From an uncultured Lactobacillus sp. (GTDB lineage: Bacteria; Bacillota; Bacilli; Lactobacillales; Lactobacillaceae): a DNA stretch of 64,000 nucleotides. Shown in pieces: positions 1-64,000 of this stretch; the stretch's first letter is position 1, and every line of letters starts with the position of its first letter. A program made the position numbers and the translations under genes. Location of the stretch: NCBI RefSeq assembly GCF_944327175.1, contig NZ_CALVGT010000055.1, forward strand, positions 10,121 to 74,120. The letters are read 5' to 3'. The notes under the pieces are model-generated. The model did not search any database and was not told the DNA's origin. It worked only from the letters and a program-made list of their open reading frames with translations.

Positions 1-3000
1 GCAGATTGGTTTGGCTTCACCAAACAAGATCAGAAGCTGGTCTTACGGGGAAGTTAAGAAGCCGGAAACCATCAACTACCGGACTTTGAAGCCAGAAAAA
101 GACGGTCTGTTCGATGAACGGATCTTCGGGCCAACCAAGGACTATGCTTGTGCCTGTGGCAAGTACAAGGGCGTTCGCTACAAGGGGATCGTCTGTGACC
201 GGTGCGGGGTTGAAGTAACGACCTCTCACGTGCGCCGGGAACGGATGGGCCACATCGAACTGGCTGCTCCTGTAACCCACATCTGGTACTTCAAGGGTAT
301 TCCATCAAGAATGGGCCTGGTTTTGGACGTATCTCCAAAGCAATTGGAAGAAGTTATCTACTTTGCTGCCTACATTGTCATCGATCCAGGTGACACTGGC
401 CTGGAAGCCAAGCAGCTCTTGACTGAAGCTGAATACCGGGAAGAAAAGGCCAAGTACGGCAACCGCTTCGTAGCTAAGATGGGTGCCGAAGCCATCCGCG
501 ACCTGCTTAAGCAGGTTGACCTGGACAAGGAAGTTACTGCCCTTAAGGCAGAACTGCAAACCTTGAAGGGGCAAAAGCGGACCCGGGCTATCCGCCGGCT
601 GGACATCCTTGATGCCTTTAGAAACAGCGGCAACAAGCCTGAATGGATGGTTATGGAAACTGTTCCGGTTATTCCGCCGGACTTGCGGCCAATGGTTCAG
701 CTGGAAGGTGGCCGTTTCGCAACTTCCGACTTGAACGACCTTTACCGCCGGGTTATCAACCGTAACAACCGGTTGAAGAAGCTGCTGGACATGCACGCTC
801 CTGGCTTGATCGTGCAAAACGAAGAGCGGATGCTGCAAGAAGCAGTTGACGCCTTGATCGACAACGGCCGCCGGGGCCGCCCAGTTGTTGGGCCAGGCAA
901 CCGGCCACTGAAGTCTATCTCACACATGCTGAAGGGTAAGCAAGGGCGTTTCCGCCAAAACTTGCTTGGTAAGCGTGTTGACTACTCCGGCCGTTCAGTT
1001 ATCGACGTTTCTCCAAAGCTGAAGATTTACCAATGTGGTGTTCCGCGTCCAATGGCTCTGGAATTGTTCAAGCCATTCGTTATGCGGGAACTTGTCCGCC
1101 GGGGCATTGCTTCCAACATTAAGAACGCTAAGCGCAAGATCGACCGGGAAGACGACGACATCTGGGACGTATTGGAATACGTCATTAAGGAACGTCCAGT
1201 TCTTTTGAACCGGGCACCTACCCTGCACCGTCTGTCAATCCAGGCCTTTGAACCAGTTTTGGTTCCAGGCAAGGCCCTGCGTTTGCACCCACTGGCTTGT
1301 GAAGCTTACAACGCCGACTTCGACGGTGACCAGATGGCCATCCACGTGCCGTTGTCAGACGAAGCTGTGGCTGAATCCCGCCTCTTGATGCTGGCTGCCC
1401 ACCACATCTTGACTCCTAAGGACGGTACCCCAATCGTTACTCCGTCCCAGGACATCGTTTTGGGTAACTACTGGCTGACCCAAGCTGAAATCGGCCGGGA
1501 AGGCGAAGGCATGATCTTTGCTACTCCAGAAGAAGCAACCATTGCCTACAACAACGGCGATATTCACTACCACACCATCATCGGTGTGTCAGCCGCTTCA
1601 ATGCCGAAGAAGGACTGGGGCGCGGGCCACGAAGACAGCATTTTCGTAACTACTTACGGCCGCTTGGTCTTCAACTCCCTCTTCCCAGACGACTACTTCT
1701 ACATCAACGAACCAAGCCAGGACAACTTGAAGCAGCCAATGGCTGACAAGTACTTCCTGGAAGATGGCCAGGACATCCACGACAAGATCGCTGAAGTTGG
1801 CCAGGACCTGGTGGCTACGCCATTCAAGAAGGGCTTCCTAGGTGAGACTATTTCTGAAATCTACAAGCGCTACCAGGTACAAAGAACTTCAGAATACCTG
1901 GACGACTTGAAGGAAATGGGTTACTCAGCTTCAACTATTTCCGGCTTGACTATCGGTATGGCCGACGTTCCGGAAACCAAGACCAAGGATGCCTTGGTTG
2001 CTGAAGCCCGCAAGCAGGTTAAGGAAGTATCCAAGATGTTCCGCCGGGGTAAGCTGTCTGACAAGGAACGTCACGACAACATCATCAAGATCTGGACTGA
2101 CTGTAAGGATGCCGTTCAACAGGAAATTGCCGAATTCAAGGACCAAAAGAACCCAATCTCCGTCATGCAGCAGTCCGGTGCCCGTGGTAACATCTCCAAC
2201 TTTACCCAGCTGGCTGGTATGCGTGGTTTGATGGCCACACCAAGTGGTGAATTGTTCGAAATTCCGGTTATCTCCAACTTCAAGGAAGGTCTGACCGTTC
2301 TGGAACTGTTCATGTCCACTCACGGCGCCCGGAAGGGGATGACTGACACGGCCTTGAAGACTGCCCAGTCTGGTTACCTAACCCGTCGTTTGGTTGACGT
2401 TGCCCAGGACGTTATCATTCGTGAAGACGACTGTGGCACTGACCGCGGCATTACTGCCAAGGCCATCGTTGACAAGGATGCCGGCTTGATTGAATCACTT
2501 TACGACCGTCTGGTAGGCCGCTTTACCAACCGGACTGTCCGTGACCCGCAAACTGGTGAAGTCATCTGCCCTAAGGGTGTCTTGATGGACGAACAAATGG
2601 CGCAGAAGATTGTTGACGCTGGCGTGCAGGAAGTCCAAATCCGGTCAATCCTGACTTGCAACACTTCCCACGGTATCTGCCGGAAGTGCTACGGCCGGAA
2701 CCTGGCTACTGCCGAAGAAGTTGAAATCGGTGAAGCAGTTGGTACGGTTGCCGCTCAGTCAATCGGTGAACCAGGTACCCAGCTGACCCTGCGTACTTTC
2801 CACACCGGTGGTGTTGCCGGCGCAGAAGACATCACTCAAGGTCTGCCTCGTGTGCAAGAATTGTTCGAAGCCCGCAACCCTAAGGGTCGCGCGGTCATCT
2901 CTGAAGTTGACGGTGTTGTTGACAAGATCGAAAGCAACGCGGCTGAACACTTGCAAGAAATCACCGTTAAGGGCAAGATCGACACCAGAGTCTACACGAT

Positions 3001-3637
3001 TCCTTACACTGCTAAGCCAGCAGTTCAAGAAGGCGATGAAATCCACCGTGGTGACAAGCTGATCCCTGGTTCTATTGACCCTAAGGAATTGATCAAGGTA
3101 ACTGACACTTTGACGACTGAAGAATACATCCTGGCTGAAGTCCAGAAGTCATACCGGACTCAGGGTGTTGACCTGGCCGACAAGCACGCCGAAGTCTTGA
3201 CCAGACAGATGCTGCAGAAGGTCCGGGTCCTTGACCCAGGTGAAACCGACATCTTGCCAGGTGAAGTCATGGACATCGCTGAATTCCGCGACAGAAACCG
3301 TGACGTCATCATCAGCGGCGGGATCCCGGCTACTGCCCAGGCTGACATTCTGGGTATCACCAAGGCTGCCTTGGAAACTAATAGTTTCCTGTCAGCTGCT
3401 TCATTCCAGGAAACTACCCGGGTTCTTACCGACGCGTCAATCCGCGGCAAGAACGACCCACTTCTTGGTTTGAAGGAAAACGTCATCATCGGGAAGATCA
3501 TCCCAGCTGGTACTGGTATGCCAATTTACCGCGAGCAAGTGCCAAAGGCCGATGTTCAACAACCAGACTCAGTTTACTCAATCGCTGACCTGGAAAAGAA
3601 GATGGAAGACGAAAACAAGGAAACTGAAAGCAAGTAA
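1..3637 (+). CDS. rpoC: DNA-directed RNA polymerase subunit beta-prime, 5-prime end cut by window edge (codon phase from nt 2)
   Basis: 1208-aa ORF with no true start in the window. It has the N-terminal Zn motif [25 protein letters not shown] and the catalytic NADFDGDQM motif. Confidence 0.97.
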
Positions 3638-3655
3638 TCCAGTTTAATTAACAAG

Positions 3656-3696
3656 AAAAAACGCTCGAATGGCTCAAAGTCATCCGAACGTTTTTT
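3656..3696. terminator. Bidirectional intrinsic terminator between convergent rpoC and the peptidase gene
   Basis: AAAAAACGcTCGaAT ... ATcCGAaCGTTTTTT: an A-tract/T-tract flanked hairpin with two symmetric mismatches. Confidence 0.6.
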
Positions 3697-3704
3697 CTTT
3701 TGCC

Positions 3705-4265
3705 CTAAAGGAAAAATTGGAGGTTGAGGCCCCAGAATAAGTAGGGCAGGAAGGCGAAGGGCTCTTTACCCGGCCGCTTATGCCAAAGCGCGTGGGCGAT
3801 GGCCAGCAGGGAGGCCAGCAGGAAACTCTTCACAGCAACGGGACATGAAAAATTTAAAGACAGGAGTAAAAAATGCCAAACGTCCCCGGTTCCCATTTTC
3901 CCTGTAAAAGCGAGCCAGACCAGGACCGCCAGAAAAATGGCCGCCTGCCCCAGGCCTTCCGTGTCTGGTGCCTGGAAAAAATGTATCAGCCCGGTGGCCA
4001 GTGGCACGACGAGCAGGCAAGTATCAAAAGACTGCTCATGGAGGTCGCTGACAACCATTAAAAAGAAGTTGATTATAAAGAGTAGAGAAATAACACTGCT
4101 CCTAGAATTGGAGATTAAATAAACTAACAAATTTCCGGCCAGGATGATGTAAGGAGTATCATCAGCCAGCCAGCTTTTACACTCAAGGATGGTATTATAA
4201 CGGTAGTGGTCGGCGATGAGAGCTGCCAAAAGACCGCAGAGTAAAGAAATCATTTCGCTGAGCAT
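3705..4265 (-). CDS. Type IV prepilin (A24) leader peptidase-like polytopic membrane protein, short form
   Basis: 186 aa, multi-TM. VVSDLHEQSFD and GKMGTGDVWHF resemble the two Asp boxes of A24 peptidases, and C-terminal PFAFLPYL resembles PFGPFL. There is no N-terminal methyltransferase region. Confidence 0.55.
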   Translation of the reverse strand: MLSEMISLLCGLLAALIADHYRYNTILECKSWLADDTPYIILAGNLLVYLISNSRSSVISLLFIINFFLMVVSDLHEQSFDTCLLVVPLATGLIHFFQAPDTEGLGQAAIFLAVLVWLAFTGKMGTGDVWHFLLLSLNFSCPVAVKSFLLASLLAIAHALWHKRPGKEPFAFLPYLFWGLNLQFFL

Positions 4266-4352
4266 TTTTTCCCTCCACTTACTATTACACCTTTTTTGCC
4301 TATATTTTTTAAAAAGGCAAAAAAATGTTAGTTTAGGGAAAATCTTTACCTG

Positions 4353-4557
4353 CTAAAAAACAAACTTCTCCAGAGCCTGGGCAATTCCGTCTTCGTCATT
4401 GCTGCTAGTGACATAGTCAGCGGCTTGCTTGACCAGGTCATTGCCGTTGCCCATGGCCACGCTGGTGCCGGCAAAAGCAGGCCTTGGCGATGGCCTGGAT
4501 TTGTCCGCGTGAATTGAGCAGGGTGCCGTCAGTGTCGATAGCAATTAATTTGATCAT
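4353..4557 (-). pseudogene. Remnant of a Cof-type HAD-IIB phosphatase with a large internal deletion and frame change
   Basis: ATG at 4557 (RBS GAGGT upstream) encodes MIKLIAIDTDGTLLNSRGQI (HAD motif I DxDGT) and stops after about 39 codons. Another frame encodes the C-terminal end FAGTSVAMGNGNDLVKQAADYVTSSNDEDGIAQALEKF (HAD motif IV). The roughly 200 aa normally between them are absent. Confidence 0.8.
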
Positions 4558-4696
4558 TTTTTACCTCATTTTTTCTTTTCTACTAACTGCAAATTAATAT
4601 TTTTCGCCTAAAATAAATCTTAGTACAGATGGAAAGCGCGGTCATTGGCGGAAAAAGCGCAGCTTTTTCCAAGCAAGAAATTCTTGAAAAAAAGCT

Positions 4697-4724
4697 TTGC
4701 ATTGGCTGGCAAATGGAGTATACT
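4697..4724 (+). promoter_or_regulatory. Candidate sigma-A promoter of the str operon
   Basis: TTGCAT, 16 nt spacer, TATACT, about 95 nt upstream of rpsL. Confidence 0.5.
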
Positions 4725-4819
4725 AACAGATGTATGTTTTGAAGATTACTCCGCGAGGCAAAAAAGAAACTCCCGGATATGTGAACAAAATGATATATAA
4801 ATTTAGGAGGAACTAGTTA

Positions 4820-5227
4820 ATGCCAACCATTAATCAATTGGTTAGAAAAGGCCGTCACTCAAAGACTACTAAGTCAAAGTCACCAGCCTTGAACTACAGC
4901 TACAACAGCATGAAGAAGGAACAAGTCTTCAACCCAGCACCACAAATGCGTGGGGTTGCGACTCGTGTCGGTACTATGACGCCAAAGAAGCCTAACTCAG
5001 CTTTGCGTAAGTACGCCCGTGTACGTCTTTCAAACTTGACTGAAGTTACTGCCTACATCCCAGGTGAAGGCCACAACTTGCAAGAACACTCAGTTGTCTT
5101 GATCCGTGGGGGCCGTGTAAAGGACCTTCCTGGTGTACGTTACCACATCGTTCGTGGTGCCCTTGACACTGCTGGTGTTGACGGCAGAAAGCAAGCTCGT
5201 TCCAAGTACGGCGCTAAGAAGGGTTAA
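4820..5227 (+). CDS. rpsL: 30S ribosomal protein uS12
   Basis: [12 protein letters not shown]... canonical uS12 sequence. AGGAGG RBS upstream. Confidence 0.98.
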
Positions 5228-5242
5228 AGGAGGACTTAAATA

Positions 5243-5713
5243 ATGCCAAGAAAAGGTCATGTTTCAAAGAGAGACGTTTTAGCAGACCCAGTTTACAACT
5301 CAAAGCTGGTTACTAAGCTGATCAACCACTTGATGAAGGATGGTAAGAGAGCTCAAGCTTCATCAATCCTTTACGACGCTTTTGACATCATCAAGGACAA
5401 GACTGGCAAGGAACCAATGGATGTCTTTGAAGAAGCCATGAACAACGTTAAGCCAGTTTTGGAAGTTAAGGCTCGCCGTATCGGTGGTTCTAACTACCAA
5501 GTTCCTGTAGAAGTTCGTCCAGAAAGACAAACTACTTTGGCATTGCGTTGGCTTGTTTCATACTCCCGCCTGCGTAACGAACACACTATGGATGAACGTC
5601 TGGCAAACGAATTGATCGATGCCTCAAACAACACTGGTTCAGCCGTTAAGAAGCGTGAAGACGTGCACCGTATGGCAGAAGCCAACCGTGCCTTCGCTCA
5701 CTACCGTTTCTAA
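5243..5713 (+). CDS. rpsG: 30S ribosomal protein uS7
   Basis: [28 protein letters not shown]... canonical uS7 sequence. Lies in the str operon. Confidence 0.98.
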
Positions 5714-5746
5714 TCTAGTGCTCGTTATCTAAGGAGATAGAAAATT

Positions 5747-7831
5747 ATGGCTAACAAACGTGAATTCTCATTAGAGAAGACTCGCAACATCGGTATCATG
5801 GCCCACATCGACGCCGGTAAGACTACTACTACTGAACGTATCCTTTACTACACTGGTAAGATCCACAAGATTGGTGAAACTCACGAAGGTGACTCCCAAA
5901 TGGACTGGATGGAAGAAGAAAAGGAACGTGGGATCACGATCACTTCCGCAGCCACTACTGCTCAATGGAAGGACCACCGGATCAACATCATCGACACCCC
6001 AGGACACGTTGACTTCACTATCGAAGTTGAACGTTCCCTGCGTGTCCTTGACGGCGCCGTAACTGTTCTGGACGCTCAATCAGGTGTTGAACCACAAACC
6101 GAAAACGTTTGGCGTCAAGCTGAAAACTACGGTGTTCCACGGATCGTCTTCGTTAACAAGATGGACAAGATCGGTGCCAACTTCGACTTTTCAGTTAAGA
6201 GTCTGCACGAACGTTTGAACGCTAACGCTATCGCCGTTCAAATGCCTATCGGTGCTGAAGACCAATTCGAAGGCGTTATCGACTTGTTCGACATGGTTGC
6301 TGACGTTTACGACGAAGACAAGTTGGGCGCAAACTGGGAAACTATTCCAGTTCCAGACGAATACAAGGAAGAAGCTGAAAGCCGTCGTGAAGAAATGATC
6401 GAACAGATCGCTGAAATTGACGACGACATCATGGAAAAGTTCCTTGGCGGTGAAGAAATCTCCAACGAAGAACTTAAGGCTGCTTTGCGTCGGGCAACTT
6501 TGAACTTGAAAGCCTTCCCAGTATTTGCTGGTTCAGCCTTCAAGAACAAGGGTGTGCAAATGATGCTTGACGGCGTGATCGACTACCTGCCATCACCACT
6601 TGACGTTAAGCCATATGTTGCTCACGACAAGGACGGCAACGAAGTTGAACTGCTGGCTGACGACAACAAGCCATTCGCAGCTTTGGCCTTCAAGATCGCT
6701 ACTGACCCATTCGTTGGTCGTTTGACTTTCATCCGTGTCTACACTGGTTCATTGGAATCAGGTTCTTACGTATTGAACGCTTCAAAGAACCAACGTGAAC
6801 GTGTTGGCCGTTTGCTGCAAATGCACGCCAACTCACGTACTGAAATCCCAGAAGTCTTCTCAGGTGACATCGCTGGTGCCATCGGTTTGAAGAACACCAC
6901 TACTGGTGACTCTTTGACTGACCCAGCTCACCCATTGATTCTGGAAAGCCTGGACATCCCAGCTCCAGTTATCCAAGTTTCAGTTGAACCTAAGTCAAAG
7001 GCTGACCGGGACAAGATGGACGTCGCTTTGCAAAAGCTGACTGAAGAAGACCCAACTTTCCGGGCTGAAACTAACCCAGAAACTGGTGAAACTTTGATCT
7101 CCGGGATGGGTGAACTTCACCTGGACATCATGGTTGAACGTATGAAGCGTGAATTCAACGTTGAAGCAACGATCGGTGAACCACAAGTTGCCTACCGTGA
7201 AACCTTCACTGTACCGACTCAAGCTCAAGGTAAGTTTGTTCGTCAGTCCGGTGGTAAGGGTCAATACGGTGACGTTTGGATCGAATTTACTCCAAACGAA
7301 GGCAAGGGCTACGAATTCGAAGACGCCATTGTCGGTGGTGTAGTTCCTCGTGAATACATCCCATCAGTTGACGCTGGTCTGCAAGAAGCCATGAAGAACG
7401 GTGTTCTGGCTGGCTACCCATTGATCGACGTTAAGGCTAAGCTGTACGATGGTTCATACCACGAAGTCGACTCAAGTGAAGCTGCCTTCAAGGTTGCCGC
7501 ATCATTGGCTTTGAAGAACGCTGCTTCAAAGGCCGGCGCTGTTATCCTTGAACCAATCATGAAGGTTCAAGTCATCGCTCCAGAAGAATACCTTGGTGAC
7601 GTTATGGGCTCAATCACTGCTCGTCGTGGCCAAATGGAAGGTATGGAAGACCGGGCAGGTGCCAAGGTCATCAACGCGATGGTTCCATTGTCAGAAATGT
7701 TTGGTTACGCAACTACCCTGCGTTCATCCACTCAAGGCCGTGGTACCTTCACGATGGTTATGGACCACTACTCACCATGTCCTAAGTCAATCCAAGCTGA
7801 CATCATCAAGAAGCGTGGCGGCAACGCTTAA
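5747..7831 (+). CDS. fusA: Elongation factor G
   Basis: G-domain motifs [17 protein letters not shown] and NKMD. 694 aa, following rpsG. Confidence 0.98.
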
Positions 7832-7874
7832 TGCTTCCTAGCATGATCTAAGCCTTGATTTAGACCAAAACAGA

Positions 7875-7915
7875 AATCCTAGCAAAGACATTGCTTGTCC
7901 TTGCTAGGATTTTTT
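7875..7915 (+). terminator. Intrinsic terminator of the str operon
   Basis: AATCCTAGCAA ... TTGCTAGGATT followed by a T-run. Confidence 0.8.
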
Positions 7916-8025
7916 GTATTTTTAAAAAACTGTATTCTGGAAATATGTTAAAAAGGAAAGAAAAATTTCTCCACCAAGGGAAAGTAATTATAGAAAATTT
8001 TTTCGAAAAAAATCGGGCTAAACCC

Positions 8026-8054
8026 TTGCTATTTAAGGCTTAAGGCCTTATACT
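8026..8054 (+). promoter_or_regulatory. Candidate promoter of the S10 operon
   Basis: TTGCTA, 17 nt spacer, TATACT. Confidence 0.55.
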
Positions 8055-8059
8055 AGATA

Positions 8060-8205
8060 AAGTGCTTTTGAGAGGGAAGTTGCCCTCTGAGTACAAATTG
8101 TAGTTAGCTTCGACGCGGAAGGTTGCGGCACACCAGGCTGCATTGCCACAGTGGTTGTGCAGGGAATTTTCGCCGAGCTAGTCATCTTTTAAAGAAGACG
8201 TATAG
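8060..8205 (+). promoter_or_regulatory. Structured 5-prime leader of the S10 operon
   Basis: About 150-nt untranslated leader. Local hairpins are AGAGGG..CCCTCT and CTGCA..CCACAGTGG..TGCAG, with a long-range pairing TAGCTTCG / CGAGCTA. Confidence 0.4.
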
Positions 8206-8216
8206 GAGGTAATTAG

Positions 8217-8525
8217 ATGGCAAATGAAAAGATTCGTATTAGATTAAAGTCTTACGAACACAGCATTCTCGATGAATCAGCTGCTAAGATTGTGGACACT
8301 GCGAAGAGAACTGGCGCTGAAATCTCAGGTCCAGTTCCGCTTCCAACTGAAAGAACTTTGTTCACTGTTCTGCGTTCACCACACATGAACAAGGACTCAC
8401 GTGAACAATTCGAAATGCGGACCCACAAGCGTCTGATCGACATCTTGAACCCAACCCCTAAGACGGTTGACTCATTGATGAAGCTCGATCTGCCAAGTGG
8501 CGTTGACATCGAAATTAAGCTTTAA
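8217..8525 (+). CDS. rpsJ: 30S ribosomal protein uS10
   Basis: [15 protein letters not shown]... First gene of the S10 cluster. Confidence 0.98.
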
Positions 8526-8550
8526 TTTTTAGATAGAAAGAGGTGTAATC

Positions 8551-9180
8551 ATGACCAAAGGAATCTTAGGAAGAAAAGTTGGCATGACTCAAATCTTCAC
8601 TAAAGATGGTGTTCTTGTACCAGTAACTGTTATTGAAGCAACTCCAAACGTTGTTATGCAAGTTAAGACTGTAGAAAACGACGGTTACGAAGCTGTACAA
8701 TTGGGCTACCAAGACAAGCGTGAAGTTTTGAGCAACAAGCCAGAAAAAGGTCATGCTGATAAGGCAAAGACTTCACCTAAGCGCTTCATTCGTGAACTCC
8801 GCGGAGTAGAGCTTAGTGACTACGAAGTCGGCTCAGAAGTTACTGTGGAGACGTTCAAGGAAGGTGACGTTGTCAACGTTACTGGTACTTCAAGAGGTCA
8901 TGGCTACCAAGGTAACATCAAGCGCCACCACCAATCACGTGGTCCTGAAACCCACGGTTCCCGTTACCACAGAATTCCGGGTTCAATGGGTTCAATCATC
9001 AACCGCGTGCCAAAAGGCAAGAAGTTGCCAGGTCACATGGGTGTGAAGACTGTTACTATTGAAAACTTAGTAGTAGAAAAAGTTGTTGCAGATAAGAACG
9101 TCTTGATGATCAAGGGTAACGTACCAGGTGCCAAGAACTCATTGATCGTTGTTAAGTCATCTGCAAAGGCTAGCAAGTAG
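8551..9180 (+). CDS. rplC: 50S ribosomal protein uL3
   Basis: [16 protein letters not shown]... Conserved order. Confidence 0.98.
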
Positions 9181-9194
9181 GAAGGAGGACTCAA

Positions 9195-9812
9195 ATGGCT
9201 AATTTCAAACTTATGGATCAAAACGGCAACAACGCTGGTGAAGTAACTTTAAACGACAACGTGTTTAGCGTTGAACCAAACGAAGCTGTTGTCTTTGATG
9301 CAATCATCAGACAAAGAGCTGGCAAGCGTCAGGGTACCTCTAAGGTGAAGAACAGATCTGCCGTTCGCGGTGGTGGTAAGAAGCCTTGGAGACAAAAGGG
9401 TACTGGTCGTGCTCGTCAAGGTTCAATCCGTGCTCCACAATGGCGCGGCGGTGGTGTTGTCTTTGGGCCTACTCCACGTTCCTACGCTTACAGCATGCCA
9501 AGAAAGCAACGCCGTCTGGCTATCAAGTCTGTCTTGTCACAAAAGCTCCTTGACCAAAACTTGGTAGTTCTGGACAAGCTTACTCTGGACGCTCCTAAGA
9601 CTAAGGACTTCGTTGCAATCTTGAACGGCTTGAAGCTTGAAGGCAAGGTTCTGGTTGTTTCAGACGACAAGAACGTACAACTTTCAGCCAAGAACCTGCC
9701 AAAGGTTAAGGTTGTTCCAGTTAACGGCTTGAACGTTGAAGACGCCGTTAACTACGACAAGCTCGTTTTGACTCAAGACGACGTTAAGAAGATTGAGGAG
9801 GTATTGGCTTAA
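9195..9812 (+). CDS. rplD: 50S ribosomal protein uL4
   Basis: [15 protein letters not shown] motif. Conserved order. Confidence 0.98.
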
Positions 9813-10108
9813 TGGACGCACGCGACATTATCTTAAGACCTGTTATCACTGAAAAGTCAGCCGACTTGATGGACAGCAAGAAGTACACTTTCGACGTGGC
9901 CTTAACTGCTACCAAGCTTCAAGTTCGCGACGCTATTGAAGAAATCTTCGATGTTAAGGTTAAGAGCGTGAACATCATGAATGTTCGCGGCAAGGACAAG
10001 CGCGTAGGCCGCTACACTGGCAAGACTGCCCGTCGCAGAAAGGCAATCGTCGCTTTAACTGAAGATTCAAATGACATCAAGATTTTCAAAGACGAAAACA
10101 ACGAATAA
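9812..10108 (+). CDS. rplW: 50S ribosomal protein uL23
   Basis: TAATG overlap with rplD. 98 aa with a uL23-like sequence. Confidence 0.97.
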
Positions 10109-10133
10109 ATCAAGTAATTAGGAGGTCAGTAAA

Positions 10134-10970
10134 TTGGCTATTAAAGTTTACAAGCCAACATCAAACGGTCGTCGTAATATGACTTCTTCTGACTTTGCAG
10201 AAATCACTAAGTCAAAGCCTGAAAAGACTTTGCTTGCTTCTAAGTCAAAGACTGCAGGTCGTAACTCATACGGTCACATTACTGTAAGACACCGTGGCGG
10301 CGGTCACAAGCAACAATACCGTATCATCGATTTCAAGCGTACTAAGGACAACGTTAAGGCTAAGGTTGTCGCAATCGAATACGATCCAAACCGTTCAGCA
10401 AACATCGCCTTGCTGCACTACACTGATGGTACTAAGGCTTACATCTTGGCTCCTAAGGGCTTGACTGTAGGTTCATGGGTAGAATCAGGCGCAGATGCCG
10501 ACATCAAGGTTGGTAACGCATTGCCACTGAAGAATATCCCAACTGGTACTGAAGTTCACAACATCGAACTTAAGCCAGGCAAGGGTGGCCAAATCGCACG
10601 TAGTGCTGGTACTTCAGCTCAAGTTTTGGGTGTTGACGGCAAGTACACTCAAGTTCGTCTGCAATCCGGCGAAGTTCGTGAAATCCTTTCAGAATGCCGC
10701 GCTACTATCGGTGCTGTCGGCAACGAACAACACTCACTGATCAACATCGGTAAGGCTGGTCGTTCACGCTGGATGGGCAAGCGTCCACAATCCCGTGGTT
10801 CTGTAATGAACCCTAACGATCACCCACACGGTGGTGGTGAAGGTAAGGCACCTGTCGGCCGTCCACAGCCAATGACTCCATGGGGCAAGAAGTCACGTGG
10901 TGTTAAGACTAGAGACAGCAAGAAGGCTAGTGAAAAGTTAATCATCCGTCACCGTAAGGGTCGTAAGTAA
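10134..10970 (+). CDS. rplB: 50S ribosomal protein uL2
   Basis: TTG start after a GGAGG RBS. Motifs HRGGGHKQ and [12 protein letters not shown]. Confidence 0.98.
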
Positions 10971-10987
10971 GAGAAGGGGGTAATTAA

Positions 10988-11263
10988 ATGAGCCGTAGTA
11001 TTAAAAAGGGTCCTTTTGCAGACGCCCACCTTTTGAAGAAGGTTGACGAGCAACAAGACGCAGAAAAGAAGCAAGTTATCAAGACTTGGTCACGTCGTTC
11101 AACTATTTTCCCTTCTTTCGTAGGGTTGACTATCGCTGTTTACGACGGTAGAAAGCACGTTCCAGTTTTCGTAACTGAAGACATGGTTGGTCACAAGCTG
11201 GGCGAATTCGTACCTACTAGAACCTTCCGCGGCCACAAGGCTGACGACAAGGCATCCAAGTAA
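10988..11263 (+). CDS. rpsS: 30S ribosomal protein uS19
   Basis: [10 protein letters not shown]... 91 aa. Confidence 0.98.
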
Positions 11264-11284
11264 TAAGGAAGGAGAAACAATTAA

Positions 11285-11638
11285 ATGGCAGAACAAATTA
11301 GTTCAGCTAGAGCTGAAGCAAGAACTGTTCGTATCGCCCCAAGAAAAGCTCGTCTCGTTGTAGACTTGATCCGGGGTAAGAGCGTTGCTGAAGCATTGGC
11401 AATTTTGAAGTTTACGCCAAAAGCTGCTTCCCCAATCGTTGAAAAGGTTTTGCGTTCAGCAGTTGCTAACGCAGAACACAACTACGATCTTGAAAGTGCA
11501 AACCTTTACGTATCAGAAGCATACGTTAACGAAGGTGCTACTTTGAAGAGATTCCGTCCACGTGCCAAAGGTTCAGCTTCTCCAATCATGAAGAGAACCA
11601 GCCACGTAGTTGTTGTTGTTTCAGAATTGAACGATTAA
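11285..11638 (+). CDS. rplV: 50S ribosomal protein uL22
   Basis: 117 aa with a uL22-like sequence. Conserved order. Confidence 0.97.
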
Positions 11639-11651
11639 GGGAGGTATTTGA

Positions 11652-12323
11652 ATGGGTTCAAAGATTAACCCAATTGGTTTCCGTCTTGGTGTTAACCGCG
11701 ACTGGGAAGCTAAATGGTACGCTGCTAGAGGCTACAAGGAAACTTTAAACGAAGACCTTCGGATCAGAAAGTTCCTCGATGAAAAGTTGAAGGATGCCTC
11801 CGTATCCACTGTTGAAATCGAACGTGCTGCTAACCGTGTAAACATCGCTATCCACACTGCTCGTCCAGGTATGGTTATCGGTAAGGGCGGCGCTGAAGTT
11901 GAAGCCTTGAATAAGGAAATCAACGCTTTGACTAACAAGCAAGTTCACATTAACATTGTTGAAATCAAGAAGCCTGATCTCGACGCCAAGCTTGTTGCTG
12001 ACGGCATCGCTCGTCAACTTGAAGCTCGTATCGCTTTCCGTCGTGCCAGCCGTCAAGCTGCACAACGTTCAATGCGTGCCGGCGCCAAGGGTATCAAGGT
12101 ACAAACTGCAGGCCGTTTGAACGGTGCTGACATGGCTCGCCGTGAATGGCACACTGAAGGCAGTGTTCCACTTCATACTTTAAGAGCTGACATCGACTAC
12201 GCATGGGTAAACGCATTTACTACCTACGGCGAAATCGGTGTTAAGGTTTGGATCAACCGTGGCGAAATTTTGCCAGGTCGCAAGAATCAACCTGCAAAGC
12301 GTTCAAAGGGAGGTAAGAAGTAA
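11652..12323 (+). CDS. rpsC: 30S ribosomal protein uS3
   Basis: [24 protein letters not shown]... KH-domain protein. Confidence 0.98.
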
Positions 12324-12766
12324 TGCCTTTAGTACCAAAGCGTGTAAAACACCGTCGTGAATTCCGTGGTAAGATGCGTGGTGCTGCCAAGGGTGGCAAG
12401 ACTGTAGCATTTGGTGAATACGGTCTTGAAGCACTTGAATCCCACTGGATTACTAACCGTCAAATCGAAGCTGCCCGTGTTGCGATGACTCGTTACATGA
12501 AGCGTGGTGGTAAGGTTTGGATCAGAATCTTCCCTCAAAAGTCCTACACTGCTAAGGGTGTTGGTGTACGTATGGGTTCCGGTAAGGGTGCACCAGCAGG
12601 TTGGGTAGCTGTAGTTAAGAGAGAAAAGATCATGTTCGAAATTGGTGGCGTTTCAGAAGAAACTGCTCGTGAAGCAATGCGCCTCGCAGCAAGCAAGCTT
12701 CCAATTAAGTGCAAGTTCGTGAAGAGAGAAGACCAGGAAGCAGGTGGCGCAACTAATGAAGACTAA
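12323..12766 (+). CDS. rplP: 50S ribosomal protein uL16
   Basis: [20 protein letters not shown]... TAATG overlap with rpsC. Confidence 0.98.
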
Positions 12767-12953
12767 GGAAATCAGATCATTATCAACTGATGAATTGTTG
12801 GCAAAGGAAAAGCAATACAAGGAAGAATTGTTCAACTTGCGTTTCCAACAAGCTACCGGTCAATTAGAAAACACCGCTCGCTTGAGCCAAGTCCGTAAGA
12901 ACATCGCTCGGATCAAGACTATCTTGAGCGAAAAAGAATTAGAACAAAACTAG
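12756..12953 (+). CDS. rpmC: 50S ribosomal protein uL29 (start moved to ATG 12756)
   Basis: [31 protein letters not shown]. The 65-aa length is typical. The ORF-track start 12744 adds 4 unsupported residues. Confidence 0.95.
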
Positions 12954-12971
12954 TGGAAGGGAGATACTAAC

Positions 12972-13238
12972 TTGAGCGAATCAATCGAAAGAAACCGCCG
13001 CCATGTTTACCAAGGCCGTGTCGTTTCCGACAAGATGGACAAGACTATCGTTGTTGTAGTTGATACTTACAAGAACCACCCAGTTTACAGCAAGCGTACT
13101 CGTTACTCAAAGAAGTACTACGCTATGGATGAAAATAACGAAGCCAAGGTAGGCGACATCGTTCGTATCATGGAAACCCGTCCATTATCACGTACTAAGC
13201 GTTTCCGTTTAGTTGACATTGTTAAGAAATCTGTTTAA
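12972..13238 (+). CDS. rpsQ: 30S ribosomal protein uS17
   Basis: TTG start. 88 aa with a uS17-like sequence. Confidence 0.97.
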
Positions 13239-13268
13239 TTTACGGATTAGCTAAGGGAGGATTTAATA

Positions 13269-13637
13269 GTGATTCAAACTGAAACTCGTTTGAAGGTAGC
13301 TGACAACTCCGGTGCACGTGAATTGCTTGTTATCCGCGTTATGGGCGGGTCAAAGCGCAAGACCGGTAACATCGGTGACATCGTTGTCGCAGCTGTTAAA
13401 CAAGCAACGCCAGGTGGTGTTGTAAAGAAGGGTGACGTCGTTAAGGCTGTTATCGTAAGAACCAAGTCAGGCGCTCGTCGTGAAGACGGTTCATACATCA
13501 AGTTTGACGAAAATGCAGCAGTTATTATCAACGCTGACAAGAGCCCTCGTGGTACTCGTATTTTCGGGCCAGTTGCACGTGAACTCCGTGAAGGGGACTT
13601 CATGAAGATCGTTTCACTTGCCCCTGAAGTATTGTAA
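13269..13637 (+). CDS. rplN: 50S ribosomal protein uL14
   Basis: GTG start. [16 protein letters not shown]... Confidence 0.98.
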
Positions 13638-13653
13638 AAGGAGAGTTGCGCGA

Positions 13654-13893
13654 ATGTTCGTTAAAACTGGTGACAAGGTAAAAGTTATTGCCGGCTCAGA
13701 AAAAGGCAAGGAAGGCACTGTCCTTTCCGTAAACGTTAAGAAGAACCGCGTGGTTGTTAAGGGTGTTAACATGATCAAGAAGGCTACCAAGGCTTCAGCT
13801 GCTAACGCTAACGGCGGTGTGGTTGAAACTGAAGGTTCAATCCACGCTTCTAACGTTAAGGTTATTGCTAAAGCTGAAAGCAACAAAGATTAA
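13654..13893 (+). CDS. rplX: 50S ribosomal protein uL24 (start moved to ATG 13654)
   Basis: [21 protein letters not shown], preceded by an AAAGGAG RBS. The ORF-track extension overlaps the rplN end. Confidence 0.95.
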
Positions 13894-13912
13894 TTAGGGA
13901 AGGAGGACACTA

Positions 13913-14455
13913 ATGGCTAATAGTTTTGCAACTAAGTACAACGAAGAAATCGTTCCTGCATTGACTAAGAAGTTTAACTACACTTCAAGCATGCAAGTAC
14001 CAAAGATCGACAAGATCGTTTTGAACATGGGTGTTGGTGACGCCGTTGCCAACGCAAAGAACCTGGACGAAGCTGTTGAAGAATTGACTCTGATCTCTGG
14101 CCAAAAGCCAATGATTACCAAGGCCAAGAAGTCAATCGCCAACTTCCGTTTGCGTGAAGGTATGTCTATCGGTGCTAAGGTTACCCTTAGAGGCGACAGA
14201 ATGTACGACTTCCTGAGCAAGCTGATCAACGTATCTCTTCCACGTGTTCGTGACTTCCGTGGTGTTTCAACTCGTTCATTTGACGGCCGGGGCAACTACA
14301 CTCTGGGTGTTAAGGAACAATTGATCTTCCCAGAAATCGACTTCGATAAGGTTAACCGCACTAGAGGTTTGGATATCGTTATCGTAACTACTGCTCAAAC
14401 TGATGAAGAAGCTCGTGAACTTTTGACTCAATTTGGCATGCCATTTGCTAAGTAA
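13913..14455 (+). CDS. rplE: 50S ribosomal protein uL5
   Basis: 180 aa with a uL5-like sequence. Conserved order. Confidence 0.98.
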
Positions 14456-14469
14456 TTTGGAGGACATAC

Positions 14470-14655
14470 ATGGCTAAGACATCACAAAAGGAAAGAAATC
14501 ACCGTCCTGCAAAGTTTTCTTCACGTGAATACACTCGCTGCGAACGTTGTGGGCGTCCACACTCTGTTTACCGCAAGTTTGGTTTGTGCCGCATTTGCCT
14601 GAAGGAATTGGGACACAAAGGTCAAATTCCTGGTCTTAAGAAGGCCAGCTGGTAA
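14470..14655 (+). CDS. rpsN: 30S ribosomal protein uS14, zinc-binding type Z
   Basis: 61 aa with CERCGRP...CRIC (CxxC..CxxC). Confidence 0.97.
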
Positions 14656-14677
14656 ATCGGTAAGGAGGATAGCATAG

Positions 14678-15076
14678 ATGGTATTGACTGACCCAATCGC
14701 AGACTTTTTGACTAGAATCAGAAACGCCAACATGGCTATGCACGATTCAGTAGAAATTCCTGCATCAAACATTAAGAAGTCACTTGCAGAAATCTTGAAG
14801 CAAGAAGGTTTCATCCGTGACTACGAAGTAACTGAAGACGGTAAGCAAGGCGTAATCAAGGTTACCTTGAAGTACGGTCCAAACGGTGAACGTGTTATCT
14901 CCGGTTTGAAGCGTATCTCCAAGCCAGGTTTGAGAAACTACGTTTCAGCTGACAACCTGCCAAAGGTTCTGAATGGCTTAGGTATCGCTATTGTTTCTAC
15001 TTCAGCTGGTATCCTTACCGACAAGGAAGCTAGAGAAAAGAACGTCGGCGGCGAAGTTATCGCTTACGTTTGGTAA
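14678..15076 (+). CDS. rpsH: 30S ribosomal protein uS8
   Basis: [17 protein letters not shown]... Confidence 0.98.
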
Positions 15077-15100
15077 TTCTGACAGGAAGGAGAACAATTA

Positions 15101-15631
15101 ATGAGCCGTATTGGTTTAAAGGTAATTAACGTCCCTGAAAGTGTCACTGTTACCAAGAATGGTAATGAAATTACTGTTAAGGGCCCAAAGGGTGAATTGA
15201 CTAGAGAATTCGACCCACGCATCAAGTTTGAACAAGAAGACGGCGTAATCCGCTTCACTCGTTCAAACGAAAATGACAAGGCTATCCACGGCACTATGAG
15301 AGCCAACCTGGCTAACATGATCGAAGGTGTCGTAACTGGCTACAAGAAGGAATTGAAGCTGATCGGTGTTGGTTACCGTGCAGTTGCCAAGAACAATGTC
15401 TTGACTCTGAACGTTGGCTACTCACACCCAGTTGAAATGAAGGCCCCAGAAGGCGTTACTGTTACTACCTCATCAGCAACTGACGTTACTGTTGAAGGTA
15501 TCTCAAAGCAAGTAGTCGGCCAATTTGCTGCGGAAATTCGCGCTGTACGTTCACCTGAACCTTACAAGGGCAAGGGTATCCGTTACGCTGACGAAGTCGT
15601 TCGCCGCAAGGAAGGTAAGACTGGTAAGTAA
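15101..15631 (+). CDS. rplF: 50S ribosomal protein uL6
   Basis: [17 protein letters not shown]... Confidence 0.98.
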
Positions 15632-15656
15632 TAGAAAATAATTTTGAGGTGAAATT

Positions 15657-16016
15657 GTGATTTCAAAACCAGATAAAAACAAGTTGCGCTTAAAGCGCCA
15701 CAGACGTGTTCGCGGTAAGATTTCTGGTACTGCTGAGCGCCCACGCTTGAGTGTTTTCCGTTCAAACACTAACATCTACGCTCAATTGATTGATGACGTA
15801 GCGGGTGTCACGCTTGCAAGTGCCTCAAGTTTAGACAAGTCCGTTTCAAAGGATGCTACCAAGGTAGAACAAGCTCAAGCTGTTGGCAAGGCCATCGCTG
15901 AAGCTGGTAAGGCCAAGGGCATCACTGAAGTTGTCTTCGACAGAGGTGGTTACATCTACCACGGTCGTGTAGAAGCTTTGGCTGACGCAGCTCGTGAAAA
16001 CGGCTTAGAATTCTAG
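15657..16016 (+). CDS. rplR: 50S ribosomal protein uL18
   Basis: GTG start. 119 aa with a uL18-like sequence. Confidence 0.97.
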
Positions 16017-16032
16017 GAAAGGAGATTAACAC

Positions 16033-16545
16033 ATGGCAAACCGCAACGATTCAAGAAATCGTAGAAACAAGGACGACATCGAAGATCAACTGGTCGCTAT
16101 CAACCGGATTACCAAGGTTGTTAAGGGTGGTCGCCGTCAAAGATTTGCTGCCTTAGTTGTCGTTGGTGACAAGAAGGGTCACGTTGGCTTTGGTACTGGT
16201 AAGGCAACTGAAGTTCCAGAAGCTATCCGCAAAGCAGTCGAAGCCGGCAAGAAGAACATGATCTCAGTTCCAACTGTTGGTACTACTATTCCTCACGAAG
16301 TACTTGGCCACTACGGCTCAGGTAACGTTCTGCTTAAGCCAGCTGAAGCCGGTTCTGGTATTGCAGCTGGTGGTGCCGTACGTATCGTTATGGACATGGC
16401 TGGTGTCGGCGACGTTACTTCCAAGTCTTTGGGTTCAAACACTCCAATCAACGTTATCCGGGCCACTATCGATGGTCTGCAAAAGTTGAAGACTCGCGAA
16501 GACGTTCTGAAGCTTCGTGAATCAGCTAAGAGCTTGCAAGATTAG
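16033..16545 (+). CDS. rpsE: 30S ribosomal protein uS5
   Basis: 170 aa. [16 protein letters not shown] motif. Confidence 0.98.
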
Positions 16546-16556
16546 GGAGATTATAG

Positions 16557-16742
16557 ATGACAGATTTAAAGATTACTTTAATTAGAAGTGTTGCCCACCG
16601 TCTGCCTGAACAAAGAAAAGTTGTTAAAGCTCTCGGCTTAGGCAAGATCAACAGTACTGTTGTCCAACCAGACAACGCTGCAACTCGTGGCGCGCTGATG
16701 AAAATCGCTCACTTAATTTCTGTTGAAGAAGTTAACAAATAA
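16557..16742 (+). CDS. rpmD: 50S ribosomal protein uL30
   Basis: 61 aa. Conserved position between rpsE and rplO. Confidence 0.96.
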
Positions 16743-16762
16743 ATCAAGGAGGGTCCAATTTA

Positions 16763-17203
16763 ATGAAACTTAATGAATTACACCCATCCGAAGGTTCACG
16801 CCACGCTAGAAAGCGTGTCGGCCGTGGTACTTCAAGTGGCTTCGGTAAGACTTCAGGTCGTGGTCAAAAGGGTCAACACGCACGTTCCGGCGGTAACACC
16901 CGTTTAGGTTTTGAAGGTGGTCAAATGCCATTGTTCAGAACTATGCCTAAGCGTGGTTTCAAGAACATCAACCGCAAGGAATACGCAATCGTTAACCTTG
17001 CAGATTTGAACAAGTTCGAAGAAGGCAGCGTAGTTGACTTCGAAGCTTTGAAGGCTAAGGGCTTGGTTAAGAAGCAATTGTCTGGTGTCAAGGTACTTGG
17101 CAACGGCGAATTGAACGTTAAGTTGACTGTAAAGGTTAACAAGGTTTCTGAAGCTGCTAAGAGCGCGATCGAAGCAGCTGGTGGCACTGTAGAGGTGATC
17201 TAA
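16763..17203 (+). CDS. rplO: 50S ribosomal protein uL15
   Basis: [22 protein letters not shown]... Confidence 0.98.
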
Positions 17204-18498
17204 TGTTTTCAACCTTGAAGAACGCCTTCAAGGATAAGGAAATTAGAAATAAGCTTTTCTATACTTTGTTTATCCTTGTAATTTACCGACTCGGTGCAAA
17301 TATTACAGTTCCGGGGATAAATGCGAAAGCTCTGACGACGGTTGCTAATACGGGACTTGTTTCCGTGTTAGATACGGTTTCCGGTGGTGGCTTGGACAAC
17401 TACTCCATCTTCTCTTTGGGGGTATCACCATACATCACCGCGCAAATCGTTATCCAACTGCTGCAGATGGACATCGTACCAACGCTTGTCGAATGGGGCA
17501 AGCAAGGGGAAGTTGGTCGGCGCAAAACCAATCAGGTTACCCGGTATTTAACGCTGTTTGTTGCTTTTGTCCAGAGTGTGGGGATTACATTAGGTTTTAA
17601 CGCCTTGTCTTCCTTCGGTCTGGTTAAGACTCAAACTTGGCAAACCTACTTCGAAATCGGTATGATCATGACAGCTGGTACCTTCCTGTTAACTTGGCTG
17701 GGTGATGAAATTACCGATAAGGGTTTAGGCAATGGGGTTTCAGTAATTATCTTTGCTGGGATCATTGCCCGCCTGCCAGGCGGACTTTACCAAGTCTTCC
17801 AAGATCAGGTGATCAACAACAGTGCAAGTGATCGCTGGCAAGGAGTTGCGTTCTTCGTTGCGCTTATTGTCGCAATTTTATTGGTAACGAAATTCGTTAC
17901 CTGGGTTGAACAAGCTGATCGTCGCATTCCTATCCAATATACGAGAAGAGCGGCGACCAGTGGATCAGAAAGTTTTCTACCATTAAAGGTTAACGTCTCC
18001 GGCGTTATTCCAGTTATCTTCGCCAGTTCGTTCATCGTTACGCCAGCCACGATTCTGATGGCTTTCCAAGGCAAGTACGGCGACACGACTTGGTATCAGG
18101 TCTTATCGAATATCTTTAGCTTGCAGACGACCCCTGGTGCAATTATCTACACCCTTTTGATCATTCTATTTACTTTCTTCTATGCCTTCGTTCAGGTAAA
18201 TCCTGAGAAGCTGGCGGAAAACTTACAAAAGCAGGGTGCATATATTCCTAGCGTGTGGCCAGGTAAGGACACTGAGAAATATATGAGTTCAATGTTGCTG
18301 AAGCTTTCAACGGTCGGGTCCGTATATCTGGGTTTGGTTGCTTTGCTTCCACAGCTTGCAACCAACATCTGGGACCTGCCAAGTTCAATTGGCTTGGGTG
18401 GGACCAGCTTGTTGATCGTTATCGGGGTTGTTCTGGAATTGTCACGGCAAATCAACGGTTTGTTGATGAAGCGTGAATATGCCGGATTTATTAGATAG
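17203..18498 (+). CDS. secY: Preprotein translocase subunit SecY
   Basis: 431-aa 10-TM protein in the canonical position. TAATG overlap with rplO. Confidence 0.98.
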   Translation: MFSTLKNAFKDKEIRNKLFYTLFILVIYRLGANITVPGINAKALTTVANTGLVSVLDTVSGGGLDNYSIFSLGVSPYITAQIVIQLLQMDIVPTLVEWGKQGEVGRRKTNQVTRYLTLFVAFVQSVGITLGFNALSSFGLVKTQTWQTYFEIGMIMTAGTFLLTWLGDEITDKGLGNGVSVIIFAGIIARLPGGLYQVFQDQVINNSASDRWQGVAFFVALIVAILLVTKFVTWVEQADRRIPIQYTRRAATSGSESFLPLKVNVSGVIPVIFASSFIVTPATILMAFQGKYGDTTWYQVLSNIFSLQTTPGAIIYTLLIILFTFFYAFVQVNPEKLAENLQKQGAYIPSVWPGKDTEKYMSSMLLKLSTVGSVYLGLVALLPQLATNIWDLPSSIGLGGTSLLIVIGVVLELSRQINGLLMKREYAGFIR

Positions 18499-18508
18499 GT
18501 GAAAAAAT

Positions 18509-19162
18509 ATGATTAATTTGATTCTTCTTGGTCTGCCAGGCGCAGGCAAGGGTACTGCATCTGAACAAATCGTTGACAAGTATCACTTGGCTCACATTTC
18601 AACCGGTGATATGTTTAGAGAAGCTATGGCTAACAAGACTCCAGTAGGCTTGGAAGCCAAGTCTTACATCGACAAGGGCGATTTGGTTCCAGACGAAGTA
18701 ACTGCTAAGTTGGTTGAAGATCGTCTCGGTCAAGACGACGTTAAGAATGGTTTCATTCTTGACGGTTTCCCGAGAACGACTAACCAGGCAGAATTGCTCG
18801 ACGAAATCACTACCCGCTTGAACAAGCAGCTGACCAACGTCATCGCAATCGATGTCAAGGAAGAGACTTTAATCGATCGTTTATCTGCACGGTTCATGTG
18901 CAAGAATTGCGGCGCAACTTACAACAAGTTCTCAAAGAAACCTAAGGTCGAAGGGACTTGCGACCGTTGCGGCGGCCACGAGTTCTATCAACGTGAAGAC
19001 GACAAGCCTGAAGTTGTCAAGAACCGGCTGGAAGTTAACGAAAAGATGAACGCTCCATTGAAGGAGTACTATGACAAGAAGGGTTTGCTCGCTACTGTAA
19101 ACGGCGAACAAGCACCTGAAAAAGTTTTTGCAGATATCGACGCTATCCTGAGCAAGGATTAG
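18509..19162 (+). CDS. adk: Adenylate kinase (zinc-lid type)
   Basis: P-loop GLPGAGKGT. Lid CKNCG...CDRCGG. Confidence 0.98.
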
Positions 19163-19172
19163 CTGAAAGAAT

Positions 19173-19200
19173 TTGCAAATTTTTTCGAACGTGTTATAAT
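19173..19200 (+). promoter_or_regulatory. Candidate internal promoter upstream of infA
   Basis: TTGCAA, 16 nt spacer, TATAAT, with TGT immediately upstream of the -10 box. Confidence 0.5.
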
Positions 19201-19237
19201 TTCGAAGTATGACTGTTTTGATTGCGGAGGGGCAACT

Positions 19238-19459
19238 TTGGCAAAAGATGATGTCATTGAAGTAGAAGGTAAGGTAGTTGATACCTTACCTAATGCTATG
19301 TTTAAAGTCGAATTGGAAAACGGTGCCACTATTTTGGCTCACGTTTCCGGCAAGATCAGAATGCACTACATTCGGATCCTGCCTGGCGACCGGGTCACTG
19401 TGGAGCTGTCTCCATATGACTTGACTAAAGGTAGAATTACGTATCGGTTTATTAAATAA
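19238..19459 (+). CDS. infA: Translation initiation factor IF-1
   Basis: TTG start. [29 protein letters not shown]... Confidence 0.98.
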
Positions 19460-19473
19460 AAACGGAGGCAAAC

Positions 19474-19590
19474 ATGAAGGTTAGACCATCTGTTAAGCCA
19501 ATGTGCGAACATTGCAAGGTCATTAAGAGACATGGTCGTGTTATGGTTATTTGCCCTGCAAATCCAAAGCACAAGCAACGTCAAGGTTAA
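19474..19590 (+). CDS. rpmJ: 50S ribosomal protein bL36
   Basis: 38-aa ORF that is not in the ORF track: [46 protein letters not shown] upstream. Confidence 0.96.
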
Positions 19591-19615
19591 TTTTAGAAAG
19601 TAGGAGGTGCATTAT

Positions 19616-19966
19616 ATGGCACGTATCGCTGGTGTTGACTTACCAAGAGATAAAAGAGTTGTTATCGCTTTAACTTACATTTACGGTATCGGTGAACACA
19701 CTGCACAAGAAATCTGTGCAGCAGCCGGTGTATCTGAAGACGTTCGTTCAAAGGACTTGACCCCAGAACAACAAGAAAAGCTTCGTGCAGAAGTCGACAA
19801 GTACCGTGTTGAAGGTGACTTGCGTCGTGAAGTAAGCATGAACATTAAGCGTCTTGTTGATATCGGTTCATACCGTGGTATCCGTCACCGTCGCGGTCTT
19901 CCAGTTCGTGGTCAAAACACCAAGAACAACGCACGTACTCGTAAGGGTGCTAAGAGAAGCCGTTAA
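19616..19966 (+). CDS. rpsM: 30S ribosomal protein uS13 (start moved to ATG 19616)
   Basis: [15 protein letters not shown]... canonical N-terminus, with an AGGAGG RBS directly upstream. Confidence 0.96.
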
Positions 19967-19994
19967 TCCAAAAATAATATAAGGAGGTTTATTG

Positions 19995-20384
19995 ATGCCT
20001 GCAAAGAAAACTGCTCGTAAGCGTCGTGTGAAGAAGCACGTTGAAAGTGGCGTGGCTCACATTCACTCAACGTTTAACAACACTTTAGTTATGATTACTG
20101 ACGTTCAAGGTAACGCCGTTGCTTGGTCTTCAGCTGGTGCTTTGGGTTTCAAGGGTAGCCGTAAGTCTACTCCATTTGCTGCGCAAATGGCTGCCGAAGC
20201 TGCTGCTAAGAGCGCAATTGACCAAGGTATGAACCACATCGAAGTATCAGTTAAGGGCCCAGGTTCTGGTCGTGAATCAGCAATCCGTGCTCTGCAAGCT
20301 GCTGGTCTGGAAATCACTTCAATCCGTGACGTTACTCCAGTACCTCACAACGGTTCTAGACCACCAAAGCGTCGTCGTGTTTAA
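19995..20384 (+). CDS. rpsK: 30S ribosomal protein uS11
   Basis: [15 protein letters not shown]... ATG at 19995, one codon after the TTG used by the ORF track. Confidence 0.95.
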
Positions 20385-20427
20385 TAAAATCTTACTTTGA
20401 GACGTGCGTTTTGAAAGGGGCCCAGTA

Positions 20428-21366
20428 ATGATTGAATTTAAAAAACCAAATATTACCGTCGTGGATCAAGAAGACAGTTACGGTAAGTTTGTCGTTGAAC
20501 CGCTGGAGCGTGGGTTTGGTACTACCTTAGGTAATTCACTGCGTCGGGTTTTGCTGACTTCTGTTCCAGGGACCGGTTTGGTGAAGGTGAAGATCGATGG
20601 TGTCTTGCACGAATTCACTACTGTTCCCGGTGTTAAGGAAGACGTAACCAAGATCATCTTGAACCTGAAGAAGCTTGAACTCAGAGCCTATACTGAAGAA
20701 GTAAAGACGATCGAACTCGACGTTGAAGGTCCAGCTACGGTAACTGCTGAAGATTTGAAGGCTGACGCTGATGTGGAAGTCTTGAATCCTGACCAATACA
20801 TTTGTACCATCGCTCAAGGTGGCCACCTGCACATGTGGATTGATGTCTGCAACGGCCGGGGCTACGTACCAGCCAGCGAAAACAAGACTGCTGAAATGTC
20901 TATTGGTGACATTCCAGTTGACTCACTTTTCTCACCAATCGAAAAGGTTAACTACCAAGTTGAATCAACCCGGGTTGGTAAGAGAGAAGACTTTGACAAG
21001 CTTACCCTGGAAATTTGGACAAATGGTTCAATCGCTCCGAATGACGCCCTCAACTTTGCCGCCCGTGTTCTGGTCGAACACTTCAAGGCCTTCGAATCAG
21101 CTGACGCTGCTGCCGAAATCGGCGAAGTTATGGTAGAACAGGAGAACGACCAAAAGGAAAAGAAGCTCGAAATGACTATCGAGGACCTGGACCTTTCAGT
21201 TCGTTCATACAACTGCTTGAAGCGGGCTGGCATCAACACCCTGCAAGACTTGACTGTTAAGTCAGAAGCAGAAATGATGCGGGTACGCAACCTGGGACGT
21301 AAATCATTGGAAGAAGTTAAGAATAAATTGGCAGACCTGGGTCTTTCACTTCGTCAAGAAGACTAG
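20428..21366 (+). CDS. rpoA: DNA-directed RNA polymerase subunit alpha (start moved to ATG 20428)
   Basis: [40 protein letters not shown], a canonical N-terminus. Confidence 0.97.
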
Positions 21367-21389
21367 TCTGTAATAAAGGAGGCACATTA

Positions 21390-21773
21390 ATGTCATACCG
21401 TAAATTAGGTTGGGACAGTAGTCAAAGAAAAGCTATGCTCCGTGAAATGACTACCCAATTGATCATTAACGAACGCATCGTCACTACTGAAGCTCGCGCT
21501 AAGGAAGTACGTCGCACTGCTGAAAAGATGATCACTTTGGGCAAGCGCGGTGACTTGGCTGCAAGAAGAAAGGCTGCTGCTTTTGTACGTAACGAAATCG
21601 CTGATATCCACGAAGAAGGCGACGAAGTAGTTGTTAAGTCAGCACTTCAAAAGCTCTTCAGCGACGTAGCTCCTCGTTACAAGGACCGTAACGGTGGTTA
21701 CACCCGGATCATGAAGCTGGCAGTTCCTCGTAAGGGTGACGCAGCTCCTATGGTAGTTTTGGAATTGGTTTAA
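21390..21773 (+). CDS. rplQ: 50S ribosomal protein bL17
   Basis: [20 protein letters not shown]... Confidence 0.98.
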
Positions 21774-21873
21774 TTCTTAAGCTGTAAATTTAATACTTTT
21801 TGAAATTATTCATGAAAGCGAGAATAAGCGCGATGATGATGGGGAAACCTTAGTCTAGCTTAGATGGTTCGAT

Positions 21874-21903
21874 ATCATCCCTCTTCATGGATGATTTTTT
21901 TTT
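21874..21903 (+). terminator. Intrinsic terminator after rplQ
   Basis: ATCATCC ctcttcat GGATGAT followed by T8. Confidence 0.7.
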
Positions 21904-21921
21904 CGCTTTTTTTCCGTCACT

Positions 21922-21930
21922 TGATACAAT
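21922..21930 (+). promoter_or_regulatory. Possible extended -10 promoter for the ecf operon
   Basis: TGATACAAT (TGn plus TACAAT). The -35 is weak. Confidence 0.3.
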
Positions 21931-21961
21931 AGAAGAAAATGAGCAAATAGGTGGTGACGCG

Positions 21962-22810
21962 ATGAGCGACAATATTATTTCTTTTGACCATGTGACTTTT
22001 ACTTACCCGGACAGCCCGCGGCCAGCAGTTTCTGACCTCTCTTTTGCGATTGAGCGGGGAAGCTGGACAGCTTTGATCGGCCATAACGGCAGCGGCAAGT
22101 CGACGGTCTCTAAATTGATCAATGGCCTGCTGGCACCGGATGACTTGGACAAGTCCACTATCATGGTTGACGGGGTCAAGCTGAGGGCTGACACGGTTTG
22201 GGAAGTCAGAGAGAAGGTCGGCATTGTCTTCCAGAATCCTGATAACCAGTTTGTCGGGGCCACGGTCAGTGACGATGTTGCTTTTGGCTTGGAGAACCGG
22301 GCAGTACCCCGGCCGGAAATGCTGAAAATCGTCGCTCAGGCGGTCGCTGACGTTGGTATGGCTGATTATGCCGACAGCGAGCCCAGCAACCTCTCAGGGG
22401 GGCAGAAACAGCGCGTAGCGATCGCCGGAATCTTGGCGGTCAAGCCCCAGGTCATCATCCTGGATGAGTCGACCTCCATGCTGGACCCAGAAGGCAAGGA
22501 GCAGATTTTGGACCTGGTCCGGAAGATCAAGGAAGACAATAACTTGACGGTTATTTCCATCACCCACGACTTGGAAGAAGCTGCGGGGGCTGACCAGGTT
22601 TTGGTCTTAGACGACGGCCAGCTGCTGGACCAGGGCAAGCCGGAGGAAATTTTTTCTAAGGTGGAGATGCTGGAGCGGATCGGCCTGGACATTCCCTTTG
22701 TCTACCGGCTCAAGCAGCTCTTGAAGGAACGGGGGATTGTGCTCCCGGATGAAATTGATGATGAGGAAAAGTTGGTTCAGAGCTTATGGCAATTAAATTC
22801 GAAAATGTAA
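21962..22810 (+). CDS. ecfA1: ECF transporter ATPase component 1 (start moved to ATG 21962)
   Basis: Walker [10 protein letters not shown], signature LSGGQKQR, Walker B IILDEST. The ORF-track extension overlaps the rplQ terminator. Confidence 0.93.
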
Positions 22811-23649
22811 GTTATATCTACAGCCCTGGCTCACCGCTGGAGGCGATCGGCCTGGACCAGCTGAATTTCAGTCTGGAAGAGGGGAAGTTCATCGCTCTGG
22901 TTGGCCATACGGGCAGCGGCAAGTCGACCTTGATGCAGCACTTTAACGCGCTGTTAAAGCCTACCAGCGGCAAGATCGAAATCGCGGGCTACACTATCAC
23001 CCCCGAGACTGGGAATAAGGGCTTGAAGGACCTGCGCCGCAAGGTGAGCCTGGCCTTTCAGTTCCCTGAGGCCCAGCTCTTCGAAAACACGGTTCTAAAG
23101 GACGTTGAGTATGGGCCAAGGAACTTTGGCTTCAGTGAAGATGAGGCCCGTGAGGCGGCCTTAAAATGGCTTAAAAAGGTGGGTCTGAAAGATGACTTGA
23201 TTGAGCATTCGCCATTTGACCTGTCCGGCGGGCAGATGCGGCGGGTGGCCCTGGCTGGGGTTTTGGCCTATGAGCCGGAGATCATCTGTTTAGATGAGCC
23301 GGCAGCTGGCCTGGACCCAATGGGGCGGCTGGAAATGATGCAGTTGTTTAAGGACTACCAGGCAGCCGGGCATACGGTGATTTTGGTAACCCACAACATG
23401 GATGACGTGGCAGATTACGCCGACGACGTCCTGGTCTTGGAACATGGCCGCTTGATCAAGCACGCCAGCCCTAAGGAAGTCTTCAAAGACAGTGAATGGC
23501 TGCAAAAGCACCACCTAGCTGAACCCCGCAGCGCCCGTTTTGCCGCAAAACTTGAGGAAGCCGGCTTAAAGCTGCCGGGCCAGCCCTTGACTATGCCGGA
23601 ACTGGCGGACGCGATCAAGCAAAGCCTAAAGGGGGGAGAGCATGAGTAA
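22786..23649 (+). CDS. ecfA2: ECF transporter ATPase component 2
   Basis: [28 protein letters not shown]. Second ATPase of the conserved ecfA1A2T module after rplQ. Confidence 0.93.
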
Positions 23650-24439
23650 GATTATTATCGGCCGCTACCTGCCGGGGACGACCTTTGTCTACCGGGTAGA
23701 CCCGCGGGCCAAGCTGCTGACGACTTTTTACTTTATCATCATGATCTTCCTGGCCAACAACTGGGTCAGCTATCTGGTGATCAGCATCTTTGGCCTGGCC
23801 TGCGTTTTCGCGACGGGCTTAAAGGCCAGAGTCTTTTGGGACGGGGTCAAGCCAATGATCTGGCTGATTGTTTTTACCTCCCTTCTGCAGACCTTCTTCA
23901 TGGCCGGTGGAAAAGTCTACTGGCACTGGTGGATACTTACCCTGTCCAGCGAGGGCTTGATCAATGGTTTGTACGTCTTCATCCGTTTTGCCATGATTAT
24001 TCTGGTGTCAACGGTGATGACGGTGACGACCAAGCCCTTGGAAATCGCGGATGCCATGGAATGGATGCTGACGCCGCTCAAGCTCTTCAAGGTCAACGTG
24101 GGCATGATCAGTCTGGTGATTTCGATCGCCTTGCGCTTCGTGCCGACCTTGTTTGACCAGACGGTCAATATCATGAATGCCCAGCGGTCCCGGGGCGCCG
24201 ACTTTAACGACGGCGGCCTGGTCAAGCGGGCCAAGTCAGTCGTTCCGATGCTGGTGCCGCTTTTTATCGATTCTCTGGAAGTGGCCCTAGACTTGTCCAC
24301 AGCCATGGAATCCCGGGGCTACAAGGGCAGTGAAGGCCGGACCCGCTATCGGATTCTGGAATGGAGCAAGGTGGACTTGATTCCGGCTGTTTACTGCCTG
24401 CTGTTGACAATTTTGATGATCACGACAAGGATGCATTGA
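23642..24439 (+). CDS. ecfT: ECF transporter transmembrane (T) component
   Basis: 265-aa membrane protein overlapping the ecfA2 end. Conserved ARG-containing coupling-helix region QRSRGAD. Confidence 0.9.
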
Positions 24440-25227
24440 TGACGAGCAGATACAAATTGACATTGTCCTATGACGGCCATGACTTTCATGGTTTCCAGTC
24501 CCAGCCTGGGCAAAGAACGATTCAAGGGACGGTAGAGGAGATCCTCAAGCGGATGACCAAAGGCCAGGAGGTCCGGGTCTTCGGGTCAGGCCGGACTGAT
24601 GCCGGAGTCCACTCAGTCGGGCAGGTAATCCACTTTGACTATCCAGGCAGGGAAATTCCGGCAGCCAACATGATCAAGGCCCTAAATTCCCAGCTGCCGA
24701 TGGATATGGTTTTTACTGACTGTGAAATTGTGGATAAAGATTTCCACTCCCGCTTTTCCGTCAAGGGGAAGTGGTACCGCTACCGGGTCAGCCTGGACGG
24801 CTTCGTGAACCCCTTCAAGCGTTTTTACACAGGCCATTATCCATATCCGGTGGATGTGGATAAGATGCAGGAAGCTGCCAAGGACCTCCTGGGCCGGCAT
24901 GATTTTACCAGTTTCGCGGCTAGCGGCGGGCAGATTGAGGATAAAGTTCGGGACATGTACTATGTCAATGTGGCCTTGGATGAAGAAAACAACGAAGTGA
25001 TCATGGACTTTATCGCGACCGGCTTTTTGTACAACATGGTCCGGATCCTGGTGGCCACCTTGCTAGAGATCGGCAATGGCCGCCGGCCGGTGCACGACTT
25101 AAAGCGGGTGATCGCGGCCAAGAACCGGCTGGAGGTCCAGCAGACTGCCCAGGCCAGCGGCTTGTACCTTTACCATGTCTTTTACGAGGAAGTGCCAAGA
25201 AAATATCGGCTCGACCTTGATTTATAA
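24439..25227 (+). CDS. truA: tRNA pseudouridine(38-40) synthase (start moved to ATG 24439)
   Basis: [24 protein letters not shown]...[10 protein letters not shown] catalytic Asp motif. The ATG overlaps the ecfT stop (TGATG). Confidence 0.95.
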
Positions 25228-25256
25228 TTGACATTTTGGTATTTAGGACATATGAT
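25228..25256 (+). promoter_or_regulatory. Promoter of rplM-rpsI
   Basis: TTGACA, 17 nt spacer, TATGAT. Confidence 0.6.
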
Positions 25257-25261
25257 ATAAG

Positions 25262-25332
25262 AGTATGTTTGTCCACGATAGGCCCCGGAAACTTATTGTA
25301 TTCAAACTACGAATTAAACGGAGGAATTTACA
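25262..25332 (+). promoter_or_regulatory. 5-prime UTR of rplM (possible L13-type autoregulatory leader)
   Basis: About 70-nt leader between the promoter and the TTG start. The class assignment rests on position only. Confidence 0.3.
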
Positions 25333-25776
25333 TTGCGTACTACACCATTAGCAAAGACTAGTGAAATTGAACGTAAGTGGTACTTGATTGACGCTACTGA
25401 TGTTTCATTGGGTCGTCTTTCAACTGCTGTTGCTACTATCCTTAGAGGTAAGAACAAGCCTCAATTTACTCCAAACGTTGACACGGGTGACAACGTCATC
25501 ATCGTTAACGCTTCTAAGTTGAAGCTTACTGGTAAGAAGGCTACTGACAAGATCTACTACCACCACTCAGAATGGCGTGGCGGTTTGAAGTCTGTTTCAG
25601 CCGGCGAATTGCTTGCCAAGAACCCTGTTAAATTGGTTGAATTGTCAGTTAAGGGTATGCTTCCAAAGAACACTCTTGGCCACCAAGAATTCTTGAAGAT
25701 GCACGTTTATGCTGGTGAAGAACACAAGCACGAAGCGCAAAAGCCTGAAAAGTTAGACATTAACAATTTGATCTAG
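25333..25776 (+). CDS. rplM: 50S ribosomal protein uL13
   Basis: TTG start. [21 protein letters not shown]... Confidence 0.97.
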
Positions 25777-25788
25777 GAGGTAGTTTAG

Positions 25789-26184
25789 ATGGCACAACAA
25801 GCTGCATATGCAGGTACTGGTCGTCGTAAGGACGCCGTAGCTCGCGTTCGTTTAGTACCAGGCGATGGTAAGATCACTGTTAACAACAAGGATGTTGCTG
25901 ACTACATTCCATTGCCAATCTTGGTTAAGGACCTTAAGCAACCTTTGACTTTGACTGAAACTGAAGGCCAATACGACGTTATCGTTAACGTTAACGGTGG
26001 TGGTTTCTCAGGTCAAGCCGGTGCGATCCGTCATGGTATCGCCCGTGCCCTTCTTGAAGTAGACCCAGACTTCCGAGGTCCACTGAAGAAGGCTGGCTTC
26101 TTGACTCGTGACCCAAGAATGAAGGAAAGAAAGAAGCCAGGTCTGAAGAAGGCCCGCAAGGCTTCACAATTCTCAAAGCGTTAA
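25789..26184 (+). CDS. rpsI: 30S ribosomal protein uS9
   Basis: Ends ...[12 protein letters not shown], the canonical uS9 C-terminus. Confidence 0.98.
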
Positions 26185-26279
26185 TCTGGATCGTCAAGAA
26201 CGGCATCAGATCAGCGGTTTCGAGACTTCAAACGGTCACATATGGTCACAACAGATCATATCGAATCCAAGAGATTTAA

Positions 26280-26308
26280 AGCATCAGCATCTTGCTGGTG
26301 CTTTTTTT
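26280..26308 (+). terminator. Intrinsic terminator about 95 nt downstream of rpsI
   Basis: AGCATCAGC atctt GCTGGTGCT followed by T7. Confidence 0.75.
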
Positions 26309-26347
26309 CTGCATCAATTTCGGATAATGCTTTTCAGTAGAAAGGTG

Positions 26348-26395
26348 GGTATCTCTTAAGCCATGAAATGTGCTTGCAGGGATACCTATTTTTTT
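26348..26395 (+). terminator. Second terminator-like hairpin with no obvious upstream gene
   Basis: GGTATCTCT ...21 nt... AGGGATACC followed by TATTTTTTT. Confidence 0.4.
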
Positions 26396-26489
26396 AGTTG
26401 TTACTTGTATTTTTGCTTAATGGGGGTAAAATTGACATGAAATTAAAGAGAATGCTTACATTTTATGAAACGGGAATATAAAAAGTATT

Positions 26490-26684
26490 ATGAAAAAAAT
26501 CTTGACCAGTAAAGTTGCTAGAAGCATATTGGCGTTTATATTTATATTTTTTACGGGGTGGTCTGCCGCAAGATTAACAGTACGGACAGAAAGTTCTAAT
26601 TCGCCATATGACTACTTGATTTTAGGAGGGTTTAGTCTGGTTTTAGGCGTTTTGGAACTCTATAGGTTAATTAATAGTAAGTAA
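26490..26684 (+). CDS. Hypothetical small membrane protein (64 aa, 2 TM)
   Basis: ORF in an AT-rich spacer with two hydrophobic segments. No recognisable family. Confidence 0.35.
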   Translation: MKKILTSKVARSILAFIFIFFTGWSAARLTVRTESSNSPYDYLILGGFSLVLGVLELYRLINSK

Positions 26685-26721
26685 TCTAAAGATCAAATAA
26701 TCAAGATTAAAGATTGTAAAG

Positions 26722-26748
26722 AAAGCAGATCTCCGGATCTGCTTTTTT
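26722..26748 (+). terminator. Intrinsic terminator
   Basis: AGCAGATC tccg GATCTGCT followed by T6. Confidence 0.7.
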
Positions 26749-26815
26749 GCGGTCAAAAAGTCCGCTTTTGACTATAATTAAGGCAGAAACAATTACAGCA
26801 GAAGGAAAAGAGGGC

Positions 26816-27439
26816 ATGATGAAAAAAGGCGACAAATTGATTGACTGGGCCATGGAAATCCAAGCGATTGGGCAGACCGGCCTGGCCTACAGCAAGGATG
26901 TGTTTGACACTGAGCGCTACAGCCGCCTGCGGGAAATAGCCGCGGAAATGCTAGCGGAAAAAAGTGAGGTCAACTATGACAAGGTCAAAGAGCTCTTTTG
27001 CAATGAAATTGGCTACCAGACCCCGAAAGTCGCGACCAGGGCGGCCATCTTCAAGGATGACCAGATTCTCCTGGTCCAGGAAAAAGAAGGGCACTGGTCC
27101 CTGCCCGGTGGCTGGTGTGATGTCGACCAGTCTCCGGCTGACAACTGCGTCAAGGAGTGCCGGGAAGAGTCAGGTTTAACTGTCAAACCGGTCAAAATTA
27201 TTGCTATTCAAGACCACTTCAAGCACCATGGCTCCATCCATCCTTACGGGATTACCGATATCTATTATCTCTGCCAGTCCTTAGGCGGGGAATTCCAGGC
27301 CAACTCCGAAACCAGCCAGGCAGCCTGGTTTAAAGAAGATGACCTGCCACCCCTGGCGGAAAATAAGAATTCAACTGAACAGGTGAAGATGTGCTTTGCC
27401 GCGCACCGGGATGCCAACTGGCAAACTTTATTCGACTAA
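26816..27439 (+). CDS. NUDIX hydrolase with N-terminal Nudix_N_2-like helical domain (start moved to ATG 26816)
   Basis: Nudix box GGWCDVDQSPADNCVKECREESGL (Gx5Ex7REUxEExGU). The ORF-track start lies inside the upstream terminator. Confidence 0.85.
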   Translation: MMKKGDKLIDWAMEIQAIGQTGLAYSKDVFDTERYSRLREIAAEMLAEKSEVNYDKVKELFCNEIGYQTPKVATRAAIFKDDQILLVQEKEGHWSLPGGWCDVDQSPADNCVKECREESGLTVKPVKIIAIQDHFKHHGSIHPYGITDIYYLCQSLGGEFQANSETSQAAWFKEDDLPPLAENKNSTEQVKMCFAAHRDANWQTLFD

Positions 27440-27464
27440 AAAACTCGCCGTGAGGCGAGTTTTT
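27439..27464. terminator. Bidirectional terminator between the NUDIX gene (+) and the MFS gene (-)
   Basis: AAAACTCGCC gtga GGCGAGTTTT. Confidence 0.75.
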
Positions 27465-27505
27465 ACTATCTATTCTTTTTCAATTCCTATTTTTCTTTGT
27501 TTTCC

Positions 27506-28675
27506 TTACTTCCTAGCAGCTAATTGCCGGCAGACCAGGACCATCAAGAGGCAGCTGAGCAAGCTGTAGACCCCGCCAAAGTAGGGGGTGCTGGAAATAC
27601 CAGTCAAGCCTGCCGCTTGCGCCGCCGTAAAGGAGCCCAGGGAAATGCCGATATTGGCAAAAATCGAGTTGAAGCTGGAGGCGAAGTCGATTGACTCTGG
27701 ATATTCAGCCGCGGCCAGGTCCAGGAAATAAACCTGAGTGGATGACCCGTACATGCTGTTGGTGCAGCAGATGCCGACGATGCACAGGAAGGCCAGCCAG
27801 GACAGCGGCAAAAGCGGCGCCAAGAGGAAGAGCAGGATGGTCTGAATGCCGAAGACCAGGGGCAGGCGGTTGATCCCGCCGTGGTCTGCCAGAAAGCCCC
27901 CGGTCTTGTTGCCGGCGATAAAGGCTAAGCCCAGCAGCAAGAGCAAGATGTTCAGCCAGCTCTTTGGGAAATGCATGTAGTCGGTGATCAAGGACCGGAT
28001 GTAGGTATAGTAGGTATACTGAGCCGCGCAGGCCAAAATGATAGCCAGGAGGGTCAGCTGGATCTGCCGGTTGCCCAGGATGGAAAACTGCTTATTACCC
28101 TTGCTGGACTGGCTCTGTGGGGTGTCCCGGGGCACGAAGATCAGTAAAAGGGCGAAGGTTACGAGCGTCAGAAGCGAGATCATCCAGAAACTGGCATGCC
28201 AGGAAAAAGTGGTTGAGATGAAGGTCCCGATGGGCAGGCCAATGATGGAAGCAATCGAGAAGCCGGCAAAAATCCAGGAGAGAAGCGAGGCCCTTTTTTC
28301 CAAGGGCGCGACGAAATTGGCGATAACCAAGATCAGGGAAATAATCGCCCCGGCCGTAGTGGCAGACAGGATTCTGGACAAAAGCAGGCTGATATAGCTG
28401 TAAGACAAGGCCGTCCAGGTGTTGCCGATAAAGAAGATCCCCATCAAAAAGAAGAGGAGCTGGTGGCGCTTGAAATACTTGGTTAGGGAAGTGACCAGGG
28501 GAGTAGCGATGGCATAAACCAGGGCAAATACGGTGACCAGGTAGCCCAAGCTGCTGAGGGAGGCATTTATTTCCCGGGAAATATCCGGCAAAACACCGAC
28601 GATCATATATTCATTGCAGCCCAACATGAAGGCCACGAAGACGAAAAGAAAGGCTTGAATTTTGTAACGTGACAT
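27506..28675 (-). CDS. MFS transporter, 12-TM DHA1-like efflux type (start moved to ATG 28675)
   Basis: MSRYKIQAFLFVFVAFMLGCNEYMIVGVLPDISREI... typical MFS N-terminus. TAGGAG RBS 7 nt upstream of this ATG. The substrate is not inferable. Confidence 0.8.
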   Translation of the reverse strand: MSRYKIQAFLFVFVAFMLGCNEYMIVGVLPDISREINASLSSLGYLVTVFALVYAIATPLVTSLTKYFKRHQLLFFLMGIFFIGNTWTALSYSYISLLLSRILSATTAGAIISLILVIANFVAPLEKRASLLSWIFAGFSIASIIGLPIGTFISTTFSWHASFWMISLLTLVTFALLLIFVPRDTPQSQSSKGNKQFSILGNRQIQLTLLAIILACAAQYTYYTYIRSLITDYMHFPKSWLNILLLLLGLAFIAGNKTGGFLADHGGINRLPLVFGIQTILLFLLAPLLPLSWLAFLCIVGICCTNSMYGSSTQVYFLDLAAAEYPESIDFASSFNSIFANIGISLGSFTAAQAAGLTGISSTPYFGGVYSLLSCLLMVLVCRQLAARK

Positions 28676-28777
28676 GCGAAAACTCCTATAAGAATACACT
28701 CTTAATTAGTTTAACAGAAAAAATGTTAAAATGAAGATGATGATAGTAAGTCTTGAGTAAAGAAAGCAGGTTTAACT

Positions 28778-29269
28778 ATGCAGATTCAAGTTAAATTGGA
28801 CAAGGGCTATTTGCCCGATGAATATGCCAAGTATGCCAGCGTTACAGAAGCCGGCAACCCGGTAGTGTCTTTTCCCTTTACTTTGACGGGCCTGCCGGAA
28901 GGGAGCAAGTACCTGGCCTGGTCCTTGGTCGACTATGATTCCATTCCGGTCTGCGGCTTTGCCTGGATCCACTGGCTGGCCAGCGACGTGCCGGCAGTCA
29001 GCGAAATTCCAGCTGACTTCAGCCGGACGACGGATACGCCTCAGGGCTACAACAGTACTGTTTCTCGTTTTTTGAATGATCCGGAAGAAGTGCATACGGG
29101 CTATATCGGGCCGACTCCGCCGGACAAGGATCACGACTACCGCTTCCGGGTCTACGCTTTAAGCGAGAAGCTGGACCTGGAAGAGCCTTATTACTACAAT
29201 GAATTCTTGCGCGCCTTGAAGGGCAAGGTCTTGGCTGAAAGCCAGCTTGACCTGCCGGCCCGGGTTTAA
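28778..29269 (+). CDS. YbhB/YbcL-family PEBP (phosphatidylethanolamine-binding protein-like)
   Basis: GPTPPDKDHDYRFRVYAL matches the PEBP signature GPxPPxxxHxYxFxxYAL. Confidence 0.85.
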   Translation: MQIQVKLDKGYLPDEYAKYASVTEAGNPVVSFPFTLTGLPEGSKYLAWSLVDYDSIPVCGFAWIHWLASDVPAVSEIPADFSRTTDTPQGYNSTVSRFLNDPEEVHTGYIGPTPPDKDHDYRFRVYALSEKLDLEEPYYYNEFLRALKGKVLAESQLDLPARV

Positions 29270-29305
29270 GGTAAAAGATTTTTTAGAAAAAGTTGCCGGA
29301 AACTG

Positions 29306-29334
29306 TTGACCAAAGCTGGGAAATTAGGTAATAT
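29306..29334 (+). promoter_or_regulatory. Promoter of the solitary tRNA-Gln
   Basis: TTGACC, 17 nt spacer, TAATAT. Confidence 0.55.
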
Positions 29335-29368
29335 AGTATTTGTTGAGCGATCAGCTCACAAGTAAGAT

Positions 29369-29440
29369 TGCGTTATAGCCAAGTGGTAAGGCAACGGTTT
29401 TTGGTACCGTCATGCGCTGGTTCGAATCCAGCTAACGCAA
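29369..29440 (+). tRNA. tRNA-Gln (anticodon TTG)
   Basis: Cloverleaf folded by hand: acceptor TGCGTTA/TAACGCA, anticodon stem ACGGT/ACCGT, loop TTTTGGT, T-arm GCTGG TTCGAAT CCAGC. No encoded CCA. Confidence 0.92.
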
Positions 29441-29447
29441 TAAGCAA

Positions 29448-29475
29448 GGCTAGGCCGGAAGGCTTGGCCTTTTTT
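29448..29475 (+). terminator. Intrinsic terminator after tRNA-Gln
   Basis: GGCTAGGCC ggaa GGCTTGGCC (two G-U pairs) followed by T6. Confidence 0.65.
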
Positions 29476-29559
29476 GCGCGCTAAAAAAGCAAGACAAAAA
29501 TCTGGTAAAATGGAAAAGAACTTTTGTTGGCAGATTGATTTTAAGAAAAGAGGCAGCAG

Positions 29560-29730
29560 ATGGCTGGAAAAGAACAAGAAGCGGAAAAAATGCAAAAGCT
29601 GCTAGGCCAGCTGGAAGAAGAAATTTCCTTGAGCTACTTCCTTAAGCCTGGTACCATCACGGTTGGCCGCGACCTCTTGCAGGCCATGCAGGACCTGTTG
29701 GCCAATCCTAAAAAATGGGAAGAAAATTAA
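29560..29730 (+). CDS. Hypothetical 56-aa acidic helical protein (not in ORF track)
   Basis: ATG preceded by an AAAGAGG RBS: MAGKEQEAEKMQKLLGQLEEEISLSYFLKPGTITVGRDLLQAMQDLLANPKKWEEN. Possible TGgTAAAAT extended -10 at 29503-29511. Confidence 0.4.
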   Translation: MAGKEQEAEKMQKLLGQLEEEISLSYFLKPGTITVGRDLLQAMQDLLANPKKWEEN

Positions 29731-29740
29731 CGCGCCATGC

Positions 29741-29769
29741 TTGACTTTAATTTATATTTAAGATATAGT
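29741..29769 (+). promoter_or_regulatory. Promoter of the aminotransferase leader
   Basis: TTGACT, 17 nt spacer, TATAGT. Confidence 0.55.
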
Positions 29770-29775
29770 TGAAGC

Positions 29776-30028
29776 AGCAAATGTTGAGAGAGGACAAGAA
29801 TCATGAACGCTTTAATCAGCAAGAACGCGAAATTCTTTAGCTTTTATTACTGGAACTAGCTTGCATCTGCGGGTGCAAGTCTTCAAGCAAGAACATGCAT
29901 CTGCAGTTTCAATAATAAGAGTTTTCTCAGCATTTTTTGAAACGGTAGGAATCAGGATCCGGCGGTTTCAAGAACACGCGCATTAGCAGACTTTGGTAAT
30001 CGTGGATCATCTGATCCACGATTTTTTG
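29776..30028 (+). promoter_or_regulatory. About 250-nt leader RNA ending in an intrinsic terminator (attenuator or riboswitch of unresolved class)
   Basis: Terminator AATCGTGGATC atct GATCCACGATT plus T6 at 29998-30027, 27 nt before the aminotransferase ATG. No promoter fits between them. Alternative pairing ATCAGGATCCG (29950-29960) with GGATCATCTGAT (30004-30015). Internal hairpin CTTGCA..TGCAAG. Confidence 0.55.
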
Positions 30029-30054
30029 TTTTTACGGTAGCCAAGGAGGACACC

Positions 30055-31236
30055 ATGGTTGATTTAACGAAGCACTTTAAGCAGGGGGTAGCAGAAGTAA
30101 AGTCTTCAGCTATTCTGAATTTTGCCAAGTATACGAGCCAGTACCCGGACATCGTCAAGTTCACGGTTGGCGAACCGGACTTCAATACCCCGGACCATAT
30201 CAAGACGGCTGCCATCAAGGGGATCGTGGATAACCACTCCCACTACGCTCCTTCAAACGGGACGCCTGGACTCAGAAAAGCGGCGGCAGACTTCCTGGCC
30301 CGGCATTACGACATGCACTATAAGCCAAGCGAAATCATCGCCACCAACGGGGCAACGGAAGCCATCTACACAGTCATGTCTGCCATCATCAACCCAGGTG
30401 ACGTAATGGTTCTGCCAACTCCGATCTTTCCTTTATATATTGCTGACGCGGCCTTGGAAAAAGCGGAAGTTGTCCAGATCGACACTTCCAAGACCGGCTT
30501 CAAATTAACGCCAGACCAGCTGCAGGCAGCCGTTGCCGAATACGGCGACCGCCTCCGGATTCTGGTCATGAACTACCCGACCAACCCGACCGGGGTCATG
30601 TACAGCCAGGAAGAGCTGGATGCTTTGGCGGCGGTGATCAAGGACCGGCCAACTTTTGTCCTCTGTGATGAAATCTACAGTGAACTAAACTACGAGCAAG
30701 AGCACGCCTCAATGGCCAAGTCCCTCAGAAGCCAGGCCATTGTTTTAAATGGGGTCTCCAAGTCCTGGGCCATGACCGGCTACCGGATCGGGATCATGGC
30801 TGCTCCCCAGGAAATCACTGACCAGCTGGCCAAGGTTCACCAGTTCATCACCACGACTGAACCGACCCCAATGCAGGACGCGGCTGAGGAAGCTTTTAAA
30901 AACGGGGACAGGGATGCCCGGGAAATGAAGGCTGCCTTCAAGGAGCGCCGGGACTACCTCTACCAGGCTTTAACGGAAATCGGCTTTGAAGTGATCAAGC
31001 CGCAGGGGGCCTTCTATATCTGGGCCAAGATTCCAGCCGGTCTTAACCAAAAAGACACGGAATTCGTTTATGAGCTGGCTGACCAGGCCCATGTCGGGGT
31101 TTGTGCTGGTTCCTGGTTCGCCAAGGGCGGGCAGGGCTGGCTCCGCTTCTCCTACGCGACAGCCCTGGACGAAATTAAAGAAGGCGTAAGCAGAATCAAG
31201 AAATTTGTCGAGGAAAATAAGAATGATGGAAAGTAA
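30055..31236 (+). CDS. Class I/II PLP-dependent aminotransferase (aspartate/aromatic type)
   Basis: 393 aa. PLP-lysine region NGVSKSWAMTGYRIG, plus NYPTNPTG. Confidence 0.88.
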   Translation: MVDLTKHFKQGVAEVKSSAILNFAKYTSQYPDIVKFTVGEPDFNTPDHIKTAAIKGIVDNHSHYAPSNGTPGLRKAAADFLARHYDMHYKPSEIIATNGATEAIYTVMSAIINPGDVMVLPTPIFPLYIADAALEKAEVVQIDTSKTGFKLTPDQLQAAVAEYGDRLRILVMNYPTNPTGVMYSQEELDALAAVIKDRPTFVLCDEIYSELNYEQEHASMAKSLRSQAIVLNGVSKSWAMTGYRIGIMAAPQEITDQLAKVHQFITTTEPTPMQDAAEEAFKNGDRDAREMKAAFKERRDYLYQALTEIGFEVIKPQGAFYIWAKIPAGLNQKDTEFVYELADQAHVGVCAGSWFAKGGQGWLRFSYATALDEIKEGVSRIKKFVEENKNDGK

Positions 31237-32278
31237 AGAAATAAACGGCCTTAAGCAAGGCACGCTGAACATTTTAAATGGGATCGGACTTGGGGTCATT
31301 GCTGCCCTGGTGCCGGCCGCGATTTTAGGCCAGCTGATGAAGGCCCTCTTGGGTGTAGCTCCGGCTTTTGCCCAGACGGTTATCAACATCACTACTTTTA
31401 CCCAGAGCCTGTTGGCGGCTATGGCCGGCTTCTGCGCGGCCTACCTCTTCCAGATGAACATGATCCAGATGTGTTCGGTCGCAGCCGCGGCCATGATCGG
31501 GTCTGGCGCGGTTACTTTTAAAAACGGCTTGATTATGGTCGCCGGGACTGGTGACGTTATCAACATCGGCTTGACGATCACCCTGGCCATCCTCTTGATC
31601 AAATTGATTGGCAACAAGCTTGCTTCCTACACGACTATTCTCTTGCCAATCATCGTCTTGGTCGTTGGCGGCGGGATCGGCCTCTTGATCTTGCCATACG
31701 TTAAATTCGTGACCACTTTTATCGGCATGATCGTCATGGCCTTCACCAAGCTGCAGCCACTCTTGATGGGTGTCTTGATCGGGATGTCCTTCGCGGCCAT
31801 GATCGTGTCGCCGATTTCTTCAGTTGGGATCGCGGTGGCGATCGGCTTGACTGGGGTTGCTTCCGGAGCCGCTAACCTGGGCATCACCGGGGCAGCTTAT
31901 ACTTTGGGGATCATGAGCTACAGCGTCAACGGGATGGGGACCACCTTGGCTCACTTCATTGGGACGCCTAAGATCCAGATGGCCAACATGCTGGAAAAGC
32001 CGAAGCTCTTTGTCCCAGTCCTGCTTTCATCTGGTCTGTCCGGTCTGCTGGCTGCCATCTTCAACCTGCAGGGGACGCCAAATTCCGCTGGCTTTGGCTT
32101 CAGCGGCCTGATCGGGCCCCTGGCGGCTTACGCCAAGATGACGCCAGGCTGGGGGAGCATCATCCTTTTGATGGTTCTTTACGTTGTTTACCCGGTCGCC
32201 TTGGGCTTCTTCATGCGCTGGCTTTTCATCGACCGCTTGAGCTTTGCTCAGGCAGAAGACCTGCGCCTGGAAGTTTAA
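31223..32278 (+). CDS. Polytopic membrane protein, PTS-EIIC-like (PF13303-type) putative transporter (start ATG 31223)
   Basis: About 10 TM. The N-terminus LNILNGIGLGVIAALVPAAILGQLMKAL resembles the EIIC_2 family from memory. Overlaps the aminotransferase end by 14 nt. GAGGAAAA RBS upstream. Confidence 0.5.
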   Translation: MMESKEINGLKQGTLNILNGIGLGVIAALVPAAILGQLMKALLGVAPAFAQTVINITTFTQSLLAAMAGFCAAYLFQMNMIQMCSVAAAAMIGSGAVTFKNGLIMVAGTGDVINIGLTITLAILLIKLIGNKLASYTTILLPIIVLVVGGGIGLLILPYVKFVTTFIGMIVMAFTKLQPLLMGVLIGMSFAAMIVSPISSVGIAVAIGLTGVASGAANLGITGAAYTLGIMSYSVNGMGTTLAHFIGTPKIQMANMLEKPKLFVPVLLSSGLSGLLAAIFNLQGTPNSAGFGFSGLIGPLAAYAKMTPGWGSIILLMVLYVVYPVALGFFMRWLFIDRLSFAQAEDLRLEV

Positions 32279-32308
32279 GCTAAAAAGTAAAAAAATTGCC
32301 AAAAAGCC

Positions 32309-32337
32309 TTGCACTTGCCCTGTTTTTTCGTTAATAT
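32309..32337 (+). promoter_or_regulatory. Promoter of the tRNA-Tyr/tRNA-Gln pair
   Basis: TTGCAC, 17 nt spacer, TAATAT. Confidence 0.5.
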
Positions 32338-32353
32338 AATAGAGTACTTCAAC

Positions 32354-32435
32354 GGAGGAATAGCGAAGTGGCTAAACGCGGCGGTCTGTAAAACCGCTCT
32401 CTCTGAGTTCGGTGGTTCGAATCCACTTTCCTCCA
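32354..32435 (+). tRNA. tRNA-Tyr (anticodon GTA), long variable arm
   Basis: Acceptor GGAGGAA/TTCCTCC, anticodon stem GCGGT/ACCGC, loop CTGTAAA, T-loop GGTTCGAATCC. Confidence 0.9.
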
Positions 32436-32440
32436 TTGAT

Positions 32441-32512
32441 TGCGTTATAGCCAAGTGGTAAGGCAACGGTTTTTGGTACCGTCATGCGCTGGTTCGAATC
32501 CAGCTAACGCAA
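32441..32512 (+). tRNA. tRNA-Gln (anticodon TTG), identical to the copy at 29369-29440
   Basis: 72/72 nt identical to the first copy. Confidence 0.92.
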
Positions 32513-32540
32513 TTGTTCTAAAGAACACCCAACCCGAAAG

Positions 32541-32574
32541 AAGAGCTTCTGACTGAGTCAGGAGCTCTTTTTTT
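32541..32574 (+). terminator. Intrinsic terminator after the tRNA pair
   Basis: AAGAGCTTCTGA ctgag TCAGGAGCTCTT followed by a T-run. Confidence 0.8.
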
Positions 32575-32802
32575 GTCCCAAGCAAAAGAAAAGCAATTTT
32601 TGGCCAGGGGAAATGCTTAAAAATAGATGAGAAAGGTTACTTTCAGAGAAAATGTCTTTCTTTCATAAGTAATGATGTACATTCTTAGTATTACTTGCTA
32701 TACTAAAAACTAAGTTGTTGGTTACTTTTAGTAAGTTCAAGAAGTATAAATGCAAGTAAGATTAGATTGGATAGATTAAGTAAAATTTCGGGAGGCAAGA
32801 AA

Positions 32803-34410
32803 TTGCATAAGAAGAGGATTGTGTCAGTAACGCTTTTAGCTACGGCGGCGCTTTTGACGGCCTGCGGGCAAAACAAGGAGGCTTCCAGCTCCAAGCAGGT
32901 GATGAAGACAGCCGTGACCGGTGAAATCAGCACCCTGGACTCCAGCAAGTACGGGGACACTGTCAGCTCTGAAACCCTGCAGAACTCCATGGAAGGGCTC
33001 TACCGTTTTGATAAAAAGGGGCAGGCCCAGTTGGCCGGGGCGGTCAAGGTGACCAAGTCCAAGGACCAGAAGGTTTACACCTTTACCCTTAGAAAAAACG
33101 CCAAGTGGTCCAACGGGGATCCGGTAACGGCCCAGGACTACGTCACTGCCTGGCGGCGAACAGTTGACCCCAAGAACGATTCCCTGGACAGCGACAGCTA
33201 CCAGGTGATCAAGAACGGGACGGACATCGTAGCTGGCAAGAAGAAGGTGTCCAGCCTGGGCATCAAGGCCTTGGGCAAGTACAAGCTGCAGATTACCCTA
33301 GAAAACCCGATCCAGTATTTGCCGGACCTCTTGACTGGGGCCCAGTTCTACCCGCAGGACACGAAGATCGTCAAAAAGTACGGGTCTAGCTACGGGACCA
33401 GCTCTAGCAAGCTGGTTTACAACGGACCATTTACTGTCAGCCAGTGGACCGGATCCAACCTCAAGTGGACTTTGAAGAAGAACAAGACTTACTGGAATGC
33501 CAAGTCAGTCAGCTTGAGCGCGGTCAAGGTCCAGGTCATCAAGACCACCTCTACCGGCCTCAACCTCTACAAGGGCGGGCAGCTGGACTACGCGCCAGTT
33601 GATGCTGACTACGTCAAGCAGTATGAAAAGAATGCTGACTACCACACTAAGACTACGCCAACTAACGGCTACATGGTCTTTAACACCAAGCGTAAGACCA
33701 CCGGTAATGTCCACGTCCGCCGGGCAATCAGCCTGGGCGTGAACAAGCAGGAATTGGTGAAGACGGTCTTGCACTCGGGCAAGGCTGCCCAAGGCCTGGT
33801 AGCCAGTGACTTCATCTATGATGAAAGCGGCAAGGACTACCGGACCAGTGCCGGCAAGCTGATGACCTACAATTTAAAGCAAGCTCAAAAGGAATGGGCT
33901 TTGGCCAAAAAGCAGCTGGGCAAGTCCAAGATCACGATTGAGCTTTTAACCAGTGATATGGATGCGTCTAAGCGGGTAGGTGAATACCTGCAGAGCAACT
34001 TGATGGAGAACCTGCCGGGCTTGACCGTTAAATTGCGGTCAATTCCACTGAAGTCCCGCCTGGCGGACACGACCAAGCATAACTTTGACATGGTTTACGG
34101 GACTTGGCAGCCAAGCTTCCAGGACCCGATCGACTACTTGACCATCGGTGGCCTCTTCAACCTGGAAACTGACTACAAGAACAGCACTTTCTGGAAGGAA
34201 ATCAACCAGGCGAAGAGCACTTACGCCACCCAGCCAGCCAAGCGACAGGCCAGCTTGATCGCTGCTGAAAAGCAATTGATCCAAAAGGATGCTTTCGCGG
34301 CACCACTCTACCAAGCCGGGGTTTCCTACCTGCTTAAGTCCAAGGTGACCGGCTTCCGCCTGTCTCCTTACGGGACTGTTGCCTACTACTGGGACATCAA
34401 GATTAAATAA
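32803..34410 (+). CDS. Peptide/oligopeptide ABC transporter substrate-binding lipoprotein (family 5, OppA-like), orphan (start TTG 32803)
   Basis: Lipobox LLTAC-G. About 535 aa of SBP_bac_5-like sequence. GGGAGG RBS 7 nt before the TTG. No permease or ATPase genes are adjacent. Confidence 0.85.
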   Translation: MHKKRIVSVTLLATAALLTACGQNKEASSSKQVMKTAVTGEISTLDSSKYGDTVSSETLQNSMEGLYRFDKKGQAQLAGAVKVTKSKDQKVYTFTLRKNAKWSNGDPVTAQDYVTAWRRTVDPKNDSLDSDSYQVIKNGTDIVAGKKKVSSLGIKALGKYKLQITLENPIQYLPDLLTGAQFYPQDTKIVKKYGSSYGTSSSKLVYNGPFTVSQWTGSNLKWTLKKNKTYWNAKSVSLSAVKVQVIKTTSTGLNLYKGGQLDYAPVDADYVKQYEKNADYHTKTTPTNGYMVFNTKRKTTGNVHVRRAISLGVNKQELVKTVLHSGKAAQGLVASDFIYDESGKDYRTSAGKLMTYNLKQAQKEWALAKKQLGKSKITIELLTSDMDASKRVGEYLQSNLMENLPGLTVKLRSIPLKSRLADTTKHNFDMVYGTWQPSFQDPIDYLTIGGLFNLETDYKNSTFWKEINQAKSTYATQPAKRQASLIAAEKQLIQKDAFAAPLYQAGVSYLLKSKVTGFRLSPYGTVAYYWDIKIK

Positions 34411-34432
34411 AACAAGTTCTAAGCCGGTAAAA

Positions 34433-34476
34433 GCTGCCAGTTTCTCTCAATAAGGAAGAAACTGACGGCTTTTTTT
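34433..34476 (+). terminator. Intrinsic terminator after the OppA-like gene
   Basis: GCTGCCAGTTTCT ... AGAAACTGACGGC followed by T7. Confidence 0.8.
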
Positions 34477-34557
34477 GCGAAAAAAAGAAGCATTCTGCAA
34501 CTATTTTGCCCGTATAGCGGGTACAATAGTATTTAGTTTTTTGACCAGGAGGCGGAC

Positions 34558-35670
34558 ATGAGCAAATACATCAAAGTTGGCAGCGGCGGTGGTGAAGTGA
34601 CCTGGCACCGGGCCATGCTCGACATGGAGCCGGGGGACTATCTGCTGCTGGAGCCCGGCTATTACGTTTGGCCCCGGGGCCGGCTATTAGAAGACGTGAC
34701 CATCAAGGGCCTGGGGGCCAGTCCGGAAGACACCCGGATCCGCAGCTTTTTCTCAATCGGGAAAAACAGCTCCCGGGTGGTTTTTGAAAACTTGACTCTG
34801 GAACCTTACGGGGACGTAAATACCCTGGATTTGCCGGAAGAGACCAACAGCTACCTGATCCTGCGCGGCTGCGTCTTGACCGGGACCGGCAGCATGACGA
34901 CTACGATTTCCGTCAACGGCCAGGACACGGTGGAAATGTACTCCTGCCGCCTGCTCAACGGGACCCTGTCCTTTTTTGAAAAAGCCAATTTCCGCCTGGA
35001 AATGGCGGACTGCCTGCTGGACTATGAATCAGAAAAATTCGGCACCATCTCTTTGGAAGGGACCGGGACGGCCATCATTAATAATTCCGAGATCCGGGGG
35101 ACGGTCAACAGCTTTGATTCCAGCAACATCGAATTAAACATCAATAACTCCGCCATCGGCAACCTTAACTTAGGCGGCAAGAGCTGGGTTAATGTCTACG
35201 CCTGCCGTTTTCTTAACCGGGACTACAGCCTTTATGCCCGGGGCGAATGCTGGCTGAACATCCTGGAGAGCCAAATGCCTAGCCAATTGGCCATCGAAGA
35301 CCACTGCCACTTGCTAATGCAGAACAGCCAGCTCTACAGTTTCCAGGCCAGAGGGGAGAGCCAGAGCTTTTTATCCAATGTCCAGATCGCGGCCGCGGTC
35401 AGCCTGGAAGGCAAAAGCTTCCTGGAAGGCAGCTTAGTGACCTTCTCCGGCAACGGCGACTACCCTTACTTCATCTTCCTGGTCGACCAGGCGGTATTGA
35501 AGGGGCGGAACCTGCAATTTGACCCGCAGAACTGGCCGGTTTTGGTAGACAATGATGCCCGCTTAGTGGCCAATGCCCTTTATTACCAGGGGGCGCCACT
35601 GGAAATCAAGTGTGAGCATCCGGAAAATATCTCTTTGATGGGGATCAAGTGGACTGAACGGAAGGAATAG
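34558..35670 (+). CDS. Cytoplasmic right-handed parallel beta-helix repeat protein A (function unknown)
   Basis: 370 aa, no signal peptide or TM segment. N-terminal cap motif W..A....EPGDYLLLEPGYY...VTIKG, typical of pectate-lyase-fold proteins. This is followed by about 11 repeats of roughly 22-25 aa (LILRGCVL, VEMYSCRLL, LEMADCLL, INNSEIRG, NINNSAIG, VYACRFL ...). AGGAGG RBS upstream. Confidence 0.7.
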   Translation: MSKYIKVGSGGGEVTWHRAMLDMEPGDYLLLEPGYYVWPRGRLLEDVTIKGLGASPEDTRIRSFFSIGKNSSRVVFENLTLEPYGDVNTLDLPEETNSYLILRGCVLTGTGSMTTTISVNGQDTVEMYSCRLLNGTLSFFEKANFRLEMADCLLDYESEKFGTISLEGTGTAIINNSEIRGTVNSFDSSNIELNINNSAIGNLNLGGKSWVNVYACRFLNRDYSLYARGECWLNILESQMPSQLAIEDHCHLLMQNSQLYSFQARGESQSFLSNVQIAAAVSLEGKSFLEGSLVTFSGNGDYPYFIFLVDQAVLKGRNLQFDPQNWPVLVDNDARLVANALYYQGAPLEIKCEHPENISLMGIKWTERKE

Positions 35671-35682
35671 AAAGGAGCCACC

Positions 35683-36738
35683 ATGCGCTTAATCAAAGTA
35701 AGCCAGGACCCCCGGGACTTGTCCTGGGAGCAAGCTTTAGACCAGCTGGAAGACGATGACGTGCTCATGCTGGCTCCCGGCTTTTATCAAATTCCTTTTG
35801 GGAAAAAGCTGAAGAACATCGTGATCAAGGGGACGGGGACAGCTCCAGATATGACGACACTGGTTGGCACGGTCATCCTGGATGGCCGCTATTTGACCCT
35901 GGAAAACCTGGCCGTCAAGACCAAGGCAATTGCCGGGGCCCTGGTCAGAGTTGACGAAGGAGAAAATGCTCCTTACCTGACCCTGCGCGGCTGCCGGCTG
36001 GAAGCAGCAGACACGGCTCTCATGACCCAGGGACCGGTCTGGCTGGAACTTTACTCCTGCCAGGTCAAAGGGGTAATCCGCCTGGTTGGCGATAAGGAGC
36101 AGCATGTCCAGATCTCTTCCAGTGAAATCGCGGCAACTCCAGCTGCTTTTACCGGCAATGGCTTTGGCCTATTAGCCATCAGCCAGTCCCAGATCAAGGG
36201 GGATTTTGTCCTGGAGGAAAGTTCGGCCTATGAAGGGCACTTTGACCAGACGGCTTTTGACCAAGTGACCAGCTTGAGCGAAGGAAACGACCTTTACGTC
36301 ACTGAGTCTGCCCTGTCTTTAACTCTGAAAAACGGCCAGGCAGACCTTTTGAACTGCGACTTGCCGGGGACAGCCCTTTTGGAAAAAGCCAAATCAGCTG
36401 CTTTCCAAAACTGCACTTTTAAACAATTCAAGCAGGTCAGCGGGAGCAGCAACTTAACCAACTGCCACTTGGAGGTAGGGGAAATCATGGGCCAGGGCAA
36501 GGCTTTTTTTTGCCGGCCGCACTTTTCCTGCAGCGAAGGCACTTGGCTTAGCCTAAGTGGCTCAGTCCAGGTCCGCCTGCAGGATGCCCTCTTAAACGTG
36601 GCTGGCAGCCACTTGCGCCTGGCCGACAAAGCCGGAATCTTGGGTAATATTTTGGAGAGCGACCAGGACCAGCTACTGGTCAAGCAGACTGGCCGGGGCA
36701 AGGTAAAATTGACGGGAATTAAATGTAAACTTGTCTAA
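35683..36738 (+). CDS. Cytoplasmic right-handed parallel beta-helix repeat protein B (paralog of A)
   Basis: 351 aa. It has the same N-terminal cap (W..AL..LEDDDVLMLAPGFY...IVIKGTG), the same repeat pattern (LTLRGCRLE, LELYSCQVK, LLNCDLP, FQNCTFK, LTNCHLE) and a homologous C-terminus (TGIKCKLV versus MGIKWTERK). It starts 12 nt after A, with an AAAGGAG RBS. Confidence 0.7.
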   Translation: MRLIKVSQDPRDLSWEQALDQLEDDDVLMLAPGFYQIPFGKKLKNIVIKGTGTAPDMTTLVGTVILDGRYLTLENLAVKTKAIAGALVRVDEGENAPYLTLRGCRLEAADTALMTQGPVWLELYSCQVKGVIRLVGDKEQHVQISSSEIAATPAAFTGNGFGLLAISQSQIKGDFVLEESSAYEGHFDQTAFDQVTSLSEGNDLYVTESALSLTLKNGQADLLNCDLPGTALLEKAKSAAFQNCTFKQFKQVSGSSNLTNCHLEVGEIMGQGKAFFCRPHFSCSEGTWLSLSGSVQVRLQDALLNVAGSHLRLADKAGILGNILESDQDQLLVKQTGRGKVKLTGIKCKLV

Positions 36739-36804
36739 AGGCCGCCTTTTGCTATAGAATTTAATTAAGATCCAAGCTTGATGATTCTGTGGGGGGACAG
36801 ACCG

Positions 36805-37506
36805 ATGCAAGAACCAATGTACATCAAAATTCACAACCAGCTGCGCCGGGACATTGAAAACCATGTCTACCAGGTGGGGGACCGGATTCCAGCCGAACGG
36901 CAGCTGGCCGAGCAGTTCAAGGTGTCGCGAATGACCCTGCGTCAGGCCATCAAGACCCTGGAAGAAGAAGGGATTTTGGAAAGACGGCTGGGCAGCGGGA
37001 CTTACGTGGCCAGCCAGAAGGTCCAGGAAAAGATGTCCGGGATCATGTCCTTTACTGAGATTACCCGGGCCAACGGGCAGACCCCGTCCAGCAAACTGGT
37101 GTCTTACAAGATCACCCAGCCTTCCCTGTCTGAAAAGGAGCGGCTGGCCCTTGAAGGCGGCGACAAGGTTCTGCGCATGGAGCGGATCCGCTATGCCGAC
37201 CAGGTGCCAATCTGCCATGAAATCGTGACGGTGCCAGAAGACCTGATCGCGGCTTTTGCCAAAGAAGACGTGTCAAGCCACCTTTACCAGACCTTGGAAA
37301 AGCAGGGGGGCTACCAGATTGGGGATGCAACTGAGTATATCTCAGCCACTGTCGCCAATGAACAGGAGGCCCGCCTGCTCAATTGCCGCCGTGGGGAAGC
37401 CTTGATTACCCGCCGGCAGGTCACCAAACTGGCCGATGGCCGGCCCTTTGAATACACGCGGGCTTCATACGTGGGTGAGCGCTTCGAATTTACTTTCAGC
37501 AAATAG
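36805..37506 (+). CDS. GntR-family transcriptional regulator, HutC subfamily (wHTH plus UTRA domain) (start ATG 36805)
   Basis: IPAERQLAEQFKVSRMTLRQAIKTLEEEGILERRLGSGTYV is a typical GntR wHTH, and the C-terminal half is UTRA-like. GGGGGGA RBS 7 nt upstream. Confidence 0.88.
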   Translation: MQEPMYIKIHNQLRRDIENHVYQVGDRIPAERQLAEQFKVSRMTLRQAIKTLEEEGILERRLGSGTYVASQKVQEKMSGIMSFTEITRANGQTPSSKLVSYKITQPSLSEKERLALEGGDKVLRMERIRYADQVPICHEIVTVPEDLIAAFAKEDVSSHLYQTLEKQGGYQIGDATEYISATVANEQEARLLNCRRGEALITRRQVTKLADGRPFEYTRASYVGERFEFTFSK

Positions 37507-37537
37507 CCAGCTGGATAGCTGAATAAGAGAATGACAA

Positions 37538-37565
37538 AGAGACAGGTTCAGTCCTGCCTCTTTTT
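37538..37565 (+). terminator. Intrinsic terminator after the gntR-like gene
   Basis: AGAGACAGG ttcagt CCTGCCTCT followed by T5. Confidence 0.65.
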
Positions 37566-37668
37566 GCTTCCTTTAAAAAAGGGCAAAAGATGGAACTTGC
37601 TTTTGGCGGCAGGGGGCGAATTTGCTAAAATGGACTTGATACTATTAGCTAATGATTAACGAGGCACT

Positions 37669-38808
37669 ATGAAAAGCATACTATTCCGCCTATATCTGGC
37701 AGTCATGAAATTTTTGGCCCGCTGGCAAAAAGAAGACCCCAACACATACGTGATTTTGAACGGGGCCGGCCGGTCGGGGTCAAATGGCTACCTTTTTTAT
37801 AAATATCTGCGCCGCGAGCACCCGGAAGTCACGGCCTACTTGATCGAGCCCTGGCCTTCTTCCCACCTGCCCTGGTCAGACTGGCAAAAAATCGGCCGGG
37901 CCAAGTACGTCTTGACCACCCACCAGCCCTTCAAGGTCCGGAAAAGCCAGGTCAACCTGGCCCTCTGGCATGGGATTCCGCTAAAGCGGATGGGGACCAT
38001 GGCCAACAATACTCAGCGCCGGGACAACCAGAGAAATGAAAAGCTCTGGCACAAGATGGCCGACCTGGTCACCGCCAGTTCGGAACTCTATGAAAGCTTG
38101 ATGAGCGCCTGCATGGGGATTGAAGGTCCCCGCTATGTCCAGCTGGGTTTCCCCAGAATTGATTCCTTGCTCAAGTCTCCTTATAAGAAAGAACAGCTTC
38201 TGGCTGACTTTTTCTCCTGCCAGGACCCGGAGGCCCAAGTAGGGATCTATGTGCCGACTTTCCGCTATGAATTGGAAGAGCCGGAAGTGATGGAGCGGAT
38301 TAAGGAAGGGAACTTTTTTGCCTTCAGCGACTTCGACCTGGCCGCTTTAGACCAGGCCCTGGCTGCTAGAAAGCAGTACCTCCTGGTCAAGCTCCACCCT
38401 TGGGAAATGAAGCTCTTCAGCGACTTCCACTTAGCGGCCAAGCACGTGGCCTTTTTGAACAATTCCGATCTTTTGGCGAAAAAGCTGGACCTCTACGAAA
38501 TCCTGGGAGCCACCGACTTCCTCATGACCGACTTCTCTTCGATCTACTTTGACTACCTCCATTTGGACAAGCCGCTGATTTTCATCACCAACTACCTGGC
38601 CCAGTATGAAAAGACCCGGGGCTTTTTGCTGGGGCCTTATAAAAAAATCGTCCCTGGTCCCTGCGTGGCCAGCCAGGCTAACCTGGTCAAGCAGCTGGGT
38701 GAAAAAGACGGGTATGGCCTTGAGCGGAAAAAGTGGCTGGAGCTGAGCGACCAGGCCGACCACGGCCAGGCCTGCCAGACAATTTTTGATTACTTAAGCG
38801 GGGTCTGA
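37669..38808 (+). CDS. CDP-glycerol glycerophosphotransferase family protein (TagB/TagF-like)
   Basis: LWHGIPLKRMG and IYVPTFR motifs characteristic of PF04464 enzymes. Confidence 0.82.
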   Translation: MKSILFRLYLAVMKFLARWQKEDPNTYVILNGAGRSGSNGYLFYKYLRREHPEVTAYLIEPWPSSHLPWSDWQKIGRAKYVLTTHQPFKVRKSQVNLALWHGIPLKRMGTMANNTQRRDNQRNEKLWHKMADLVTASSELYESLMSACMGIEGPRYVQLGFPRIDSLLKSPYKKEQLLADFFSCQDPEAQVGIYVPTFRYELEEPEVMERIKEGNFFAFSDFDLAALDQALAARKQYLLVKLHPWEMKLFSDFHLAAKHVAFLNNSDLLAKKLDLYEILGATDFLMTDFSSIYFDYLHLDKPLIFITNYLAQYEKTRGFLLGPYKKIVPGPCVASQANLVKQLGEKDGYGLERKKWLELSDQADHGQACQTIFDYLSGV

Positions 38809-38811
38809 TCC

Positions 38812-40239
38812 TTGAAAAAAACTTTTCTGAACATCTTCTATAACGCGGTCTACCAGGTCTTCCTGGTCCTGGTGCCCTTGATCACGGTTCCTTACCTGTC
38901 CAGAGTCCTGGGCCCGACGACCTACGGGATCTATTCCAGCGTCAACAACACGGTCCAGTTTCTGATGATTTTCTGTGTCCTGTCTTTATCCAATATCGGG
39001 GTCAGAAGCATCTCTAAAGCTAGGGCCAAAAACAAGAGCGGGGAACTGACCGAGGCCTTCTGGGGCTTGTGGTACTTCCAGTTTATCGGCGGCTTGGTAA
39101 CCATCGCCTTGACTGTCTTGACCTGCTTGGCCCTCAAGGTCCGTTACTGGAACTACTTCCTGCTGATGCTGCCATACTTGATTGCCGCCCAGTTTGACAT
39201 CTCCTGGTTCTTCCAGGGCCTGGCTGATTTTGGCCGGGTGGTCTTAAGAAACACCATCGTCAAGGTCGTCAGCGTGGTCTTTATCTTGCTTTTGATCAAA
39301 AGTCCGGCTGACCTGTGGAAGTATTTCTTGATCATGTCCGTGTCTACTATGCTGGGTTCCTTTGTCTTCTGGTTCAGCATCGGCAAGTATGTCGGCCGGC
39401 CAGTCAAGCATTTCTATCATTTCGTGGAAACCCGCCGGGCGATCATGACCTTGATGATTCCCCAGATCGCGACCCAGATTTACACTTCCTTGGACAAGCC
39501 CCTTTTGGGCCTCTTCCAAAATACGGCCCAGGTCTCTTACTATGATAATTCCCAGCGGATTTCCAACATGATCCTGGGGGTTATCACCAGTATTTCTCTG
39601 GTCATCATGCCACAGATGGCGGTCCAGGGGAAGGAAACCCAGAAGAAGGTCTTGAAGAAGTCCCTGGAAGCCACGACCATGCTGGGAACCATGTTTGCCA
39701 TGGTGGTCATGGCCAATACCAAGGAATTCGTGCCCTTTTTCTTCGGGAAAAAATATATCCCGATGACCCCCTTGATGTTCTTCTTCACCTTGACCATCAT
39801 CTTGATCCCTATGGGCGGGGTCTTCGCCAACCAGTTTGCCCTGGCCAACAAGCGGGACAAGGACTATGCCATTCCGGTTACGATCGGGGCGGTCCTGGAG
39901 CTGGTCTTCAGCTACTTTTTGGACCGGCCTTTCGGGGCAGCAGGGGCCATGGTGGCGATCCTCTTGACTGAAGCTGTCGTTCTCTTTCTGCGCTGCTGGA
40001 TCGTGCGGGATGGTTATGACTTCAAGGAAACTTTCAGCGATGTGCCCAAGTGCTTTTTGGCCATGGGGATCAGCCTGGCGGCAGGGATGCTGTGGCCTTG
40101 GCAGATTCCAAGTGCTTTTATCAACATGACGGTCAAGTCCCTGGTCATTATAGCCTTGTACCTGGCCATTCTCTGGCTCTTGAAGTTTGACTTGAACACA
40201 GACTTGGTCACGATCGTCAAAAAGCGCTTGAAAAAATAG
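38812..40239 (+). CDS. Polysaccharide/teichoic-acid flippase of the MOP superfamily (Wzx-like)
   Basis: TTG start. 475 aa, about 14 TM. The N-terminus NAVYQVFLVLVPLITVPYLSRVLGPTTYGIYS is typical of polysaccharide biosynthesis (PST) proteins. Confidence 0.8.
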   Translation: MKKTFLNIFYNAVYQVFLVLVPLITVPYLSRVLGPTTYGIYSSVNNTVQFLMIFCVLSLSNIGVRSISKARAKNKSGELTEAFWGLWYFQFIGGLVTIALTVLTCLALKVRYWNYFLLMLPYLIAAQFDISWFFQGLADFGRVVLRNTIVKVVSVVFILLLIKSPADLWKYFLIMSVSTMLGSFVFWFSIGKYVGRPVKHFYHFVETRRAIMTLMIPQIATQIYTSLDKPLLGLFQNTAQVSYYDNSQRISNMILGVITSISLVIMPQMAVQGKETQKKVLKKSLEATTMLGTMFAMVVMANTKEFVPFFFGKKYIPMTPLMFFFTLTIILIPMGGVFANQFALANKRDKDYAIPVTIGAVLELVFSYFLDRPFGAAGAMVAILLTEAVVLFLRCWIVRDGYDFKETFSDVPKCFLAMGISLAAGMLWPWQIPSAFINMTVKSLVIIALYLAILWLLKFDLNTDLVTIVKKRLKK

Positions 40240-40289
40240 CTACTAATAAGGAAGAAATCAGCAAAAATAAACAAAGAAAGCGTGTAAGC

Positions 40290-41024
40290 ATGGTAAAAAT
40301 CAATATTTTGGGCGTTGGCTTCGACAAGTACAGCCTGGCGGAATTTGAAGCCCGCTTTTTGGACCGCTTGCGGAAAAAAGAATCCACCCTGGTGGTCACG
40401 GCCAACCCGGAAATCGTCATGGCCGCTAAAGAAGATCCGGAATACCGGGAAATCATCAACAATGTGGCGGATTACGTAACGGCTGACGGGATCGGCATCA
40501 TCAAGGGGGCCAAGATGCTAGGGATGAAGCTGCCGGAGAGAGTAACCGGCTACGACCTCTTTTGCTGGTACCTGCAAATCGCCAATGAAGACCACTTGCG
40601 GGTCTACCTGATTGGGGCCAAGCTAGCCGTAATCGCTGCCGTTAAGGAAAAAATCGCCAAGGACTACCCGGGCATCGACTTAGTCGGCGCTGAGGATGGC
40701 TACTCCCAAGATGCCCTGCCGGAAATTGCCAGCCGGATCGCCCAAAGCAGGCCCGACCTGGTCTTCGCGGCTCTGGGCTTTCCTAAGCAGGAGAAGCTCC
40801 TGGCCATCTTGCGCAAGCAAAACTTGCCAGCTAGCATGATGGGGGTGGGCGGCAGCTTTGACGTCTTCGCCGGCGCCGTCAAGCGGGCACCGAAGCTCTT
40901 CCAGGATGCCCACTTGGAATGGTTCTACCGGCTCTTGAAGGAACCAAGCCGGATCGGCCGGATGATGGTTTTGCCAAAATTCGTCGTGGAAGTTAAAAAG
41001 AGCAAGAAGCGGGACAAGCAATAA
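40290..41024 (+). CDS. tagA: WecB/TagA/CpsF-family glycosyltransferase (N-acetylmannosaminyltransferase-like)
   Basis: 244 aa. INILGVGFD...VVTANPEIVM...GFPKQE pattern of the GT26 family. Confidence 0.8.
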   Translation: MVKINILGVGFDKYSLAEFEARFLDRLRKKESTLVVTANPEIVMAAKEDPEYREIINNVADYVTADGIGIIKGAKMLGMKLPERVTGYDLFCWYLQIANEDHLRVYLIGAKLAVIAAVKEKIAKDYPGIDLVGAEDGYSQDALPEIASRIAQSRPDLVFAALGFPKQEKLLAILRKQNLPASMMGVGGSFDVFAGAVKRAPKLFQDAHLEWFYRLLKEPSRIGRMMVLPKFVVEVKKSKKRDKQ

Positions 41025-42124
41025 TGAAAGTACTGCATATTAACGCCGGCCTGGAAAGCGGGGGCGGGCTGACCCATATCGTGAACCTGCTTTCCCAGGC
41101 CAAAAAGGCGGGGCAGGATTTTGACATCTTGACCTTTGCTGAAGGGCCGGTTGCCCAGGCTGCCCGGGAAAAAGGGATCAAGGTGATTGTTTTAGGTGGC
41201 TCCAGCCGCTACGACCTGGCCCTGCTCAAGCGGCTGAAAAAGACAATCAAGGATGGGCATTACGACCTGGTCCACAGCCATGGAGCCCGGGCCAACCTTT
41301 TTGTCAGCTTGATCAAGTCATCCTTGCCTTGTCCCTGGCTGATCACGGTCCACTCGGATCCGGCGATCGACTTTGAAGGACGGGGAATCGCGGGGAAGAT
41401 TTTTACCAAGCTGAACCTGCGGGCGATCAAGCAGGCCGATGGTGTCTTTGCCATCACTCCCCGTTTTGAAAAAATTCTGCTGAATTACGGAGTAAAGCCC
41501 AGCCGGATTTACGTTATCTATAACGGGATCAGCTTTAGGGACAATAGAAATATAGCAGGCAAGGAAGACCACGCCGGCTTCAACATCATCAATGTTGGCC
41601 GCCTGGAAAAGGTCAAGGGGCAAGATCTTTTGCTCAAGGCCTTTAAAGCAGCCAATTTGCCGCAAGCCCACCTCTATATCGCCGGCAGCGGCAGCCAGGA
41701 AGCGGACTTGAAAAAATTACGGCAGGATTTGGCCTTAACCGACCAAGTGACTTTTACCGGCTTTTTGACCCAGGAAGAATTAAGGCAGCTCTACCGGAAG
41801 ATGGACCTGGCCGTCTTGTCTTCTTACTCAGAAAGCTTCCCCCTGGTCTTGCTGGAAGCAGCCGACAACCTGCTTCCACTTTTATCTACTGACGTGGGCG
41901 GGGCCAGGGAACTGATTCCAGAAGGAAAAGGCTGGGTTGTGCCGGTCAACGAAGAAAAAAACATGGCCGGTCAGTTAAAAGCAATCGCGGCTTTGCCAAA
42001 AGAAGAGCTCGCAGCAATTGCCCAAGCGGAAAAAGCCTATGCCCGCCAGCACTTTTCCCTGGACCGGCAACTGGCTGATGTTCTGGCCGGCTACCAGGCC
42101 TGCCTGCAAGGAGAAAAAGCATGA
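41024..42124 (+). CDS. Glycosyltransferase family 4 (GT-B, Glycos_transf_1)
   Basis: 366 aa. N-terminal GGL.HI pattern and a C-terminal E(x7)E-like region SESFPLVLLEAAD. Confidence 0.8.
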   Translation: MKVLHINAGLESGGGLTHIVNLLSQAKKAGQDFDILTFAEGPVAQAAREKGIKVIVLGGSSRYDLALLKRLKKTIKDGHYDLVHSHGARANLFVSLIKSSLPCPWLITVHSDPAIDFEGRGIAGKIFTKLNLRAIKQADGVFAITPRFEKILLNYGVKPSRIYVIYNGISFRDNRNIAGKEDHAGFNIINVGRLEKVKGQDLLLKAFKAANLPQAHLYIAGSGSQEADLKKLRQDLALTDQVTFTGFLTQEELRQLYRKMDLAVLSSYSESFPLVLLEAADNLLPLLSTDVGGARELIPEGKGWVVPVNEEKNMAGQLKAIAALPKEELAAIAQAEKAYARQHFSLDRQLADVLAGYQACLQGEKA

Positions 42125-42822
42125 TTCCCAAAATTATCCACTATGTCTGGGTGGGCGGCAATCCCAAGTCCAAGACCATCCAGACCTGTCTGGCCTCTTG
42201 GCAAAAGCGCCTGCCGGACTATGAAATCATCGAATGGAACGAAGATAAGCTGGACCTGAATGCCAACAAATATGTCAAGCAGGCCTACCAGGCCAAGAAG
42301 TGGGCCTTCGTTTCCGACTATGTCCGGGCCAAGGCCCTCTATGAAATGGGCGGGATCTACCTGGACACCGACGTCATGGTCTTAAAAGATTTTGACGACT
42401 TGCTAAATGACCGGGCCTTTATCGGCTTTGAAAACAATGACTACCTGTCCGCTGCAATCATCGCGGCGGAGAAGGGGCATCCTTTTATGGCTGACATTCT
42501 GCACTACTATGACGACCTGGATTTTGCCTTTGACCAAAAGGACCAGCTGGCCGGGGTCAACTCCCTGTCTGTCACGGAAATTCTCAAAGAAAAGTATGGC
42601 CTTAAGACCGGCAACCAAGAACAACTATTAAAGGAAGGAATCCATGTTTATCCAGACGGGATCCTCTGCAACCCTTCCCCTCAGTCCCGGTCCATTCACC
42701 TTTTTACCGGGACCTGGATGGAAGGAAAAAATTCCTGGAAGCACGACCTGGTCACCTTTTTGAAATTACATATCCGCAGTCAAAAAGCTGCAAAAATTTA
42801 CTACCAGCTCTTCAGACGATAA
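42121..42822 (+). CDS. DXD-type glycosyltransferase (Gly_transf_sug / GT32-like)
   Basis: IPKIIHYVWVGG...WNE...SDYVRAKALYEMGGIYLDTDV is the signature of PF04488. Confidence 0.78.
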   Translation: MIPKIIHYVWVGGNPKSKTIQTCLASWQKRLPDYEIIEWNEDKLDLNANKYVKQAYQAKKWAFVSDYVRAKALYEMGGIYLDTDVMVLKDFDDLLNDRAFIGFENNDYLSAAIIAAEKGHPFMADILHYYDDLDFAFDQKDQLAGVNSLSVTEILKEKYGLKTGNQEQLLKEGIHVYPDGILCNPSPQSRSIHLFTGTWMEGKNSWKHDLVTFLKLHIRSQKAAKIYYQLFRR

Positions 42823-42926
42823 TTTTTTAAAGAATCTCGTGAAAATACATTTCTGAAAACAGGGACTGCATTTTTTGAGTATAATTAAAGGTAGAAAACA
42901 CGAAGTAGAAGATTGCGAGGCAGCAA

Positions 42927-43757
42927 ATGAGAGAGTTGCAAAAGAAAATTGTCGAATATGAGCACGTTTTGCCGGAAATCGATCCCCAGGAAGAAATCCG
43001 CAAGACGGTTGACTTCTTAAAAGGTTACTTGAAGGCTAACCCCTTCTTGAAGTCATATGTTTTGGGGATTTCCGGGGGCCAGGACTCAACCTTGACCGGG
43101 AAGCTGACCCAAATGGCAATTTCCGAAATGCGGGAAGAAACTGGCGATGACAGCTACAAGTTCATCGCTGTCCGCCTGCCATATGGCGTCCAGGCCGATG
43201 CCGCTGATGCCGCTGACGCGGTAGCCTTCATCCAGCCGGATGTGGACTTGATCGAAAACATCAAGCCAGCCACTGACGCCATGGTGGCGACCTTGAAGGA
43301 AACGGGCGTGGAAATGACCGACTTTAACAAGGGCAACATCAAGGCCCGGCAAAGAATGGTCATGCAGTATGCCATTGCTGGGGCTAACGAGGGCGCGGTT
43401 GTGGGGACTGACCACGCGGCCGAAAACTTCTCTGGCTTCTACACCAAGTACGGCGATGGCGCGGCTGACCTGACCCCGCTCTTCCGTTTGGACAAGCGGC
43501 AGGGCAAGCAGCTCCTGGCTGCTTTGGGCTGCCCGGAACACCTTTATTTGAAGGCCCCGACGGCCGACCTGGAAGAAGAAAAGCCATCCTTGCCGGATGA
43601 AGTTGCCTTGGGCGTGACCTACGAGGAAATCGATGACTACCTGGAAGGCCGGGAAGTCAGCGACCAGGCAGCGGAAAGAATCGAAGAATTGTGGACCAAG
43701 AGCGAGCACAAACGCCACCTACCGGTTACAATTTTTGATGATTATTACAAAAAATAG
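42927..43757 (+). CDS. nadE: NH3-dependent NAD+ synthetase
   Basis: PP-loop SGGQDST. 276 aa, typical NadE. Confidence 0.95.
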
Positions 43758-43777
43758 GGGCAGATTTGGTAAAAAAC

Positions 43778-43806
43778 TTGTTTCAAGCGCCAATTTTTGC
43801 TATATT
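43778..43806 (+). promoter_or_regulatory. Candidate promoter of the riboswitch/ATPase transcript
   Basis: TTGTTT, 17 nt spacer, TATATT. Confidence 0.45.
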
Positions 43807-43814
43807 AATCGTGT

Positions 43815-43946
43815 CATAAGGGAGTAACGGCAAGCATAGCTTGCGACAAGCCCAACAGCCGGGAGCCGTGTTGGTTACCTGGGCTTGTCTTAATTAGTGA
43901 GACTTATGTGCTTTTGTTAAGGGGCACGTAAGTCTCTTTTCTTTTT
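43815..43946 (+). promoter_or_regulatory. yybP-ykoY-like (Mn2+) riboswitch with terminator expression platform
   Basis: P1 is CATAAG (43815-20) / CTTATG (43903-08). 5-prime conserved block GGAGTAACGG (compare GGGGAGUAGCG). 3-prime block TTAGTGAGAC (compare UUAGCAAGAC). Two internal hairpins. Terminator GAGACTTATGTGC / GCACGTAAGTCTC plus T-run (43899-43946) shares CTTATG with P1. Confidence 0.7.
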
Positions 43947-43962
43947 AAAGGAGGAAAATACT

Positions 43963-46629
43963 GTGGCTAAGAAGTATTACAGCCAGGACATCCAGGGCAC
44001 TCTAGCCGAGTTTGGCTCGGACGCCAACCATGGGATCAGTTCGGCTGAAGCCAAGAAGCGCCTGGACCAATACGGCCCGAACGCTTTGGCCGGCAAAAAG
44101 AAACGTTCAATGTTTGCCCGCTTCATGGACCAGTTCAAGGACTTGATGATCATCGTCCTGCTGGTTGCCGCTGTTTTGTCCGGGGTAGTTGCCCAGGAAT
44201 GGACAGACGCGGGGATTATTTTAGTAGTCGTGCTTTTGAACGCGGTCCTGGGCGTGATCCAGGAAGCTCGGTCAGAAGCAGCGATTGAAGCCTTGAAGGA
44301 CATGTCCACGCCAAGCGCCAGGGTGCGCCGGGACGGAGCGGTAATTGAAGTTCCGTCAACGGATATCGTGCCAGGTGACGTGGTCTTGCTGGAAGCCGGT
44401 GACGTGGTTCCGGCCGACCTGCGTCTTTTGGTAGCGGAAAGCTTGAAGATTGAAGAAGCGGCCTTGACCGGGGAATCGGTTCCGGTGGAAAAGAGTAATG
44501 AAACCCTGCATGGGGAGGACATTGCCCTGGGTGACCGGATCAACATGGCTTACTCCAGCACCAACGTGACCTATGGACGCGGGGAAGGTGTGGTTGTCGC
44601 TACGGGGATGAACACGGAAGTCGGCAACATCGCCAAGATGCTGAACGAAGCTGACGAAACTGACACTCCTCTTAAGCAGAACTTGAACCAGCTGGGCAAG
44701 ACCCTGACTTACATGATCCTGGCCATCTGTGTGGTCGTCTTCATTATCGGGGTTATCCGGAACCCGCAGCATGAACCGATGAATGCTTTGCTGATCGACA
44801 TGTTCTTGACGGCGGTTTCTCTGGCAGTTGCCGCTATTCCAGAAGGTCTGCCGGCGATCGTTACGATCATTTTGGCCCTGGGTACCCAGACCATGGCTGA
44901 TCACAAGGCTATCGTCAGAAAGCTGCCAGCCGTTGAAACCTTGGGGGCAACGGACATCATTGCTTCTGACAAGACTGGTACCTTGACCCAGAACCGGATG
45001 ACGGTGGAAAAGGTCTACTACGACGGGATCCTGCATGATGCTAGCGATGACATCGACTTGACCAACCAGGCCTTGATTACCATGCTTTTGGCCAATGACA
45101 CCAAGATTCAAGACGGAGGGGAGCTCTTGGGTGACCCGACTGAAACTGCCCTGGTGCAATATGGCTTTCACAAGGATCTGCCAGTTAATGACTTTTTGGC
45201 AGAACACCCACGGGTACAGGAAGTACCATTTGACTCTGACCGGAAGTTGATGAGTACGGTCAACAAATATGACGGCCAGTTTATGGTTGCCGTCAAGGGC
45301 GCGCCGGACATGCTTTTGGAAAGAGTCAAGTATGTCAACATTAACGGCGAGCTGAGCGAAATCAGCGCTGAACAAAAGAAGGCCATTTTGGAAAGCAACA
45401 ATGAAATGGCCAAGCAAGCCCTCCGGGTCTTGGCGATGGCTTACAAGGTTGTTGACCAGCCATACGGTGACCCAACGACTGATAATGTTGAACAAGATCT
45501 GATCTTTGCCGGTTTGGTCGGCATGATCGACCCAGAGCGTCCGGAAGCCAAGGACGCGATCGTGGAAGCTCACCGGGCCGGGATCAGAACGATTATGATT
45601 ACTGGTGACCACCAAGTTACGGCGCAGGCGATTGCCGAACGGCTGGGCCTGGTTGAAAAGGGCCGTAACGATGCCGTGATTACCGGGGCGCAATTGGACA
45701 AGCTGAGCGACGACTACTTCACCAAGCATGTCGGTGACTACAGTGTTTATGCCCGGGTTTCACCAGAACACAAGGTTAGAATCGTGAAGGCCTGGCAGGC
45801 AAATGGCAAGATCGTGGCCATGACTGGTGACGGGGTCAACGACGCGCCGAGTCTGAAGCAGGCCGACATCGGGGTCGGCATGGGGATTACCGGTACGGAA
45901 GTCTCCAAGGGCGCGGCTGATATGGTTCTGGCTGACGACAACTTCGCGACGATCGTGGAAGCGGTCAAGCAAGGGCGGAAGGTCTTCGCCAACATTCAGA
46001 AGGCGATTCTGTACTTGATGAGCTGCAACGTCGGCGAAGTATTGACGGTCTTCTTGATGACTTTGCTGGGCTGGGATGTTTTGAAGCCAGTGCAGCTTTT
46101 GTGGATCAACCTGGTAACTGACACCCTACCGGCGATTGCCTTGGGGGTTGAACCGATTGAAAAGGGGATCATGAACAAGAAGCCGCGGGGGAAGAATTCC
46201 AACTTCTTCTCAGGTGGCGTGGCCAGCTCAATCATCTACCAGGGGATCCTGGAAGGTGCTTTGGTCTTGACCGCTTATGGTTTGGGTCTGCACGTTTTGC
46301 CGCGGGGGACTAACCCACATGAGGACGCCTTGACCATGGCCTTCCTCACTTTGGGACTAATCCAGCTCTTCCACGCGGTCAACTCCAAGTACGTGAAGCA
46401 GTCAATCTGCCAAAAGAGCACTTTTGCCAACAAGTGGTTTAATGGCGCGATTGTTCTGTCAGCCTTGATTATGGCGGCAGTTGAATTGCCATTCTTGACT
46501 AGAGTCTTCTCAGTTTCAGAATTGCACCTGGACCAATGGCTGACTGTCTTGGGGATGGGCGTTTTGATGATCGTGATCGTCGAAATCGTTAAGTTCTTTG
46601 AGAGAAAAGCTGATCAACGGAACAATTAA
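43963..46629 (+). CDS. P-type (type II, Ca2+/Mn2+-transporting-like) cation ATPase
   Basis: GTG start after AGGAGG. DKTGTLT phosphorylation site, TGDGVNDAPSLKQADIGVGM hinge, TGES actuator motif. 888 aa with 10 TM. Confidence 0.92.
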   Translation: MAKKYYSQDIQGTLAEFGSDANHGISSAEAKKRLDQYGPNALAGKKKRSMFARFMDQFKDLMIIVLLVAAVLSGVVAQEWTDAGIILVVVLLNAVLGVIQEARSEAAIEALKDMSTPSARVRRDGAVIEVPSTDIVPGDVVLLEAGDVVPADLRLLVAESLKIEEAALTGESVPVEKSNETLHGEDIALGDRINMAYSSTNVTYGRGEGVVVATGMNTEVGNIAKMLNEADETDTPLKQNLNQLGKTLTYMILAICVVVFIIGVIRNPQHEPMNALLIDMFLTAVSLAVAAIPEGLPAIVTIILALGTQTMADHKAIVRKLPAVETLGATDIIASDKTGTLTQNRMTVEKVYYDGILHDASDDIDLTNQALITMLLANDTKIQDGGELLGDPTETALVQYGFHKDLPVNDFLAEHPRVQEVPFDSDRKLMSTVNKYDGQFMVAVKGAPDMLLERVKYVNINGELSEISAEQKKAILESNNEMAKQALRVLAMAYKVVDQPYGDPTTDNVEQDLIFAGLVGMIDPERPEAKDAIVEAHRAGIRTIMITGDHQVTAQAIAERLGLVEKGRNDAVITGAQLDKLSDDYFTKHVGDYSVYARVSPEHKVRIVKAWQANGKIVAMTGDGVNDAPSLKQADIGVGMGITGTEVSKGAADMVLADDNFATIVEAVKQGRKVFANIQKAILYLMSCNVGEVLTVFLMTLLGWDVLKPVQLLWINLVTDTLPAIALGVEPIEKGIMNKKPRGKNSNFFSGGVASSIIYQGILEGALVLTAYGLGLHVLPRGTNPHEDALTMAFLTLGLIQLFHAVNSKYVKQSICQKSTFANKWFNGAIVLSALIMAAVELPFLTRVFSVSELHLDQWLTVLGMGVLMIVIVEIVKFFERKADQRNN

Positions 46630-46646
46630 AGATAATAATTAGCAAA

Positions 46647-46677
46647 AATGCCTGGACGTAAGTCCGGGCATTTTTTT
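46647..46677 (+). terminator. Intrinsic terminator after the ATPase
   Basis: AATGCCTGGAC gtaa GTCCGGGCATT followed by a T-run. Confidence 0.85.
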
Positions 46678-46804
46678 GCGTGAAAAGAAAGGCAGAGTGA
46701 AATTGTAATTGCTTGAGCCGGCTGCAATAATCTTTATATTATGTTAATAATAATGAGGTATCTGGAGTAAATAATAATATAAAGCGCTTTTCTTAGAAAA
46801 AGTA

Positions 46805-46832
46805 TTGACGTAAGTTCAGATTGAACTATAAT
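46805..46832 (+). promoter_or_regulatory. Promoter of permease paralog 1
   Basis: AAAAAGTATTGACG, 16 nt spacer, TATAAT. It shares the 13-nt block AAAAAGTATTGAC with the promoter at 47833. Confidence 0.6.
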
Positions 46833-46894
46833 CAAAGGAGAAAAGATCACAATTTGTTCACGTTTGTGCTGTGTTAAGTTTTGGAGGAAAGAGT

Positions 46895-47710
46895 ATGTTG
46901 ACCAGAACGAGAAAAATATATGTGGGAGCAGTAGCGATCTACTTGCTAATAATCGCAGGACAAGTGGCGTATGCTATTTATGACAATCCTACCCCGTTTA
47001 AAGATAACACATACGCCTTTGATTATTTGTTTGATACGGTTCAACCGTTAGGGGTTGATGAAACTATGATTGGTGCTATTGCTATTTTTCTGTTTGTACC
47101 AATTATTGGGGCCGCTTTAGCAATCTATATTAAGAACAATCACGAGTTGTACAATGTTGTGGGGCGAACAGGTTGGAAAAAATTTTTTGCTAGAAATATA
47201 AGTTATACGTTTTTGGGCGGATTAGGCTTATATTGGTTGGGCTGTCTGTTAGAAGGGCTGATTATCAGTATTTTCTACCATGGCTTTGTTTATATGCCGT
47301 ACAACGAAATAATACTGATTCGAGGGGACAACTATCTCTCACTTAACAATTTGGCAAATCTTTTGATCAAGATTACTCTTTTTGGCATAGGCTGGGGAAT
47401 TTATGCTGTATTTATTTTCAGTGTGGCTTTGTTCGTTAAGAAAAATAGTCTTTGTCTGTTTTTGGGGCCAGTTGTCGGTTTTATAATAACGCTAACAGGA
47501 AATATATCATCTGATATTGGAGGCACTTTATTTATCGTTTCAAATATCTGGAATACTACCAACATTATTAATCCACTGGAGAATGCCACGGTGGAAAATC
47601 CATCCCCGGCAATCTATTATCTAAATTACGCAACGACCGCGGTTTTCTATATTACGCTAACTGCTTTCCTGTTAAGAATTTGGTACATGAAGAATGTAGA
47701 GAAAGGCTAG
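46895..47710 (+). CDS. 6-TM ABC-2-like permease / putative immunity membrane protein, paralog 1 (start ATG 46895)
   Basis: 271 aa with six hydrophobic spans. GGAGGAAA RBS. About 65% identical by eye to paralog 2. Confidence 0.6.
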   Translation: MLTRTRKIYVGAVAIYLLIIAGQVAYAIYDNPTPFKDNTYAFDYLFDTVQPLGVDETMIGAIAIFLFVPIIGAALAIYIKNNHELYNVVGRTGWKKFFARNISYTFLGGLGLYWLGCLLEGLIISIFYHGFVYMPYNEIILIRGDNYLSLNNLANLLIKITLFGIGWGIYAVFIFSVALFVKKNSLCLFLGPVVGFIITLTGNISSDIGGTLFIVSNIWNTTNIINPLENATVENPSPAIYYLNYATTAVFYITLTAFLLRIWYMKNVEKG

Positions 47711-47832
47711 GCTGGAATGACTTATGTTGGTGTTAATGTATATTTGCCATGCAATAAAAGGTGATTAAAAAGCGGTTCCATACGATTGTGTTAAAATAAA
47801 TACAGTTATTTAATCAAATTTATCAAAAAGTA

Positions 47833-47860
47833 TTGACAGTAGGAGAGAGAGGACTATAAT
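47833..47860 (+). promoter_or_regulatory. Promoter of the secreted-protein operon
   Basis: AAAAAGTATTGACA, 16 nt spacer, TATAAT. Followed by the perfect inverted repeat GTGAATAA-ataaa-TTATTCAC (47868-47888). Confidence 0.6.
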
Positions 47861-47931
47861 CGGAGGTGTGAATAAATAAATTATTCACTTGTTTATGTAT
47901 CAAATGTATTACAAGAAAGAAGGATGAAAAA

Positions 47932-48342
47932 ATGAAACATAAAGTATTATCGAAGGTAGCTTTATGTGGAATGTTGTTGTTACCGTTTGCTAGTGCGGCT
48001 GTTGTTCAAGCAGCGGGAACCTGGACTATTAGTGTTGAAGATGTCTCATCTTACGGAAGATGGAGCAGTTGGGGAAATCCTAATGTTAAGCAGACACAGT
48101 CGTCTTACGCTTCATTTAATGGAGATGCTCTTCCTGGTTCGAGCAGACGAATTTGGGTGAAGCTTATTAATAATAAGGCACAAAGACGCTCCAATACAGT
48201 TGTCTTAAAGAAAGACAAGACCGTACACGCTGGAAATAATACTGGCCTCAGAGATCGTAAGTATTGGGGGGATGCGCGGACTGGGAAAAATGATCCCCAT
48301 GCAACGAGAGTAAAATTCCACTTTAGCGCAGACTATAAGTAG
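47932..48342 (+). CDS. Secreted basic 136-aa protein of unknown family (candidate Sec-dependent bacteriocin-like protein)
   Basis: Signal peptide MKHKVLSKVALCGMLLLPFASAAVVQA / AGTW. The mature part is about 108 aa, rich in K/R/N/W and without Cys. AAGGA RBS. Confidence 0.6.
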   Translation: MKHKVLSKVALCGMLLLPFASAAVVQAAGTWTISVEDVSSYGRWSSWGNPNVKQTQSSYASFNGDALPGSSRRIWVKLINNKAQRRSNTVVLKKDKTVHAGNNTGLRDRKYWGDARTGKNDPHATRVKFHFSADYK

Positions 48343-48363
48343 CCACCGGCTGCTATTTAAAAG

Positions 48364-48394
48364 GCAAAGGAGTAGTGGAACTCTTTTGCTTTTT
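48364..48394 (+). terminator. Hairpin plus T-run between the secreted-protein gene and permease 2 (partial or read-through terminator)
   Basis: GCAAAGGAG tagtggaa CTCTTTTGC followed by TTTTTG. The permease 2 RBS starts 7 nt later, so there is no room for a promoter. Confidence 0.6.
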
Positions 48395-48409
48395 GTGTGT
48401 AGAGGAAAA

Positions 48410-49225
48410 ATGTTAACTAAAACTAAAAAGATTTTTTTTATAGCAACTGTTATTTACTTGCTAGTCATCATAGGGCAAGTGGCGTATGCAATCTATGACA
48501 ATCTTCCAGTATTAAAAAGCAACAATTATGCCTTTGACTATTTATATGATATGGTCCAATACGGTGGTGCAAATGAAACTGTAATTGGAGAAGTTGCTAG
48601 TTATCTATTAGTGCCCATGATTGGTGCTGGTTTGGCTATATATATGAAAAATAGTCATGAACTGTATAGTATCGTTTCACGAATTGGCTGGAGTCAATTT
48701 TTTAAGAAAAGTATAAAATATACTTTTTGGGGCGCAACAATCCTTTATTGGTTGGGCTGTCTGATCGAAATGGTGATAATAAATATTTTCTACCATCACT
48801 TTGTATACCAACCATTTGCACAAGATATTCTGATCCGTGGAGATGGCTACTTTTCACTAAATAATTTAGCTAATTTGGTGATCAAGACCATTCTAAATGG
48901 ATTTGGTTGGGGAATTTTTGCAATTTTCATTTTTAACCTAGCTTTGTTTGTCAAGAAAACCAGTCTTTGCTTCTTTTTAGGTCCCGTTATTGGCTATCTT
49001 ATAACAATTCAAGAATCTTTATCTGGGGATATTGGCGGAACGGTGCGTGTGCTTTCAAATATCTGGGATACTACCAACATTATGAACCCTATAGAGAATG
49101 CCATGGTGCAAGATCCCTCTCCGGCAATCTATTATTTAAATTACGCAACGACCGCGATTTTCTATATTACGCTGACTGCTGTTTTGTTAAGAATTTGGTA
49201 CATGAAGAATGTAGAGAGAGGGTAA
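48410..49225 (+). CDS. 6-TM ABC-2-like permease / putative immunity membrane protein, paralog 2 (start ATG 48410)
   Basis: 271 aa. AGAGGAAAA RBS. The last ~100 nt are nearly identical to paralog 1. Confidence 0.6.
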   Translation: MLTKTKKIFFIATVIYLLVIIGQVAYAIYDNLPVLKSNNYAFDYLYDMVQYGGANETVIGEVASYLLVPMIGAGLAIYMKNSHELYSIVSRIGWSQFFKKSIKYTFWGATILYWLGCLIEMVIINIFYHHFVYQPFAQDILIRGDGYFSLNNLANLVIKTILNGFGWGIFAIFIFNLALFVKKTSLCFFLGPVIGYLITIQESLSGDIGGTVRVLSNIWDTTNIMNPIENAMVQDPSPAIYYLNYATTAIFYITLTAVLLRIWYMKNVERG

Positions 49226-49228
49226 ATT

Positions 49229-49807
49229 ATGCTAAAAACGCGTTATCAGCGCCTAATTGCCATAACACTCTTTTTGGACTTTGCGGTCAGCCTGTGGTGC
49301 GGCCTGCAGTTTGCGATGGATGGCGGAGAAGGCGAGATGCCAATGTATTATCTGAACGCCAATTTGATTAGCTTATACATCCAGCCGGGTCTAACCGTCA
49401 TGGCAGCCGTCCAAATCCTCTCTTTCCGCTCAGTCCGGCCGCTTCTGGCTCCCCGCGGTAAAATGGATTACTTTGACCAGCGCCTGGCCCAGCTGCTCTT
49501 CTTAGATTTGGCCATCTACCTTGTTTTCTCCATCGTGCCCTATTTCTTTGGCAAAAATCCCTGCTTCCGCTATGGCCCGGCCTGGAAGGGCATCCTCTTG
49601 CTCTTGATGCATTACCTGCTGTTCATTGCCTGCTTTATGTTGATCTTGCTCTGCATCAAGATCAAATATCCTTTCTTTATTATCGTTTTTGCCAGTACAG
49701 TACCTATTCTTTACCATTACTGGCTGGAGAAAACCTGGCTTTTACCGAAATACGCTAATATTTATGACCCACTCTGGCGGGCCATCCACCACATGTATAT
49801 ACTCTAA
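49229..49807 (+). CDS. Hypothetical 192-aa polytopic membrane protein (possible second permease subunit)
   Basis: Starts 3 nt after permease 2. About 5-6 TM. GC content returns abruptly to about 50%. Confidence 0.55.
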   Translation: MLKTRYQRLIAITLFLDFAVSLWCGLQFAMDGGEGEMPMYYLNANLISLYIQPGLTVMAAVQILSFRSVRPLLAPRGKMDYFDQRLAQLLFLDLAIYLVFSIVPYFFGKNPCFRYGPAWKGILLLLMHYLLFIACFMLILLCIKIKYPFFIIVFASTVPILYHYWLEKTWLLPKYANIYDPLWRAIHHMYIL

Positions 49808-49824
49808 GTCGAGGAGGAGTTTGT

Positions 49825-50427
49825 ATGTTGAAAGTATCACATGTTAAGAAGAGCTTTAAAAAACTGGCGGTTTTAAAGGACATCTCTTTAGAAACCCAAG
49901 CGGGTGAATTGGTCCACATCTCCGGTGTCAACGGTTGCGGCAAGTCTACCCTGTTCAAAATCATCGTTGGCCTCTTAAAAGCTGACAGCGGGGAGATCCA
50001 CACTGACAAGGATGACTACCTCGGTGCCTTGATCGAAAACCCTGGCTTTATCGAATATGAAACTGCCTGGGACAACTTGACCTTTTTAGGTCACTTCAAC
50101 CACCGCTTCCAGCCCGAAAAGACCCGGGACCTGCTCAAGGCCTTTGACCTGGATCCGGATAACCCGCAATCCGTCGGCAACTACTCAGTCGGGATGCGGC
50201 AGAAGCTGGGGATCATCCAGGCCGTGATGGAAGACCAGAACATTATCCTCCTGGATGAACCAACCCGGGGGATCGACAAGGAAGGGGTTGACCAGTTCGT
50301 TAACCTTATGAAAAACTTGCGCAGTGAAAACAAGACCGTCATCGTGGCCAGCCACGATGAAATTCCCGGCCTGGTCTACGACCGCCGCTTAAGAATGAAA
50401 GACGGGATCTTGCTGGCCGAAGAGTAA
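49825..50427 (+). CDS. Minimal ABC transporter ATP-binding protein (200 aa)
   Basis: Walker A GVNGCGKST, signature YSVGMRQKLG, Walker B IILLDEPTRGID, H-loop ASHD. GAGGAGG RBS. Confidence 0.88.
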   Translation: MLKVSHVKKSFKKLAVLKDISLETQAGELVHISGVNGCGKSTLFKIIVGLLKADSGEIHTDKDDYLGALIENPGFIEYETAWDNLTFLGHFNHRFQPEKTRDLLKAFDLDPDNPQSVGNYSVGMRQKLGIIQAVMEDQNIILLDEPTRGIDKEGVDQFVNLMKNLRSENKTVIVASHDEIPGLVYDRRLRMKDGILLAEE

Positions 50428-50466
50428 AAGTTGGCATTTTCCGCCCTGACCAGCTACAATAATCCC

Positions 50467-50928
50467 ATGATTAGTGAACAAGAACTGCAGCAGCTGGTCG
50501 AAAGCATCTCTCTTGAATCCTTCGGCCGGCCCTTTCTCCACCAAGCGAAAATCAACCGCCGCCTAAAGACAACTGGTGGCCGCTACCAATTATCTGACCA
50601 TCACCTGGAATTTAACCCGCTCTTTCTTAAGGAAGAAAACCTCCATTATCTGCCGGGCATCATCAAACATGAACTGGTCCATTACCATCTCCACCTGGCT
50701 GGCTTGGGCTACCAGCATAAAGACCGGGACTTCAAGCTACTCCTTAAAAAGGTAGGCGGCAGCCGCTATGCGCCAAGACTGGAGGAGAGCAAAATAAGCC
50801 GCTGGCACTACCGCTGCCGGCAATGCGGGCAGGACTACTGGCGCCAGCGGCAGGTCAACGTCAAGAAGTATTTCTGTGGCCGCTGCCGGGGAAAATTGGA
50901 AAAAATCGCCGGCCCCCTTGCTAAATGA
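50467..50928 (+). CDS. SprT-family zinc metalloprotease-like protein (alternative TTG start at 50431)
   Basis: HELVHYH (HExxH) and a C-terminal zinc ribbon CRQCG...CGRC. Confidence 0.8.
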   Translation: MISEQELQQLVESISLESFGRPFLHQAKINRRLKTTGGRYQLSDHHLEFNPLFLKEENLHYLPGIIKHELVHYHLHLAGLGYQHKDRDFKLLLKKVGGSRYAPRLEESKISRWHYRCRQCGQDYWRQRQVNVKKYFCGRCRGKLEKIAGPLAK

Positions 50929-50959
50929 GGGCAGCTTTGCTAAAATATTAAATGTATTT

Positions 50960-51045
50960 GCGGGCGTGGCGGAATTGGCAGACGCGCAAGACTAAGGATC
51001 TTGTGACCGCTTTTGGTCGTGGAAGTTCAAGTCTTCTCGTCCGCA
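50960..51045 (+). tRNA. tRNA-Leu with anticodon AAG (A at wobble position 34)
   Basis: Acceptor GCGGGCG/CGTCCGC, anticodon stem CAAGA/TCTTG, 7-nt loop CTAAGGA (anticodon 50994-50996), long variable arm, T-arm GGAAG TTCAAGT CTTCT. Confidence 0.85.
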
Positions 51046-51052
51046 CTAAGAT

Positions 51053-51082
51053 AAGGAGTCGTTGTAAGACGGCTCCTTTTTT
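51053..51082 (+). terminator. Intrinsic terminator after tRNA-Leu
   Basis: AAGGAGTCGT tgtaa GACGGCTCCTT followed by T6. Confidence 0.75.
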
Positions 51083-51162
51083 GTTGATTATTTAAACTTG
51101 CTTTTCCTGCAATCTGTTATAATTGATAGAACACAATGCAAGATGAATAGAAGGGTGTGCGA

Positions 51163-51786
51163 ATGTACGATTCTGAAGCCAGACAGAAGACCCTGAACCT
51201 GACGATCAGCGCGGTCTTTGTGGCCATTCTGCTGCTGGAAGCTTTTATTCCCAATGTGGGTTATATCACGATTTTGCCGGGCCTGCCGGCCATCACCACG
51301 ATTCCCTTGACAGTCGCGGTCTTTGCCTCTTTAAGAGGACCTAAAGCTGGCGCGGCCTTTGGCCTGGTCTGGGGCCTGACTAGTTTGATTAGGGCATATG
51401 CTGCTCCAAACGGCCTGGTTACCATTCTCCTTTTCCAGAACCCCTTGATTGCCTTATTGCCCCGGGTCGCTGCCGGCTGGGCAGCGGGCATGGCCGGGCA
51501 ATTGACCGATAAATGGGATAAGGAGAGCAGGAAACCTCTGGCTTACGCCTTAAGCGGCCTTTTAGCTTCAGCGGTCAACACGCTCATGGTGATCCTTTTG
51601 TCTGACTTGGTCTACTTCAGTCATCCCCAAAAGCTGGCTTTAGCCCTGGGGGCCAAGAGCGGGCAGTCTTTGCTGGTCATCCTCTTTACGGCCCTGGCCG
51701 TCAATGGCATTTTGGAAGCAGTCTTCAGCGGTTTGATCACGCCGCTCATTACCGCGCCCCTCAAGAAGCGACTGAAGTGGCGCTAG
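51163..51786 (+). CDS. ECF transporter substrate-specific (S) component, substrate unresolved (start ATG 51163)
   Basis: About 207 aa, 6 TM. The N-terminal pattern LNLTISAVFVAILLLEAFIP..GYITI is typical of S components. The matching ecfA1A2T module lies at 21962-24439. Confidence 0.6.
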   Translation: MYDSEARQKTLNLTISAVFVAILLLEAFIPNVGYITILPGLPAITTIPLTVAVFASLRGPKAGAAFGLVWGLTSLIRAYAAPNGLVTILLFQNPLIALLPRVAAGWAAGMAGQLTDKWDKESRKPLAYALSGLLASAVNTLMVILLSDLVYFSHPQKLALALGAKSGQSLLVILFTALAVNGILEAVFSGLITPLITAPLKKRLKWR

Positions 51787-51799
51787 AAAGCAGATAAGT

Positions 51800-52453
51800 A
51801 TGGCTGGACACAGAAAAACACGCAAGGGTAAGCAGACGACCACCATCCTCGTGGTCCGCGTTTTTGCCATCATCCTCTTGTGCCTGGGCTTGTTTGTAGC
51901 CTTCCGCTACTACCGCCGCCAGGCCTTGCAGCAAGAACAGATCCGCCAGGCTGAACTGGCCAAGCAGGAAGCAGCCGCTAAGCTTTTGCGGCAAAAGAAG
52001 GCATTTATCAAAAAAGTGGGGCCGATCTCGCAAAAAGTTGACAAGGGGACCGGCCTTTTGCCAAGCATCACCATCGCCCAGGCCTGCCTGGAAAGCAACT
52101 ACGGGCAAAGCGCCTTATCCCAGAAGTACAACAACCTCTTCGGGGTCAAGGGGACCAGCCCTAACACTTCAGCCGTGATGACGACCAAGGAGTACAGCAA
52201 GGGCAAGTGGGTGACCGTCAAGGCCCGCTTCCAGATTTATGATTCTTATGAGGCCTCCATCCGGGCCCACGTCCGCCTCTTCCAGCAGGGAACCAGCTGG
52301 AACAAGGACCAGTACAAGGATGTTTTGGCAGCTAAGGACTATAAGAGCCAGGCCAAGGCCCTGGTCACTGACGGCTATGCCACCGATCCGGATTACTCGA
52401 CCAAACTCATCAATTTAATTGAACAATACAACCTGAATAAGTACGATAATTAA
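51800..52453 (+). CDS. Membrane-anchored GH73 N-acetylglucosaminidase (peptidoglycan hydrolase)
   Basis: N-terminal TM anchor. GH73 catalytic region ITIAQACLESNYGQSALSQKYNNLFGVKG and YATDPDYSTKL. Confidence 0.85.
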   Translation: MAGHRKTRKGKQTTTILVVRVFAIILLCLGLFVAFRYYRRQALQQEQIRQAELAKQEAAAKLLRQKKAFIKKVGPISQKVDKGTGLLPSITIAQACLESNYGQSALSQKYNNLFGVKGTSPNTSAVMTTKEYSKGKWVTVKARFQIYDSYEASIRAHVRLFQQGTSWNKDQYKDVLAAKDYKSQAKALVTDGYATDPDYSTKLINLIEQYNLNKYDN

Positions 52454-52467
52454 GCAGGTTTGACAAG

Positions 52468-52496
52468 GCTGCCAGAGCTTTTTGGCAGCTTTTTTT
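52468..52496 (+). terminator. Intrinsic terminator
   Basis: GCTGCCA gagcttttt TGGCAGC followed by T7. Confidence 0.75.
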
Positions 52497-52542
52497 GCTA
52501 TAATGGATAAGCTAAGTTTTTTGATTTTTGAAAGGGGAAAGC

Positions 52543-54804
52543 ATGTCTGAAGCAACGATTTTACAAGGTTTGAATCCGCAACAGGTCCAGGCAGTCAAGA
52601 CGACTGAAGGGCCCCTTTTGGTAATCGCCGGGGCCGGCAGTGGGAAGACCGCGGTTCTGACTAGGCGGATTGCCTACTTGGTGGAAGAAAAGCGGGTTGC
52701 TCCCTGGAACATCCTGGCCATCACCTTCACCAACAAGGCCGCTAAAGAAATGAAGGAAAGAGAAGTCAAGCTCCTGGGTGACCAGGCGGAAAGTATCTGG
52801 ATGTCCACCTTCCACGCCCTCTGCGTCCGCATCCTCCGCCGGGACGGGCACTTGATCGGCTATGACCGGGACTTCTCCATCGCTGACCCTTCAGAGCAGG
52901 TGACCCTGGTCAAGCGCATCCTCCGCCAGCTGGACCTGGATCCCAAGCAGTACCTGCCCCGCAACATCTTGAGCCAGATCTCCAATGCCAAGAACCGCCT
53001 GCAAACGCCAAAGCAGTATGAGGAAAGCGCGGTCGGTCCTTTTGAAAAAGTCGTCGCCGACGTCTACAAGAAATATCAGTCCAGCCTGGAAAGAGACCAG
53101 ATCCTGGACTTTGACGACTTGATCATGCAGACTCTGTCCCTCTTTAAGGCCAGTCCTGATACCCTGGCCTACTACCAGCAAAAGTTCCGCTATCTGCTGG
53201 TTGACGAATACCAGGACACCAACGTGGCCCAGTACGAGCTCTGCCGCCTGCTGGCTGACGGCTACCACAATATCTGCGTTGTCGGGGATGCCGACCAGTC
53301 AATCTACGGCTGGCGGGGAGCCAACATGGAAAACATCCTCAACTTTGAGCATGACTACAAGCATGCCCAAACTGTCAAATTGGAGCAGAACTACCGGTCA
53401 ACCGGCCACATCTTGAAGGCGGCCAACTCCGTTATCGACCACAATGAAAACCGGAAGGCCAAGAAGCTGTGGACTGACAAGGGCGACGGGGAAAAAGTCC
53501 ACTACTACCAGGCCCAGAGCGACCGGGACGAAACCCGCTTCGTCCTTGCCAAGATCAAGGAAGAAGTTGACAAAAAGAAGCGCCGCTACCAGGACTTTGC
53601 CGTCCTTTACCGGACCAATGCCCAGTCCCGTGGGATGGAAGAAACTTTGGTTGAAGCCAATGTCCCTTACCAGATCGTCGGCGGGCACAAGTTCTACGAC
53701 CGTAAGGAAATCAAGGATATCATGGCCTACCTCAAGCTGGTGGCCAATCCCAGCGATTCCATGAGCTTCAACCGGATCATCAACGTTCCAAAGCGGGGGA
53801 TTGGCCAGGCTACGACTACTAAATTGGCTGCCTTCGCTGACGAAATGGGGGGCGGGATTTACGAAGCCATGCGCAATGTCGAATTGGCTCCGATTTCTGC
53901 CGCCGCTGCCAAAAAGCTCCTGGCCTTCAGCGACCAGCTGACTGCCGCCATTGCTTACGCCCAGGACCACACGGTTAGTGAACTGACTGACAAGATCCTG
54001 GAAGACTTTGGCTACATCAAAGCCTTGAAGGAAGAAGAAGCCCAAGGGTCCCTGGAAGCCGCCGCCCGCCTGGAAAACCTGCAGGAATTCGCTACGGTTA
54101 CCAAGCGTTTTGACGACAATTACAATGAAGAAGAAAACCCGGACAGCAGCCGTTTGAGCGACTTTTTAGCGGAAGTATCCCTCTTAAGCGACCAGGATGA
54201 CCTGGAAGAAAGCGATGACCGGGTAACTTTGATGACCCTGCACGCGGCTAAGGGTTTGGAATTCCCAGTCGTCTTCTTGATCGGGATGGAAGACAACATC
54301 TTCCCGCTTTCCCGGGCGATCAAGGACGAAGACCCGAACCAGCTGGAAGAAGAACGCCGCCTGGCTTACGTGGGCATTACCCGGGCCAGAGAAGAGCTTT
54401 ACTTGACCTCGGCTTACACCCGGATGATGTACGGCAGCAAGCAGTACAACGCCCAGTCTCGCTTTATCGGCGAAATTAAGGATGAGGACCTGGACATCGT
54501 GGCTTCAACTGCTCCGAAGTCCAGCACTTCCTTCTTAGACCTGGACCGGCTGCCTTTTGCCAAAAAGTCCCAAGCTAAAGCCGCTAAGCCGGCTAAGATC
54601 CACCGGGCCAGCAAGGCAGCCGGGGCCGTCGGCGCTGAAAAGAAGGGCTGGCACCCTGGCGACCAGGTAGAGCACAAGAGCTGGGGCAAGGGCGTGGTCA
54701 TCAAGGTCACTGGCTCTGGAGACGACATGGAACTGGATATTGCTTTTGCAAGCAAGGGCAACAAGCGCCTGCTGGCGGCTTTTGCCCCGATCAAGAAAAT
54801 TTAG
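52543..54804 (+). CDS. pcrA: ATP-dependent DNA helicase PcrA (UvrD family) (start ATG 52543)
   Basis: MSEATILQGLNPQQVQAV..AGAGSGKT. DEYQDT (motif II). AAGGGGA RBS. Confidence 0.96.
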   Translation: MSEATILQGLNPQQVQAVKTTEGPLLVIAGAGSGKTAVLTRRIAYLVEEKRVAPWNILAITFTNKAAKEMKEREVKLLGDQAESIWMSTFHALCVRILRRDGHLIGYDRDFSIADPSEQVTLVKRILRQLDLDPKQYLPRNILSQISNAKNRLQTPKQYEESAVGPFEKVVADVYKKYQSSLERDQILDFDDLIMQTLSLFKASPDTLAYYQQKFRYLLVDEYQDTNVAQYELCRLLADGYHNICVVGDADQSIYGWRGANMENILNFEHDYKHAQTVKLEQNYRSTGHILKAANSVIDHNENRKAKKLWTDKGDGEKVHYYQAQSDRDETRFVLAKIKEEVDKKKRRYQDFAVLYRTNAQSRGMEETLVEANVPYQIVGGHKFYDRKEIKDIMAYLKLVANPSDSMSFNRIINVPKRGIGQATTTKLAAFADEMGGGIYEAMRNVELAPISAAAAKKLLAFSDQLTAAIAYAQDHTVSELTDKILEDFGYIKALKEEEAQGSLEAAARLENLQEFATVTKRFDDNYNEEENPDSSRLSDFLAEVSLLSDQDDLEESDDRVTLMTLHAAKGLEFPVVFLIGMEDNIFPLSRAIKDEDPNQLEEERRLAYVGITRAREELYLTSAYTRMMYGSKQYNAQSRFIGEIKDEDLDIVASTAPKSSTSFLDLDRLPFAKKSQAKAAKPAKIHRASKAAGAVGAEKKGWHPGDQVEHKSWGKGVVIKVTGSGDDMELDIAFASKGNKRLLAAFAPIKKI

Positions 54805-54808
54805 GTGA

Positions 54809-57972
<3,164 letters not shown>

Positions 57973-57983
57973 GAGGTACATAA

Positions 57984-58289
57984 GTGGAAAAGGTAACAAA
58001 TGATACCATCAAGCACGTTGCGGCATTAGCCCAGCTTGAATTCAGCGAAGAAGAACTGGCCAAGTTCACCCCGCAAATGGGGAAGATTCTGGAAATGGCA
58101 GAAGAACTTCAAGCCGTTGACACGACTGGCGTTGAAGAAACGGTGCAAGTAGTTGATCGCGACACTGTCTTCAGAAAAGACATTCCTGAAAAGTGGCAGA
58201 CCCGCGAAGAAATGATGAAGAACGTTCCTGACAAGAGCAACGGTTTTGTCAAGGTACCTGTAATTATCGATAAGGATGATAACCAATAA
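57984..58289 (+). CDS. gatC: Asp/Glu-tRNA(Asn/Gln) amidotransferase subunit C
   Basis: GTG start after GGAGG. 101 aa. [14 protein letters not shown]. Confidence 0.95.
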
Positions 58290-59731
58290 TGAACTACTTA
58301 AACGAGACGATCGATTCTTTAAACGACAAGCTGAAGAGCGGCGCTGTTTCTGCTGACCAATTGGCCAAGGACACCATCGCCAACATCAAGAAGACTGACG
58401 AAAAGATCAACGCCTTCATCACTGTAGATGAAGACGCCAAGCCAGCTGAAAACCTTGATTTTAACAACAAATTGGCCGGCGTGCCGATTGCCATCAAGGA
58501 CAACATCATCACCAATGGCTTGAAGACGACGGCAGCCAGCCACATTTTGTACAACTTTGAACCAGTTTACGAATCAACTGTTGTCGCCAAGCTGAAGGCA
58601 GCTCAAGCTACCATCATCGGCAAGACCAACATGGACGAATTTGCCATGGGGTCATCCACCGAAACTTCTTACTTCGGTGACACCAAGAACCCATGGAACT
58701 TAAACAAGGTGCCAGGCGGTTCATCCGGTGGTTCTGCAGCGGCTGTTGCCAGCGGTGAAGTGGTTGCTGCCCTGGGTAGTGACACCGGTGGTTCAATCCG
58801 CCAGCCAGCATCCTTCAACGGTATCTTCGGGATCAAGCCAACTTACGGCCGGGTATCCCGTTGGGGCTTGATTGCTTTTGCCTCATCACTGGACCAAATC
58901 GGGGTGATGAGCAAGCGGGTCAAGGACTCAGCTGAAGTTTTGAATGTGATCGCCGGGGCTGACGATCGCGACGCTACTGTTTCAGAAAAGGAAGTACCAG
59001 ACTACACCAGCTTCCTGGGCAAGGACGTCAAGGGCCTGCGGGTTGCCGTTCCTAAGGAATACATGAGCGACGCAGTTGAAGAGGGCGTCCGCAAGGCAGT
59101 TGAAGCTCAAATCGAACTTCTGCGGGCAAACGGGGCCATCATCAACGAAGTATCCTTGCCGCACACCAAGTACGTGGTGCCAACTTACTACATCATCGCT
59201 TCCAGTGAAGCTTCAGCCAACCTGGAACGTTACGACGGGATCCGTTACGGCTACCGGGCAGAAGCCAAGAATCTGAGTGAAGTCTTCCTCAAGTCCCGGT
59301 CAGAAGGCTTTGGCGACGAAGTAAAGCGGAGAATCATGCTGGGTTCCTTCGCCCTGTCCGCCGGCGCTTACGACAAGTTCTTCTTGCAGGCTGCCAAGGT
59401 AAGAACCTTGATCTGCCAAGACTTCGACAAGATCTTCGAAGACAACGATGTTATTGTCGGGCCGGTTTCTACCGAAACTGCTTTTGACTTGAACTCAGAA
59501 ATTTCTGACCCGATCAAGATGTACAACAACGACATCTTGACGATTTCCGCCAACATGGCCGGTATTCCGGCAGCCAGCGTGCCAGCCGGCTTGAGCGAAA
59601 CGACGGGGATGCCGGTCGGCTTCCAAATCATGGCCAAGCGCTTTGACGAAGGCCATGTCTTCCAAGTAGCTGACTTCATCGAACGCAGCAACAAGTTCTA
59701 CGAACAAACACCAGCTGGATTGGAGGATTAA
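58289..59731 (+). CDS. gatA: Asp/Glu-tRNA(Asn/Gln) amidotransferase subunit A
   Basis: Amidase signature [24 protein letters not shown]. Confidence 0.97.
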
Positions 59732-59736
59732 TTTAA

Positions 59737-61167
59737 ATGAATTTTACGTCAACTATCGGTCTGGAAGTCCACTTTGAGTTGAAGACCAAGAGCAAGATCT
59801 TTTCACCTTCACCAGTAACTTACGGGGCCAAGCCAAACACCGAAACTAACGTTATTGACTGGGGTTACCCAGGTACCTTGCCAATGGTTAACAAGGAAGT
59901 CTACCGCCTGGGCTTGATGGTCGCTTTGGCCACCCACTCCCATGTTAACCCGGTAACCCACTTTGATCGGAAGAACTACTTCTACCCGGACAACCCGAAG
60001 GCTTACCAAATCACCCAATTCTTCAAGCCACTGGCTGAAAACGGCTATGTTGAAGTCGAAGTTCACGGCAAGAAGAAGAAGATCCATATCCACGAAATGC
60101 ACATCGAAGAAGACGCCGGTAAGAACACCCACGGGACTAACGGCTTCTCCTACGTTGACTACAACCGGCAAGGGGTACCGCTTTTGGAAGTTGTTTCTGA
60201 ACCAGAAATGACTGACCCGGACGAAGCTGTTGCCTACTTGGAAAAGCTGCGGGAAATCGTGCAATTTACTGGGGCTTCCGACGTTAAGATGGAAGAAGGG
60301 TCAATGAGAATTGACACCAACATCTCCATCCGTCCAGCCGGCCAGAAGGAATTTGGGACCAAGGTCGAAATGAAGAACTTGAACTCCTTTGAACACGTCC
60401 GTCTGTCTCTGGCTTACGAACAAAAGCGTCAGCAGGAAATCCTCCTGTCTGGCGGCCGGGTTCGCCTGTCCACCCGCCGTTTTGACACCAACACGGGCAA
60501 GACTGTCCTGGAACGTGTCAAGGAAGGGGACGCGGACTACCGTTACTTCCCAGAACCAGACCTGGCTCCATACCACATCAAGCAGGAATGGGTTGATGAA
60601 ATCGCGGCCAACTTGCCAAAGACGGCTGACGAACGGCGGAAGATCTACGTTGATGAATACGGCCTTAAGCCATACGACGCGAACGTTTTGCTGCAAAACA
60701 AGGAAAGCTCAGACTTCTTTGACGCTACTGTAGCAGCCGGTGCTGATCCAAAGCAGGCAGCCAACTGGATGAACACCCAGGTTAACGGCTACTTGAACGA
60801 AAAACACGCTGAACTCAAGGACATCGCCTTGACTCCGGAAAACCTGGCAGCCATGATCAAGCTGATTTCTGACGGGACGATCTCATCCAAGATCGCCAAG
60901 AAGGTCTTCACGGAAACTGTTACCAATGGCACTGACCCGAAGAAGTACGTTGAAGAAAACGGCATGGCGCAATTGTCAGACGAAAGCGTCCTGGCCCCAA
61001 TGGTCAAGGAAGTTGTCGACGCCAACCCGCAGTCTGTTGAAGACTACAAGAATGGTAAGGACCGGGCTATCGGCTTCTTGGTTGGGCAAATCATGAAGCA
61101 GACCCGGGGCAAGGCCAACCCTAAGGTGATCAACAAGCTCCTCTTGGCCGACCTGGCCAGCCGTTAA
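59737..61167 (+). CDS. gatB: Asp/Glu-tRNA(Asn/Gln) amidotransferase subunit B
   Basis: [15 protein letters not shown], the canonical GatB N-terminus. 476 aa. Confidence 0.97.
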
Positions 61168-61201
61168 GGCAGGAGAAAATTTTTAGAAAAAGGTGAAGCA
61201 G

Positions 61202-62128
61202 ATGACTAAGCGCGCGCGCTTGATTTACAATCCGGTTTCCGGGCATGAACAGATGCCGAAGAACGTTTCTGATATTTTGGATATTTTGGAACAAGCGGGT
61301 TATGAAGCCAGTGCCTTCAGAACCACGCCAGCTCCGCTCAGTGCTCAAGATGAAGCAACCCGGGCAGCCAAGGACGGTTTTTCACTGGTCGTGGCCGCCG
61401 GCGGGGACGGCACGATCAACGAAGTCGTGAGCGGGATCGCCTTTTTGCCTAAGGAAGAGCGCCCGCGCATGGCCATCATCCCGGCGGGGACGACCAACGA
61501 CTACGCCAGAGCCTTGAAGATTCCGCGCGACGACGTGGTTGCCGCGGCTAGAGTGATTCTTAAGAACAAGGTGCAGAAGATGGACGTGGGCCGGGCCGAC
61601 TTCGGCGACGGCAGCCAGAAGTACTTTGTCAACATCGCTGCTGCTGGCTCTTTGGCGGAACTGACCTACGGGGTTTCTTCAGACGTCAAGTCCGCTTTGG
61701 GCTACGCTGCCTACCTGATCAAGGGGGCGGAAATGTTGCCAAACCTCAGCGAATGCGAAATGCGGCTGACTTTTGACAAGGGCGTTTACGAAGGCAAGCT
61801 GTCTCTGCTTTTATTGGGGATGACCAACTCCATCGGCGGTTTTGAAAAGATCATGCCAAACGCTGAACTTTCAGATGGCCTCTTCCAGCTGATCGTGGTC
61901 AAGCCAAGTGACCCGGGCAATTTGCTCCGGTTGATGGCCTTGGCCTTGAACGGCAAGCACGTTGATGACCCGAACATCATCTACACCAAGACAACCAGTC
62001 TGAAGGCTGAACTAATCGGCCACAACCGCGATGATAAGCTCTCCGTCAACCTGGACGGGGAAGAAGGCGGCATGTTCCCGGTAACTTTTGAAAACTTGCG
62101 GGAACGAATCGAATTCTACGTCGGTTAG
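61202..62128 (+). CDS. dagK: Diacylglycerol kinase, soluble DagK / BmrU-family lipid kinase (start ATG 61202)
   Basis: RARLIYNPVSG...VVAAGGDGTINEV...PAGTTNDYAR. Follows gatB as yerQ/dagK does in Bacilli. Confidence 0.88.
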   Translation: MTKRARLIYNPVSGHEQMPKNVSDILDILEQAGYEASAFRTTPAPLSAQDEATRAAKDGFSLVVAAGGDGTINEVVSGIAFLPKEERPRMAIIPAGTTNDYARALKIPRDDVVAAARVILKNKVQKMDVGRADFGDGSQKYFVNIAAAGSLAELTYGVSSDVKSALGYAAYLIKGAEMLPNLSECEMRLTFDKGVYEGKLSLLLLGMTNSIGGFEKIMPNAELSDGLFQLIVVKPSDPGNLLRLMALALNGKHVDDPNIIYTKTTSLKAELIGHNRDDKLSVNLDGEEGGMFPVTFENLRERIEFYVG

Positions 62129-62138
62129 AACTGTTATA

Positions 62139-62170
62139 ATAGAGTTTGACTTTCTGTCAGACTCTATTTT
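62139..62170 (+). terminator. Intrinsic terminator after dagK
   Basis: ATAGAGTTTGAC tttct GTCAGACTCTAT followed by TTTT. Confidence 0.8.
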
Positions 62171-62287
62171 TATGGAAAAAGATAAAGTGAAAAGATGGGA
62201 ATGAAGAACAGAATTAGTCAAAGGGCCTTAGAGAGGCAAGATATGCTAGATTAATTAACGCCAGAGCAGCGGACTGACTGGCAAAAG

Positions 62288-62869
62288 ATGATTGACTTCC
62301 GGGAAAAAGCCTTAAAAGAGTGCGACAGCAAGCTGGCTGAGCACCTGAATACCTTTAACGATGGGGTGATTGCCATTATTATTACCATCATCGTGCTGGA
62401 GATCGCAGCCCTAGTGAAAAGCACAGACTATCCCGATTTTGCCAAGCAGATTTTCATTTATCTGCTGTCCTTTTTTGTGGTGGCCAACTTTTGGTTTCAA
62501 ATCCATAAGACCTTCAGCTTTTTTATCAGTAAGGCTAGTAAGCTAACCATGATTGCTGATTTCTGCTTTTTAGCCAGCCTGTCCTTGATGCCAGTGATGA
62601 CTAAGTGGCTGATGGCTGACTTGTCAGTGATGTCGGTGGTTAACTTTGGGATTGTCTACTTTTTAGTCCAATCCTTCGAGCTCTTGACTGAGCTGTCCGG
62701 CATTAGACGGGCCATTCGGCACCTACAGATTTATCGGATTTTGATTGGCTGATACGCTTGGACGCGGCTAATCTGGCTGTTTGCCTTGAACCTGGTCTTA
62801 TATCTGGCTTTTCCGATCATTAACTTTATGTTTCCAGAACGCAGAAGAGACACTAGAAAGAGTAAATAA
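62288..62869 (+). pseudogene. TMEM175/DUF1211-family putative K+ channel interrupted by an in-frame TGA at 62750-62752
   Basis: Family motif FNDGVIAIIITIIVLEI. After the TGA the same frame continues for 38 codons encoding a plausible last TM helix and basic tail (YAWTRLIWLFALNLVLYLAFPIINFMFPERRRDTRKSK). The combined 193 aa matches the typical family length. Confidence 0.65.
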
Positions 62870-62875
62870 AAGAAC

Positions 62876-64000
62876 ATGCAAAAGAATCAAATCGTTGAAG
62901 TTGAAATTACGGACTTGTCCTATGAAGCCATGGGGGTGGGGCACGTGGACGGTGAAACCGTCTTTGTGACCAACGCTCTGCCAGGCGAAATCGTCAAGGC
63001 CAAGATCTTGAAGGCTAAGAAAAATTTTGCCTTTGCCAAGATCGAAGAGATCGTTAAAGAAAGCCCAGACCGGGTCAAGGTGCCTTTGCGCCAGTCAGTC
63101 CAAGGCGGGCTGGCCAGTCTGGCACACCTCACTTACGACAAGCAGCTGGCATTTAAGAAGCGGCAGGTAGTGGAACTTTTGAAAAAAGCTCACCTGGATG
63201 ATATTGAAGTGGCAGACACTTTGGAAAGTCCGCTGAAAACTGGCTACCGGAACAAGGCCCAAGTGCCGGTTAGAACGGTTAAGGGGCAGCTGGAGATTGG
63301 CTTTTTCAGACGGCACTCTCACGACCTGGTGCCGCTGGAAGACTTTTTCACCAATGACCCCGAAATCGACCGGGTATTAGTGGCGGTTCGCAACATCTTG
63401 CGCGAATACCACGTGCCGGCTTACGATGAAGAAAAGCACGCCGGCGAAGTCCGCTACCTAGAAGTGCGCCGGGGCATTGCCACGGGTGACTTGATGGTGG
63501 TCCTCATTTGCCTCCACAAGGACTTCAAGGGGCTGAAAGAGGTAACTGACGCCATTAGTGAGATTGACGGCGTCAAGTCCATCTTCCTCAACCACAATCC
63601 GCAAAAGACCAACGTCATTTTGGGCAAGCACGACTACCACCTGTGGGGGAAGAAGTACATCGACGATAAAATTGGCGATTTAACTTTCGAAATTTCCCCG
63701 CAATCATTTTTCCAGATCAACTCATCTCAAACCCCGCGCCTCTATAAATTGGCCATCGACCAAGCTGACCTCAAGCCAAGCGACATGATCGTGGACGCTT
63801 ATTCCGGGATCGGGACCATTGGTTTGTCAGCTGCCAAGTACGTTAGAGAAGTCCGCGGCGTAGAAGTGGTCAAGGCCGCGGTCAAGGACGCTAAGAACAA
63901 CGCCCGCCTGAACCAGATCCACAATGCCAAGTACTATGCCGGCAAGGCTGAAGAACTGATGCCCAAGTGGGCTGACGAGGGCCTGAAGACCGACGTGATC
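62876..64000 (+). CDS. 23S rRNA (uracil-C5)-methyltransferase, RumA/RlmCD-like (TRAM plus SAM-MTase), 3-prime end cut by the window edge
   Basis: Open frame running to the window end (not in the ORF track). TRAM domain MQKNQIVEVEITDLSYEAMGVGHVDGETVFV, FFQINSSQ, and SAM motif VDAYSGIGTIGL. Confidence 0.88.
   Translation, partial: MQKNQIVEVEITDLSYEAMGVGHVDGETVFVTNALPGEIVKAKILKAKKNFAFAKIEEIVKESPDRVKVPLRQSVQGGLASLAHLTYDKQLAFKKRQVVELLKKAHLDDIEVADTLESPLKTGYRNKAQVPVRTVKGQLEIGFFRRHSHDLVPLEDFFTNDPEIDRVLVAVRNILREYHVPAYDEEKHAGEVRYLEVRRGIATGDLMVVLICLHKDFKGLKEVTDAISEIDGVKSIFLNHNPQKTNVILGKHDYHLWGKKYIDDKIGDLTFEISPQSFFQINSSQTPRLYKLAIDQADLKPSDMIVDAYSGIGTIGLSAAKYVREVRGVEVVKAAVKDAKNNARLNQIHNAKYYAGKAEELMPKWADEGLKTDVI

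Follow-up and report, generated by a model that had tools for sequence, protein, structure and literature searches.

Layout of the bhA-bhB-nagR unit

The window, a 64,000-nucleotide stretch of DNA from an uncultured Lactobacillus sp., carries two adjacent genes that we named bhA and bhB, followed by the regulatory gene nagR. The unit and its surroundings contain these features:

34429..34476, + strand: intrinsic terminator (hairpin and U7 tail) of the upstream oppA-like gene; 5' boundary of the unit
34509..34521, no strand: palindrome CCCGTATAGCGGG, picked out in the first-pass annotation, read from the sequence; lies inside a 31-bp imperfect inverted repeat (34500-34530)
34522..34527, + strand: -10 box (TACAAT) of the bhA promoter, from an anchored alignment of upstream regions
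34558..35670, + strand: bhA, 370-aa right-handed beta-helix protein by prediction, predicted intracellular; conserved ancestral family member
35671..35677, + strand: bhB ribosome-binding site AAAGGAG, from the sequence, directly 3' of the bhA stop codon
35683..36738, + strand: bhB, 351-aa bhA paralogue with the same predicted fold; delbrueckii clade only
36731..36760, + strand: promoter-like site before nagR (TTGTCT-18-TAGAAT), from a promoter scan
36805..37506, + strand: nagR, HutC-type GntR repressor with a winged helix-turn-helix and a UTRA domain
37535..37568, + strand: terminator-like hairpin and U5 after nagR, from fold energy; 3' boundary of the unit
37669..42822, + strand: wall-glycopolymer genes (TagF-like glycerophosphotransferase, Wzx-type flippase, TagA/WecG, GT4 and GT32), from Pfam matches and synteny across genera

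The two open reading frames of 370 and 351 amino acids described in the first-pass annotation are real. They are separated by a gap of 12 nt that carries the AAAGGAG ribosome-binding site, and we found no stable hairpin in 35655-35700 and no terminator between the genes. The 5' boundary hairpin was strong (34429-34473: -20.6 kcal/mol, z -3.6, U7 tail, with 0 of 200 shuffles as stable) and the 3' hairpin was moderate (37535-37566: -11.8 kcal/mol, z -2.0). Both hairpins of the terminator insulation proposed earlier were thereby recovered, but the unit does not stand alone. A TagF-like/Wzx/TagA/GT4/GT32 cluster begins 163 nt past nagR; it had been missed when the genes were said to be unaccompanied. 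These wall-glycopolymer genes are the context of the unit rather than a demonstrated part of it.

bhA and bhB are predicted to be right-handed beta-helix proteins

A BLASTP comparison of bhA with bhB gave 24% identity over 312 residues (E 6e-17), bearing out the proposed paralogy of two diverged genes. AlphaFold2 modeled both proteins as all-beta solenoids with an N-terminal helix (pLDDT 93.8 and pTM 0.90 for bhA; pLDDT 94.1 and pTM 0.89 for bhB), in which the strands were periodic and the rungs comprised about 18-26 residues. Foldseek searches with these models returned right-handed beta-helix proteins only, through weak matches (TM 0.2-0.5, about 10% identity). The fold recognized in the first-pass annotation was thus reproduced by modeling, and both models place the proteins in the right-handed parallel beta-helix (pectate-lyase-like) superfamily.

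Neither protein matched Pfam at E values up to 1. Pfam PF13229 (Beta_helix) was matched by 5 of 20 family members (best E 2.9e-7), the bhA and bhB of the window not being among them, and TIGR03805 matched bhB at E 0.063. Sequence and profile searches of the PDB gave no match for bhA and a best E above 0.5 for bhB and for the family profile. No profile or structure match pointed to a catalytic site, and we recognized no catalytic motif. As stated before, no characterized enzyme family could be assigned among the profile, PDB and structure searches.

The top Foldseek matches (7o78, 7o7a, 5gkq, 1dbg, 2pyg and 1tsp) were secreted beta-helix enzymes and tailspikes. Proteins of this kind (PL6 chondroitinase B and alginate lyases, AlgE epimerases, P22-type tailspikes) have the fold class in common with bhA and bhB, and the secreted enzymes also the N-terminal PG.Y cap motif. 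By contrast, TM scores to the secreted enzymes were only 0.2-0.4, there was no profile match, and bhA and bhB carry no export signal. We found no close similarity of the pair to polysaccharide lyases (PL6/PL9/PL1) or beta-helix glycosidases or epimerases: the best Foldseek E was 5e-5, the rmsd exceeded 10 A, identity was about 10%, and the export signal that is typical, though not universal, of such enzymes was missing. These enzymes use Ca2+ ligands with a Lys/Arg base, or Asp/Glu pairs, in the groove; conserved R146, D151, E126 and E192 in bhA would be candidates for such a constellation. Pentapeptide-repeat proteins (MfpA/Qnr), built of tandem A(D/N)LXX pentapeptides in 20-residue coils, were rejected: a stretch of some 40 bhB residues gave matches at chance level (E 0.1 and 0.6), and the modeled rungs are 18-26 residues long.

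bhA and bhB are probably intracellular

A sequence scan found no hydrophobic N-terminus, transmembrane segment, lipobox or LPXTG motif in bhA or bhB, and the maximum 19-residue Kyte-Doolittle scores were 0.98 and 1.19, respectively. The two proteins contain 7 and 8 cysteines. The first-pass annotation had likewise reported no signal peptide or anchor, and on these features both proteins are probably intracellular.

The remote relatives of the family support an intracellular role, because the only ones detectable were N-terminal beta-helix domains fused to cytoplasmic AAA+ ATPases of the SpoVK/EccA/CbbX type. Profile matches to these domains (E 1e-11 to 1e-18) were limited to positions 1-130 of the bhA family (the first 110-130 residues), that is, to the N-terminal cap and first rungs, with the motifs GD..L.L.PG.Y and KG.G..P in common. 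Examples are proteins from Oceanobacillus neutriphilus (WP_188736937) and Paucilactobacillus suebicus (WP_010622596), and other Lactobacillaceae are represented among these relatives. The fused domains also lack a signal peptide and have a cytoplasmic setting. They comprise about 250 residues joined to two AAA+ modules, whereas bhA and bhB are free-standing and longer, with 13 or more rungs; Pfam found no AAA domain in bhA, bhB or the neighboring genes. A gene for a small membrane protein typically precedes the AAA+ beta-helix proteins. Their N-terminal domains are thought to recruit protein substrates, the proteins being chaperones that act on envelope enzymes (PMC11513918). In this family, a fold that is generally regarded as secreted has a branch predicted to lie inside the cell, linked to the beta-helix N-domains of SpoVK/EccA-type AAA+ chaperones, which have received little study.

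We weighed whether bhA and bhB might instead be exported non-classically as surface glycanases or adhesins, or be remnants of phage tailspikes. Such a reading could draw on the tailspikes, depolymerases, secreted lyases and adhesin PfbA among the Foldseek matches and on some NCBI records that label the protein "phage tail protein". We regard it as highly improbable in view of the missing signal peptide, anchor and transmembrane segment, the 7-8 cysteines and the relatives fused to cytoplasmic ATPases. Furthermore, the neighbors are oppA, nagR and wall-polymer genes with no prophage genes nearby, and bhA is fixed on the chromosome throughout the genus, its GC3 resembling that of adjacent genes. 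A tblastn search gave 0 matches in 50,697 phage and 72,556 plasmid records, and there was no PHROG match. We rejected tailspike identity on the lack of prophage context, phage-genome homologue and PHROG match, and consider the "phage tail protein" label misleading.

The regulator is NagR, whose ancestral partner is nagA

The product of the third gene matched Pfam GntR (PF00392, 6e-22) and UTRA (PF07702, 5e-37), as expected of the HutC-type GntR regulator noted earlier, and its best full-length solved relatives were YvoA/NagR (E 6e-37) and DasR (9e-25). NagR/YvoA of Bacillus subtilis and DasR of Streptomyces have the same combination of GntR winged helix-turn-helix and UTRA domain. These matches support its assignment as a NagR/YvoA orthologue that is predicted to sense amino sugars (GlcNAc-6-P or GlcN-6-P). 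Its start is better set at ATG 36805, which gives 233 aa in agreement with orthologues, than at TTG 36778. The annotation is corrected accordingly to NagR, 233 aa, start 36805, and bhA is also relabeled.

The regulator had been taken as dedicated to the beta-helix genes. This did not hold: orthologues of the NagR in the window (52-62% identity) directly follow nagA in 75 of 80 nagA loci of other Lactobacillaceae. The regulator predates the beta-helix gene, and its ancestral partner is nagA. The 64-kb window contains no nagA. Other Lactobacillaceae have a nagA-nagR operon with dre-like palindromes upstream, such as AATTGGTCTAAACCAATT, whereas in the genus Lactobacillus bhA stands before nagR, where the sister genera have nagA. 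That bhA occupies exactly this position beside NagR is a pointer to amino-sugar metabolism and envelope precursors.

The DNA-binding domain of NagR is nearly invariant across the genus. About 45 Lactobacillus loci carry an invariant NagR half-site, AATTGGTCTA, ahead of nagR, and in other genera complete dre-type palindromes (TGGTCTAGACCA-like) precede nagA. The half-site usual before nagR in congeners (TAGACCAATTT) was not found in 34300-37800 of the window; judging from the sequence, it has decayed here and been lost in L. delbrueckii. Nothing like it occurred upstream of bhA in Lactobacillus loci, the congener site sitting downstream of bhA, before nagR; any control of bhA by NagR is thus conjectural.

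The first-pass annotation had suggested the palindrome CCCG-TATAG-CGGG as an operator. Its arms are 4 bp long, and inverted repeats of this 4+5+4 geometry occurred at 355 of the 64,000 window positions. Among the loci compared, CCCGTATAGCGGG was missing or disrupted in further L. delbrueckii strains (L009 and L010) and in sister species (L012 and L014). The palindrome is therefore probably not an operator. By contrast, when we aligned 38 distinct upstream regions, the element (a)gTACAATAG kept a constant distance to the bhA start codon across the genus. A simple sigma-70 scan missed this -10 box because the -35 region is poor.

bhA is a core gene of the genus Lactobacillus and adjoins nagR

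We found the bhA family in the genus Lactobacillus only, where it is chromosomally fixed; in all 62 evaluable loci, bhA lay directly upstream of nagR. An origin at the base of the genus best explains its distribution. By comparison, bhB was present only in the delbrueckii clade (loci L006-L014 and equivalents), and in a neighbor-joining tree the bhB clade branched outside all bhA sequences. The paralogous pair reported in the first-pass annotation is thus real, but its retention as a pair is confined to that clade: the conserved unit, and the ancestral state, is a single beta-helix gene with nagR.

The upstream neighbors of bhA differed by clade (oppA, tRNA genes, an aminotransferase or others). 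Downstream, the order nagR-tagA-pncB-nadE-P-type ATPase was conserved across genera, from Pediococcus to Lactobacillus. Because this order is frozen, the adjacency of the unit to the wall cluster carries little functional weight, and because it is kept with no evident functional link, adjacency anywhere in this region is weak evidence of shared function.

These observations raise the question of whether the adjacency is a historical accident, with an orphan bhA of a function unrelated to NagR, amino sugars or wall polymers having entered by a single insertion at the origin of the genus and been kept by a rarely rearranging region. The frozen order, which has no known common function, fits this explanation, as do the separate promoters of bhA and nagR, the position of the NagR site downstream of bhA and the loss of even the half-site in L. 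delbrueckii. On the other hand, breakpoints fell immediately upstream of bhA and never between bhA and nagR in the 62 loci, and both genes point the same way, separated by a gap of 50-90 nt that holds no evident terminator. On balance, we consider an accident rather unlikely, though a serious contender.

A conserved stripe on bhA suggests a ligand-binding face

Across 59 bhA orthologues gathered independently of the bhA sequence, in which mutual identity was only 31-42%, R103, D151, T171, E192, W210 and N212 were invariant, and E126, R146, W232 and N234 were conserved at 95% or more. E148 and E167 had seemed invariant in a first sequence set, which was biased by its search patterns, but vary in the johnsonii group. 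The conserved residues line up as a stripe across six successive rungs within a single beta-sheet (T124/E126, R146, T171, E192, W210/N212 and W232/N234), with D151 alongside. With the rung register taken from the strands of the AlphaFold2 model, they fall in outward-facing columns of this sheet; strand periodicity suggests that the stripe would be exposed on the surface.

We propose that bhA works in the cytoplasm and uses this Arg/Glu/Asp/Trp/Asn stripe to bind or process an extended ligand that probably contains sugar, a reading that we hold to be plausible yet somewhat short of probable. In this model, bhA would be transcribed from its own conserved promoter (TACAAT), with probable read-through into nagR because no terminator follows bhA; in most species, nagR would have an additional promoter of its own carrying the NagR half-site. 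The protein would bind, and possibly cleave or modify, its ligand along the stripe. The residue types found there (Arg, Glu, Asp, Asn and Trp) hint at a chain of sugars or sugar phosphates encountered in the cytoplasm. Such a ligand might be an amino-sugar oligomer brought into the cell, a product of peptidoglycan recycling or a lipid-linked intermediate of wall-polymer synthesis. We infer the nature of the ligand and any enzymatic activity of bhA, as well as any contact between bhA and bhB.

Alternatively, bhA may be a protein-protein adaptor or scaffold whose conserved face recruits a client, perhaps an envelope-biosynthesis enzyme or NagR itself, with no glycan chemistry. Its only sequence relatives outside the family are the AAA+ beta-helix N-domains, interpreted as substrate-recruiting modules of envelope-enzyme chaperones (PMC11513918), and the lack of a recognizable catalytic motif is compatible with such a role. 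However, that homology covers residues 1-130 only, and in our alignment the fused domains lack the stripe (residues 124-234), which is confined to the Lactobacillus family. Moreover, bhA has no adjoining AAA+ partner gene. An abundance of Trp, Asn, Glu and Arg along such a stripe would also be more typical of sugar binding, and we judge the adaptor role unlikely.

bhB appears to have diverged from the conserved bhA type

The dN/dS ratio was 0.06 for bhA and 0.21 for bhB, which evolves about four times faster, pointing to strong purifying selection on bhA and its relaxation in bhB. Strong purifying selection on bhA extended to every species examined, including major dairy, gut and vaginal species, making it a core gene with no Pfam family; its subfamily is uncharacterized and genus-restricted. 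Within the bhA surface motif, the alignment showed R146H, E148Q, D151S, T171L and N175S in bhB, and the W210 and N212 columns were also unmatched. As far as the alignment tells, bhB has lost most of the conserved surface residues of bhA.

With the fold kept and the stripe not, bhB would probably be a non-catalytic partner or have a changed specificity. An obligate heteromer of equals is unlikely, because bhB is the faster-evolving copy and most of the conserved surface residues are lost. The proposed binding role for bhA could be taken further: bhA might be the founding member of a new family of carbohydrate-active enzymes or sensors that have a beta-helix fold and act in the cytoplasm on a substrate containing amino sugars (such as a peptidoglycan-recycling product or lipid-linked wall-polymer intermediate), recruited beside NagR when nagA left the operon, with bhB as a degenerate pseudo-enzyme partner in the delbrueckii clade. 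We consider this extended scenario quite unlikely. The two L. delbrueckii genes provide a natural comparison of an active-looking protein beside a degenerate-looking copy. The bhB reading frame was intact in all 43 sequence clusters found.

Gene organization and boundaries

The first-pass annotation had described an adjacent pair of beta-helix genes with a GntR/HutC regulator, and this arrangement is real: the open reading frames (ORFs), their paralogy and the predicted fold were confirmed, although the overall interpretation was only partly supported. We call the two genes bhA and bhB, and the regulator gene nagR.

Features of the bhA-bhB-nagR region
34429-34473: strong terminator that closes the upstream oppA-like gene (-20.6 kcal/mol, z -3.6, U7 tail)
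34558-35670, + strand: bhA, ORF of 370 aa
35683-36738, + strand: bhB, ORF of 351 aa
start ATG 36805, + strand: nagR, 233 aa, GntR and UTRA domains (HutC-type)
37535-37566: weaker terminator 3' of the regulator (-11.8 kcal/mol, z -2.0)

The unit is thus flanked by terminators, as had been proposed, and no terminator-like structure was found at the bhA/bhB and bhB/regulator junctions. The 12-nt gap between bhA and bhB carries a ribosome-binding site (AAAGGAG). We placed the regulator start at ATG 36805 instead of TTG 36778 because its orthologues open with M-x-EPMYIKIHNQ. GC3 was 0.74 for bhA, in line with its neighbours, and lower (0.64) for bhB. An Rfam scan of 34000-38000 returned no match, and neither did Tandem Repeats Finder; the repeats of bhA and bhB exist at the level of protein structure only.

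bhA takes the place of nagA beside nagR

The regulator followed bhA in 51 out of 51 loci that had been retrieved through bhA motifs. Since this set depended on those motifs, we fetched a second set through the regulator and scored it with the family HMM. bhA lay directly upstream of the regulator in all 62 evaluable Lactobacillus loci, including those of L. johnsonii, L. taiwanensis, L. hominis, L. rodentium and L. colini, and a bh gene was present at this position in 0 out of 16 loci outside the genus (Pediococcus, Lacticaseibacillus, Liquorilactobacillus, Agrilactobacillus, Limosilactobacillus and Enterococcus). In those genera the regulator is directly preceded by the amino-sugar gene nagA, whose product matches Bacillus subtilis NagA (2vhl; E 7e-81) and Pfam Amidohydro_1. 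In the reverse test, 75 out of 80 nagA loci, drawn from many Lactobacillaceae genera and all from genera other than Lactobacillus, had a regulator orthologue (52-62% identity) directly downstream of nagA, and none of the 80 had a bh gene. Within Lactobacillus, bhA stands where the other genera have nagA. Because of the nagA adjacency in other genera, and because the best solved full-length relatives of the regulator are YvoA/NagR and DasR, we assign it by homology as the NagR of the family.

Among the 51 loci, bhB was confined to those of L. delbrueckii, L. nasalidis, L. equicursoris and one further genome. Ancestrally, a single bhA copy stood beside NagR, in the place of nagA. The earlier claim that a HutC-type GntR regulator follows the pair stands; the pair itself is restricted to the delbrueckii clade.

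The gene order downstream, nagR-tagA-(GT4)-pncB-nadE-P-type ATPase, is the same in genera from Pediococcus to Lactobacillus; in the window, genes for a TagF-like protein, a Wzx flippase and extra glycosyltransferases are inserted within it. Because this order persists without evident shared function, adjacency here is weak evidence of functional coupling, and bhA may have no functional tie to its neighbours, a reading that we consider doubtful but to be taken seriously. The genes upstream of bhA vary by clade (oppA, tRNA genes or an aminotransferase gene), whereas bhA and nagR are in no case parted and lie 50-90 nt from each other, which argues against adjacency as pure accident.

Two further features of these loci were observed. 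A convergent tagD-like cytidylyltransferase gene stands right after nagR in most Lactobacillus loci (locus L001, 9906-10292, and equivalents; L numbers denote loci fetched from other genomes), and the delbrueckii clade lacks it there (window 37507-37668), having TagF-like and Wzx flippase genes instead. In L. acetotolerans DSM 20749, the nagR orthologue (L017:7505-8233) is broken up into a pair of ORFs (7505-7915 and 7919-8233), which suggests a frameshift or a pseudogene.

A candidate NagR operator lies downstream of bhA

The sequence TAGACCAATTT is invariant in about 45 Lactobacillus loci, in the promoter spacer (-10 TATAAT) between bhA and nagR. Read on the opposite strand, as AAATTGGTCTA, it is the half-site of palindromes that precede nagA in two other genera.

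Palindromes before nagA
AATTGGTCTAAACCAATT: Lacticaseibacillus
TGGTCTATACCG: Lacticaseibacillus and Pediococcus

The site is also similar to the dre sites known for NagR and DasR, and TAGACCAATTT is most simply read as a predicted NagR autoregulatory operator. This candidate lies downstream of bhA; a weight-matrix search upstream of bhA found no comparable site. The site has decayed in the window (36739-36804) and in L. equicursoris (L012 8200-8271), where the TAGACCAATTT half-site is absent, although NagR shows almost no variation in its DNA-binding domain throughout the genus. Autoregulation of nagR may thus have been lost in the L. delbrueckii/L. equicursoris clade.

A good match to the NagR-type motif, GTAGACCAATTTTGGTTA, was seen in L. 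equicursoris just upstream of nadE (L012:14233-14258); the nagR promoter of this species itself lacks that motif. A dre-like sequence, TTGATTTAGACCAA, between fusA and the S10 operon (rpsJ) at 7855-7868 was discarded, as such matches occur in the window at chance level.

bhA has its own promoter, with a -10 element, (a)gTACAATAG, conserved genus-wide. The palindrome CCCGTATAGCGGG (34509-34521), put forward by the first-pass annotation as an operator, is not credible: its arms are 4 bp long, the same geometry occurs at 355 of 64,000 positions, and other L. delbrueckii strains and sister species lack it. Separately, many species have a CCTATTTT-like element some 20 nt upstream of the bhA TACAAT box; in the window it gives rise to a 31-bp imperfect inverted repeat (34500-34530) that surrounds the -10 box.

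bhA and bhB are predicted intracellular beta-helices

The two proteins are diverged homologues, as had been suggested, with 24% identity over 312 residues (E 6e-17). Neither had a significant match among Pfam, NCBIfam, PADLOC or PHROGs models, and PDB sequence and profile searches gave chance-level matches only. AlphaFold2 predicted both with high confidence (bhA, pLDDT 93.8 and pTM 0.90; bhB, pLDDT 94.1 and pTM 0.89) as all-beta solenoids with a helix at the N-terminus and a strand every 18-26 residues. Foldseek searches of the PDB and viral models returned right-handed beta-helices only (PL6 lyases, AlgE epimerases, tailspikes and the adhesin PfbA), all of them weak matches (E about 1e-5 to 5e-5, TM 0.2-0.5, identity about 10%), and 5 out of 20 family members reached Pfam Beta_helix (PF13229; best E 2.9e-7). 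On the strength of these models and matches, we regard the predicted fold class, right-handed beta-helix, as settled; no characterised family is close.

Our scan agreed that both proteins lack a hydrophobic N-terminus, a transmembrane segment, a lipobox and an LPXTG anchor. bhA and bhB contain 7 and 8 cysteines, respectively; exported proteins of Firmicutes tend towards few cysteines. Several NCBI and UniRef records label L. delbrueckii bhA "phage tail protein", other family members being recorded as "hypothetical protein" or "Right handed beta helix domain-containing protein"; the phage label is unsupported by context, distribution or phage-database searches, and tblastn found no bhA or bhB homologues in phage and plasmid collections. 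Despite the lyases and tailspikes among the structural matches, an exported glycanase or a phage remnant is very improbable.

Relatives fused to AAA+ modules

Word-indexed protein searches returned Lactobacillus proteins only. An exhaustive profile search covering 1.84 billion representatives yielded 123 matches at E up to 1e-3, of which about 12 were full length and came from Lactobacillus wherever the source organism was named. The remainder covered the first 110-130 residues only (E 1e-11 to 1e-18), mostly in large proteins with a beta-helix N-terminal domain on one or two SpoVK/EccA/CbbX-type AAA+ modules. Carriers include Oceanobacillus neutriphilus, an Actinomycetaceae MAG and, within Lactobacillaceae, Paucilactobacillus suebicus and Xylocopilactobacillus apicola. 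N-domains in the SpoVK clade of AAA+ proteins are variable, include a beta-helix in EccA, and are probably substrate recruiters (PMC11513918). From the fused relatives and the EccA domain, we infer an intracellular branch of the fold to which bhA belongs. The bhA family consists of stand-alone right-handed beta-helices that are predicted to be intracellular and are restricted to one genus.

A small membrane-protein gene lies 5' of each SpoVK/EccA-like beta-helix-AAA+ gene in Oceanobacillus (L059:5401-8592), Paucilactobacillus (L061:6397-9544) and the Actinomycetaceae MAG (L060:5556-9351). Two of these partners, each of 196 aa, are homologous to one another (E 4e-10), whereas the third has a YccF domain; the arrangement looks like a conserved two-gene module. 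Gene contexts were otherwise uninformative. A defence-system reading was rejected, as the AAA+ relatives gave only generic ATPase matches to IetA and TRIP13 models.

A 680-aa protein of L. gasseri and L. taiwanensis (L057:7001-9043) combines two tandem bhA-type beta-helix domains with a C-terminal SHOCT domain. We rejected it as a bhA orthologue: its gene is away from the nagR locus, on an element with further genes for a T4SS coupling protein and a YSIRK surface protein. At the nagR locus itself, both L. johnsonii and L. taiwanensis carry an ordinary bhA.

A proposed stripe of conserved bhA residues is mostly lost from bhB

Among six L. delbrueckii-group sequences, dN/dS was 0.06 for bhA, 0.21 for bhB, 0.02 for nagR and 0.04-0.10 for neighbouring genes. 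The values of 0.06 and 0.21 indicate that both genes encode constrained proteins, with constraint relaxed in bhB. Between L. delbrueckii and L. equicursoris, identity was 62% for bhA, 33% for bhB and 64-88% for neighbouring genes.

Our first conservation set was circular, because FRLEM and EGxGTAIIN had served as the patterns for collecting its loci. It overstated E148 and E167, which vary in a nagR-anchored set of 59 non-identical bhA orthologues. Invariant residues in the latter set include R103, D151, T171, E192, W210 and N212; T124, E126, N234, Q255 and N256 were at least 95% conserved, and R146 and W232 were each present in 56 out of 59. When rungs were aligned by model strands, T124, R146, T171, E192, W210 and W232 fell in one outward-facing column and E126, N212 and N234 in the next. 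The conserved residues would thus form a stripe over six rungs, as read from strand periodicity and not from coordinates.

This stripe lies outside the region common to the AAA+-fused domains, which do not have it. A role for bhA as a protein-recruiting adaptor, like those relatives, is a reading we hold unlikely. We favour, tentatively, one in which bhA binds and perhaps processes an extended cytoplasmic ligand, most plausibly sugar-containing, through its Arg/Glu/Asp/Asn/Trp stripe; in this reading, bhB would serve as a non-catalytic partner or have acquired a new specificity. Most of the stripe is lost in bhB (R146H, E148Q, D151S, T171L and N175S), and the W210 and N212 columns are unmatched there, in a gapped stretch of the alignment. 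bhB is a faster-evolving second copy, found in the delbrueckii clade, without most of the bhA stripe. In a neighbour-joining tree, the three bhB lineages formed one clade branching outside all bhA sequences, and both an old duplication followed by loss and a clade-specific duplication followed by acceleration would fit. Overall, bhA and bhB are an uncharacterised variant of a known fold at an informative genomic position, interesting rather than extraordinary.

Additional observations

Two predicted membrane proteins of 279 aa (window 46871-47710 and 48386-49225), encoded 0.7 kb apart, are paralogues with 66% identity and had no Pfam match. The record JAEDAG010000001.1 (L014/L130), titled "Faecalicatena absiana strain YH-C36a", carries a locus collinear with that of L. 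delbrueckii, with proteins 54-88% identical to those of the window, and looks mislabelled or contaminated.
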